Assembly: GCA_964555905.1 (NCBI GenBank)
Contig: CAZKUI010000003.1
Location: 1-36,618 of the forward strand
Direction: 5' to 3'
DNA from: an uncultured Candidatus Bathyarchaeia archaeon
Lineage (GTDB): Archaea; Thermoproteota; Bathyarchaeia; EX4484-135; B24-G1
DNA length: 36,618 nt
The translations under genes were made by a program, and so were the position numbers. Below are positions 1-36,618 of this stretch, piece by piece (positions within the stretch are counted from its first letter, which is position 1; every line of letters starts with the position of its first letter). The notes beneath the pieces are model-generated. The model did not search any database. It saw only the letters and a list, made by a program, of their open reading frames with translations, and was not told the DNA's origin.

Positions 1-34
1 CCACCTCTCTTATCTGTTCTTCCATTCCATCCAT
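1..34 (-). CDS. 5' end of an unidentified gene running off the left edge (only MDGMEEQIREV visible)
   Basis: ATG at 34..32 (in-frame GTG at 37..35) stays open to position 1. A TATA-like A/T block (minus-strand TTTTATTACATAAATCC, plus 51-67) lies about 25 nt upstream, the spacing typical of leaderless archaeal genes. Too short to identify. Confidence 0.25.
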   Translation of the reverse strand, partial: MDGMEEQIREV

Positions 35-183
35 CACCCTGAGGGTTCTGGGATTTATGTAATAAAAGGGGTGTAGAAACTCGTAAAAAACGAGATGGTG
101 GGGCGGGTAGACGCTGTTAGTTCTCCGCCATTACGCACCAGCATCTCCACCAGTTTGGGCTAAATTATTTATGCACGGTTCTT

Positions 184-909
184 ATGTTGTTTTGGTGCGT
201 CATGTCGAAAAATGCGCTCTTAAGCGGCGGCGGAGTCATCGCTATGGGCGTGTCGCTGACGCTCATCGTCCTTTTGGAAAGCCTACCTCCCTGCCCTTGG
301 AGCCCCTACTTCATAGTCTACGCCGTTCTCGCCATAGCTATCCCCCTGCGGATGAAAACCTACAGGTTTGGGAGAATCTCCGAAGTTTTAAGGAGGCACT
401 GGAAGGTCTTTTTGGCCGTCCTCATCGTCTCCCTCGTCTACGATGTGGGTGAAGACGTGCTCTACAACCAGCTCATCAACTCGATGGGCTTAGCTGGAAA
501 CCCACAATACGACTTTGGGGCGGCTCTAGAGGCACTAGCAGCTGGCGCCGCCGCGAAATTCGGGATCTCGCAGAGCGATGCTATGCTCGTCTACGCCCTC
601 TACGTGCTCGTCTGGGCGCCTATAGGCGAGGAGCTCTTTTACAGGGGCTACATGTACGGCGCTTTGCAGGATAGGTATGGCGTCTTCACATCGGCGATCG
701 TCTCAACGTTCTTCTTCAGTATTAGGCATTTCACGCACTTCTTCTTCCTAACGCCCAAGGTGCCCATCATCCCGGGCCTACGGTGGGCCCTAAGCGTCTT
801 CCCCTTCGGACTGCTGATGGTCTACGCCTATAGGAAGACGGACAGCCTCCACATACCAATAATCGTACACTTCCTAACAAACATCGTGGAAACACTAGCC
901 GCCGCCTAA
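184..909 (+). CDS. CPBP-family (CAAX/Abi-type) intramembrane metalloprotease
   Basis: 241-aa multi-TM ORF carrying the three CPBP motifs: EELFYRG (EExxxR), FFFSIRH (FxxxH) and HFLTN (HxxxN). TATA-like TAAATTATTTA at 161-171. The second in-frame ATG at 202 fits promoter spacing better than 184. Confidence 0.8.
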   Translation: MLFWCVMSKNALLSGGGVIAMGVSLTLIVLLESLPPCPWSPYFIVYAVLAIAIPLRMKTYRFGRISEVLRRHWKVFLAVLIVSLVYDVGEDVLYNQLINSMGLAGNPQYDFGAALEALAAGAAAKFGISQSDAMLVYALYVLVWAPIGEELFYRGYMYGALQDRYGVFTSAIVSTFFFSIRHFTHFFFLTPKVPIIPGLRWALSVFPFGLLMVYAYRKTDSLHIPIIVHFLTNIVETLAAA

Positions 910-1067
910 GCTGCTCCGAGCTCGTTCAGAGCAGCTGGAGCCGTAGTTCAGAAGTTGGCATCACCGTCTACGATACGGGTAACGTCGCAGAAACGCTCGC
1001 CGCTTAACGCCGAACTCGCTCGTGAACCCAAAATTGGGAGGGAATTGTTAGGAAATTAACCTTTCCA

Positions 1068-1400
1068 TTATGCAACGTAGGCGGTTTGCTCCCTACCCAC
1101 TCTCTTAGGTCTCCTCGCCTCACCGCAAAGCTTGCAGCTCTGCGCGCAAAGCCTCAGGTGTTCCTCCTCGTCCCTCACGGCGGCCTCAGCCGCCTTAAGG
1201 CATAGGCGGCTGGGCTCCTCACATCCGGCCTCCTTGCATAGATTGGCGATGAAGGTGCAGAAGTTCTTCACGTCCTCCGGCTCCAAAACAGCCCTGTGGG
1301 TTCTCACGAGTAGGCATAGCTCTCTGGCCAGGACGCAGGTTCTTATGTACTTGAACCTCTCGATGACGCTTTCCCTCATCCTCCTCCGGGACAACTCCAA
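1068..1400 (-). CDS. Small Cys-rich helical protein, function unknown
   Basis: 110-aa ORF with its own TATA-like box (minus-strand GGTTATTTAGGG about 35 nt upstream of the ATG). It has 10 Cys in helix-like contexts (FCTFIANLCKEAGC, LCLKAAEAA, LCAQSCKLCGE). I recognise no family securely. Confidence 0.45.
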   Translation of the reverse strand: MELSRRRMRESVIERFKYIRTCVLARELCLLVRTHRAVLEPEDVKNFCTFIANLCKEAGCEEPSRLCLKAAEAAVRDEEEHLRLCAQSCKLCGEARRPKRVGREQTAYVA

Positions 1401-1470
1401 GTTCCATAACCACCTATGATAACCTACCGTCGCCCCCTAAATAACCTAAACGCTCCAGCTGCCACATGGG

Positions 1471-2352
1471 TTAGGCGGCGGCCCGTAGGATGCGGCAGAA
1501 GGCGCAGGGGTCCCCGCTTGAGGGCTCCCCGCAGACGCTGCACTGGGTGAACTGGGGCTCTGGCGCCACTATCTTTATCTCCTCTAGGCCCCTCGCGAAT
1601 GCAAGCTTGAATCCCGGCGCCCTCTCCTCCACGAGCTCCGCAATTTCGCCCCACCTGCTGGTCACCGCGTGCGGGCATTCATCAGCCTCGTAGGGGAGCC
1701 TCCTCGCCTTAACGTACGTCTCGTTCTCGAGGCCGCTCCTCTCAAAGAGGGGCTTTATCTTTGGGAGGACCTTCGGGTGGGTTGAGGGGAGTAGGGGCTT
1801 CTGCTTTGAGATCCAGAAGTAGTTTCCGCTCGTCCAGTTCTTGAAGAAGAACTCCACCACGTCGTCTAGGTTGTGGCCTGTGGCCACCCGGTTGGCGCCA
1901 AGCTCCCTCGGCACCCGGTTCATGAGGTATCGTTTCACCACCCCACAGACGGAGCACGCCGACCTCCGCGTGGACCTAGCCAGCTCCTCGACGCCGACCC
2001 CGTAGGCATCCACTAGGTTCACCACCTCTAACGGTATGTCCAGCATTCTGCATAGGCGTCTGCAGGCGTCTTCCACCTTTTCCGAGTATCCCGTTATGCC
2101 TAGGTTTATGTGGATTGCCGCGACGTCTATGCCCAATTCTACGGAGAGCTGTTGGAGAACTGCGAGGCAGGCGGCGCTATCCTTCCCCCCGGAGACCGCG
2201 ACGTAGACGGTCTCCCCGGGCTCCACCAGCCTCCACTTACGGATGAATCTCCTCACCTTACGCTCGTAGAAATCCACGAAGCAGGAGTTGCAGAGGCTTA
2301 GGCGGTAAGGCCTAAGGTATATGATGGCTTCCTTCCCGCACCGACACTTCAT
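1471..2352 (-). CDS. PP-loop ATPase of the TtuA/Ncs6 (TtcA-like) tRNA 2-thiolation family
   Basis: PP-loop SGGKDS. N-terminal CxCG...CxxC, central CSVCG, and C-terminal CSVCG...CAFC zinc-finger/Fe-S Cys sets, as in TtuA/NcsA. TATA-like GCTTAAATAATCC about 30 nt upstream of the ATG on the minus strand. Confidence 0.8.
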   Translation of the reverse strand: MKCRCGKEAIIYLRPYRLSLCNSCFVDFYERKVRRFIRKWRLVEPGETVYVAVSGGKDSAACLAVLQQLSVELGIDVAAIHINLGITGYSEKVEDACRRLCRMLDIPLEVVNLVDAYGVGVEELARSTRRSACSVCGVVKRYLMNRVPRELGANRVATGHNLDDVVEFFFKNWTSGNYFWISKQKPLLPSTHPKVLPKIKPLFERSGLENETYVKARRLPYEADECPHAVTSRWGEIAELVEERAPGFKLAFARGLEEIKIVAPEPQFTQCSVCGEPSSGDPCAFCRILRAAA

Positions 2353-2381
2353 GCCTTAAGTTAATCACGAAATCGGATTAT

Positions 2382-2852
2382 TTAAGCGTGGAAGGACGCT
2401 GAGAACTCCCTAGAAACCGGGATTGCCCCGAATAGGAGCCGGGAGTGCATGACACCCCGAACCTCTAACTCGAACTCTCCAGCTTGCAGCGCCTCCACCA
2501 CGGCTGAGACCAGTTCCACCGCGTGTATGGTGACGGGAACCTCCACCGTGGAGTTGGCGCCGGCGGGGACCACCACGTGCTTTACGGTGCCGTTGCTCAC
2601 GCGAATCCCCGAGATGTAGACGTCGAACTCCGCGGTGAATGGTGGTGTCTCGTGGTTGGTTGGGTTCCTAAATTCCATGATTAGGTTGAGGTGCATTCTT
2701 GTGAAGTCCGCTCCAGAAACCTCGACCCCCACTATGGCGGTGTTAAGCGCCATCAAAGCCTGAGACTCGGCGTAAACCGTGTATCCTAGGAGGCTCGCGG
2801 CGATTAGAACGAGGATGACCGCGGCGATTACCGCCCTCCTCATTTCCATCAC
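2382..2852 (-). CDS. Membrane-anchored LEA_2 / WHy-domain (LEA14-like) protein
   Basis: N-terminal TM helix (AVIAAVILVLIAASLLGY) followed by a beta-rich region with the LEA_2 pattern (EFRNPTNHETPPFTAEFDVYISGIRVSNGTV...VPAGANSTVEVPVTI). It starts 9 nt after the Lhr stop (GTG 2852 / ATG 2849). Confidence 0.6.
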   Translation of the reverse strand: MMEMRRAVIAAVILVLIAASLLGYTVYAESQALMALNTAIVGVEVSGADFTRMHLNLIMEFRNPTNHETPPFTAEFDVYISGIRVSNGTVKHVVVPAGANSTVEVPVTIHAVELVSAVVEALQAGEFELEVRGVMHSRLLFGAIPVSREFSASFHA

Positions 2853-2861
2853 CGATGCGCG

Positions 2862-5747
2862 TTAACTCCACCTCGCGAACCTCGCCTTTAACGCTTTCCT
2901 CTCCGCCTCTAAGACGAGTTCAAAAAGCCTGTCAGTCGGCTCAGCCTCCTTCATAAGCACCTCCTCCGCCTGTTTGACGCTTATGCTCTTACCAGCTAGG
3001 GCGATGGCGGCGGCCTTACCATACTTGGAGATGAGGCGGGCGGTCCTCCGCGCCTCACGCTTGAGGGCCTCCTCCCTCTTGTTGAGCTTCTCCCCCGCCT
3101 TCTCCACGAGGGGGTACGCCTCCTCCTCGTCTACGTTGAGGACGCCTAGGGAGGTGGAGCCGCAGTTGGGGCACCTAGGCGCGTCTGGGAGGTCCTTCAC
3201 CCGCATGAGCTCCAGATAGCTCCAGCAGTTGGTGCAGACGAAGACCCTCGCCTCGCTGAGTAGTCTAGCCTTGGCGGCCTCCACGAGTATGCGCCTCAGC
3301 CTCTCCGGGGGTATGAGGTCCGTCTTCATGCTCATGCGCTCCATGGCTGCGACCCCGATGGGGCTTAGGCTCTCCCCGGTCTCTAGGGTTACCACCTCCA
3401 CCTCGCCCCTCCGAACCTCGTCTAGCACCTGAAGCGTGTGCTCCAAGTCTAGGTCCTTCGTGAAGACCTCCTTCAACGCCTCATCGTAGATGGCGGTCCC
3501 CTCAAAGCTCCTCAAGAGCTTGCTTAAGCTCACGCTGCTCAGGTCCGCCCACTTCTGTATGGCGCCGAACCTCTTCGCGACGTGGAGCATCCTGCGCTTG
3601 AATATGCCCGTCCTCACGGTGGTGGCCTCCAGCCGCTCTCGGATCGCGTCCCCCGGGAGGGAAGCCAGCTCCCTGAGGACGTCGGCGACCTCCCCTGGGG
3701 TGTAGGCGCCCCCGACCTGAACCACGATGCGGTATGGGTCGTGCTGGATTGGTATGGCTAGCCCCTCCCTCTCGGATAGCATGCTCCCAACTAGGTGGGA
3801 GAGGCTCCTGTTGGTGAGCGTTCCTAGGTGGGCGTGGATGATGATGTACCCGCCCCCGCCCTCCACCACAATCCTCCTGTCCGTTGGGACCGGGTAGCCC
3901 ATGCGGGCGTGCGCCACGGTCTCCTCAATCGCCCTCAGGGCGGCATCCCCGTCTACGGGGTAATCCCGGGCTAGGCGCCTGGAGATTTCCTCCTTCGGGA
4001 CGCCGGCCCTCACCAGTTCCTCCACCATGCCCCTCACCCTGCCAACCTCCCGAGCCACCTCGAAGGGGACTGGAATCTCCTCCCCAACCCAGCTCGGTAT
4101 GGCGCCCGTGGGGTCGTCATCCCTCCTTACGTAGACCTTCTCCCCCGCTACGTCCACGATAACCCACGGGCTCCCACGTATGATGAACTTAACCCCGGGT
4201 CTCCCATACTCAGCCATGAAAGCCTCGTCTAGTATGCCAACTGGGGTGTCGTCCTCCTCGTCTACCACGAGGTACTGCTTCTCGTCCGGTATCATGGAGA
4301 GGTGCTCGAAGTAGTATCTGTAGAGCGCCTTGCTCCTCCTAGGTTTGAGGACGACCATGTCCTCCTCTGAGAACCACGCCAGCCTGTTTGGGCGGTTGTG
4401 CATGTAGCTGACTACCTTGCGTAGGTCGTCCAGCGTTAGGTTTCTGTATGGGTGCGCCCTCCTAAACAGCTCCAGTATTTCCTGTAGTTTCCACCTGCGC
4501 TTCTCCAGAAGTAGGCCCGCTATTTGGTGGGCGAGGGCGTCATATGGGCACTCTGGAATTTTAAGCCTCTCCAGCTCCTCGTTCAGCGCTCTCCTCGCCA
4601 CCACCATGGCCTCTAGGGTGTCATCCGAGTCCATGGTGACGATGACCCCCTCCGCAACGCGGCCAACGCGGTGCCCGCTCCTCCCAACCCTCTGAACGAG
4701 CCTCGTCGCCTGCCTAGGGGACATGTACTGAATTACTAAGTCCACCCTACCAACGTCTATGCCGAGCTCCAAGGATGAAGTGCAAACCAGCGCCCTCAAG
4801 TCCCCATTCTTTAGGCCACGCTCCGCGGATACCCTTGATGGCTTTGAGAGGGAGCCGTGGTGTATGGAGAGGGGGAAGTCTAAGTCCCAGATTTTGAACC
4901 TGCTGGCCAGAATCTCCGATATTGAGCGTGTGTTCGTGAATAGCAGCGTGGAGCGGCTCTTGGAGACGAGGTCCTTCATGACCCTCAGCCTAGCGGCCAC
5001 CTCCGGGTGTGTGTAGAGCTTCGCGGCCAGCTTCTGGTCGTCCCTAGTTGGCTTTGGGTAGACAACCCTCAGCCTCATCTGGCGGGCGACCGGAACCTTC
5101 ACCACCTCAACGTCCCTTCCCTCCCCAACTAGGAACCGGGCAACCCTCTCCGGCTCCCCTATGGTGGCTGAGAGGCCCACGACCTGCGGCTCCGCATCAG
5201 CCAGTCTCCTAAGCCTCTCCATGGCCAGGGAGAGCTGACTTCCACGCTTGCTGTCCACCATCTCGTGGACCTCGTCTACGATGACCCAGCGGACGCTCCT
5301 CAGGTGTCTACCCATAATCCTCGCTGGGAGTATGGCTTGGAGCGTCTCCGGGGTGGTGATGAGCAGGTCCGGGGGGCTCCTCGCCTGCCTAGCCCTCTCG
5401 TTCCTATCCGTGTCCCCGTGCCTCACCGAGAGCCTCACGTCTAGGTGGGTGCACCACCACTCCAGCCTATCCAGCAGGTCCCTATTCAGGGCCCTAAGGG
5501 GAGTTATGTAGAGGATTTTGATTCCGGGTTTCCTCTCGGGGAGTTGGATGAGCATGCTGAGAATCGGGAGGATGGCCGCCTCCGTCTTCCCAGTGGCGGT
5601 TGGGGAGATGAGGAGCAGGTTCTTCCCGGCTAGTATTCGTGGTATGGCCTCCTGTTGCGGGGCTGTGGGCTTGCTAAACCCCCTCTCCTCAACCAGCCTC
5701 CTGATGGGCTTCGCAAGAAGCTGGAATGCGCTCTCCGCCTCTCCCAT
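2862..5747 (-). CDS. lhr: Lhr-type large superfamily-2 ATP-dependent helicase
   Basis: 961 aa. Motif I PTATGKT, motif II DEVH, motif III SAT, motif V TSSLELGIDVG, motif VI QRVGRSGH. Long Lhr-like C-terminal extension with a CxxC...CxxC zinc ribbon (CTNCWSY...CPNCGS). Confidence 0.85.
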   Translation of the reverse strand: MGEAESAFQLLAKPIRRLVEERGFSKPTAPQQEAIPRILAGKNLLLISPTATGKTEAAILPILSMLIQLPERKPGIKILYITPLRALNRDLLDRLEWWCTHLDVRLSVRHGDTDRNERARQARSPPDLLITTPETLQAILPARIMGRHLRSVRWVIVDEVHEMVDSKRGSQLSLAMERLRRLADAEPQVVGLSATIGEPERVARFLVGEGRDVEVVKVPVARQMRLRVVYPKPTRDDQKLAAKLYTHPEVAARLRVMKDLVSKSRSTLLFTNTRSISEILASRFKIWDLDFPLSIHHGSLSKPSRVSAERGLKNGDLRALVCTSSLELGIDVGRVDLVIQYMSPRQATRLVQRVGRSGHRVGRVAEGVIVTMDSDDTLEAMVVARRALNEELERLKIPECPYDALAHQIAGLLLEKRRWKLQEILELFRRAHPYRNLTLDDLRKVVSYMHNRPNRLAWFSEEDMVVLKPRRSKALYRYYFEHLSMIPDEKQYLVVDEEDDTPVGILDEAFMAEYGRPGVKFIIRGSPWVIVDVAGEKVYVRRDDDPTGAIPSWVGEEIPVPFEVAREVGRVRGMVEELVRAGVPKEEISRRLARDYPVDGDAALRAIEETVAHARMGYPVPTDRRIVVEGGGGYIIIHAHLGTLTNRSLSHLVGSMLSEREGLAIPIQHDPYRIVVQVGGAYTPGEVADVLRELASLPGDAIRERLEATTVRTGIFKRRMLHVAKRFGAIQKWADLSSVSLSKLLRSFEGTAIYDEALKEVFTKDLDLEHTLQVLDEVRRGEVEVVTLETGESLSPIGVAAMERMSMKTDLIPPERLRRILVEAAKARLLSEARVFVCTNCWSYLELMRVKDLPDAPRCPNCGSTSLGVLNVDEEEAYPLVEKAGEKLNKREEALKREARRTARLISKYGKAAAIALAGKSISVKQAEEVLMKEAEPTDRLFELVLEAERKALKARFARWS

Positions 5748-5866
5748 TCAGCGCCCCTACCCGTAACCTACCTAGTAACCCGCCCCTAAATGGGTTTTCA
5801 GCACGTAAATCGTAAACCTATAGGTAGACATTTTCGCGAGTATTTCAACCCAGCATTAGAACAAAG

Positions 5867-5873
5867 TTTAAAT
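5867..5873 (+). promoter_or_regulatory. TATA box candidate for ppsA
   Basis: ACAAAG-TTTAAAT (BRE-like purines plus TATA) 54 nt upstream of ATG 5927. Purine-rich AAGGGATGGGAG lies just before the start. Confidence 0.45.
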
Positions 5874-5926
5874 CCGCCGCACACTCCCCTATCTAAGGTT
5901 GATGAAGCGTAGCTAAGGGATGGGAG

Positions 5927-8314
5927 ATGAGCGGGAAGGCTGAAAAAATAATCCTTTGGTTTGAGGAGTTACGCAAGGACGATGTGCCGTTAGTTGGGGG
6001 GAAGTGCGCCAACTTAGGGGAGATGATAGCGGCTGGCATACCAGTTCCCCCGGGGTTCGCGGTCACCGCCACCGCCTATAAGAGGTTCATCACCGAGGCC
6101 GGTATAGCCGAGAAGATCTACAGCATCATAGAGGAGGTGGTCACCGACAAAAGCGACCCCGAGCAGTATAAGGAGGCAAGCCGGAGGGTGAGGGAGCTCA
6201 TCGAGACCACCCCCATGCCCGACTACATAAAGGACGCCATCAGGGAGTCCTACCGAAAGCTCTCCGAGAAGGTCGGGGCCACTCAGGTCTTCGTGGCTGT
6301 GAGGAGCAGCGCCACAGCTGAGGACCTGCCGGACGCCAGCTTCGCCGGTCAGCAGGAGACGTACCTCAACGTGGTCGGAGAAGACGAGCTGGTGGAGAAG
6401 GTTCAGAAGTGCTGGAGCAGCCTCTTCACGCCTAGGGCGATATTCTACAGGACGCAGAAGGGCTTCCGCCACGAGGACGTCCTCATCAGCGTCGGGGTTC
6501 AAAAGATGGTCAACGCGAAGGCCGCTGGGGTCATGTTCACCATAGACCCAGTCACTGGAGACCCCACGAAGCTCGTCATAGAGGGGAACTGGGGTCTCGG
6601 GGAGTCCGTGGTCTCGGGGGCGGTCACCCCGGACAGGTTCATCGTAGACAAGGAAACCCTCAGAATCGTAGACAGGCAGATCGTGAAGAAGACCGTGGAG
6701 TACGTGAAGGACCCGGTGACGGGTAAGACGGTGCACGCGGAGGTACCCCCGGAGAGGCAGCTGGAGCCCTGCCTCACGGATGAGGAGGTTACCCGACTGG
6801 CTGAACTCGGTAAGCGCATAGAGGAGCACTATGGAAAGCCTCAGGACGTGGAGTGGGCGATAGACAGGGACCTGCCCTTCCCGGAGAACGTGTTCATCGT
6901 GCAGTCCAGGCCGGAGACGGTCTGGAGCGCGGAGGCACGCAAGGTTGAGGTGAAGGCCGAGGCACCTAAGCCCTCGGCTGAGAGGGTGGTGGTGCTGAAG
7001 GGCATAGCGGCGAGCCCCGGGATCTACGCTGGCACGGCGAAGGTGGCTCTCAGCCCGGATGAAGCTAAGGAGCTCATCAAGAAGGGTGACATACTGGTGA
7101 CGGTGATGACGAACCCGGACTGGGTTCCGTACATGCGCGTCGCCGGCGCCATCGTCACGGACGAGGGTGGGGTGACGTGCCACGCGGCCATAGTCTCCCG
7201 CGAGCTGGGAATCCCGTGCATCGTGGGAACCCAGCAGGCAACTAAGGTGATGAAGACGGGTGCCGAGTACACGGTTGACGCCACGTCAGGCGTCGTCTAC
7301 GAGGGTGAGGTGGCCGAGCTGGTGGAGAGGGCTGAGGAGCGCGCCGCAGCCGTGGCCGCAGCCCCAAGCTACGCACCGGTCGTCACCGGAACGAAGGTCC
7401 TCATGAACCTCGGCGTCCCGGAGAAGATAGACGAGTATAAGGACCTACCCTTCGACGGGATAGGTCTCATGCGGGTGGAGTTCATCATCGCCAGCTATAT
7501 AGGGGAGCACCCGAACTACCTCCTGAAGATCGGGCAGGAGCAGAAGTACATTGATAAGATGGCGGAGGGTATCGCTAAGGTCGCTAGGGCCATCTACCCG
7601 AGGCCGGTGGTCGTCAGGTTCAGCGACTTCAAGACGAACGAGTACGCCCAGCTGAAGGGAGGCGAGGAGTACGAGCCCCACGAGGACAACCCCATGCTCG
7701 GTTGGAGGGGCGTAAGCAGGTACATCAGCCCGCAGTTCAGGGATGCCTTCCGCCTCGAGTGCAGGGCGATTCGGAAGGTGAGGGAGGAGTGGGGTCTAAA
7801 GAACGTGTGGGTCATGCTCCCCTTCGTTAGGACCACGTGGGAGGTGGAGGAGTGCCTGAAGCTCATGGCTGAAGAAGGCCTAAAACGCAGCAGGGACTTC
7901 AAGGTGTGGCTCATGGCTGAGGTGCCGAGCATCATCATACTGGCGGACGAATTCAGTAAGCTGTGCGACGGATTCAGCATAGGGAGCAACGACCTCACCC
8001 AGCTCATACTCGGAACGGACAGGGACAGCCAAATACTACCGAACATAGACTCTAGGTACTTCGACGAGAGGGACCCAGCTGTGAAGAGGGCTATTGCCCG
8101 CCTCATCAAGGTCGCCCATAAGCACGGGGTTACCGTGAGCATCTGCGGGCAGGCGCCGTCCGTCTACCCGGAGTTCACGGAGTTCCTAGTGCGTTGCGGA
8201 ATAGACTCAGTGAGCGTGAACCCGGACGTGGTCGTCCAAACTAGGATGCTCATCGCCAGCATAGAACAGAAAATCCTGCTTGAGCGGCTTGCAGAGAGTA
8301 GACGGGGTACATAA
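5927..8314 (+). CDS. ppsA: Phosphoenolpyruvate synthase (pyruvate, water dikinase)
   Basis: 795 aa. N-terminal ATP-grasp region (VGGKCANLGEM), swivel phosphohistidine domain (DEGGVTCHAAIVSRELGIPCIVG), C-terminal PEP-utilising domain (FSIGSNDLTQL). Full length, no insertion or intein. Confidence 0.95.
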   Translation: MSGKAEKIILWFEELRKDDVPLVGGKCANLGEMIAAGIPVPPGFAVTATAYKRFITEAGIAEKIYSIIEEVVTDKSDPEQYKEASRRVRELIETTPMPDYIKDAIRESYRKLSEKVGATQVFVAVRSSATAEDLPDASFAGQQETYLNVVGEDELVEKVQKCWSSLFTPRAIFYRTQKGFRHEDVLISVGVQKMVNAKAAGVMFTIDPVTGDPTKLVIEGNWGLGESVVSGAVTPDRFIVDKETLRIVDRQIVKKTVEYVKDPVTGKTVHAEVPPERQLEPCLTDEEVTRLAELGKRIEEHYGKPQDVEWAIDRDLPFPENVFIVQSRPETVWSAEARKVEVKAEAPKPSAERVVVLKGIAASPGIYAGTAKVALSPDEAKELIKKGDILVTVMTNPDWVPYMRVAGAIVTDEGGVTCHAAIVSRELGIPCIVGTQQATKVMKTGAEYTVDATSGVVYEGEVAELVERAEERAAAVAAAPSYAPVVTGTKVLMNLGVPEKIDEYKDLPFDGIGLMRVEFIIASYIGEHPNYLLKIGQEQKYIDKMAEGIAKVARAIYPRPVVVRFSDFKTNEYAQLKGGEEYEPHEDNPMLGWRGVSRYISPQFRDAFRLECRAIRKVREEWGLKNVWVMLPFVRTTWEVEECLKLMAEEGLKRSRDFKVWLMAEVPSIIILADEFSKLCDGFSIGSNDLTQLILGTDRDSQILPNIDSRYFDERDPAVKRAIARLIKVAHKHGVTVSICGQAPSVYPEFTEFLVRCGIDSVSVNPDVVVQTRMLIASIEQKILLERLAESRRGT

Positions 8315-8411
8315 CCCCCGTACCAAATCCCCCAGTTTGTTTAAATCTCGTAGTAGAGGAGAGTTTATAACCCTCCATGCTTATTAGTGATAAGGCAATT
8401 TATAAGGAGGG

Positions 8412-9170
8412 ATGCACATGAAATTGGTCCATCTATCCGACATTCACTGCACTTCTTCGCCGATATTTCTAGCTGAAAAGCTGAAAACGGCGATAAAGGA
8501 GATAAACCAGATGAACCCGGAGCTCGTAATCATCTCCGGAGACTTAACACACAACGGCTTCAAGGACGAGATGGAGGACGTGGAGCTCTTCATCGACCAG
8601 ATAGAATGCGACCGCGTCATCGTGACCATGGGGAACCACGACTCCAAATTCACGGGATACATACCGTTCGAGGAGATTTTCGGCCCGGCGACGGGTGTAG
8701 TGGAGGGAAGCGAGTATAAGGTTGTCTACGTCAACACGGCTAGGCCGGACAGGGATGAGGGACGGGTGGGGAGGGACCAGCTGAAGCTCATAAGGAGGGA
8801 GTTCGAGAAGAGCGACAAGTTCGACATACTGGTGATGCACCACCACCTAATTCCGGTGCCCGACACGGGCCTCGAGCAGGCTATCGTAGAGGACGCCGGG
8901 GATGTGCTGAAGGCTATACTGTCCATCCGCCTCGACCTCGTCCTCAGCGGCCATAGGCACAGGCCCTGGAGGTGGAAGCTGAACGGAACCGAGTTCATCT
9001 TCGCAGGTGCGGTCTCAACGAGGAGGTTAAGGGGGTTCTTCAAGAACTCCTACAACGTGATAGAAATCACGGACGAGGGAATCAAACCAACGCTGAAGGT
9101 GGTGGACGGCCCATTCATCGACTTCAACGAACTAACTAGGTCGGTGGGAATATACACATGCGCGATATAA
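8412..9170 (+). CDS. Calcineurin-like metallophosphoesterase
   Basis: Motifs HLSDIH, GDLTHNG, GNHD, MHHH and GHRH in canonical order. 252 aa, too short for Mre11. Confidence 0.8.
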   Translation: MHMKLVHLSDIHCTSSPIFLAEKLKTAIKEINQMNPELVIISGDLTHNGFKDEMEDVELFIDQIECDRVIVTMGNHDSKFTGYIPFEEIFGPATGVVEGSEYKVVYVNTARPDRDEGRVGRDQLKLIRREFEKSDKFDILVMHHHLIPVPDTGLEQAIVEDAGDVLKAILSIRLDLVLSGHRHRPWRWKLNGTEFIFAGAVSTRRLRGFFKNSYNVIEITDEGIKPTLKVVDGPFIDFNELTRSVGIYTCAI

Positions 9171-9186
9171 ACATCCAATTCTGGGT

Positions 9187-10260
9187 TTACCCGTAATTAA
9201 GGCGTTTTTTCAGCTGGATTCCGTGGATTCCATCCCCGTAGTAGTCCTCTAGCCTCTTCACGTCTACGTACCCCCTCTTCCAGTAGAGGTTCCTGGCGGC
9301 CATATTATCAACCCTCACCTCCAGATAGCAATCCCTGGCGCCGCCAAACCAGAATACCCTCTCCATCCTGTCTAGGAGCGCATTGGCCACGCCCCTCCTC
9401 CTGAACCGGCTGGCGACGTCCACCGTGTAGATGTGCCCGATTTTCTCGGCGTCCACTCGTTCCACACAGCCGAGGATGAATCCGGCGATTTCACCGTCTA
9501 CCTCGGCTATGAAGCTCATGAACCTCGGGTTCATCGCGAGGCTGGCTAGGAGCGCCTTTGGGTATGCATCCTGACCGAAGCACTCCCTCTCAATTTCATA
9601 CAGCCTCCCCAAATCCTCGGATAGAGCTGGTCTAATTCTCGTGCTTCCAGTTACATCGTTTATCTCCAGTATGAACGGGTTAAGCCCCAACTTCCTGTAG
9701 ATGTCTGGAACGGCATTCACTGGGTCTCTAGTGCCTAAGTATAGTAGGTGGCTTCCGCATCCGGCCCTGCAGTCTGAGGAGCCGAATCCCGGAACTGGCA
9801 CCTCCGCGTTTAATTCGCTTTTCAGCGATAGGTTAGTGGTGCATTCGGTGTTTGTGGCTGTCTCAGCCGCCACCACCCTCATCACGTAGACGCCTCTACT
9901 AGCGAGTAGGTAATCTATGTGCCACAGCTTCGCCTTGAACCCCCTTAGGTGCCTCATCACCCTACCCGGAAGGCTTGCGGGGCCCATTCCGAGGGCTGAA
10001 CCCGTGTAGGTGTAGAATCCACGCTTTAACCTACACGCGCCCAGACGCCCAACCCTTACGTCTAACTCCCTCGGTAGGTGGATGACCAGCGTGTAGACGC
10101 CCCTCTGGGGTGCACTCTTCACCCCGTTAGGGGAACTCCGAGGTACTGGCTGAACCATAACGCCACCTTCAACTGCTCCTTGGCTGATAAGCGTGGAAGC
10201 CGCATCCTCACTATAGATGGGCGGATGAAGCCCCTCCTCTTCGCCTCCTCTAAAATCCAC
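9187..10260 (-). CDS. Fusion protein: N-terminal DUF123 (GIY-YIG superfamily-like) domain plus C-terminal RimI/Ard1-type GNAT N-acetyltransferase
   Basis: DUF123 signature: GVYTLVIHL...GFYTYTGSA...LWHIDYLL...PGFGSSDCRAGCGSHLLYLG (about aa 53-176). GNAT: IRPALSEDLGRLYEIE...GHIYTVDVASRFRRRGVANALL (R-x-x-G-x-A acetyl-CoA loop)...YLEVRVDNMAARNLYWKRGY (about aa 208-355). The likely true start is the in-frame ATG at 10158 (MVQPVP...), not 10260. Confidence 0.75.
   Translation of the reverse strand: MDFRGGEEEGLHPPIYSEDAASTLISQGAVEGGVMVQPVPRSSPNGVKSAPQRGVYTLVIHLPRELDVRVGRLGACRLKRGFYTYTGSALGMGPASLPGRVMRHLRGFKAKLWHIDYLLASRGVYVMRVVAAETATNTECTTNLSLKSELNAEVPVPGFGSSDCRAGCGSHLLYLGTRDPVNAVPDIYRKLGLNPFILEINDVTGSTRIRPALSEDLGRLYEIERECFGQDAYPKALLASLAMNPRFMSFIAEVDGEIAGFILGCVERVDAEKIGHIYTVDVASRFRRRGVANALLDRMERVFWFGGARDCYLEVRVDNMAARNLYWKRGYVDVKRLEDYYGDGIHGIQLKKRLNYG
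9205..9210 (+). terminator. Oligo-T tract, possible archaeal terminator for the phosphoesterase gene
   Basis: T6 run 35 nt downstream of the stop at 9170. It lies inside the 3' end of the convergent GNAT gene (encodes KK on the other strand), so it may be coincidental. Confidence 0.3.
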
Positions 10261-10373
10261 CTAAATTCCTCCCTACCCAGCTCAATGACGCAGTCCCCGC
10301 CCATGAGCAGGCGAACAACGCTGCCCCTCCTCTCAAGGGATACGTCGCCCCTCACCCCTCCCACATCCGCCAC
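10119..10373 (-). CDS. Hypothetical 84-aa protein (uncertain)
   Basis: The ORF overlaps the 5' extension of the DUF123-GNAT ORF in another frame. The central segment VVRLLMGGDCVIELGREEFRWILEEAKRRGF looks protein-like, but I recognise no family. Confidence 0.25.
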   Translation of the reverse strand: MADVGGVRGDVSLERRGSVVRLLMGGDCVIELGREEFRWILEEAKRRGFIRPSIVRMRLPRLSAKEQLKVALWFSQYLGVPLTG

Positions 10374-10470
10374 CTCCGCTGAGGCTGGTTCCCGGAGTTT
10401 CAGGGTTAAGGCGGCGCATGATGGTGAGGATGTATGGCGCCTATTATCCTTTTTCCCAGCCCCGGTGGGG

Positions 10471-11046
10471 TTATAGCGGCCCCCTGTAGTACTTCGTTGC
10501 GGGGCAGGCTAGGCACTCGCCACTCATGTAGTATTTGCATTTGCCGCAGTGAACCCCACACGGCGTTACTTCCCGGTTCCTCTCCGTTTTTATGCGAAGT
10601 GGTACGTGGCTCGGGTAAATGAGGTCCTCTATCACGTAGACATCAGACCTCCTTATGCCCTCCTTATTACGTATGCAGCACATCCCAAGGGCGATAGTCC
10701 TAACCACATACGCGCTCTCAGCCACCATCACTACCATGAAGTTGTAGGCCCCAACCGTGGTGGAGAGAAAAATGATGCGAGGGCACTCCCTAAAAAGCTT
10801 CATGAGCCGTTGAAGCTTTTCGTAGCTCTCAGCCTCCCCCATGATGACCAAGAGCTTTAATCCAAGCTTCTCAGGGTTTAAGCCAGCAGATACGCGAACT
10901 AAATCGCTCTCTAGCATGCTTTTCAGGTGCTTCTTCACGCTAACGTGCGTAACCCCCAAACGCCTACCAATCTCGGAGAGAGACATTCTACCATCTAGCT
11001 GAAGAAGCTCTATAATGCTCTTGCGTCTATCCGAAAGCAACTTCAT
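10471..11046 (-). CDS. Lrp/AsnC-family transcription regulator with a C-terminal Cys-rich extension
   Basis: N-terminal HTH (SLSEIGRRLGVTHVSVKKHLKSM), a central AsnC/RAM-type effector domain, then about 45 extra residues with C-x3-C-x2-C-x7-C-x2-C (CGVHCGKCKYYMSGECLAC). Minus-strand GTATAATG about 25 nt upstream of the ATG suggests a leaderless transcript. Confidence 0.8.
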   Translation of the reverse strand: MKLLSDRRKSIIELLQLDGRMSLSEIGRRLGVTHVSVKKHLKSMLESDLVRVSAGLNPEKLGLKLLVIMGEAESYEKLQRLMKLFRECPRIIFLSTTVGAYNFMVVMVAESAYVVRTIALGMCCIRNKEGIRRSDVYVIEDLIYPSHVPLRIKTERNREVTPCGVHCGKCKYYMSGECLACPATKYYRGPL

Positions 11047-11143
11047 GGGTACAAATTAAAACATTATACCCTTACTTAAGTTTAACTTTTGGTGGTGAAG
11101 GAGTCGTTACCATGAGAGATGCGCTAAATATCTGTGGACTGGA

Positions 11144-11156
11144 TTACAATTTGTAA
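11144..11156. promoter_or_regulatory. Perfect palindrome TTACAA-T-TTGTAA, candidate Lrp-type operator
   Basis: 6-bp arms with a 1-nt spacer in the Lrp/TauE divergent intergenic region, ending 7 nt upstream of the TauE TATA box. Its length and A/T-rich centre resemble known archaeal Lrp-family sites. Confidence 0.4.
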
Positions 11157-11163
11157 CCCAAAG

Positions 11164-11172
11164 CTTATAAAA
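11164..11172 (+). promoter_or_regulatory. TATA box candidate for the TauE-family gene
   Basis: CTTATAAAA. It overlaps the first ATG of the long ORF, which implies the real start codon lies further downstream. Confidence 0.45.
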
Positions 11173-12017
11173 TGTGGAAATTTTATAGTCCATGCAATGC
11201 GTGGTGTGGGGTGATTGCTGTGGTTGGCGCTGTGTCAGTGATTTTGATGTTAGTGTTCGGCGTTATTGCAGGCGTCGTTGGCGGTCTCTTGGGTATAGGC
11301 GGTTGCTCTATAATGCTTCCGGCGCTCCACTTCCTCTTCGCTTATCCTCTGCCAGTTGCTATCGGGACTACGATAACGGCTGTTATAATAACCGCCACCT
11401 CCGGCGCCATCGCCCACATTAAAATGAAGAACGTAGATTATAGCACATCCAAGATAATCTCTGTTAGTGGGGCGGTTGGCGCGATTCTGGGTTCCATACT
11501 CTTCAACTACTTGGTTGGGAGGATGGCGCTGTTAAGTCTAATCGTCGGCTTAGCCTTCCTCTACACGTCGGTGAGGATGGTGTATGAGGGTGCTATGAGG
11601 AGGGGTGGAGGGGGGAAGATTGGCGGTGATGTGCGGGTTGTCCCCGGAAGCTCCGGCGCTAAGGCGGCAATTGGGTTCGTTGTTGGGGTGCTCACGGGGG
11701 TTGTGGGGCTCGGCGGCGGGTACGCCCTCGTCCCATCCTTCCTCTACATACTAAACTCGCCGGTGAAAATCGCCGTCGGCACATCCCTAGCTTCCTTCAT
11801 AACCATGAGCATCGTCTCCGCCTCCTTCAAGGTGGTAAGCAGGCACGTAGACGTAATCGCAGCCGTGTGCCTGGGCGCTGGGACAGCCCTAGGCGCTCAA
11901 CTTGGGGCGAGACTTGTTCCAAAGACGCCTGCGTGGGCAATCAAGCTGTTGTTCGGGCTGTTATTCCTCTATGTCTCGCTGAGGTTCATATTGAAGGCGG
12001 TGGGGATAGTCATATAG
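11172..12017 (+). CDS. TauE/SafE (DUF81) family anion (sulfite/sulfonate-type) exporter permease
   Basis: Polytopic membrane ORF with the duplicated family motif (GGLLGIGGCSIMLPAL and GVVGLGGGYALVPSF). The true start is probably GTG 11211 or ATG 11247, because the TATA box overlaps 11172. Confidence 0.8.
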   Translation: MWKFYSPCNAWCGVIAVVGAVSVILMLVFGVIAGVVGGLLGIGGCSIMLPALHFLFAYPLPVAIGTTITAVIITATSGAIAHIKMKNVDYSTSKIISVSGAVGAILGSILFNYLVGRMALLSLIVGLAFLYTSVRMVYEGAMRRGGGGKIGGDVRVVPGSSGAKAAIGFVVGVLTGVVGLGGGYALVPSFLYILNSPVKIAVGTSLASFITMSIVSASFKVVSRHVDVIAAVCLGAGTALGAQLGARLVPKTPAWAIKLLFGLLFLYVSLRFILKAVGIVI

Positions 12018-12055
12018 GCATAGGGCATGAGGGATGCTCGTAGGAGGGAGCGTGG

Positions 12056-12661
12056 TTGAGCGTAGACATATTCGCCCTAATGAAGAAGGAAGAGGAGAAG
12101 AAAACCTTAGTGAAGAGCTACGAGATTCTTAAGTTCGAGAGGAACCCCCTAGTTCCTTGTAAGGGAGTTTTAGCCCGGTTTGATGCCAGAATAAGCGATG
12201 TAATCCCGATAATATTCATCCGCCACTTGGGCACCTCATCCTACATACCGAGGGAGAACATACTAACGCTGAAGCTCCACCAGCGCCTCATAACGCTATA
12301 CCCGGACGGAAGGGTTGCGTTAAACGCGGCTTGGGAGGAGAGGGCGGCGAGGAAGGTTCTGGAGGACGTAAAGGAGTTGATAAACGAAGCTTACGGCGAA
12401 CTTCTACGCGAGGGTATGCCCACGGAGGAGGAGGTGCTGAGGGCACTAAAACTGAGCTGGTCTGACGTCTACGAGCTATTACCGAAGACCAACTGTGGGG
12501 AGTGCGGCTACCAGACCTGCTCCTCCTTCGCTGCGGCCGTCTTCCGGGGTGAAGCGAGGCTGGATACGTGTAAGCCCTTGGTGGCTCGCCGTGAAGAGAG
12601 CGAGAGGCGGCTCGCGGAGGCGTTCAGCCCCAGAATTCTTAGGGCGCTCGGTTGGAGGTAG
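12056..12661 (+). CDS. Protein with a C-terminal RnfB/AcsC-N-terminal-type putative 4Fe-4S domain
   Basis: TTG start preceded by GGAGGGAG. The C-terminal LPKTNCGECGYQTCSSFAAAVFRGEARLDTC gives C-x2-C-x4-C-x16-C, the pattern of the 'putative Fe-S cluster' domain found at the N-termini of RnfB and the corrinoid Fe-S protein. The N-terminal 130 aa are unrecognised. Confidence 0.6.
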   Translation: MSVDIFALMKKEEEKKTLVKSYEILKFERNPLVPCKGVLARFDARISDVIPIIFIRHLGTSSYIPRENILTLKLHQRLITLYPDGRVALNAAWEERAARKVLEDVKELINEAYGELLREGMPTEEEVLRALKLSWSDVYELLPKTNCGECGYQTCSSFAAAVFRGEARLDTCKPLVARREESERRLAEAFSPRILRALGWR

Positions 12662-12670
12662 ACGCCTCCG

Positions 12671-13018
12671 CTAGAAGCATACAACCTTGCAGTCTTCCTT
12701 CCTTATTTCGTCCATGAATTCATCCATGAGGTCGTCCGGGACTATAACCCCCTCCACGAGCTGGTTTTCGCGTATCCCCCTAGCTTCTAGGTCCTCCTTT
12801 TTTGCGTAGACCTTGCATCCGGTCTCCAGGAGTCTCCTTATAGTAGCCTCCCTCGGGTGTCCCTTCGTCACGTATAGGACGCCGTCCCCAACTAGGTATA
12901 GGTGGGCCTCGTCCCCGCTGGAGGTGGCTGTCAGCGCCATGCGGAGGCAAACCTTTGCATCCGGCGTGTTCGGCGCCTTCGTCAGCAGGAGGACCCAAAG
13001 CAAAACCCACACCGACAC
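12671..13018 (-). CDS. DsrE/DsrF (TusD)-like sulfur-relay family protein
   Basis: VLLLTKAPNTPDAKVCLRMALTA...HLYLVGDGVLYV...GCKVYAKKEDLEARGI...KVVCF matches the DsrE-like fold pattern (about 115 aa). The ORF stays open to GTG 13099, but those extra 27 aa are basic and low-complexity. GTG 13018 gives the typical length. Confidence 0.6.
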   Translation of the reverse strand: MSVWVLLWVLLLTKAPNTPDAKVCLRMALTATSSGDEAHLYLVGDGVLYVTKGHPREATIRRLLETGCKVYAKKEDLEARGIRENQLVEGVIVPDDLMDEFMDEIRKEDCKVVCF

Positions 13019-13097
13019 AACCCTCAACAGCCTAAACCTTAACCTTTTTCTCCCTATTGCGTACGAAACTCCAAAAGCTTCATAGCGGTTTTTAACC

Positions 13098-13106
13098 ACT
13101 ATATAT
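13098..13106. promoter_or_regulatory. TATA element in the DsrE-like/NikR divergent region
   Basis: ACTATATAT sits only 6 nt before GTG 13112. With normal spacing the NikR transcript would be leaderless at GTG 13130 (VERISISLP...). Confidence 0.4.
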
Positions 13107-13111
13107 GCACG

Positions 13112-13525
13112 GTGGTGGATTTGTCCGGGGTGGAGAGGATAAGTATCTCACTCCCAAAAGACCTCCTCAAGGAACTGGATGAAACTATCCGGCAAGTCGG
13201 GTATGAGAGCCGCTCAAAGGCGGTGCACGACGCCATAAGGAGTTTAATCGCGGAGCATCGGTGGCTTAGGGAGGAGAGGGGCGTCCGGGTGGGAGCCATA
13301 ATCACCGTCTACGAGCATGGTAAGCCGGGTCTCGTGGAGCGGCTTCTTGACATCCAGCACCACTACGGGGAGATTATAACGTCTACCTTCCACGTCCACC
13401 TAGATAAGGAAAACTGCATGGAGATAATTGCGGTGAGGGGGGAGGCCGAAGCCATACGTAAGCTCGCAGAGGGTATAAAATCCATGAAGGGTGTGAAGCA
13501 GTTGAAGGTTGCCATCGCGCTGTAG
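13112..13525 (+). CDS. nikR: Nickel-responsive regulator NikR (ribbon-helix-helix plus ACT-like metal-binding domain)
   Basis: N-terminal RHH (RISISLPKDLLKELDETI...GYESRSKAVHDAIRSLI). The complete high-affinity Ni site spacing H-x10-H-x-H-x5-C is present in QHHYGEIITSTFHVHLDKENC. Confidence 0.85.
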   Translation: MVDLSGVERISISLPKDLLKELDETIRQVGYESRSKAVHDAIRSLIAEHRWLREERGVRVGAIITVYEHGKPGLVERLLDIQHHYGEIITSTFHVHLDKENCMEIIAVRGEAEAIRKLAEGIKSMKGVKQLKVAIAL

Positions 13526-13567
13526 CTGGGCTGGAAAAGCTTTTTACTCGGTTTCCTCTAGGCTTGG

Positions 13568-15061
13568 ATGGTTAAAATGGAGGAAGTTATTCGCCAGTTG
13601 GACGTTTTCTTCAATCCGAAATCGGTCGCCGTCGTTGGCGCCTCCAAGAAGATCAGGAAGGCCGGCCACGTTATATTCAAGAATTTCGTGGAGAACAAGA
13701 GCCGGGGCCTGTATAAGGGGGAGCTTTACCCAGTAAATCCCCATGAGCAGTCCATATTGGGCTTCAAGTGCTACCCAAGCCTCAGGAAGGTTCCTGAAGG
13801 CGTAGACCTCGCCGTGGTGGTGGTTCCCGCTAAGGCGGTTCCAGCGGTCATGGAGGACGCGGCCGCCAAGGGGGTGAAGGCCGCCGCCATCATTAGCGCC
13901 GGGTTCAGCGAGGTGGGGAACCACGAACTCGAGGAGCGGGTGAAGAAGATAGCCGAGGAGGCGGGCATACGGGTCTTGGGTCCGAACTGCCTCGGGGTTT
14001 TCGACTCCTACACGGGCGTGGACACGCTGTTCCTCCCGGAGACGAAGATACTCGCCACGGGTGAGGAGGTGGTGGCAACCCCCAGGCCCATACCGGGCCA
14101 CATGGCCGTTGTGAGCCAGAGCGGGGCGTTCGGGGTTGCAGCCCTAGACTACCTAGCTGGAAGCCAGCTCGGAGTCAGCAAGTTTGTGAGCTTCGGAAAT
14201 CGCTGCGACGTAGACGAGGCGGATACGCTCCTCTACCTGGGCCGCGACGACAAGACGCACTCCATACTCCTATACATAGAGGGGGTGGAGGACGGCAGAA
14301 AATTCCTAAAGGCGGCTAGGGAGGTCACGAAGCGGAAGCCCATAGTTGTGCTTAAGTCCGGGAGGACATCCGCCGGGGCCAGGGCCGCCCTCTCCCACAC
14401 GGGAACCCTCGCCGGCAGGGACGAGGTCTACGACGCCGCCTTCTCCCAAGCCGGAATCGTCAGGGCGGAGAACATGGAGGAGTTCTTCGACTTCGGGAAG
14501 GCCTTAGCCCTCCAACCCCCAGCCGCGGGAAACAGAATCGCAATAATCACCGACGCTGGAGGCCCGGGAATCATGGCGGTGGACGAGGCCATCCGCAGGG
14601 GCCTAGAAGTCCCGGAACTCTCGGAGGAGGCGAAAAGTAAGTTCAAGCGTCTGGTGGACGAGGGGAAAGTCCCCCCATTCGCGTCGTTCAAGAACCCCAT
14701 AGACCTCACAGGCTCAGCGACCTCCGAGATGTTCGAGGAGGGCATAAGAATACTCGCGGAGTCACCCGAGGTAGACGGGATCATAGTGCTGGGCCTCCAC
14801 CACATCCCGGGTGTGATGGAGGACCTCGTGGACAGAATCGTCTACATCGTCAAGGAATGCAGTAAACCCGTGGTGGCGTGCGATGTGGGGAAGACGGAGA
14901 TGGCGCTCTTCATGCGCCTGAGATTCGAGAAGTTCGGCATACCCGCCTACGAGTCTCCGGAGGACGCCGCGAGCGCCATGGCCGCTTTGGTGAGGTACGG
15001 CCGTTACCTAAAGAAGTGCGGGTGCTTTGAGGAGTATGTGGAGAGGTTCATGAAGCGGTAG
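13568..15061 (+). CDS. acdA: ADP-forming acetyl-CoA synthetase (acyl-CoA ligase, NDP-forming) alpha subunit
   Basis: N-terminal CoA-binding domain (SVAVVGASKKIRKAGHVIF), succinyl-CoA-synthetase-like domains, phosphohistidine loop ALSHTGTLAG. 497 aa. No beta (ATP-grasp) subunit adjacent. Confidence 0.85.
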   Translation: MVKMEEVIRQLDVFFNPKSVAVVGASKKIRKAGHVIFKNFVENKSRGLYKGELYPVNPHEQSILGFKCYPSLRKVPEGVDLAVVVVPAKAVPAVMEDAAAKGVKAAAIISAGFSEVGNHELEERVKKIAEEAGIRVLGPNCLGVFDSYTGVDTLFLPETKILATGEEVVATPRPIPGHMAVVSQSGAFGVAALDYLAGSQLGVSKFVSFGNRCDVDEADTLLYLGRDDKTHSILLYIEGVEDGRKFLKAAREVTKRKPIVVLKSGRTSAGARAALSHTGTLAGRDEVYDAAFSQAGIVRAENMEEFFDFGKALALQPPAAGNRIAIITDAGGPGIMAVDEAIRRGLEVPELSEEAKSKFKRLVDEGKVPPFASFKNPIDLTGSATSEMFEEGIRILAESPEVDGIIVLGLHHIPGVMEDLVDRIVYIVKECSKPVVACDVGKTEMALFMRLRFEKFGIPAYESPEDAASAMAALVRYGRYLKKCGCFEEYVERFMKR

Positions 15062-15076
15062 CGCAAAATTGTTTAT

Positions 15077-15808
15077 TTGCCCCATGTTCCCTCAGGGGGA
15101 GAAGCCTTGGTCGCCATAGCGGTGGTCGGGCCTAAGGACTCGGGTAAAACGCTCGCCGTTGAGGCGTTAGTTCGCGGGTTCTCCAGCCGTGGATACAGAG
15201 TAGCCACCATTAAGCACATACCGGAGCGGGAGTTCACAATAGACACGCCGGGAAAGGACACGTGGAGGCACGCCGAAGCCGGAGCCGAGATGGTAGCCGC
15301 CGTCTCCCCCAACGAGATAGCCATTATAAGGAGGATGGATACAACCACCCTAAGCATGGACGAGATTTTAAGCCTCGTGGAGAACCACGCGGACATAGTA
15401 ATACTGGAGGGATTTAAGGGTCTGGCTGGCAGGAAGGTGCCGAAGGTTGTTGCCGTTAGGAGCCGGGAGGAAGCCCTAGAGGCCGCGGAGCGTTACAGGC
15501 CCATTCTCGCGTTCGTCGGCCTCGAGCCTATAAGTGGGAAGCTGGCGGCACCCTACGTAGACCTGCCCCGGAACGGCGGGCGGCTCGTGGATATTCTGGA
15601 GCCCGTTGTTTCACGCATGGTGGAGGTTGAGCGGGAGCGCCGAGCCATAACCATACGTGTAGACGGGAGGAAAGTCGCCCTGAGGCGTTTCGTTAGGGAA
15701 ATTGTGAGGAACACGATCTCTGCGATGCTCTCCTCTCTAAAGGGTGTGGAAATCAAGGACGCCGACAGAATCCTAGTGGAGGTGAGGAGGGAGAGCAAAT
15801 CGGCATGA
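15077..15808 (+). CDS. mobB: MobB-like molybdopterin-guanine dinucleotide biosynthesis adapter GTPase with a C-terminal extension
   Basis: P-loop VVGPKDSGKT and MobB-like IKHIPEREF / DTWRHAEAGA. TATA-like AAAATTGTTTATTT at 15064-15077 makes the in-frame TTG at 15107 (then VAIAVVGPKDSGKT) the more likely start. Confidence 0.7.
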   Translation: MPHVPSGGEALVAIAVVGPKDSGKTLAVEALVRGFSSRGYRVATIKHIPEREFTIDTPGKDTWRHAEAGAEMVAAVSPNEIAIIRRMDTTTLSMDEILSLVENHADIVILEGFKGLAGRKVPKVVAVRSREEALEAAERYRPILAFVGLEPISGKLAAPYVDLPRNGGRLVDILEPVVSRMVEVERERRAITIRVDGRKVALRRFVREIVRNTISAMLSSLKGVEIKDADRILVEVRRESKSA

Positions 15809-17358
15809 AATCCTCGTATCTACTCCTAGTCGCGATTCTCCTGTTGACGCGCCTCCCCGCATTATACGGCATCCACTCCACCCCGCACGGACGGGCATCC
15901 GAGACCTACACCATGTGGACTGTAAACCTCGGGGAGGAGCACGTCATAGAAATGCAGGCGATACCGGACGTGAATGGAGACGGGGTTAAGGACCTCTTCG
16001 TGGCCTCGAGGGTGGAGAACGACAGCTACCTTTACATCATCAGCGGTCGCAACGGCTCCATCCTAAGGGAGAGCGGCCCCCTAGGGTGTAAGATTAGGGG
16101 AGCCGTCTGGGTCGGGGGGTGCGCGGCGGTCTCCGTCGTGGAGGAGATAATAGTGTACGGCCCCCAGTTTCAACAACTATATACGCTGCCTAGGTTTGTT
16201 TCTCCAACCGCTAAGCTTCAGCCCCTCCGAGGCAACCTAATCTCTCTGAGCGTGGCTGGGGAGGGTGTCTACCAGCTGGAGGCATTCCGCCCGTTGGATG
16301 GCACCCGCCTATGGGGTGTTGAGTTCGCGGGTGTTAGAGACTGCTCCTTTCTGGCTACTTCGGGGGGGTTGGTGGCTTGCGCCTTCGCCAACGAATCCGG
16401 TTGGTACGTATCCGTATTGGACATGTGGGGGCGTAGACTGGCTTTAATCCCGATTGAAGGGTCTAACATGACCGACCGTCTAACCCTAAAGTTGTACGAG
16501 GGGGCGTGCTTCCTATACACCCTAGTGGGTGACTCCGGCGTCTTCGTGGGTTGCCTCAGCCTTGAGGGGGAGATTTGGAGGGTTGCGGTGGAGAGGCACC
16601 CGGAGAACGTAGGCTTTACGATTGGGGACGCTAACATGGACGGCGTGAGGGATGTAGTCTGCGTCTACGACGGAAATGTCACCCTCCTCAGCGGGAAGAA
16701 CGGGGAGAAGCTGTACTCCACGGGGGTGAACACCCTCTACGTGGCGGACTTAGGAGCCACCAGCGAGGATGGGAGGGAGGTGGCGGTGCTAGACGCGGAA
16801 GGCTACATCCACCTACTCGCCTTCAGCCTCCTAAAAGCCACGGAATGTTGGGTGCGAGGCCCCTTCAGCTTAATGGAGATGTTAGGGGATGTAGACGGGG
16901 ATGGGTTTAGGGATATAGTGCTTTCTCGCGGCGGCTTTATTGCGTGTTATTGGGGGCACTACGACGGGGAGCCCCCGGTGTTGGAGTTGGTGGAGCCGGA
17001 GAACGCCACCTCCACATCCGCTCCATACGTAACGTTTAGGGTTAAGGCGTGGGATGGGCAGAGTGGGGTGCACCGAGTGGTCTTCGTCGTAGACGGGGTG
17101 GAACATGAAGGCGCATACAACCCCACGCACAACGTCTACGAAGTCGGCTTAACCGTGACGGACGGAACACACTGGTGGTACGCCAAGGCCATAGACAGGG
17201 CGGGCCACGAGGCGCAAACCCCGATGGCCCGCGTTACCGTGAACACGAGCCTCCTAGGCTGGCCCGGGTGGGCTGACGACATCCTATTCCTAACGGTTGC
17301 AGCCGCCGTTCTGCTGGTCGCCCTCTACACCACGCTCCGCGAGTGGGAAACCCTCTAA
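15805..17358 (+). CDS. Secreted, C-terminally membrane-anchored FG-GAP/beta-propeller repeat protein with an Ig-like domain
   Basis: Signal-like N-terminus. Repeated Ca-binding FG-GAP cores DVNGDGVKDL, DANMDGVRDVV, DVDGDGFRDIV. Many N-x-S/T sequons. C-terminal TM ILFLTVAAAVLLVALY. The ATG overlaps the mobB stop (ATGA, 15805-15808). Confidence 0.7.
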   Translation: MKSSYLLLVAILLLTRLPALYGIHSTPHGRASETYTMWTVNLGEEHVIEMQAIPDVNGDGVKDLFVASRVENDSYLYIISGRNGSILRESGPLGCKIRGAVWVGGCAAVSVVEEIIVYGPQFQQLYTLPRFVSPTAKLQPLRGNLISLSVAGEGVYQLEAFRPLDGTRLWGVEFAGVRDCSFLATSGGLVACAFANESGWYVSVLDMWGRRLALIPIEGSNMTDRLTLKLYEGACFLYTLVGDSGVFVGCLSLEGEIWRVAVERHPENVGFTIGDANMDGVRDVVCVYDGNVTLLSGKNGEKLYSTGVNTLYVADLGATSEDGREVAVLDAEGYIHLLAFSLLKATECWVRGPFSLMEMLGDVDGDGFRDIVLSRGGFIACYWGHYDGEPPVLELVEPENATSTSAPYVTFRVKAWDGQSGVHRVVFVVDGVEHEGAYNPTHNVYEVGLTVTDGTHWWYAKAIDRAGHEAQTPMARVTVNTSLLGWPGWADDILFLTVAAAVLLVALYTTLREWETL

Positions 17359-17359
17359 T

Positions 17360-18547
17360 TCACTCCTCCTTCTGCGGGTTTATGCTTGAGAACCACTCCA
17401 TGAGTACATCCTCGCTCAACCCGCCGGAGTCCCTCAGAAGCGCCGCCTCCACCTCCTCCACGAACTCCCTAGAAAGCCCATCCGGCAGGGTGACATTCTC
17501 GTCTATCAGGTCTATGGGGAGGGGTAGACCAGTAGCCGGATTATGAACGCTCACGAGGTATGGGAGAACTACGCCTAAATCCACGCCAGCGGGAACCTCA
17601 AGGCAGAAGGGCGGGGCCTCGCAGCAGCGGATGAAATATCTCATTAACGTCGGGAGGTCTTCTGGCGCGCACGCTAGGTTCTTCCTAAAAATCACCTTCT
17701 CATAGTCGATAACCCAGCGATTCCATAGGTAATCTAGGCTATACTCTTCATACTCTTCATATACCCTCCTCAGGATGGAGTAGCGTAGGCAGTCAAGCCA
17801 AGTGGCGCCTTCGCCCAGCAGGTCCTCATAGGAAAACCAAGTCCTCGGGGGCATGAGTAGGGTTAGTATCATCTTATCATTTTGGCCTACGCAATGCTTC
17901 TCTCCTAAGTTTTTGAGTATCCAACCGTCTATAGCGGCTATTCTCACCCTCTTCGCTACTCCGACGCATCTCCCCGACTTAGCCAGCGTTGTGGTGAGGT
18001 CTCGCACACGCTTCACTAAATCCTCACCCCTACTGAACCCTTCAACCCCCACCATCCTGTCCATGATTTCGCTGCATCTCGCCCTGAATCCGTAGAAGTT
18101 TCCGTCTATGAGTACTAGGTCTACATCCTCCTCCTTCAGGCATCGGAGGGCGGCTTCCCTCTCAAGCTTCACGCAGAGGAGGCTCAGGATTATGTTCGTT
18201 ATTCTGGGTTCCCCAACTTGGTCCTCCGTCAGCCACTCGCACTTGTAGTTCTCTTCTACCAGCTGGTCGCCCTCAAATACCATGTATCCGGCGGCGTAGA
18301 TTCCAGCCCTTATGCCAGCCCTCTCCCTCGCCGGCAGCCACGACCCGTCTACGCTGGCCACCCTAAGCTCCCCGCACTCCCCCTCTATGGGCCTGAACTT
18401 CAGTATGCCCTTCAGCCTTCGGATGGCATCCACCTGGCGCTTAATCCTCTCCCTGCACCTCTTAGCCGCCTCCTCCGCGTGCGCGAAGAACTGATGCTGG
18501 AGGACGATGGGCAGCTTAGACCATTCGGACGCCTCCTCCACAACCAT
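17360..18547 (-). CDS. nurA: NurA-domain nuclease (HerA partner)
   Basis: NurA-like motifs VASVDGS, LEREAAL, LVLIDGNF, VGVAKRV. The in-frame ATG at 18547..18545 shares one base with the HerA stop TGA (18549..18547) and is preceded by GGGGAGGGTGG. The ORF is also open to ATG 18607. Confidence 0.7.
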   Translation of the reverse strand: MVVEEASEWSKLPIVLQHQFFAHAEEAAKRCRERIKRQVDAIRRLKGILKFRPIEGECGELRVASVDGSWLPARERAGIRAGIYAAGYMVFEGDQLVEENYKCEWLTEDQVGEPRITNIILSLLCVKLEREAALRCLKEEDVDLVLIDGNFYGFRARCSEIMDRMVGVEGFSRGEDLVKRVRDLTTTLAKSGRCVGVAKRVRIAAIDGWILKNLGEKHCVGQNDKMILTLLMPPRTWFSYEDLLGEGATWLDCLRYSILRRVYEEYEEYSLDYLWNRWVIDYEKVIFRKNLACAPEDLPTLMRYFIRCCEAPPFCLEVPAGVDLGVVLPYLVSVHNPATGLPLPIDLIDENVTLPDGLSREFVEEVEAALLRDSGGLSEDVLMEWFSSINPQKEE

Positions 18548-20025
18548 CAGCCACCCTCCCCAGGCCTGAAGGATATCAGTAGGGGGACGGGGGCGGGATT
18601 CATGCACCCTAGGAAGTAGAAGTGGCCCGTTGGGAGCTTGGTGAGGAAGTCCACGTCCACCCCTTGGTTGCCGAGGAGGTTTTCAGCCTCCATCCTATCT
18701 AGGGGGTGAATGCGGCCTATGAGGAGCGTGTTGAGGTTACGCCTCACAGCCGCGTTTATGCCTATCTCACCGGCCATACCCTGAGAGATGAGCGTGATGC
18801 AAAGCTTGTACGCCCTCCCGATGGCGCACAAATCCTTAATGACCTCCGTGGTTTCAACCTCTAAGCCTGAGGGCCTGTAGGGGCAGTACTGCGGGGCCTC
18901 ATCCACGATGAGGGCTAGGTTCAGCTCCCGCTTCTCCCTCTCTATGAGCCTGCGTAGATACCTAGCAATTGTGAGGAATAGGGAGAGCTTCGTCTCCTTC
19001 TCGCCGCCGCTGAGGTCTATCACGCAGACCCGGCTCTCCCGAACCCTCTTAAGTAGGTCTTCAGGCGTCATCTCCCCCTTGATTACGCTTAGGTCCTCCT
19101 CGGTGAGCCTCTGGAGGCCCCTCCTAAACTGCTTCTGGTATCGGGCGACCTCCCCCTCCCTCACCTCGCCCCCCTCCACCATCTCCTCAAACACCTCATC
19201 GCAAAGCTCACCCATGCCGCGCCGGAACTCCCCAATGCTCTTTAGGTGGCGCCTCCACGGCTTCTCGTATATGATGTCGGTGAGGGCGAGGTAGGGCTTG
19301 CTTGAACGCCTATACGCGCCCCCATACCGGAAGTACTCCATCTTTGAGGCGAGGTACTCCACTATGGCGGCGTTGTCCAGAAGTAGGTCTCCGAGGTGCA
19401 CCACCTTGTCCCTGAAGGGTGGATGCGACGCGTAGTCGTATCCCTTCCAGTCGAAGATGATGACGTTATACCCCGTCTTCAGTAGCATGGGTACCACGCG
19501 GTACTTAGCCAAGTAGCTCTTCCCGCACCCGGTGACCCCGAATATGCCTATGTGCTGCGGTATGAATTTCGGGTCTACGGGGACGAGCCAGCCCTCCATA
19601 TCCTTATAATGCCCGATGAAGGGGATTTCACCATCCCAGTCGATCTCCTTCTTGAGGTACTCCATTGGGTTGTCTTCTTCTTCAAATATGTAGACGGGTG
19701 AACCCGGGGCTATCACCATCTTGTTCTGGGTGAATCCGTCCGTCACGTCTGCGATGACGGAGAGCCTAAAGTTGAAGTGTTGCTTTGCGTCGGATGGGCT
19801 CCTACCCCGCCTGACATACGCCAAACTGGGCCTGTAGACGCCTGAAACCTTCAGGTTTTCATCCACCCCATAGCCCTTTCTGCAGACGGCTAAAACCCTG
19901 TTCCCGCACTTATTCTCTATGAGAACCAAATCCTCTATTTTAACGAGGCTCTCCTCGCCCTCAGCCAGTATAACCCTAGCGTCCGTCTCGGTGGAGCCGC
20001 TGGCTATTACACCAATCTTTCGCAT
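18547..20025 (-). CDS. herA: HerA-family (FtsK/HerA superfamily) hexameric ATPase/helicase
   Basis: 492 aa. N-terminal barrel-like region (IGVIASGSTETDARVIL...VLIENKCGNRVLAV), Walker A GIFGVTGCGKS, Walker B LALIVDEAPQY, C-terminal GHFYFLG. Confidence 0.85.
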   Translation of the reverse strand: MRKIGVIASGSTETDARVILAEGEESLVKIEDLVLIENKCGNRVLAVCRKGYGVDENLKVSGVYRPSLAYVRRGRSPSDAKQHFNFRLSVIADVTDGFTQNKMVIAPGSPVYIFEEEDNPMEYLKKEIDWDGEIPFIGHYKDMEGWLVPVDPKFIPQHIGIFGVTGCGKSYLAKYRVVPMLLKTGYNVIIFDWKGYDYASHPPFRDKVVHLGDLLLDNAAIVEYLASKMEYFRYGGAYRRSSKPYLALTDIIYEKPWRRHLKSIGEFRRGMGELCDEVFEEMVEGGEVREGEVARYQKQFRRGLQRLTEEDLSVIKGEMTPEDLLKRVRESRVCVIDLSGGEKETKLSLFLTIARYLRRLIEREKRELNLALIVDEAPQYCPYRPSGLEVETTEVIKDLCAIGRAYKLCITLISQGMAGEIGINAAVRRNLNTLLIGRIHPLDRMEAENLLGNQGVDVDFLTKLPTGHFYFLGCMNPAPVPLLISFRPGEGG

Positions 20026-20159
20026 GCTCTCACGCCTAAGATTATGTGGTTACACCAAACAAATTTCCCTTGCGGTATCGCCGAATAGGAGATAAAGGGC
20101 GTCTACGCCGTCTCGGTTCACGCCCAAAAACGAACTCGTCAGCGCCGTGCCCAGTTACC

Positions 20160-21188
20160 TTAATAAAAGTAGGTGATCACCTTCGGCTCCCTCAGCCTCA
20201 GGTACCTCCCGTCTACGCTGGCCATGCACACCCCATTGAGGGGGCACCTCCCACGGCATCTGTAGCTTGAGTTCTCTTGGAGGGTGCAGGAGCGCTCCTT
20301 GCATTCGTTCTCCCCGCATGGGGGTTGCACGTACTTGCAGCAGCTCCTCCCTAGGTGCCAGAACGTTTGGTCCACTCGGGTTGCGTCCCAGTTTAGGTTT
20401 TCTCCGACGATTTTGTAGGCTTCTAGGCACGCTTTCCTCACCTCCATGTGCTCCCCCTCGGAGACGAACCTCCCGTAGAGGAGCTTTCTCCGCAGACCCT
20501 CGTCTACGACCTCGACCATGCCCGTTCTGAGGGCGACGCGCTGAAGGTGGTAATCAACCCCAACGGTTATGTTCCACGGGTCCCTCGGCGTGAACAACCC
20601 CTCCATCTGGAGTAGCATCGCAAAGACCATGGACTTCTTGGCTAGGGGGTCGCTGTACGCCCTAAATTCCCTCAGCCTGTCCACTAAGCCGCCTGACCCC
20701 CCAACATAACCCCCGCACTCCTCTAGGAGCTTCCCCACGCACCCACCATAGCGAAGCCGCAGAACCTCGGCGGCGTCCCTGAGCAGCGCCACCCTCTCCA
20801 TAGGCCTCCTCGGCGGCGTCCCACCGACGAACCAACCCATGAACTCGCTTAGGGTGAGGTTTGCCATACGCTCCGCCCCGAAGGCGTCCGGATTGTTCTC
20901 GGCTACGACCCTCATGGCGTGGTATAGATATTGGCTCCCCCTGTATTGCTTGTCATCCACGAACCCCCGCATGCCTCTGGTGTCGTGGTTTATCGCCATG
21001 TAGTAGAAGAGGAGGCGTAGGGCTGGCTCCCTGCCTCCCAACCTGCTCACATCCACGGTCTTAATATAGCGTATGCGGATTCCCCTAACGGCGCTGGCGA
21101 CTCCTCGGCATAATTCCTCACGAACTTCTACGCGTCCATGCATACCGGGAGTAGCGTGTGGGGCTAGTCTAATAAGCATATTCATCAC
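20160..21188 (-). CDS. HhH-GPD-superfamily-like (EndoIII / DUF2419-QNG1-like) putative glycosylase with a double Cys-cluster C-terminus
   Basis: VGVDYHLQRVALRTGMV resembles the EndoIII VDTHVxRVxxRLG helix. It is followed by FWHLGRSCC and C-x6-C-x4-C-x4-C, then C-x9-C-x3-C-x5-C (20226-20342). Minus-strand TATA-like GCAAAAATTCTTACC lies about 25-30 nt upstream of the ATG. The CDS is solid; the function is tentative. Confidence 0.6.
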   Translation of the reverse strand: MMNMLIRLAPHATPGMHGRVEVREELCRGVASAVRGIRIRYIKTVDVSRLGGREPALRLLFYYMAINHDTRGMRGFVDDKQYRGSQYLYHAMRVVAENNPDAFGAERMANLTLSEFMGWFVGGTPPRRPMERVALLRDAAEVLRLRYGGCVGKLLEECGGYVGGSGGLVDRLREFRAYSDPLAKKSMVFAMLLQMEGLFTPRDPWNITVGVDYHLQRVALRTGMVEVVDEGLRRKLLYGRFVSEGEHMEVRKACLEAYKIVGENLNWDATRVDQTFWHLGRSCCKYVQPPCGENECKERSCTLQENSSYRCRGRCPLNGVCMASVDGRYLRLREPKVITYFY

Positions 21189-21283
21189 CTACTTTTGGTA
21201 AGAATTTTTGCTCCTCCTCATCAAAAGTAAGGATTTTTCGTTAGCTTTGGTTAAATAGGCGTATTCTCCATTATAGACCGCCG

Positions 21284-22708
21284 ATGAATCACCACGAAAA
21301 AAGCTTTGTAGTAGCATCTCTATCCGTTTTCCTCGTATCCCTCGCCACCGCATCCCCCATGGTTGTGCGTGCGGGTGGCGTAGGCGGGGGTATGGACGGT
21401 GCACCATGCGTCTACCTGCTGGTAAACTCCACCATCTACCCACCGCTGAAACCTTATTTGGAGAGGTGGGTGGATGATGTGGAATTAGAGGGCTTTAACG
21501 TTCTCTTAAGGGTAGTAGATGATGGAGACGTTCAGGAGATTAGAAGGCTGTTACGGGAAACCCCGAACCTAGTTGGAGCCTTACTGGTGGGGGAACTCCC
21601 AACTCCGTGGTTTGAGGCTCAGGAGCTGTGGGGCGAGTACGCCACGTACACCAACTACCCATGCCCCCTATACTACATGGACTTAGACGGCGAGTGGGGG
21701 GACAGAAACGGGAATGGACTCCTTGATTCCCACGATGGAGATGTAAAGCCCGAAATCTGGATCGGCATACTCAAACCACCCGCCGACCCATTAGATGAGC
21801 AGGTTGAGCTACTGAAGGAGTACTTCAACAGAAACCACCTCTACCGAGTTGGGGGCTACGCCCTCCCAAACAGGGCTATCCTCTACGTAGACGACGAGTT
21901 CATCAACTACTCGGGATACGAAAGTCAAGCGATGGCTGAGGCGTTTTCGGATATCACCGTGGTGACCGAGCCAGAGGGCACCAACGCAGAGGATTATATT
22001 CGGCGTATATTGCAGGGCTGGTGCCTAATACAAGTGGATGCGCACGGAGACCCCCACCAGCAACTCTTCCATTCCAGCGGATGGTCACGCGTAAGTTCCG
22101 AGGATATTCAGAGGGCGAACCCAAAGGCACCTTTCTTCGTAATTTACTCGTGCAGCTCGGGGAGGTATGCTGAGCTGGACTACATAGCAGGGTGGTACGT
22201 TTTCTCCGACTACGGGCTGGCGGCTGTGGCGTCTACAAAGGACTGGGCTGGGTTACTAATGGCCGAAGAGTTCTACCGCCACCTAAACCAGAGCGTGGGG
22301 GAGGCTGTTCTGAGGTGGGCTCAGTATGCGGCGGTGCGGCTGGAGCCGAAGTACTACCACGGCATAGTAATCATCGGTGACCCCCTCCTTAGGCTCGTGG
22401 AGATGGGCGTGGACACGGATGGAGACGCCCTAACCGACGTCTACGAAATGAGCGTTGGGCTGAACCCCAACAGCCGGGACACGGATGGGGACGGCGTCTC
22501 AGACTACAAGGAGGCTCTATCTGCGGAACTACCCAAAACAAGAGCGAACCCCGCGGGTGGAGGGGCACGGTGGCATCAAATCTTCCTCATGGGGCTACCC
22601 GCCCACTATACATTGACGCTCTTTAGCCTCGCAACTCTACTAATCACCGCCGCTCCCTTAATCATCCGCTCATCCCGAGAGAAGCATCCATGGTGTAGAC
22701 ATCGATGA
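21284..22708 (+). CDS. Secreted membrane-anchored clan-CD-like (gingipain/C25-like) cysteine peptidase homolog with thrombospondin-type-3 Ca-binding repeats
   Basis: Signal peptide (SLSVFLVSLATASP). A His-Gly after a hydrophobic strand (LIQVDAHGDP) and a Ser-Cys after a hydrophobic strand (FFVIYSCSSG) form a caspase-fold dyad pattern. DTDGDALTDVYE and DTDGDGVSDYKE repeats. C-terminal TM. TATA GGTTAAATAGG about 30 nt upstream. Confidence 0.55.
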   Translation: MNHHEKSFVVASLSVFLVSLATASPMVVRAGGVGGGMDGAPCVYLLVNSTIYPPLKPYLERWVDDVELEGFNVLLRVVDDGDVQEIRRLLRETPNLVGALLVGELPTPWFEAQELWGEYATYTNYPCPLYYMDLDGEWGDRNGNGLLDSHDGDVKPEIWIGILKPPADPLDEQVELLKEYFNRNHLYRVGGYALPNRAILYVDDEFINYSGYESQAMAEAFSDITVVTEPEGTNAEDYIRRILQGWCLIQVDAHGDPHQQLFHSSGWSRVSSEDIQRANPKAPFFVIYSCSSGRYAELDYIAGWYVFSDYGLAAVASTKDWAGLLMAEEFYRHLNQSVGEAVLRWAQYAAVRLEPKYYHGIVIIGDPLLRLVEMGVDTDGDALTDVYEMSVGLNPNSRDTDGDGVSDYKEALSAELPKTRANPAGGGARWHQIFLMGLPAHYTLTLFSLATLLITAAPLIIRSSREKHPWCRHR

Positions 22709-22870
22709 CGCACCCACCCGTCAAGGGGGATGAGTAGGAAGACCCGGCGGCCATCTTCGGTGGAATACCGCCAACTTAAAATACTCAACAACCCTCCACT
22801 CCTTTTGATTTACCATGCGGGTTCTCGTTGAGAACGCCGTGAAGTACGCTCTCGGAGGGGAGGCGGACTC

Positions 22871-24022
22871 ATGAAGCTATCGAGCATGATTATGAACCTG
22901 AGGGAGTCCGCGACGCTGAAGATGCTGGAGAGGGCGAAGAGGCTGGAAAGGGAGGGCGTCGAGGTAGTATACCTGAACATAGGGGAGCCGGACTTCGACA
23001 CCCCCCAGCACATAAAGGAGGCCGCGTATGAGGCGATGAAGTCCGGCTACACGCACTACACGACGAGCCGGGGGATACCCGAGCTGAGGGAGGCGATAGC
23101 GGAGAAGCTGAGAACGGAAAACAACCTAGACGTGAGCGCAGACAACATCCTCGTAACGCCCGGAGCCAAACAGGCAATCTTGGAGGCGGTCCTCGCTCTA
23201 GTGGATAGGGGCGATGAGGTTCTGATGCCGGTCCCGGCGTGGGTAAGCTTCGAGGAGATGGTAACCATGGCCGGCGGGGTCGTAAAGAGGGTGAAGACGA
23301 CGGATGAATACAAGATAGACCCAGAAGCCCTAAATGAGAGCGTAGGGGATAAAACCAAGCTGATAATTCTGAACTCCCCAAACAACCCAACGGGCGCCGT
23401 CTACAGCAGGAGCGACTTAGAGAAGGTGGCTGAAATCGCGATGGATAACGAAATTTACGTTATATCCGACGAAATATACGAGAAGATAATTTATGAGGGC
23501 GAGCACTTCAGCATAGGCTCCATTCCCGGCATGGAAGAACTAACAATAACCATAAATGGTTTTTCAAAATCCTACGCCATGACGGGGTGGAGGCTCGGAT
23601 ACGCAGCCGGCCCCGAGGATGTAATATCCGCGATGAACAAGATCCAGCAGAACTCGGTTACGTGCGCAGCCGCCTTCGTGCAGAAGGCCGGCGTCGCCGC
23701 CCTTAAATCCCCTCAGGGTTTCACCGAGGAGATGGTGAATGAGTTTAGGAGGAGAAGAAGGTTTCTGGTGGATGAGCTGTCTAAAATTGAAGTCGTGGAC
23801 GTTCGGATGCCTGAGGGAGCGTTCTACGTGTTTCCGGACATATCAAAGACGGGGATGAACTCCATGGAGTTCACGGACTTCCTCCTAGAGAAGGCTGGAG
23901 TTGTGGTTGCGCCCGGGAGGGCTTTCGGGGGCTACGACGCCAACATAAGGATATCGTACGCCACCTCGCTTGAGAACCTAGAGAAAGCAGTTGAGAGGAT
24001 GAAGGAGGCGTTAAGCTCGTAG
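22871..24022 (+). CDS. Class I pyridoxal-phosphate aminotransferase (aspartate aminotransferase-like)
   Basis: IGEPDFDTP, NSPNNPTG and the PLP-lysine motif FSKSYAMTGWRLGY. 383 aa, full length. Confidence 0.9.
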   Translation: MKLSSMIMNLRESATLKMLERAKRLEREGVEVVYLNIGEPDFDTPQHIKEAAYEAMKSGYTHYTTSRGIPELREAIAEKLRTENNLDVSADNILVTPGAKQAILEAVLALVDRGDEVLMPVPAWVSFEEMVTMAGGVVKRVKTTDEYKIDPEALNESVGDKTKLIILNSPNNPTGAVYSRSDLEKVAEIAMDNEIYVISDEIYEKIIYEGEHFSIGSIPGMEELTITINGFSKSYAMTGWRLGYAAGPEDVISAMNKIQQNSVTCAAAFVQKAGVAALKSPQGFTEEMVNEFRRRRRFLVDELSKIEVVDVRMPEGAFYVFPDISKTGMNSMEFTDFLLEKAGVVVAPGRAFGGYDANIRISYATSLENLEKAVERMKEALSS

Positions 24023-24077
24023 ACGGGGCCGCCGGCCTGTCTACGGTTTCGTCCGATACTGGTGGGTTAAAACCCGC

Positions 24078-24872
24078 CTATTTATACACCGTTCTTAGCG
24101 TGTCCCTCCTCAGTCCCTGCCTTAGGCACTCGCAGGGAATCACGTCTTCGGGGTGGATATTCCCAAGGTTCACGTTTGGACCGAACTTCAGAATTAGGTA
24201 GACCTGCTGGTTCCTGAGGGGCGCCTCAAATATTAGGTCATCTACGTTTACGCTCTTCACAATTGCATCTAGCTTTGAGGCTCTCACCTCTCCACTTTCG
24301 TCGTATATGCCGGCTCCCTCCCCGCCATCCCCCGCCTTAACGACGACCTTAAAGACGCCCTCCCGAAGGTCCCTCTTAATGCCCTCCGCATACACCTCGC
24401 CGGTTAGGTCCCCCTCCCGCGGCTTCCTCATAACCTCCGAAACCACCTTAAATCCGTGCTCCCGCGCCGCCCTTATAGCGGCGAACCTCCGCTCATCGCT
24501 CATAGTTACCGTCTCATCAGAAACCTCAATCATCGAAAATCCAAGCTCCTCGGCCTCCTCCAAGAATTCATCCAGCGAATTCTGGGCTACGGCGATCTCG
24601 AAGGACGTGCCCCCGGGCATTACGTCGATCTCGTGCTCCCTGTAGAGCGCCACTTTCCTCTTTACTAGGTCTCTGTCTACGAGTCTTGACGTGGCGAACC
24701 CCAACTTAATGATGTCTATGTAATCCGCGGCTACTTCAACGAGGTCTTGGGCTGCCCTGAAACCCAAGCCCTCGTCTACAACCATAGTAATGCCCTTTTC
24801 CCTAGGTTTTTGCACAATTCTACCAGATAGGGGGATTGAAAACGCTCTTTCGAACGCCTTCATCCTCGGCAC
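24078..24872 (-). CDS. comA: (2R)-phospho-3-sulfolactate synthase (ComA family)
   Basis: KPREKGITMVVDEGLG, DYIDIIKLGFATS and EIDVMPGGT match the ComA family. GTG at 24872 or ATG at 24863. Minus-strand BRE/TATA CGAAAAACTTAAATT at plus 24897-24910. Confidence 0.8.
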   Translation of the reverse strand: MPRMKAFERAFSIPLSGRIVQKPREKGITMVVDEGLGFRAAQDLVEVAADYIDIIKLGFATSRLVDRDLVKRKVALYREHEIDVMPGGTSFEIAVAQNSLDEFLEEAEELGFSMIEVSDETVTMSDERRFAAIRAAREHGFKVVSEVMRKPREGDLTGEVYAEGIKRDLREGVFKVVVKAGDGGEGAGIYDESGEVRASKLDAIVKSVNVDDLIFEAPLRNQQVYLILKFGPNVNLGNIHPEDVIPCECLRQGLRRDTLRTVYK

Positions 24873-25029
24873 CTCTAGCTAGGTAAGAGGTTGTGAATTT
24901 AAGTTTTTCGGGTGGAGACTACAATAGCAAAATAGTAAATACTGCATTCCCGCTCCAATATGAGGTCGCAGCTAGAAGTTTTACATGCATAAGTTATTTT
25001 CTTGACCTTCAGGAGGCGAAAGAAATTAT

Positions 25030-25053
25030 GAATCCCGAATCTATTCGGAATTC
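25030..25053 (-). terminator. Near-perfect 11-bp-arm palindrome downstream of the DUF1028 gene (hairpin/terminator or operator)
   Basis: GAATCCCGAAT-ct-ATTCGGAATTC (1 mismatch), 47-70 nt after the stop at 25100, followed on the minus strand by TTTCTTTC. It lies in a 227-bp AT-rich spacer upstream of comA. Confidence 0.3.
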
Positions 25054-25099
25054 TCAGTGATGCGAGCGTCAGCACATAAATTTAACGTAATATTGCCAA

Positions 25100-25732
25100 T
25101 TAGATTATGGGGTGCCCGTCTTTATATTCGTCGAGTAGTCTCCTAAGCTCCTCAATTGGGTTTCGGCTCTCGTCTACGCTTAGGTCTATGGTGGGTAGGT
25201 GTGGGTGGGCCACCAGCAGGGCTGAGGAGACGGCTCCCCTCCTGTCCCCGCCGGCATCCTCACCCGCCTCTAATGCCCGAAGGAGCCTTTCAGCCAGCGG
25301 CATCTTCCTCGATTCCTCAAATGCATCCACCATGGCCTCCAACACCTCAGCCCCCCTAATCAGGTTCCCCAGGGCCACGTAATCCCTGCCTAGGATGTGG
25401 CCGCTCCAAGCGGGGGTCAGATTGCCGGTGTGGGCGGCCTTCCTCCCGTCTATATCCATAATGGCTACCTGACGGTACTCCCGGCCTGGATCCTCCCTCA
25501 GGAGTGTCCTGAGCACCTCATCCGGCTTTAATCCACGCCTGAGCAAGTCGATGCCTCTGATGCCGTACATCACCTCCGTGTAGCCTTGGGTGGCGATGGC
25601 GCCGACCCCCGCCTCTATGTGTGGAACCCTGCGCCGAACACCACTAGCCCCAGTAGCAACCGCGACGCCCAACGCTCCGCTCTTAGGGCACCGAGCAACC
25701 ATAGAGAAGGTTCCAGCCCCCATGCCCCTCAC
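25100..25732 (-). CDS. DUF1028-family Ntn-hydrolase-fold protein
   Basis: TFSMVARCPKSGALGVAVATGA...GVGAIATQG...RQVAIMDIDGRKAAHTG...LAERLLRALEAGEDAGGDRRGAVSSALLV follows the DUF1028 consensus, including the N-terminal Thr. Confidence 0.8.
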   Translation of the reverse strand: MRGMGAGTFSMVARCPKSGALGVAVATGASGVRRRVPHIEAGVGAIATQGYTEVMYGIRGIDLLRRGLKPDEVLRTLLREDPGREYRQVAIMDIDGRKAAHTGNLTPAWSGHILGRDYVALGNLIRGAEVLEAMVDAFEESRKMPLAERLLRALEAGEDAGGDRRGAVSSALLVAHPHLPTIDLSVDESRNPIEELRRLLDEYKDGHPII

Positions 25733-25755
25733 GTACCACAGGAACCTCCAGATAT

Positions 25756-26322
25756 TTATTCCTCGTGTTTCATGAGTAGGTCTACTAGGGCTTTCTGGTC
25801 CACCTCAGCCCACGTCCTCCAGTCTAGGTATAGGTTCCCCTGCTCATCCTCGCCTAGGTAGCCCGCCCTTATGTACCTCATTAGGCCGGCCTTCACCCTC
25901 CAACCCGGCAGCTTCTCCTCGAGTAGCGCCTCAACCTCCTTCCTCGGCGCCTTTCCACCCCTCGCGGTGATGAATAGTATGGACGCCGCTAGCCCCGCTA
26001 GGTCGTCTATGCGCCAGCCGCAGTACTTGGCCTCGGTGGGGGTTAGGGTTCCCCTGAGGGTGATGTAGAAGCGGCTTTTCTTCCCGCCCTCCACGCTGGG
26101 CTCCTCCACCTCCCTCACGCGTAAATCCAACTCCCTAAGCTGCCTATCAAGTATTTCTAGGGCCTTCCTGTAGTCCGGGCCGAGGGCCCTCTTCAACTCG
26201 CTGGCTGAGGCGCCGGGCTTCCTGTGGCGTTTGAAGAAGAGCAGGTGGGCTGCCCTCCGCGCCTTCCTAACGTAGACGCCCCTACGGCTTACCCTCGGCA
26301 ACCCTCCGCCTCCACTCCTCAA
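25756..26322 (-). CDS. ScpB-like tandem winged-helix protein (tentative)
   Basis: Two winged-helix-like halves (AAHLLFFKRHRKPGASASELKRAL...FYITLRG and LAASILFITARGGKAPRKEVEALL...YIRAGYLGEDEQGNLYLD). TTG starts at 26322 or 26301 overlap the upstream ScpA-like stop (26282). Confidence 0.5.
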   Translation of the reverse strand: MRSGGGGLPRVSRRGVYVRKARRAAHLLFFKRHRKPGASASELKRALGPDYRKALEILDRQLRELDLRVREVEEPSVEGGKKSRFYITLRGTLTPTEAKYCGWRIDDLAGLAASILFITARGGKAPRKEVEALLEEKLPGWRVKAGLMRYIRAGYLGEDEQGNLYLDWRTWAEVDQKALVDLLMKHEE

Positions 26323-27064
26323 AGCTTATGGGTATGGGGATGGATACCGTGCATCCACCCTCCACACGCGGCCTAGGCTTTCTTAACGCCCTCAGCTGCA
26401 TCCTCTCCTCTAGGGGGTAGACCTCCAACTTCGCATAGCCGTATGTTATTAGGAAGCTGGTGATGTACGCCCTTCGTATGGTTTTCTCGTATGTTTCAGC
26501 CACCACGAAGTCCCAGTAGTCTATCGGCTTATCCCCCGCCCTCTCCTTAAGCTCCGCCCAGAGCGCCTCCAGCTCCTCCTCAAAGTCCTCGGTTAATACC
26601 CTAAACTCCCCAGCCTCCGCGGCTGCCTCCGCCTCTTCCCGCCTCCACCTCTCGCTTAGTGGGGCTAGGCCTCCCCAGTACCGCAGGGCAACCTCTAGGC
26701 TGTGGGGCGTTATCTGCTCCAGCTCAACCACCGGACGCCAAACCTCTAGGAACATCTCGGCTAGAGCCTCCCTGCCGAGCCTCCTTAATTTGTCGATGAG
26801 GAGGAAGGGGTCCCTGTAGAGTGTGGTGGACCTGCTCTTCACCCAGTCCCCCTGACGTTTGACGATGGATGAGACTCCGTCCACCGCCTCCACGTCCAAG
26901 CATAGCTCCTCGGGGTTCTTCAGTTCGGGGAAGATTTCCCTGAGCGTGGATAGTAGGCTCCCCACGTCTACGGAGAACGGGTCTACTCCCTCCTCCACCG
27001 CCCTGCAGAGGTTGATTACGCGGCGGAGCCTCTCCAGCCTCCTAGACGGCAACCCCCGCCACAC
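26282..27064 (-). CDS. ScpA-like kleisin (tentative, divergent)
   Basis: The N-terminal GVDPFSVDVGSLLSTLREIF and C-terminal winged-helix-like RRAYITSFLITYGYAKLEVYPLEERMQL resemble the two ScpA ends, with an acidic linker between. GTG start about 26 nt downstream of the minus-strand AAGTTTATAGG. Confidence 0.5.
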   Translation of the reverse strand: MWRGLPSRRLERLRRVINLCRAVEEGVDPFSVDVGSLLSTLREIFPELKNPEELCLDVEAVDGVSSIVKRQGDWVKSRSTTLYRDPFLLIDKLRRLGREALAEMFLEVWRPVVELEQITPHSLEVALRYWGGLAPLSERWRREEAEAAAEAGEFRVLTEDFEEELEALWAELKERAGDKPIDYWDFVVAETYEKTIRRAYITSFLITYGYAKLEVYPLEERMQLRALRKPRPRVEGGCTVSIPIPISFEEWRRRVAEGKP

Positions 27065-27087
27065 TCAAGTCCAACCATAACGCCGAG

Positions 27088-27132
27088 CCTATAAACTTTG
27101 CCAACGGCGGCATTCAAGGAAATTTATATATA
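27088..27132. promoter_or_regulatory. Back-to-back divergent TATA boxes (ScpA-like gene and decarboxylase operon)
   Basis: CCTATAAACTT (27088-27098, read on the minus strand) and AATTTATATATA (27121-27132, plus strand). Each lies about 25-30 nt from its start codon (GTG 27064, TTG 27159). Confidence 0.45.
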
Positions 27133-27158
27133 CCAAGGTTTACGTAAGTAAAACCAAG

Positions 27159-27425
27159 TTGACGCCGATAGAATTCGGCATTACACTGAGCATAATAGGG
27201 GTTGCCTGCGTCTTCTCAGCCCTCGCTGTGATAGCAATTCTATGCGAGGCGCTAAAATGGAAGTTTAAGGTGGAGGTGCCGAAAAAAGCGGTTGGGCAGC
27301 CCCCATCAGAGGATTTGCTGAAGACGGTGGCGGTTACAGCCGCCGTCATGGCTTATATGACCTCCACGCAACCTAGATTAGTTAAGGCGACGAGTGAGGT
27401 GAGCGGGAGTGAAGAGGAGGTTTAG
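27159..27425 (+). CDS. OadG-like small membrane subunit of a Na+-translocating decarboxylase
   Basis: 88 aa with a single N-terminal TM showing the OadG pattern (ITLSIIGVACVFSALAVIAILCEAL). First gene of the operon. Confidence 0.55.
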   Translation: MTPIEFGITLSIIGVACVFSALAVIAILCEALKWKFKVEVPKKAVGQPPSEDLLKTVAVTAAVMAYMTSTQPRLVKATSEVSGSEEEV

Positions 27426-27792
27426 AGTTACCGTTGCTGGTAGAACCTTCGAGGTTGAGGTGGAGGAAATCGGTGGGGGGGAGGTCGCCGAGGCTGCTCC
27501 CAGCGCCCCAGCTGCGCCCACGCCTCAGGCGGCACCTGCACCCCGCGCTGAGGAGGCGCCACCCGAGGTGGAGGTGGCTGGAGAGGCGGTGGTGGCGCCC
27601 CTGCCGGGGACTGTTAAGTCCATAATGGTTCGGGAGAACGACGTTGTGAACGCTGGGGACGTCCTTCTCGTACTAGAGACCATGAAGATGGAGAACGAGA
27701 TATACGCCCCAAAGTCCGGCGTGGTCAGGAAGGTCGCCGTGAGGGAGAATCAGGATGTGAACTATGGAGACGTTCTGGTGATAATCGGCTAA
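27409..27792 (+). CDS. Biotin carboxyl carrier protein subunit (biotinyl domain)
   Basis: Ala/Pro-rich linker, then a biotinyl domain with the attachment motif LETMKMENEI. The GTG start overlaps the OadG-like end. Confidence 0.85.
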   Translation: MKRRFRVTVAGRTFEVEVEEIGGGEVAEAAPSAPAAPTPQAAPAPRAEEAPPEVEVAGEAVVAPLPGTVKSIMVRENDVVNAGDVLLVLETMKMENEIYAPKSGVVRKVAVRENQDVNYGDVLVIIG

Positions 27793-27815
27793 AACTGAAA
27801 AAAGGGTGATGGCGG

Positions 27816-28910
27816 ATGAACCCGATACTCGGCAACGCAATAATGATAGGGGTCGGCGCCCTCCTCATATACCTGGGAATCGTCAAGAAGTACGAGCCAC
27901 TTCTACTGGTTCCCATGGGATTCGGCGCGATATTAGTTAACATTCCATACTCGGGGCTCATGGAGCCGGGGGGCTTAATGCGAGTCATCTACGACCTGGG
28001 CATAGAGAGCGAGCTTTTCCCGTGTCTACTATTCGTGGGGATAGGGGCTATGTGCGACTTTGGAACCCTGCTGGAGAGGCCTTGGCTTCTCATATTCGCG
28101 GCGGCGGGTCAGCTGGGTATATTCATCGCGTTGATGGCCGCCCTGCTCCTCGGTTTCAGCCCGCTTGAGGCGTGCTGCATCGGGATAATAGGCGCCATGG
28201 ATGGGCCCACAGCCATCTACATCACATCCAAGTACGCCCCGCACCTCCTAGGCGCCGTCAGCGTCTGCGCATACTCCTACATGTCGTGCGTGCCCGTGAT
28301 TCAGGTTCCGCTCTCTCGGATACTCACGACGAGGAGTGAGCGGCTTATCAGGATGAGGTACGAGCCAGCCGCCTACCCGAAGGTTGTGAGAATCCTATTT
28401 CCGATTATGGTGACGCTGGTGGCCTGCCTGCTCGCCCCACTCGGCACACCCCTGATGGGGAGCTTGATGCTTGGGAACCTGCTGAAGGAGAGCGGGGTTA
28501 CGGATAGGCTCTCAAAGACCGCGTCTGAGGCGCTAAACGACATCATCACGCTGCTCCTCGCGTTCACCATAGGCGGAACCATGGAGGCTGGGCGGTTCTT
28601 AACGCTGAAGACGCTGATAGTGTTCGGGCTGGGGTTGGTGGCGTTCGTTTCAGCCATATCCTGCGGCATACTCTTCGCGAAGGCGGTGGCGTTCGTGACG
28701 AGGGGGAAGGTGAACCCCCTGCTCGGGGCGTGCGGCGTCTCAGCCTTCCCCATGGCGGCGAGGACCAGCCACATGATAGCGAGGGAGGAAGACCCGGATA
28801 ACTGGCTGCTGATGCACGCAATAGCGACCAACAGCGGCGGGCAGATAGGCTCCGTGGTCGCTGGTGGCGTAATTTTAACCTTCGCCCCCCGTCTACTCGG
28901 ACTAACTTAG
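27816..28910 (+). CDS. Na+-transporting decarboxylase beta subunit (OadB/MmdB/GcdB family)
   Basis: 364-aa polytopic protein with family-typical segments IIGAMDGPTAIY, GACGVSAFPMAAR and NSGGQIGSVVAGG. Confidence 0.9.
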   Translation: MNPILGNAIMIGVGALLIYLGIVKKYEPLLLVPMGFGAILVNIPYSGLMEPGGLMRVIYDLGIESELFPCLLFVGIGAMCDFGTLLERPWLLIFAAAGQLGIFIALMAALLLGFSPLEACCIGIIGAMDGPTAIYITSKYAPHLLGAVSVCAYSYMSCVPVIQVPLSRILTTRSERLIRMRYEPAAYPKVVRILFPIMVTLVACLLAPLGTPLMGSLMLGNLLKESGVTDRLSKTASEALNDIITLLLAFTIGGTMEAGRFLTLKTLIVFGLGLVAFVSAISCGILFAKAVAFVTRGKVNPLLGACGVSAFPMAARTSHMIAREEDPDNWLLMHAIATNSGGQIGSVVAGGVILTFAPRLLGLT

Positions 28911-29474
28911 CTAAAACTTGCGCCATCGGATTCTCGGAAGCGAGGAGCGCACCTTAAGGCCCACGTACGCGGCGAGAACCGCTTTTAAGATATCACCCGG
29001 TATGAATGGCAGAACTCCGAGCGACAACGCGGCGGTGAGGTCGTTAACCCAGTGGGTTAGCTGGAGGACTCCTAATCCATAGATCAGTGTTGTGCCGATG
29101 AGCGCCCCAGCGAGAATCCGCCTGAAATCGCCGTCTCCGCCAATCTCGGCGACCTTCCCAGCGACGAAGGAAGCTGGGGGGAAAGCCATTAAGTACCCCC
29201 CGGTTGGGCCGAGTAGCACGCCCACTCCGGCTCTTCCACCAGCGAAGACCGGAAGTCCAGCGGCTCCCATGGCTAGGTAGAGGAGCTGGCTTAGGGCGCC
29301 TAGGGAACCTCCTAGGAGTATCCCGGATAGGTATACGAAGAGGGTTTGGAGGGTGATGGGGACCGGGTAGAGGGGAATCTGGATGTACGCCCCAACGGCG
29401 GTTAAGGCTGCGAAGGGAGCGGTGAGCGCAACCCTCGTAGCCTTAACCCCCAAATTCGTGGGCCTCCCGGACAA
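28911..29474 (-). CDS. bioY: BioY biotin transporter S-component
   Basis: [17 protein letters not shown]...[27 protein letters not shown] matches BioY. TTG start with minus-strand CTTTTATC about 25 nt upstream. Its stop abuts the oadB-like stop (TAG|CTA). Confidence 0.85.
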
Positions 29475-29530
29475 GGGGTTCGCGTGGGAGGGCGATAAAA
29501 GTTACTTCGGCGTCCATACCCGTCTACGTA

Positions 29531-29540
29531 AACTATATAC
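29531..29540 (+). promoter_or_regulatory. TATA box candidate for rps27ae-kae1
   Basis: AACTATATAC centred about 37 nt upstream of ATG 29573. Confidence 0.45.
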
Positions 29541-29572
29541 TTGGGGTTACGCGTAGTCTACGGAGACGGCGT

Positions 29573-29788
29573 ATGTCAGAGGGCGAGGAGAAGAAGAAAA
29601 GAGAAAGCGGGGTGTGGACCTACTACAAAATTGAGGGAGGTAAGCTAATTCGGAGGCTCCCCTTCTGCGAGAGGTGCGGCCCAGGCCGGTTCATGGCGGA
29701 CCACGGCGACCGATACGTCTGCGGTTACTGCGGTTACACTATATACAAGAGGGCGGGTGAGGGCTCAGGTGGGGAGTCCCGGAAGTGA
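29573..29788 (+). CDS. rps27ae: Ribosomal protein S27ae (eS31)
   Basis: 71 aa with zinc ribbon [23 protein letters not shown]. Confidence 0.9.
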
Positions 29789-30821
29789 ATTTTACTGCCT
29801 TGGGATAGAGTCCACCGCCGACGACTTCAGCGTGGGTGTTGCATCCTCCACCGGGGAGATACTCGCCAACGTCATCAGCGGCTACATACCGGAGGAGGGT
29901 GGGATACACCCAAGGGAGGCGGCTCGGCACCACGTTGAGGTTGCCGGCGAGGTGATTAGGGAGGCGTTCTCAAGGTCCGGCGTCAGGCCAAGGGACATAT
30001 CCGTCATCGCCTTCTCCCAGGGCCCCGGGCTTGGTCCCTGTCTACGGACCGGCGCCACGGTTGCTAGGGCGTTGGCGCACTACCTGCGTGTGCCGCTGGT
30101 CGGCGTGAACCACTGCGTTGCGCACGTGGAGATCGGCAGGCTCGTGTGCGGCGTGGACGACCCCCTCACCGTCTACGTCTCAGGCGGGAACACGATAGTC
30201 ACCTCCTATGAGGGTGGGCGTTACCGCATCTTCGGGGAGACCCTAGACATCGCCCTCGGAAACTGCCTAGACGTGTTCGCTAGGAGGGCGGGCCTGAAGC
30301 AGGCGCCGGGTAGACCCTTCGGGGCGCTCGTGGAGGAGCTCGCCGCAAAGGGCGGCGAGTTCATACCCCTGCCATACACCGTGAAGGGCATGGACCTATC
30401 CTTCAGTGGCCTGCTTACAGCCGCCACAAACGCCCTAAAAAGTGGGAGGTACCGCTTGGAGGACCTGTGCTACAGCCTTCAGGAGGTGGCGTTCTCCATG
30501 CTCACTGAGGTGACTGAAAGGGCCCTGGCGCATACCGAGAAGGATGCCGTTCTCCTCACGGGAGGGGTTGCCGCTAATAAGCGCCTACAATCCATGCTGA
30601 GGACCATGGCGGAGGACCATGGAGCCCAATTTCACGTGGTTCCGAAGCAGTACGCCCTAGACAACGGGGCTATGATTGCTTGGACGGGCGTCCTCGCGTA
30701 CAAGTGTGGGTTAACAATCCCCATAGAGGAGAGCCACGTGAAGCTTAGGTGGAGGCTGGACGAGGCGCCCGTCCCGTGGGTTAGGAAGGTAGACGCCGAC
30801 TTAATCGCCAAACCGGGATAG
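29757..30821 (+). CDS. kae1: Kae1, tRNA N6-adenosine threonylcarbamoyltransferase (KEOPS catalytic subunit), not fused to Bud32
   Basis: LGIESTADD, metal-binding [34 protein letters not shown] start at 29757 or 29769 overlaps the rps27ae end. Confidence 0.9.
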
Positions 30822-31889
30822 GACGCCCTCAGCCTCTAGGCTCGCGACGATCGCCTCCACAGCCGCTGGTATGGTATGCTCGGTGGCGAACGTCACCCCG
30901 GGGCACAGGTCTACAACAACCGTGGCGAATCTAAAAACGCCCTTTGGAACACCCTCGCGGGCGCCAGCCAAGACGTTCACCCTCCCACCCCAGAGGAATG
31001 CATCCGCGATCTCCCTGAACGCCTTCCCCACGGGGATGCCCGTTGGGTCCGTGACCATGATCGGCTCTCCACGCCGCTCCCTCACGAGCTGGTATAAATT
31101 GTAAAGCCGTATGGGAACCCTACGGACATCCCTGGCGTACGTCCTGCGTTGAACCCGGAGCCTCGCATCGCGCCCCTCCGCCAAGCCCTTAAGGAACCCC
31201 AGCAGTTCATCCATGTCTACGGGCCTGTATGGCGCGACGACTAGCTCGCCGAGTTCGAATGCTTGGGCAGCCCTGCCGATTCTAACCCCCATCCGGTTGG
31301 AGCCCTCCCCGAGGTATGGAAGCTGGATGAATGATATTCTACGCAGGAAGTGCAGAACCGGGTGCTTCCCTGGCCATAGCTTCCTCCTCACGGCTTTTCC
31401 GGGCGTAACCGCTATGTAGGCCCTCTCCCCGATGATCTCCACCCACAGTATCTTATCTGGGTTCGTGAGGTCTACGTCGGCGCCGGTGGCATCCTGTACG
31501 GCGGCGCCGGCGCGGATGTTCACATCCACGCTGGTGAAGCTGTGGCTCCCCCTCCTCGTCGTCCTCACAGCGAATGTTTCCCCCGCGGAGAACTTCTCCC
31601 TAGCAACGCTGGCCGCGGCGGCTGCGATCGCTTCTAACTCCGCATCAACCTCCTTGAGGATGAGATACGCGTACTCCACCTCTGGAACCTCCCCGTAAAT
31701 CCTTTTGAGGGCGGCCTCCGGGCTCTCCAATCCATCAATGGCCACTAGGCCCAGAAAACCGCCCGGCCTTGGGATTACGTCTCCACCGACTGCCTCCCGG
31801 ATTCTGGCCGCGGCCACCTCCTCAAGTCCCCTAGGCGTCTTCGCTAAAATCTGCATGAGGCGTCTCTCCCCCGTGAAATGGTGGTGCAC
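30801..31889 (-). CDS. THUMP-domain protein fused to a SPOUT-like (trefoil-knot) putative RNA methyltransferase domain
   Basis: N-terminal THUMP pattern (ETFAVRTTRRGSHSFTSVDVNIRAGAAV...VDLTNPDKILWVEIIGERAYIAV). The C-terminus (VNVLAGAREGVPKGVFRFATVVVDLCPGVTFATEHTIPAAVEAIV) resembles SPOUT motifs 2-3. The last 21 nt overlap the kae1 3' end convergently. Confidence 0.55.
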   Translation of the reverse strand: MHHHFTGERRLMQILAKTPRGLEEVAAARIREAVGGDVIPRPGGFLGLVAIDGLESPEAALKRIYGEVPEVEYAYLILKEVDAELEAIAAAAASVAREKFSAGETFAVRTTRRGSHSFTSVDVNIRAGAAVQDATGADVDLTNPDKILWVEIIGERAYIAVTPGKAVRRKLWPGKHPVLHFLRRISFIQLPYLGEGSNRMGVRIGRAAQAFELGELVVAPYRPVDMDELLGFLKGLAEGRDARLRVQRRTYARDVRRVPIRLYNLYQLVRERRGEPIMVTDPTGIPVGKAFREIADAFLWGGRVNVLAGAREGVPKGVFRFATVVVDLCPGVTFATEHTIPAAVEAIVASLEAEGVLSRFGD

Positions 31890-31895
31890 GCGGAT

Positions 31896-32516
31896 TTAAT
31901 CCATCTCCTCCGCGGGTTTGGATAGGAGCTTTGATTTTATGAGGCCCACGTGGCGTAGGGGGGATATTACCTTAGCCCTGTTGTAGATGTCGGATGCAAC
32001 CTTACCGAGAACGGCCTCCTGAACGAACTGGGCGAAGGTGAGGGACTTAGCCTTCTCCTCGAGAACCTCCCTCATGATGGCTCGGATGGCCCTCTCTTGG
32101 GATGTCTTTATGCGCGTGAGGGTGAACGCGGCGGCGGTCACCCTAAGCGTGTAGCCGTCCTTCGTCGTGACATCGAATATACCAGTTACCTTCGTGGTTC
32201 TCCGCCTCACGAGGCTTCGGAGGAAGTCCCTTGAGTATTCATGCCCCTTGAATATGGTCTTCGCCCTGTTCCCCTCGACGTCTACGATTTGGAAGTACAG
32301 CTTTATGGTTTGGTGGGAGAAGTCGTCCGTTATGTCGTACAGGGTTGACTCCATCACCCTCCCCACGAGCTTCTCAGGGCTGTCGCACGGCACCAAGTTC
32401 AGCTCCTTCTCCGCCCCTAGGTAGGGCGGGGAGAGCACCATGAACCACCGCTTACGCCTCCACCTATCTCTAGCGGCGCGCCTCTCCCTGCGAGCGGCCC
32501 TATCCCTGCGGGACAT
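31896..32516 (-). CDS. rps3ae: Ribosomal protein S3Ae (eS1)
   Basis: Basic N-terminus then KRWFMVLSPPYLG...IFKGHEYSRDFLRSLVRRR. ATG 32516 lies 1 nt after the SerRS stop (TAGGATG). The ORF is also open to GTG 32525. Confidence 0.9.
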   Translation of the reverse strand: MSRRDRAARRERRAARDRWRRKRWFMVLSPPYLGAEKELNLVPCDSPEKLVGRVMESTLYDITDDFSHQTIKLYFQIVDVEGNRAKTIFKGHEYSRDFLRSLVRRRTTKVTGIFDVTTKDGYTLRVTAAAFTLTRIKTSQERAIRAIMREVLEEKAKSLTFAQFVQEAVLGKVASDIYNRAKVISPLRHVGLIKSKLLSKPAEEMD

Positions 32517-32517
32517 C

Positions 32518-34095
32518 CTAAGCACCCTCCCCCCTCGGCCACGAGAGGCTCCTCGGTATTGAGTATTCTCCGAACGCCTCCCGGATTTCGCTGGGCCAGT
32601 CGTCGGGGTTGAAGCCGTGCTCGGCTAGGAAGGCGGCCACCCACCTAGAGAGCCCCAGCCCTGTGCATCCGGTCCATATCTCCCTGTTCTTCACCTCCCG
32701 GATTTTGAAGGCGTCTACGAACTTCCTCTTGTGCACGAAGCAGCCTGCAACCTCCAACCACTCAGCCTCCTCCCTCGGGCCTCTATACGGGAGGTAAATC
32801 TCTACGTCGTAGGCTGGGACGTTCCAGCTGTCGTGCACATCAACCGCGATCTCGCCCTCCCTCATGTAGAATGGTATGGCGGCGACCACCCTCCACTCTA
32901 GGTCGAGGATTTCATCCGCCACCTCAACGCACCTGTCCACTATGCTGTCCCTAATCTCGACCACCTGCTCTGGGGTCCCCACGTACGTGAGTTCTATGCG
33001 TTGGAACTCCTGAACCCTCACCAGCCCCTCCACGCCCCCACCCTCCCACCTGTAGGTCCAGCCGGAGCAGTCATAGTACTTGAAGGGCATGTCCTCAACC
33101 CTGAACGTCTCCCCGCCGTAGAAGTACCAGAATGGCTCGCACTGGGCTGGAGCGAGCACGTACGCTGGGTCTTTAATTATCCCCTTCAGCACCTCCCTCG
33201 GGGCCTTCCTCCGAACCTTAAAGAGCTTCTTGAATTCGTCGAACGCCTCAGGCTCCCTCGGAGGTGGACACACGTAGTACATGCCCTCGGGTATGTCGTC
33301 TAGGTAGCCCGGCATGCGCTCCATCACCTCTAGGGGTATGAGCTTTGGGAGTAGGAAGGGCTGGAAGCCCAGCTTATGCACCACCTCCCTGAGGAGCACG
33401 CTCTTAATCGCCTCGAAGAGCTTCGCGTAGGGTGTGGTATATATCCACTGCCCCCGACCCGGAAACTCCTTAACCCACCCAAGTTCAACCGCGACCTCCG
33501 CGGGGTCCCTGCTAAACTTCACCGGCTTGGGCTTTCCAACCCTCACTATTGGTAGCGCCTTTGTCGGTGGGGGTGGGGGCTTCACCGCCCTCTCAACGGT
33601 GGACTGCGCGAGGTCTACCACGCGGTCCGGTATGGCCTGCTTCAGCTCCTGATAGGTGAGGGAGGATAAGGCGACGGTGACACGGTCTCCGTCCACCCTA
33701 GCGTCATCCACTCCGGGAATCTTCCTTAGTTCATCCACCACGCTGGCTGGTATGGGCGCACCAGCCCTCCACGAGACGGTGAAGTCCCCAACTTTGATGT
33801 CCCTTATTCCGATTCTGAATTTCTTCCCGAGGATGGGGACGAGCGCCTTCCTAATCCTCAGTATGGCGGCTGGCGCCCTCACGTACGGCCCGGACTCGAT
33901 GGTCATCCTGAGCGTGGAGCCGGAGAGCTCCCAGCTTGTTATCTTGGAGGCTTCGTCTCTTCCCTTCGCTGGTGCACCCTTCACTAAGAGTTCTTGATTT
34001 GCCTGCTCCACAAATTCCTCTAGGTCTCGTTTCGCCTCTTCAGCGTCTCCGCTCAGTATGAAGGTGCAGGTCAGCTTCATCCTCAACTCTCGCAT
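32518..34095 (-). CDS. serS: Seryl-tRNA synthetase, atypical methanogen-type (type 2)
   Basis: About 520 aa. From my memory of the Methanosarcina barkeri enzyme it is colinear with that protein: MKLTCTFIL..., GAPAKG, SGPYVRAPAAILRIRKAL, GRGQWIYTTPYAKLF, YYVCPP, APAQCEPFWYFY, YRWEGGGVEGLVRVQEFQRIE, EIWTGCTGLGLSRWVAAFLAEHGFNPDDWP. The probable start is the second ATG at 34080. Confidence 0.85.
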   Translation of the reverse strand: MRELRMKLTCTFILSGDAEEAKRDLEEFVEQANQELLVKGAPAKGRDEASKITSWELSGSTLRMTIESGPYVRAPAAILRIRKALVPILGKKFRIGIRDIKVGDFTVSWRAGAPIPASVVDELRKIPGVDDARVDGDRVTVALSSLTYQELKQAIPDRVVDLAQSTVERAVKPPPPPTKALPIVRVGKPKPVKFSRDPAEVAVELGWVKEFPGRGQWIYTTPYAKLFEAIKSVLLREVVHKLGFQPFLLPKLIPLEVMERMPGYLDDIPEGMYYVCPPPREPEAFDEFKKLFKVRRKAPREVLKGIIKDPAYVLAPAQCEPFWYFYGGETFRVEDMPFKYYDCSGWTYRWEGGGVEGLVRVQEFQRIELTYVGTPEQVVEIRDSIVDRCVEVADEILDLEWRVVAAIPFYMREGEIAVDVHDSWNVPAYDVEIYLPYRGPREEAEWLEVAGCFVHKRKFVDAFKIREVKNREIWTGCTGLGLSRWVAAFLAEHGFNPDDWPSEIREAFGEYSIPRSLSWPRGEGA

Positions 34096-34200
34096 TACGC
34101 GTCTTCACCCCTAACTTGAATCACATGGATGCACCGCATCAGGGTTTATAACTCTTTACTGAACGCGAATTTAAGCGTGGGAGATTCCGGCTGGAACCGT

Positions 34201-34449
34201 CTACGCTGCTTCGGTCGCGGATATCGCCCTCTCAGCGGCTTGTATGCACGCCAGTAGGTCATCCAACGTCGCGATTAAGCTCTCCATGCTCCGTTTGCAG
34301 TATATCTCCACGACAACGTTGGAATCCTCCACCCTAGTTTCAATAACTAGCCCCGGTGGGGTTTTAAGGTTGTCCGGCGTCACGGCCTTGGCTATGGCCT
34401 CCGCCACTCTTTCCGGGTAGCCTAGCCTAAGCTTCGCCTCTATCGCCAA
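34201..34449 (-). CDS. pcc1: Pcc1-like KEOPS subunit
   Basis: 82 aa with the Pcc1 pattern: beta-strand N-terminus (AKLRLGYPERVAEAIAKAVTPD), VVVEIYCKRSMESLIATLDDLLACIQAAERAI. The TTG start overlaps the recJ-like 3' end by 23 nt. Confidence 0.7.
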   Translation of the reverse strand: MAIEAKLRLGYPERVAEAIAKAVTPDNLKTPPGLVIETRVEDSNVVVEIYCKRSMESLIATLDDLLACIQAAERAISATEAA

Positions 34450-35860
34450 TTGCTTCCCCCACCAGCTTATTCACCAGGGATATGAAATCCTTCACGCGTT
34501 CCCTCGGAACTTGCGCCCCAGCGGCGACATCGTGTCCCCCACCGATGCCGGAGCACCTCTCCGCGGCTACCCTAGCGACCTCCCCGAGGTTCACGGTTGG
34601 GGCTCCGGGTCCCAGCCTCATGGAGAACTTGGCGGCGTCCCCCTCTATGAAGGCGTATGCCACCACTGGTTTCCTAGAGCCGGGTAGGCTGGATGCGACT
34701 AGGGACGTGACGGTTCCCACGAGTCTCTCGCTTATGCGCCCTCCGCCGTGAATTACGTAGACGCTCTCCAGCTCCTCCAGACGCCCCGGCTCCCCGTAGA
34801 CCCAGCTCATGGCGTCCATGAGGGTCCTCCTATACTCATCCAGCGTCTCACGCGCCTCCTTCAGGGTGTTTGAGCGGTCTCCCATGCAGATGGAGACCCC
34901 CAAGCCGGCTCTGTCCATGCGTCCGCAAGCGTTGAGGAGGGACGCGAACTCCCTCCCATCCCGGAGCGGGGTCCACGGCTCCTCCCTCACGAGGACGTAG
35001 ACGGCTCCAACGAGCTTAAACGCCTCGTCCACGTTCAGCCCCTGAGAGAGCATGTGCTCCGTGAGGAGCGAGAACACTCTCTCCCTCTCCTCCTTCGTGA
35101 GTTCGCTGGCCGTTCTCCACCGCTCCCCATCCTTCAACTTCACCCCAGCCTTAACGAGGAGCGCCAAACAGCGGTCCTCCTCGCCCGTAATCCCCGGAAT
35201 GTAGGGGTTTGTGGTGTGGGCTAGCGCCTTATGCACGGGCCTCGTCTCCCGCCCGTAGAGGAGGAGGTCCTTCTCCACGCGTAGGTATCCGGCATCCACC
35301 GCGTCCCTTACCACCAGCTCGTTGACGCCCCCTAGGCTCCTATCTCCGTATTTGTCTTGGAGGTCTCCGAGTGCGCCCACGACCGCTAAGTAGGCTAAAT
35401 CCCTATTCCTCCCGTCTACCTCCCTTGCTAGGAGGTATGCAACCCCAGCCCCGCTGATATCTCGGGCTCCGTCTATGCCGTGGAGGTGGGGGTTCACTTG
35501 GAAGACGTTTGGGGTTGGGCTTCCAACTGGCGGGTGGTGGTCTACGACGATGATGGGAACCTCCCTAAGCCGCTCACCAATCAGGTTCAGGTATCCACTC
35601 CCCATATCAGCGAATATTATGGGGCTCGGGGCCTCGCTGGCCAGCTCGGATATGACATTCTCGTCCAGCCACCTCTCTATACGTATCCTGAAGGAGGCTG
35701 ATAGGCGGTGGAGGCATCTGCCCACAACCCCAGCGGCGGCCAGCCCGTCAGCGTCTAGGTGGGACACAACCCGTACGTATTTGTCTTCGTCCACCCAACC
35801 CCGGAGAATCTCGGCTGCCTCACCAGCCGCGTCTAAAAGCTGAGGTAACCCCCCGTCCAT
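34427..35860 (-). CDS. DHH-family RecJ/GAN (Cdc45-like) nuclease
   Basis: DHH motifs appear intact: HLDADGLAAAGV (I), IIFADMGSG (II), VVDHHPP (III), GALGDLQD (IV), and the DHHA1 motif GIGGGHDVAAGA. 477 aa. Confidence 0.8.
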   Translation of the reverse strand: MDGGLPQLLDAAGEAAEILRGWVDEDKYVRVVSHLDADGLAAAGVVGRCLHRLSASFRIRIERWLDENVISELASEAPSPIIFADMGSGYLNLIGERLREVPIIVVDHHPPVGSPTPNVFQVNPHLHGIDGARDISGAGVAYLLAREVDGRNRDLAYLAVVGALGDLQDKYGDRSLGGVNELVVRDAVDAGYLRVEKDLLLYGRETRPVHKALAHTTNPYIPGITGEEDRCLALLVKAGVKLKDGERWRTASELTKEERERVFSLLTEHMLSQGLNVDEAFKLVGAVYVLVREEPWTPLRDGREFASLLNACGRMDRAGLGVSICMGDRSNTLKEARETLDEYRRTLMDAMSWVYGEPGRLEELESVYVIHGGGRISERLVGTVTSLVASSLPGSRKPVVAYAFIEGDAAKFSMRLGPGAPTVNLGEVARVAAERCSGIGGGHDVAAGAQVPRERVKDFISLVNKLVGEAIGDRGEA

Positions 35861-35876
35861 CGCCCCGCTGCATCCC

Positions 35877-36305
35877 CTAAATCTGAAGCTTCACTTTATC
35901 AGTTAATATCCCCTTACGCCTGTAGTACTTCTCCAGCCTGTGGATGCGGGACTCTATGAGCTGCAGGGCGCGCTTATTATGGTAGTCCTTCCTGTGCTTC
36001 TCCAGGTGCGCCCTCAGCCTAGCCGCCTTCCTCAAGAGGTTCTCCAAGTCTTCAGGTATCGGCTTAGCTAGGCCCCTCTCCCTAAGAATCTGCGTTATGG
36101 ACTTACCCGTGATATACTTAACGAGGGGCACCCCGTACTGGTCCCTGAGTATTATCCCGATCATGCTCGGTGGGTGACCCTCCTCCGCCAGCTTCACGAC
36201 GAGGGCCTCCACCTCCTCCGGCGTGTAACTGCACCAAGGTGGGGGCCTCTTGCTGACCGGCCTCGTGGAGTGGGACTTCCCCTTCTTCCTCCCCTTCTTC
36301 GTCAA
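35877..36305 (-). CDS. rps15: Ribosomal protein S15 (uS15)
   Basis: [10 protein letters not shown]...[34 protein letters not shown]...[35 protein letters not shown] start. Confidence 0.9.
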
Positions 36306-36344
36306 AGCTTACTTCACGCCCTTAATGGGTGGTGGAGGGCGGGC

Positions 36345-36618
36345 TTAAAAGCTTTGTTGGTCCCCCAGCCTACCAAGATACCACTTTATGAAGCTTTTCA
36401 CGGCTCTGGCCCTATGGGAGTAGGCGTTCTTCTCCTCCGTGGACATCTCGGCGAAGGTTCTCCCATCCCCCTCATCCGGTATGAATATTGGGTCGAAGCC
36501 GAACCCCCGGGTTCCCCTCTCCTCCGTGGATATGCGCCCCCTCACCACCCCGACGAAGCATAGGGGTTCACCGCTTCCTCCATCTGAGTATGCGATGGCT
36601 GAGCGGAACTGGGCGCTC
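36345..36618 (-). CDS. Non-canonical purine NTP pyrophosphatase (Ham1/RdgB/ITPase), C-terminal part; the gene continues past the right edge
   Basis: [43 protein letters not shown] is the Ham1 C-terminal signature. The frame stays open from 36548 to 36618 ([25 protein letters not shown]...). Confidence 0.8.

What the first reader, a model, noticed from the sequence alone, without database searches (positions are those of the whole stretch)
17360..21188. Stand-alone, translationally coupled HerA-NurA pair behind an Fe-S glycosylase-like gene, with no Mre11/Rad50
Seen: on the minus strand a HerA-type ATPase (Walker A GVTGCGKS, Walker B LALIVDEAPQY) is followed by a NurA-type nuclease (VASVDGS, LVLIDGNF, VGVAKR). 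The HerA stop TGA (18549..18547) and an in-frame NurA ATG (18547..18545) share one base (TGATG) and are preceded by GGGGAGGGTGG, so the two are very likely co-translated. Established: the canonical archaeal end-resection genes cluster as herA-mre11-rad50-nurA. No Mre11- or Rad50-like ORF occurs anywhere in this window. Instead an HhH-GPD-like gene with a double Cys cluster sits 134 bp upstream on the same strand. The trio is bracketed by genes for two membrane-anchored secreted proteins, not by replication or repair genes. Also established: HerA-family ATPases partnered with nuclease or Sir2 effectors act as anti-phage systems in bacteria. Inference: this may be a paralogous, Mre11/Rad50-independent HerA-NurA machine, possibly coupled to a base-recognising partner, serving specialised repair or defence against modified foreign DNA. 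The C-terminal NurA motif reads GLPLPIDLIDE where, from memory only, a His-containing motif is usual.
Basis: partly seen in the sequence, partly recalled or inferred. Interest (0 to 1): 0.7.

Follow-up and report, generated by a model that had tools for sequence, protein, structure and literature searches.

The report
Ordinary HerA-NurA operon, unusual glycosidase neighbour
The helicase-nuclease gene pair is the standard, stand-alone HerA-NurA operon of a large group of archaea. The gene upstream is a separately transcribed enzyme related to the queuine-salvage enzyme Qng1, and its relatives elsewhere repeatedly sit next to DNA replication and repair genes.

Summary
A 492-aa HerA-like ATPase and a 395-aa NurA-like nuclease overlap in TGATG. 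A Cys-rich gene (G3) lies 134 bp upstream. The window has no Mre11 or Rad50.

The pair is not special to this locus. Its family occurs in at least 121 species-level genomes of Bathyarchaeia, Nitrososphaeria and Brockarchaeota. It is nearly always a tightly coupled herA-nurA pair among housekeeping genes, and never next to mre11-rad50. Seven Nitrososphaerales-type loci have a short SMC/Rad50-like gene upstream. This looks like the lineage's usual DNA-end-processing pair, not a defence module.

G3 is not a classical HhH-GPD/Fe-S DNA glycosylase. Its predicted fold matches Qng1/DUF2419 (TM about 0.7), and the Qng1 catalytic Lys/Asp, base-binding Asp/Trp and C-terminal aromatic tail are kept. It adds an 8-Cys insertion.

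G3 is absent from all 85 other loci of this pair, including the closest relative with identical flanking genes. A T5 tract and a conserved promoter-like block separate it from herA.

In other Bathyarchaeia, G3 homologues sit in a tight operon with a second, paralogous nurA-herA pair, or directly beside polB1. A functional link between G3 and DNA enzymes is therefore plausible but unproven.

The parts
18547..20025 (-). herA1: 492-aa HerA-like (FtsK-HerA superfamily) ATPase. Walker A is G166-x-G-K169-S170 and Walker B is D375-E376.
   Evidence: Pfam DUF87 at 56 bits. The family profile hits solved HerA structures 8xau, 9c1m, 4d2i and 9x1l. More than 319 homologue clusters were found, and relatives occur in 121 species-level genomes.
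17360..18547 (-). nurA1: 395-aa NurA-like RNase-H-fold nuclease. Invariant residues are D67, E129, D148 and D346/D349, plus an invariant C-terminal NPQKEE tail.
   Evidence: Pfam NurA at 23.8 bits against a gathering score of 21. Alignment A1 gives the invariant residues. The AF2 model has pLDDT 87.6, and its top Foldseek hits are Sulfolobus, Thermococcus and Pyrococcus NurA.
18545..18561 (-). herA1/nurA1 junction: purine-rich GGGGAGGGTGG followed by the overlapping stop and start, TGATG.
   Evidence: Read directly from the sequence. The two genes overlap or lie 10 nt or less apart in 47 of 52 evaluable genomes, often after a GGAGG-like run.
20026..20159 (-). 134-bp spacer between G3 and herA1. 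It holds a T5 tract (20126..20130) and a conserved block ACCGCAAGGGAAATTT (20061..20076), about 40-50 nt before the herA1 ATG.
   Evidence: Sequence. The same block lies upstream of herA1 in the relatives L007/L008, which lack G3. The readings as terminator and promoter are inferences.
20160..21188 (-). G3: Qng1/DUF2419-like N-glycosidase. The ORF is 342 aa and the likely start is Met16 at 21143. Conserved residues are K184/K185, D212, D273 and W277, and the C-terminal tail ends ...ITYFY.
   Evidence: Pfam Q_salvage at 21.4 bits. The AF2 model has pLDDT 90.4, and Foldseek places Qng1 on top with E 7e-12 and TM 0.66-0.71. Residue roles are taken from PMC9881137.
20226..20342 (-). Cys-rich insertion of G3 (residues 283-321): CC-x6-C-x4-C-x4-C-x9-C-x3-C-x5-C. 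It is a putative Fe-S or Zn site and is absent from Qng1.
   Evidence: Five Cys are invariant and three nearly invariant in alignment A3. In the wider family, 4-8 Cys occur in the last 75 residues. Metal binding was not tested.
15805..17358 (+). Flanking gene: FG-GAP/Big_7 surface protein, convergent with nurA1.
   Evidence: Pfam. The same neighbour is present in the relative L007.
21284..22708 (+). Flanking gene: Peptidase_C25-like membrane-anchored protein, divergent from G3.
   Evidence: Pfam. In the relative L007 this gene directly abuts herA1 across a 219-bp gap, with no G3 between them.

Best explanation
The region holds two separate units.

(1) herA1-nurA1 is a translationally coupled two-gene operon. 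It encodes the Bathyarchaeia/Nitrososphaeria-type HerA-NurA machine. By analogy with the solved complexes, a ring ATPase threads double-stranded DNA into a NurA dimer. NurA then cuts by two-metal catalysis, using D67, E129, D148 and an acidic fourth ligand (D346 or D349). It most likely serves chromosomal DNA-end processing for recombination and replication repair. Any Mre11/Rad50-type partners would be encoded elsewhere.

(2) G3 is a separately transcribed Qng1-like N-glycosidase. D212 and K184/K185 are the catalytic pair, D273/W277 should bind a guanine-like or 7-deazaguanine-like base, and the C-terminal Tyr closes the pocket. It carries an extra Cys-rich metal site.

The adjacency of G3 to herA1 is a recent, species-level event. 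However, the G3 family as a whole tends to sit beside DNA replication and repair genes.

Shown: gene identities, folds, conserved residues, distribution and synteny. Inferred: the mechanism, the promoter and terminator, and the substrates.
For: The pair:
- Family hits and folds.
- More than 319 HerA clusters and 117 NurA clusters, at 40-55% identity across three archaeal classes.
- Relatives in 121 species-level genomes.
- NurA1 was found in 76 of 85 loci, directly downstream of HerA1 in 63.
- The junction overlaps or is 10 nt or less in 47 of 52 evaluable genomes.
- Recurrent neighbours are PriS+GINS51, a RecJ-like DHH protein, EF-1a/S7, aminoacyl-tRNA synthetases and, in 7 loci, an SMC/Rad50-like ATPase of about 580 aa with a CPLCG hook.
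- NCBI names the homologues 'DNA double-strand break repair nuclease NurA'.
- A thermophilic thaumarchaeon is reported to encode Mre11, Rad50 and a HerA-NurA pair (PMC5797428).

Independence of G3:
- G3 is in 0 of 85 HerA1 loci.
- The closest relative, L007, has C25 | herA1-nurA1 | FG-GAP-MobB without G3.
- A T5 tract and a conserved block lie upstream of herA1.

Identity of G3.

G3 next to DNA genes.
Against: - Similarity of HerA1 to canonical HerA models is low (24 bits to NF040937). Orthology to the Sulfolobus or Thermococcus resection pair is therefore unproven.
- A second pair, HerA2-NurA2, in other Bathyarchaeia is closer to mainstream HerA (54-67 bits). It could be the 'canonical' pair.
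- The rest of this genome could not be searched. The presence of mre11, rad50 or a second pair is unknown.
- G3 neighbours two different HerA-NurA pairs in two clades. That is unlikely under random placement and argues against pure coincidence.
- The promoter and terminator are sequence inferences only.
Confidence: 0.6

Rival explanations
1. G3 is a working partner of HerA-NurA machines. A Qng1-like base-excising enzyme would recognise a modified or damaged guanine-type base, either in DNA or in nucleotides released by the nuclease. It would thereby create substrates for, or clean up after, HerA-NurA. The window's G3-herA1-nurA1 would then be a genuine three-part unit.
For: - G3 homologues lie in a tight nurA2-herA2-orf86-G3 cluster, with gaps of about 10-30 nt. 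The clade has 14 distinct G3 sequences at 59-87% identity: every locus that extends upstream has orf86, and HerA2 and NurA2 are seen wherever the contig reaches that far.
- The window shows a second, independent adjacency, to a different pair.
- Other clades place G3 directly after, or convergent with, polB1.
- A GIY-YIG nuclease fused to a G3-like domain exists in a Chloroflexota MAG.
- G3 lacks the Qng1 hairpin inserted in the HhH motif and adds a Cys cluster, as Fe-S DNA glycosylases do.
Against: - G3 is in 0 of 85 HerA1-NurA1 loci outside this species, and the closest relative lacks it.
- A 134-bp spacer with a T5 tract and a conserved herA1 upstream block separates the units.
- The fold is much closer to Qng1 (TM about 0.7) than to DNA glycosylases (TM 0.36-0.44).
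- G3 keeps the Qng1 C-terminal tail, which closes the active site around a mononucleotide.
- One clade links G3 to the transporter QueT instead.
- Clade A loci share wider synteny, so their cluster may persist by descent alone.
Confidence: 0.2
2. The window's pair is a specialised paralogue and not the main end-resection machine. The canonical job would be done by the HerA2-NurA2-type pair, or by a herA-mre11-rad50-nurA locus elsewhere in the genome.
For: - Two paralogous pairs exist in Bathyarchaeia. HerA1 and HerA2 are 24% identical, and NurA1 and NurA2 give no BLAST hit to each other.
- HerA2 scores 54-67 bits with NCBIfam HerA models and has a weak HAS-barrel hit. HerA1 scores only 24 bits.
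- NurA1 replaces the catalytic His with Asp.
Against: - Family 1 is by far the more widely found pair here, with 121 species-level genomes across three classes.
- It sits beside replication and repair genes, including PriS, GINS, a RecJ-like protein and an SMC/Rad50-like ATPase.
- Family 2 was seen only in one G3-linked clade. Its wider distribution could not be searched.
- NurA1's best structural matches are the canonical archaeal NurAs.
Confidence: 0.2
3. The locus is an anti-phage defence module: a HerA ATPase with a nuclease effector and a sensor of modified bases, aimed at modified foreign DNA.
For: - HerA1's best PADLOC hit is mad8, at 58 bits.
- A HerA-like/NurA-like defence complex, TdpAB, appears among the structural matches, though below the canonical NurAs.
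- One relative, L011, lies about 6 kb from a Piwi gene and a DUF1156 gene.
Against: - NurA1 and G3 give no PADLOC hit.
- The distribution looks vertical, with one pair per locus in more than 100 genomes and housekeeping neighbours.
- There are no relatives in viral contigs.
- No mobile-element genes lie nearby in the window.
- The composition of the region is unremarkable.
Confidence: 0.05

Closest known systems
Archaeal HerA-NurA DNA end-resection complex (Sulfolobus solfataricus 4D2I/2YGK, Pyrococcus furiosus 3TAZ, Thermococcus kodakarensis 9X1L-P)
   Same: - A HerA-type ATPase of about 490 aa, with the DUF87 core and Walker motifs.
- A NurA-type RNase-H-fold nuclease with the D-E-D catalytic residues and a conserved C-terminal tail.
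- The two genes are adjacent and co-translated.
- The best structural matches of NurA1 are these proteins.
   Different: - Sequence similarity is very low (HerA_Thermprot 24 bits).
- The genes are not in a herA-mre11-rad50-nurA operon. The order is herA then nurA, with overlap.
- The fourth metal ligand is Asp, not His411.
- The N-terminal HAS-barrel is not detected by Pfam.
Bacterial stand-alone nurA-herA operons (Deinococcus radiodurans, Thermus thermophilus; TmNurA 1ZUP)
   Same: - A two-gene helicase-nuclease operon; in D. radiodurans nurA and herA are handled together as one operon (PMC9960219).
- Thermotoga NurA has an acidic residue in place of His411 (PMC3300031).
   Different: - The gene order is reversed.
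- No closer sequence relationship was detected.
- The host is archaeal, and the family is conserved across Bathyarchaeia, Nitrososphaeria and Brockarchaeota.
Qng1/DUF2419 queuosine-5'-monophosphate N-glycosidase (queuine salvage; 7U07, 7U91, 7UGK)
   Same: - The G3 fold matches at TM 0.66-0.71.
- The HhH Lys and Asp are conserved (K199/D231 in Qng1, K184-185/D212 in G3).
- The base-binding Asp...Trp is conserved (D298/W302 in Qng1, D273/W277 in G3).
- The beta2-beta3 hairpin and the C-terminal tail ending in an aromatic Tyr are kept.
- Homologues in one clade lie near the transporter QueT.
   Different: - Identity is only about 19%, and the Pfam score is below the gathering score.
- G3 has an 8-Cys insertion before the tail.
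- It lacks the beta4-beta5 insertion in the HhH motif.
- The host is an archaeon, where queuosine is not expected in tRNA (own knowledge).
- Its neighbours are polB1 or HerA-NurA genes, not tRNA-modification genes.
Fe-S helix-hairpin-helix DNA glycosylases (EndoIII/Nth, MutY, Mig) and AGOG
   Same: - The same structural superfamily and the same two catalytic residues.
- A Cys cluster near the C-terminus.
- Some G3 homologues carry faint AGOG or HhH-GPD Pfam hits.
   Different: - Structural similarity is weak (TM 0.36-0.44).
- The Cys spacing differs from C-x6-C-x2-C-x5-C (spacing from own knowledge).
- The Qng1-type elements that block the DNA cleft are largely kept.
HerA-based anti-phage systems (SIR2-HerA, DUF4297-HerA, TdpAB, MADS mad8)
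   Same: - A HerA-family ATPase paired with a nuclease.
- TdpAB is a HerA-like/NurA-like complex and appears among the fold matches.
- There is a weak PADLOC mad8 hit.
   Different: - No effector or system-level match.
- Housekeeping context and a broad, vertical-looking distribution.
- Canonical NurAs match better than TdpB.

Membership tests
HerA (FtsK-HerA superfamily, Pfam DUF87/PF01935) | Central RecA-like ATPase domain with Walker A and Walker B motifs | tested here: met
   PF01935 at 56.3 bits against a gathering score of 23.2, over residues 137-350. G166, G168, K169, S170, D375 and E376 are invariant in 33 homologues.
HerA (FtsK-HerA superfamily, Pfam DUF87/PF01935) | Sequence similarity to experimentally solved HerA proteins over most of the length | tested here: met
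   The family profile hits 8xau (36 bits), 9c1m (29.8), Sulfolobus HerA 4d2i (25.9 bits; residues 137-464 against 129-451) and Thermococcus HerA 9x1l_A (22.8). All hits are weak.
HerA (FtsK-HerA superfamily, Pfam DUF87/PF01935) | N-terminal HAS-barrel domain | tested here: inconclusive
   There is no PF09378 hit. HerA1 aligns from residue 1 with HerA2 (24% identity over 462 columns). HerA2 has a sub-threshold HAS-barrel hit at 19.4 bits. No structure model was made.
HerA (FtsK-HerA superfamily, Pfam DUF87/PF01935) | Hexameric ring that translocates dsDNA and binds a NurA dimer | not testable with these tools
   Needs biochemistry or multimer modelling.
NurA (Pfam PF09376) | Pfam NurA domain above the gathering score | tested here: met
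   23.8 bits against a gathering score of 21 for the window protein. Most homologues carry PF09376.
NurA (Pfam PF09376) | RNase-H/PIWI-like fold like solved NurA structures | tested here: met
   The AF2 model has pLDDT 87.6. The top Foldseek hits are 2ygk (E 1.9e-12, TM 0.52/0.63), 9x1m_G and 3taz, ahead of EndoV and Argonaute.
NurA (Pfam PF09376) | Catalytic Asp-Glu-Asp (PfNurA D51, E105, D126) | tested here: met
   D67, E129 and D148 are invariant. They align with the VDGS / LE / DG motifs of Thermococcus NurA. Residue roles are from PMC3300031.
NurA (Pfam PF09376) | Fourth metal ligand His (PfNurA His411) | tested here: not met
   The C-terminal motif is NPATGLPxPxDLxDE, with D346 and D349 invariant and no conserved His. 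This position is also acidic in TmNurA and Argonaute, so it does not exclude membership.
Canonical archaeal herA-mre11-rad50-nurA operon | mre11 and rad50 encoded between or next to herA and nurA | tested here: not met
   None were found in the window. None were found in the 85 related loci by clustering, Pfam on recurrent neighbours and motif scans. Only a short SMC/Rad50-like gene lies upstream of herA1 in 7 loci.
Qng1/DUF2419 (Pfam PF10343) for the upstream gene | Pfam Q_salvage above the gathering score | tested here: not met
   21.4 bits against a gathering score of 25 for the window protein. Several relatives do pass (for example P0303 at 40 bits).
Qng1/DUF2419 (Pfam PF10343) for the upstream gene | Qng1 fold | tested here: met
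   Model pLDDT 90.4. Eleven Qng1 chains come out on top, with E 7e-12 to 1.5e-10 and TM 0.64-0.71.
Qng1/DUF2419 (Pfam PF10343) for the upstream gene | HhH-motif Lys and Asp (K199, D231), base-binding Asp/Trp (D298, W302) and a C-terminal aromatic carboxylate tail | tested here: met
   K184/K185, D212 and W277 are invariant and D273 is nearly invariant. The tail is ...T-Y-(Y/F)-Y. Residue roles are from PMC9881137.
Qng1/DUF2419 (Pfam PF10343) for the upstream gene | Hydrolysis of queuosine-5'-monophosphate | not testable with these tools
   Needs an enzyme assay. The Cys insertion and the missing beta4-beta5 hairpin may change the substrate.
Fe-S HhH-GPD DNA glycosylases (EndoIII/MutY type) | HhH-GPD domain (PF00730) and a close fold match | tested here: not met
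   There is no PF00730 hit for the window protein. Foldseek TM is only 0.36-0.44, with E 8e-4 or weaker.
Fe-S HhH-GPD DNA glycosylases (EndoIII/MutY type) | [4Fe-4S] cluster bound by four Cys | not testable with these tools
   Eight conserved Cys are present, but metal content needs spectroscopy. The spacing differs from the EndoIII loop (own knowledge).
HerA-based anti-phage defence systems | Match of the partner or effector genes to a known system, and a defence-island or patchy distribution | tested here: not met
   PADLOC finds nothing for NurA1 or G3, and HerA1 gives only a 58-bit mad8 hit. The neighbours are housekeeping genes and the phyletic spread is broad. Nothing was found in viral contigs.

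The most novel reading that the evidence does not exclude
The Cys-rich Qng1-like family (G3) would be a previously unrecognised base-excising partner of DNA-processing machines. It would recognise 7-deazaguanine-type or damaged guanine bases, either in DNA or in the 5'-mononucleotides released by NurA or by PolB1 proofreading. It would act with HerA-NurA pairs as a three-part repair, nucleotide-sanitising or anti-modified-DNA system. The operon form would be nurA2-herA2-orf86-G3, and the window's G3-herA1-nurA1 would be a second, independently assembled instance.
Probability: 0.2. Interest if true: 0.7.

Novelty: new member of a known kind. Interest (0 to 1): 0.4.

Why it matters
For the pair itself, little changes. 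It documents that a large archaeal lineage (Bathyarchaeia, Nitrososphaeria, Brockarchaeota) carries a divergent, stand-alone, translationally coupled HerA-NurA operon. Its fourth catalytic ligand is acidic. In Nitrososphaerales-type genomes it sits behind a miniature SMC/Rad50-like partner. This is useful for annotation and for anyone studying end resection outside the thermophile models.

The more valuable lead is a by-product. An uncharacterised family of Cys-rich Qng1-like glycosidases is large, with 278 representatives at 50% identity at E <= 1e-30. In Bathyarchaeia it is repeatedly wired to polB1 or to a second nurA-herA operon. If the link is functional, it would connect 7-deazaguanine-type or damaged-guanine base excision with replication and end-processing machinery. 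It would also give a testable role to a family that is now annotated only as 'hypothetical protein'.

Tried and rejected
- Mre11-Rad50 hidden between herA1 and nurA1. In the few loci where the two genes are 1-6 kb apart (L050, L057, L059, L064, L071), the intervening ORFs lack Rad50 and Mre11 motifs. From their N-termini they look like CoA-binding acyl-CoA-synthetase-like and other metabolic genes. This was read by eye and not scanned.
- The recurrent herA1-nurA1-317aa-850aa arrangement as mre11-rad50. Pfam shows a DHH/DHHA1 (RecJ-like) protein and a CBM96/Ig surface protein.
- The 252-aa Metallophos gene at 8412..9170 as Mre11. Its NCBIfam hits are to phosphodiesterase families at low scores.
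- The short SMC-like gene upstream of herA1 as bona fide Rad50. Its best NCBIfam scores are arcadin-4 (96 bits) and ASRP (64 bits), against Rad50 at 53 bits, and all are far below the cut-offs. I therefore call it only SMC/Rad50-like, with a CPLCG hook.
- G3 as an HhH-GPD, AGOG or EndoIII-type DNA glycosylase. Rejected in favour of Qng1-like on fold and residues.
- An early conclusion that G3 never neighbours HerA/NurA. This was overturned by L093 and the metagenome scan.
- G3 as a tiny Bathyarchaeia-only family of 33 clusters. This was overturned by the exhaustive profile search.
- Viral or proviral origin. No relatives of G3 or HerA1 occur in viral contigs.
- tRNA, Rfam and bacterial promoter/terminator scans of the region gave nothing useful. 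The sigma-70 scan does not apply to archaea.
- Searching the same genome for a canonical locus. This was not possible, because only the window and +/-10 kb of related loci are available.

Full report
**1. Observation**

Three minus-strand ORFs lie at 17360..18547, 18547..20025 and 20160..21188.

- The HerA stop TGA (18549..18547) and the NurA ATG (18547..18545) share one base. GGGGAGGGTGG (18551..18561) precedes them.
- The alignment of NurA homologues supports this ATG as the start, not the upstream GTG at 18607.
- Pfam gives the HerA central domain (DUF87) at 56 bits and NurA at 23.8 bits (gathering score 21).
- The upstream gene gives only a sub-threshold Q_salvage/DUF2419 hit and no HhH-GPD hit.
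- The flanks are a FG-GAP/Big_7 protein and a Peptidase_C25-like protein.
- The rest of the window is ordinary archaeal chromosome. It encodes an Lhr-type helicase, PEP synthase, ComA, Kae1, an archaeal-type SerRS and a RecJ/GAN nuclease. There is no Mre11 or Rad50, no tRNA or Rfam hit and no compositional anomaly.
- The named best homologues are from Bathyarchaeia MAGs. The source is therefore probably a member of that class. This is an inference.

**2. The HerA-NurA pair is a widespread family whose normal state is stand-alone**

- The word-indexed search found more than 319 HerA clusters and 117 NurA clusters. They are 40-55% identical and full-length. Their names point to Bathyarchaeia, Nitrososphaerales/Thaumarchaeota, Caldarchaeales/Aigarchaeota and Brockarchaeota. 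NCBI calls the NurA homologues 'DNA double-strand break repair nuclease NurA'.
- A scan of one genome per species found relatives in 121 genomes, and 80 loci were fetched.
- Across 85 related loci (1.37 Mb), tblastn finds HerA1 in 85 and NurA1 in 76. It finds the upstream gene (G3) in none.
- NurA1 is the next gene after HerA1 in 63 loci.
- The two genes overlap or lie 10 nt or less apart in 47 of 52 evaluable genomes. The junction is often ATGA or TGATG after a purine-rich run. Translational coupling is thus a family trait.
- No locus has mre11-rad50 beside or between the pair.
- Recurrent neighbours are housekeeping genes, several of them for DNA replication or repair:
  - PriS plus GINS51 upstream (about 9 loci);
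  - a 329-aa RecJ-like DHH protein after nurA1 (10 loci);
  - EF-1a/S7 and aminoacyl-tRNA synthetases.
- In 7 Nitrososphaerales-type loci, an ATPase gene of about 580 aa lies just upstream of herA1, overlapping it by 4 nt in several (L013, L024, L048). It has Walker A, a central coiled coil with CPLCG, a signature motif and Walker B. Its scores with arcadin-4, ASRP and Rad50 models are all far below the cut-offs. I call it SMC/Rad50-like.
- Neither HerA1 nor G3 has relatives in viral contigs.
- PADLOC gives only a 58-bit mad8 hit for HerA1 and nothing for NurA1.
[quoted passage not shown] I did not verify that this pair belongs to the same family.
- In *Deinococcus radiodurans*, nurA and herA are handled together as an operon (PMC9960219).
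- Reviews state that the four-gene operon is a feature of thermophilic archaea (PMC7776575).

**3. Anatomy and likely mechanism of the pair**

- HerA1 keeps invariant Walker A and Walker B residues and many invariant C-terminal residues.
- The HerA1 family profile hits solved HerAs weakly. The hit to *Sulfolobus* HerA spans most of the protein.
- The NurA1 model (pLDDT 87.6) matches *Sulfolobus*, *Thermococcus* and *Pyrococcus* NurA best. TdpAB, EndoV and Argonaute follow.
- Invariant D67, E129 and D148 correspond to the *Pyrococcus furiosus* (Pf) NurA residues D51, E105 and D126.
- The C-terminal motif is NPATGLPxPxDLxDE, with invariant D346 and D349 and no His. That position is Glu in *Thermotoga* NurA and Asp in Argonaute. 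The change is therefore a known variant and is compatible with two-metal catalysis.
- The extreme C-terminus, NPQKEE, is invariant. In Pf NurA the conserved C-terminus of one subunit points into the partner's active site.
- The mechanism is an inference from the solved complexes: a HerA ring feeds duplex DNA into a NurA dimer, which digests it.

**4. The upstream gene (G3)**

- The model has pLDDT 90.4. It matches Qng1/DUF2419 with E 7e-12 and TM 0.66-0.71. MutY, EndoIII, Mig and AGOG reach only TM 0.36-0.44.
- The family profile also finds Qng1 by sequence (E 1e-5).
- Residues that PMC9881137 defines for Qng1 are conserved in G3:

| Qng1 element | Residues in Qng1 | Residues in G3 |
|---|---|---|
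| HhH Lys | K199 | K184/K185 |
| HhH Asp | D231 | D212 |
| Base-binding pair | D298/W302 | D273/W277 |
| C-terminal tail ending in an aromatic carboxylate | IFY | ...TY(Y/F)Y |

- G3 differs in two ways. It has a deletion where Qng1 has the beta4-beta5 hairpin. It also has an 8-Cys insertion at residues 283-321, with 5 Cys invariant and 3 nearly invariant.
- The exhaustive profile search shows that the family is large. It returns 1077 representatives at E <= 1e-3 and 278 at E <= 1e-30.
- Most of the 147 best matches end in an aromatic residue plus Tyr, and most have 4-8 Cys near the C-terminus.
- Members that carry a name are called 'hypothetical protein'. One Chloroflexota MAG encodes a fusion of a GIY-YIG nuclease and a G3-like domain.

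**5. Is the trio a unit?**

Against a unit:
- G3 is absent from all 85 other HerA1 loci.
- The closest relative (HerA 78% identical) has the same order, C25 | herA1-nurA1 | FG-GAP-MobB. Only 219 bp lie between C25 and herA1, and there is no G3.
- The arrangement seen in the window recurs only in contigs that are 98-99% identical, that is, the same species.
- The 134-bp spacer holds a T5 tract (20126..20130), which is how archaeal terminators usually look.
- The spacer also holds a block, ACCGCAAGGGAAATTT (20061..20076). The same block is conserved upstream of herA1 in the relative that lacks G3. This suggests that herA1 has its own promoter. Both readings are inferences.

For some link, G3 homologues were found in 40 further loci that fall into 7 clades:

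| G3 clade | Genomic context |
|---|---|
| A (14 distinct sequences, 59-87% identical) | nurA2-herA2-orf86-G3, with gaps of about 10-30 nt |
| Three clades (L112/113, L114/115, L123) | G3 directly after polB1 on the same strand |
| C | QueT...CofE-G3, convergent with polB1 |
| D | TldD \| G3-LonC-EndA |
| Window clade | G3-herA1-nurA1 |

- polB1 is identified by NF004417 at more than 1000 bits, above its cut-off.
- Pair 2 is a different paralogue. HerA2 (615-634 aa) is 24% identical to HerA1, and NurA2 gives no BLAST hit to NurA1.
- HerA2 is closer to mainstream HerAs. It scores 54-67 bits with both the double-strand-break and the anti-phage NCBIfam models, and up to 120 bits with a PADLOC HerA model.
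- G3 thus sits beside two different HerA-NurA pairs in two clades, and beside the replicative polymerase gene in four others.
- With about 2000 genes per genome, a second independent HerA/NurA adjacency among the few other clades has a chance of roughly 1-2%. This is my rough estimate, not a formal test. Clade A loci share wider synteny, so they count as a single event.
- This makes a DNA-related role for G3 likely. It leaves open a functional tie to HerA-NurA machines, but it does not show that the window's three genes work together.

**6. Verdict**

- The pair is a new member of a known kind. It is the lineage-typical, stand-alone HerA-NurA operon, and it is probably housekeeping.
- The defence reading is unsupported.
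- Which of the two pairs is the 'canonical' resection machine could not be determined. Whether this genome encodes mre11, rad50 or pair 2 could not be determined either.

Noticed in passing
L093:2540-6996 (also L097, L099, L100, L102-L107, L109-L111, L119, L003/L108): A conserved, tightly packed cluster nurA2 (418-432 aa) - herA2 (615-634 aa, with an acidic low-complexity tail) - orf86 (small, helical) - G3 homologue in one Bathyarchaeia clade. This is a second HerA-NurA paralogue pair, and it is closer to mainstream and anti-phage HerA models than the window's pair.
   Followed up: partly
L112-L115 and L123 (G3 at about 10001; polB1 immediately upstream); L092, L096, L120 (polB1 convergent): G3 homologues lie directly beside the PolB1-type replicative DNA polymerase gene in four separate G3 clades. 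This may be the ancestral context of the family.
   Followed up: partly
L013:8247-9986, L023:8172-9929, L034:8261-9976 (also L015, L024, L048, L072): A miniature SMC/Rad50-like ATPase of about 580 aa lies immediately upstream of herA1 in Nitrososphaerales-type genomes, overlapping it by 4 nt in several (L013, L024, L048). It has Walker A, a coiled coil with a central CPLCG hook-like motif, a signature motif and Walker B. No mre11 lies beside it.
   Followed up: partly
P0276 (427 aa; MBU0491131.1, Chloroflexota MAG); also P0326, P0357, P0303, P0361: Fusion proteins carry a G3-like domain. The N-terminal part is a GIY-YIG nuclease in P0276, a beta-lactamase-fold domain in P0326 and an FGE-sulfatase domain in P0357. 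Several others have unknown N-terminal domains of 370-460 aa.
   Followed up: partly
window 17360..17380 (C-terminus of NurA1) and alignment A1: The last residues of NurA1, NPQKEE, are invariant across 30 homologues that are only 34-64% identical to the window protein. In Pyrococcus furiosus NurA the C-terminus reaches into the partner subunit's active site.
   Followed up: no
L092:5310-5810 and L120:7742-8269: A QueT-type transporter gene (7-deazapurine precursor transporter family) lies just upstream of G3 homologues in one clade. This fits a 7-deazaguanine-type substrate.
   Followed up: no
L085:12687-13676 and nine similar loci (L077-L091 group): A short (329 aa) RecJ-like DHH/DHHA1 protein is encoded directly after nurA1 in Brockarchaeota-like genomes. 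PriS and GINS51 genes lie just upstream of herA1 in Geocrenenecus-type genomes (for example L054 and L074).
   Followed up: no
L011:1156-3615 and L011:1-407: In one relative, the herA1-nurA1 pair lies about 6 kb from a Piwi (prokaryotic Argonaute) gene and a DUF1156 gene, with several small unknown ORFs between them. This is the only defence-like neighbourhood seen.
   Followed up: no
window 9187..10260 (-): One ORF combines a DUF123 domain with a GNAT acetyltransferase domain. The combination is unusual, and I did not look into it.
   Followed up: no
window 21143..21188: The first 15 codons of the G3 ORF (from the GTG at 21188) have no counterpart in homologues and have very low model confidence. 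The true start is probably the ATG at 21143.
   Followed up: partly
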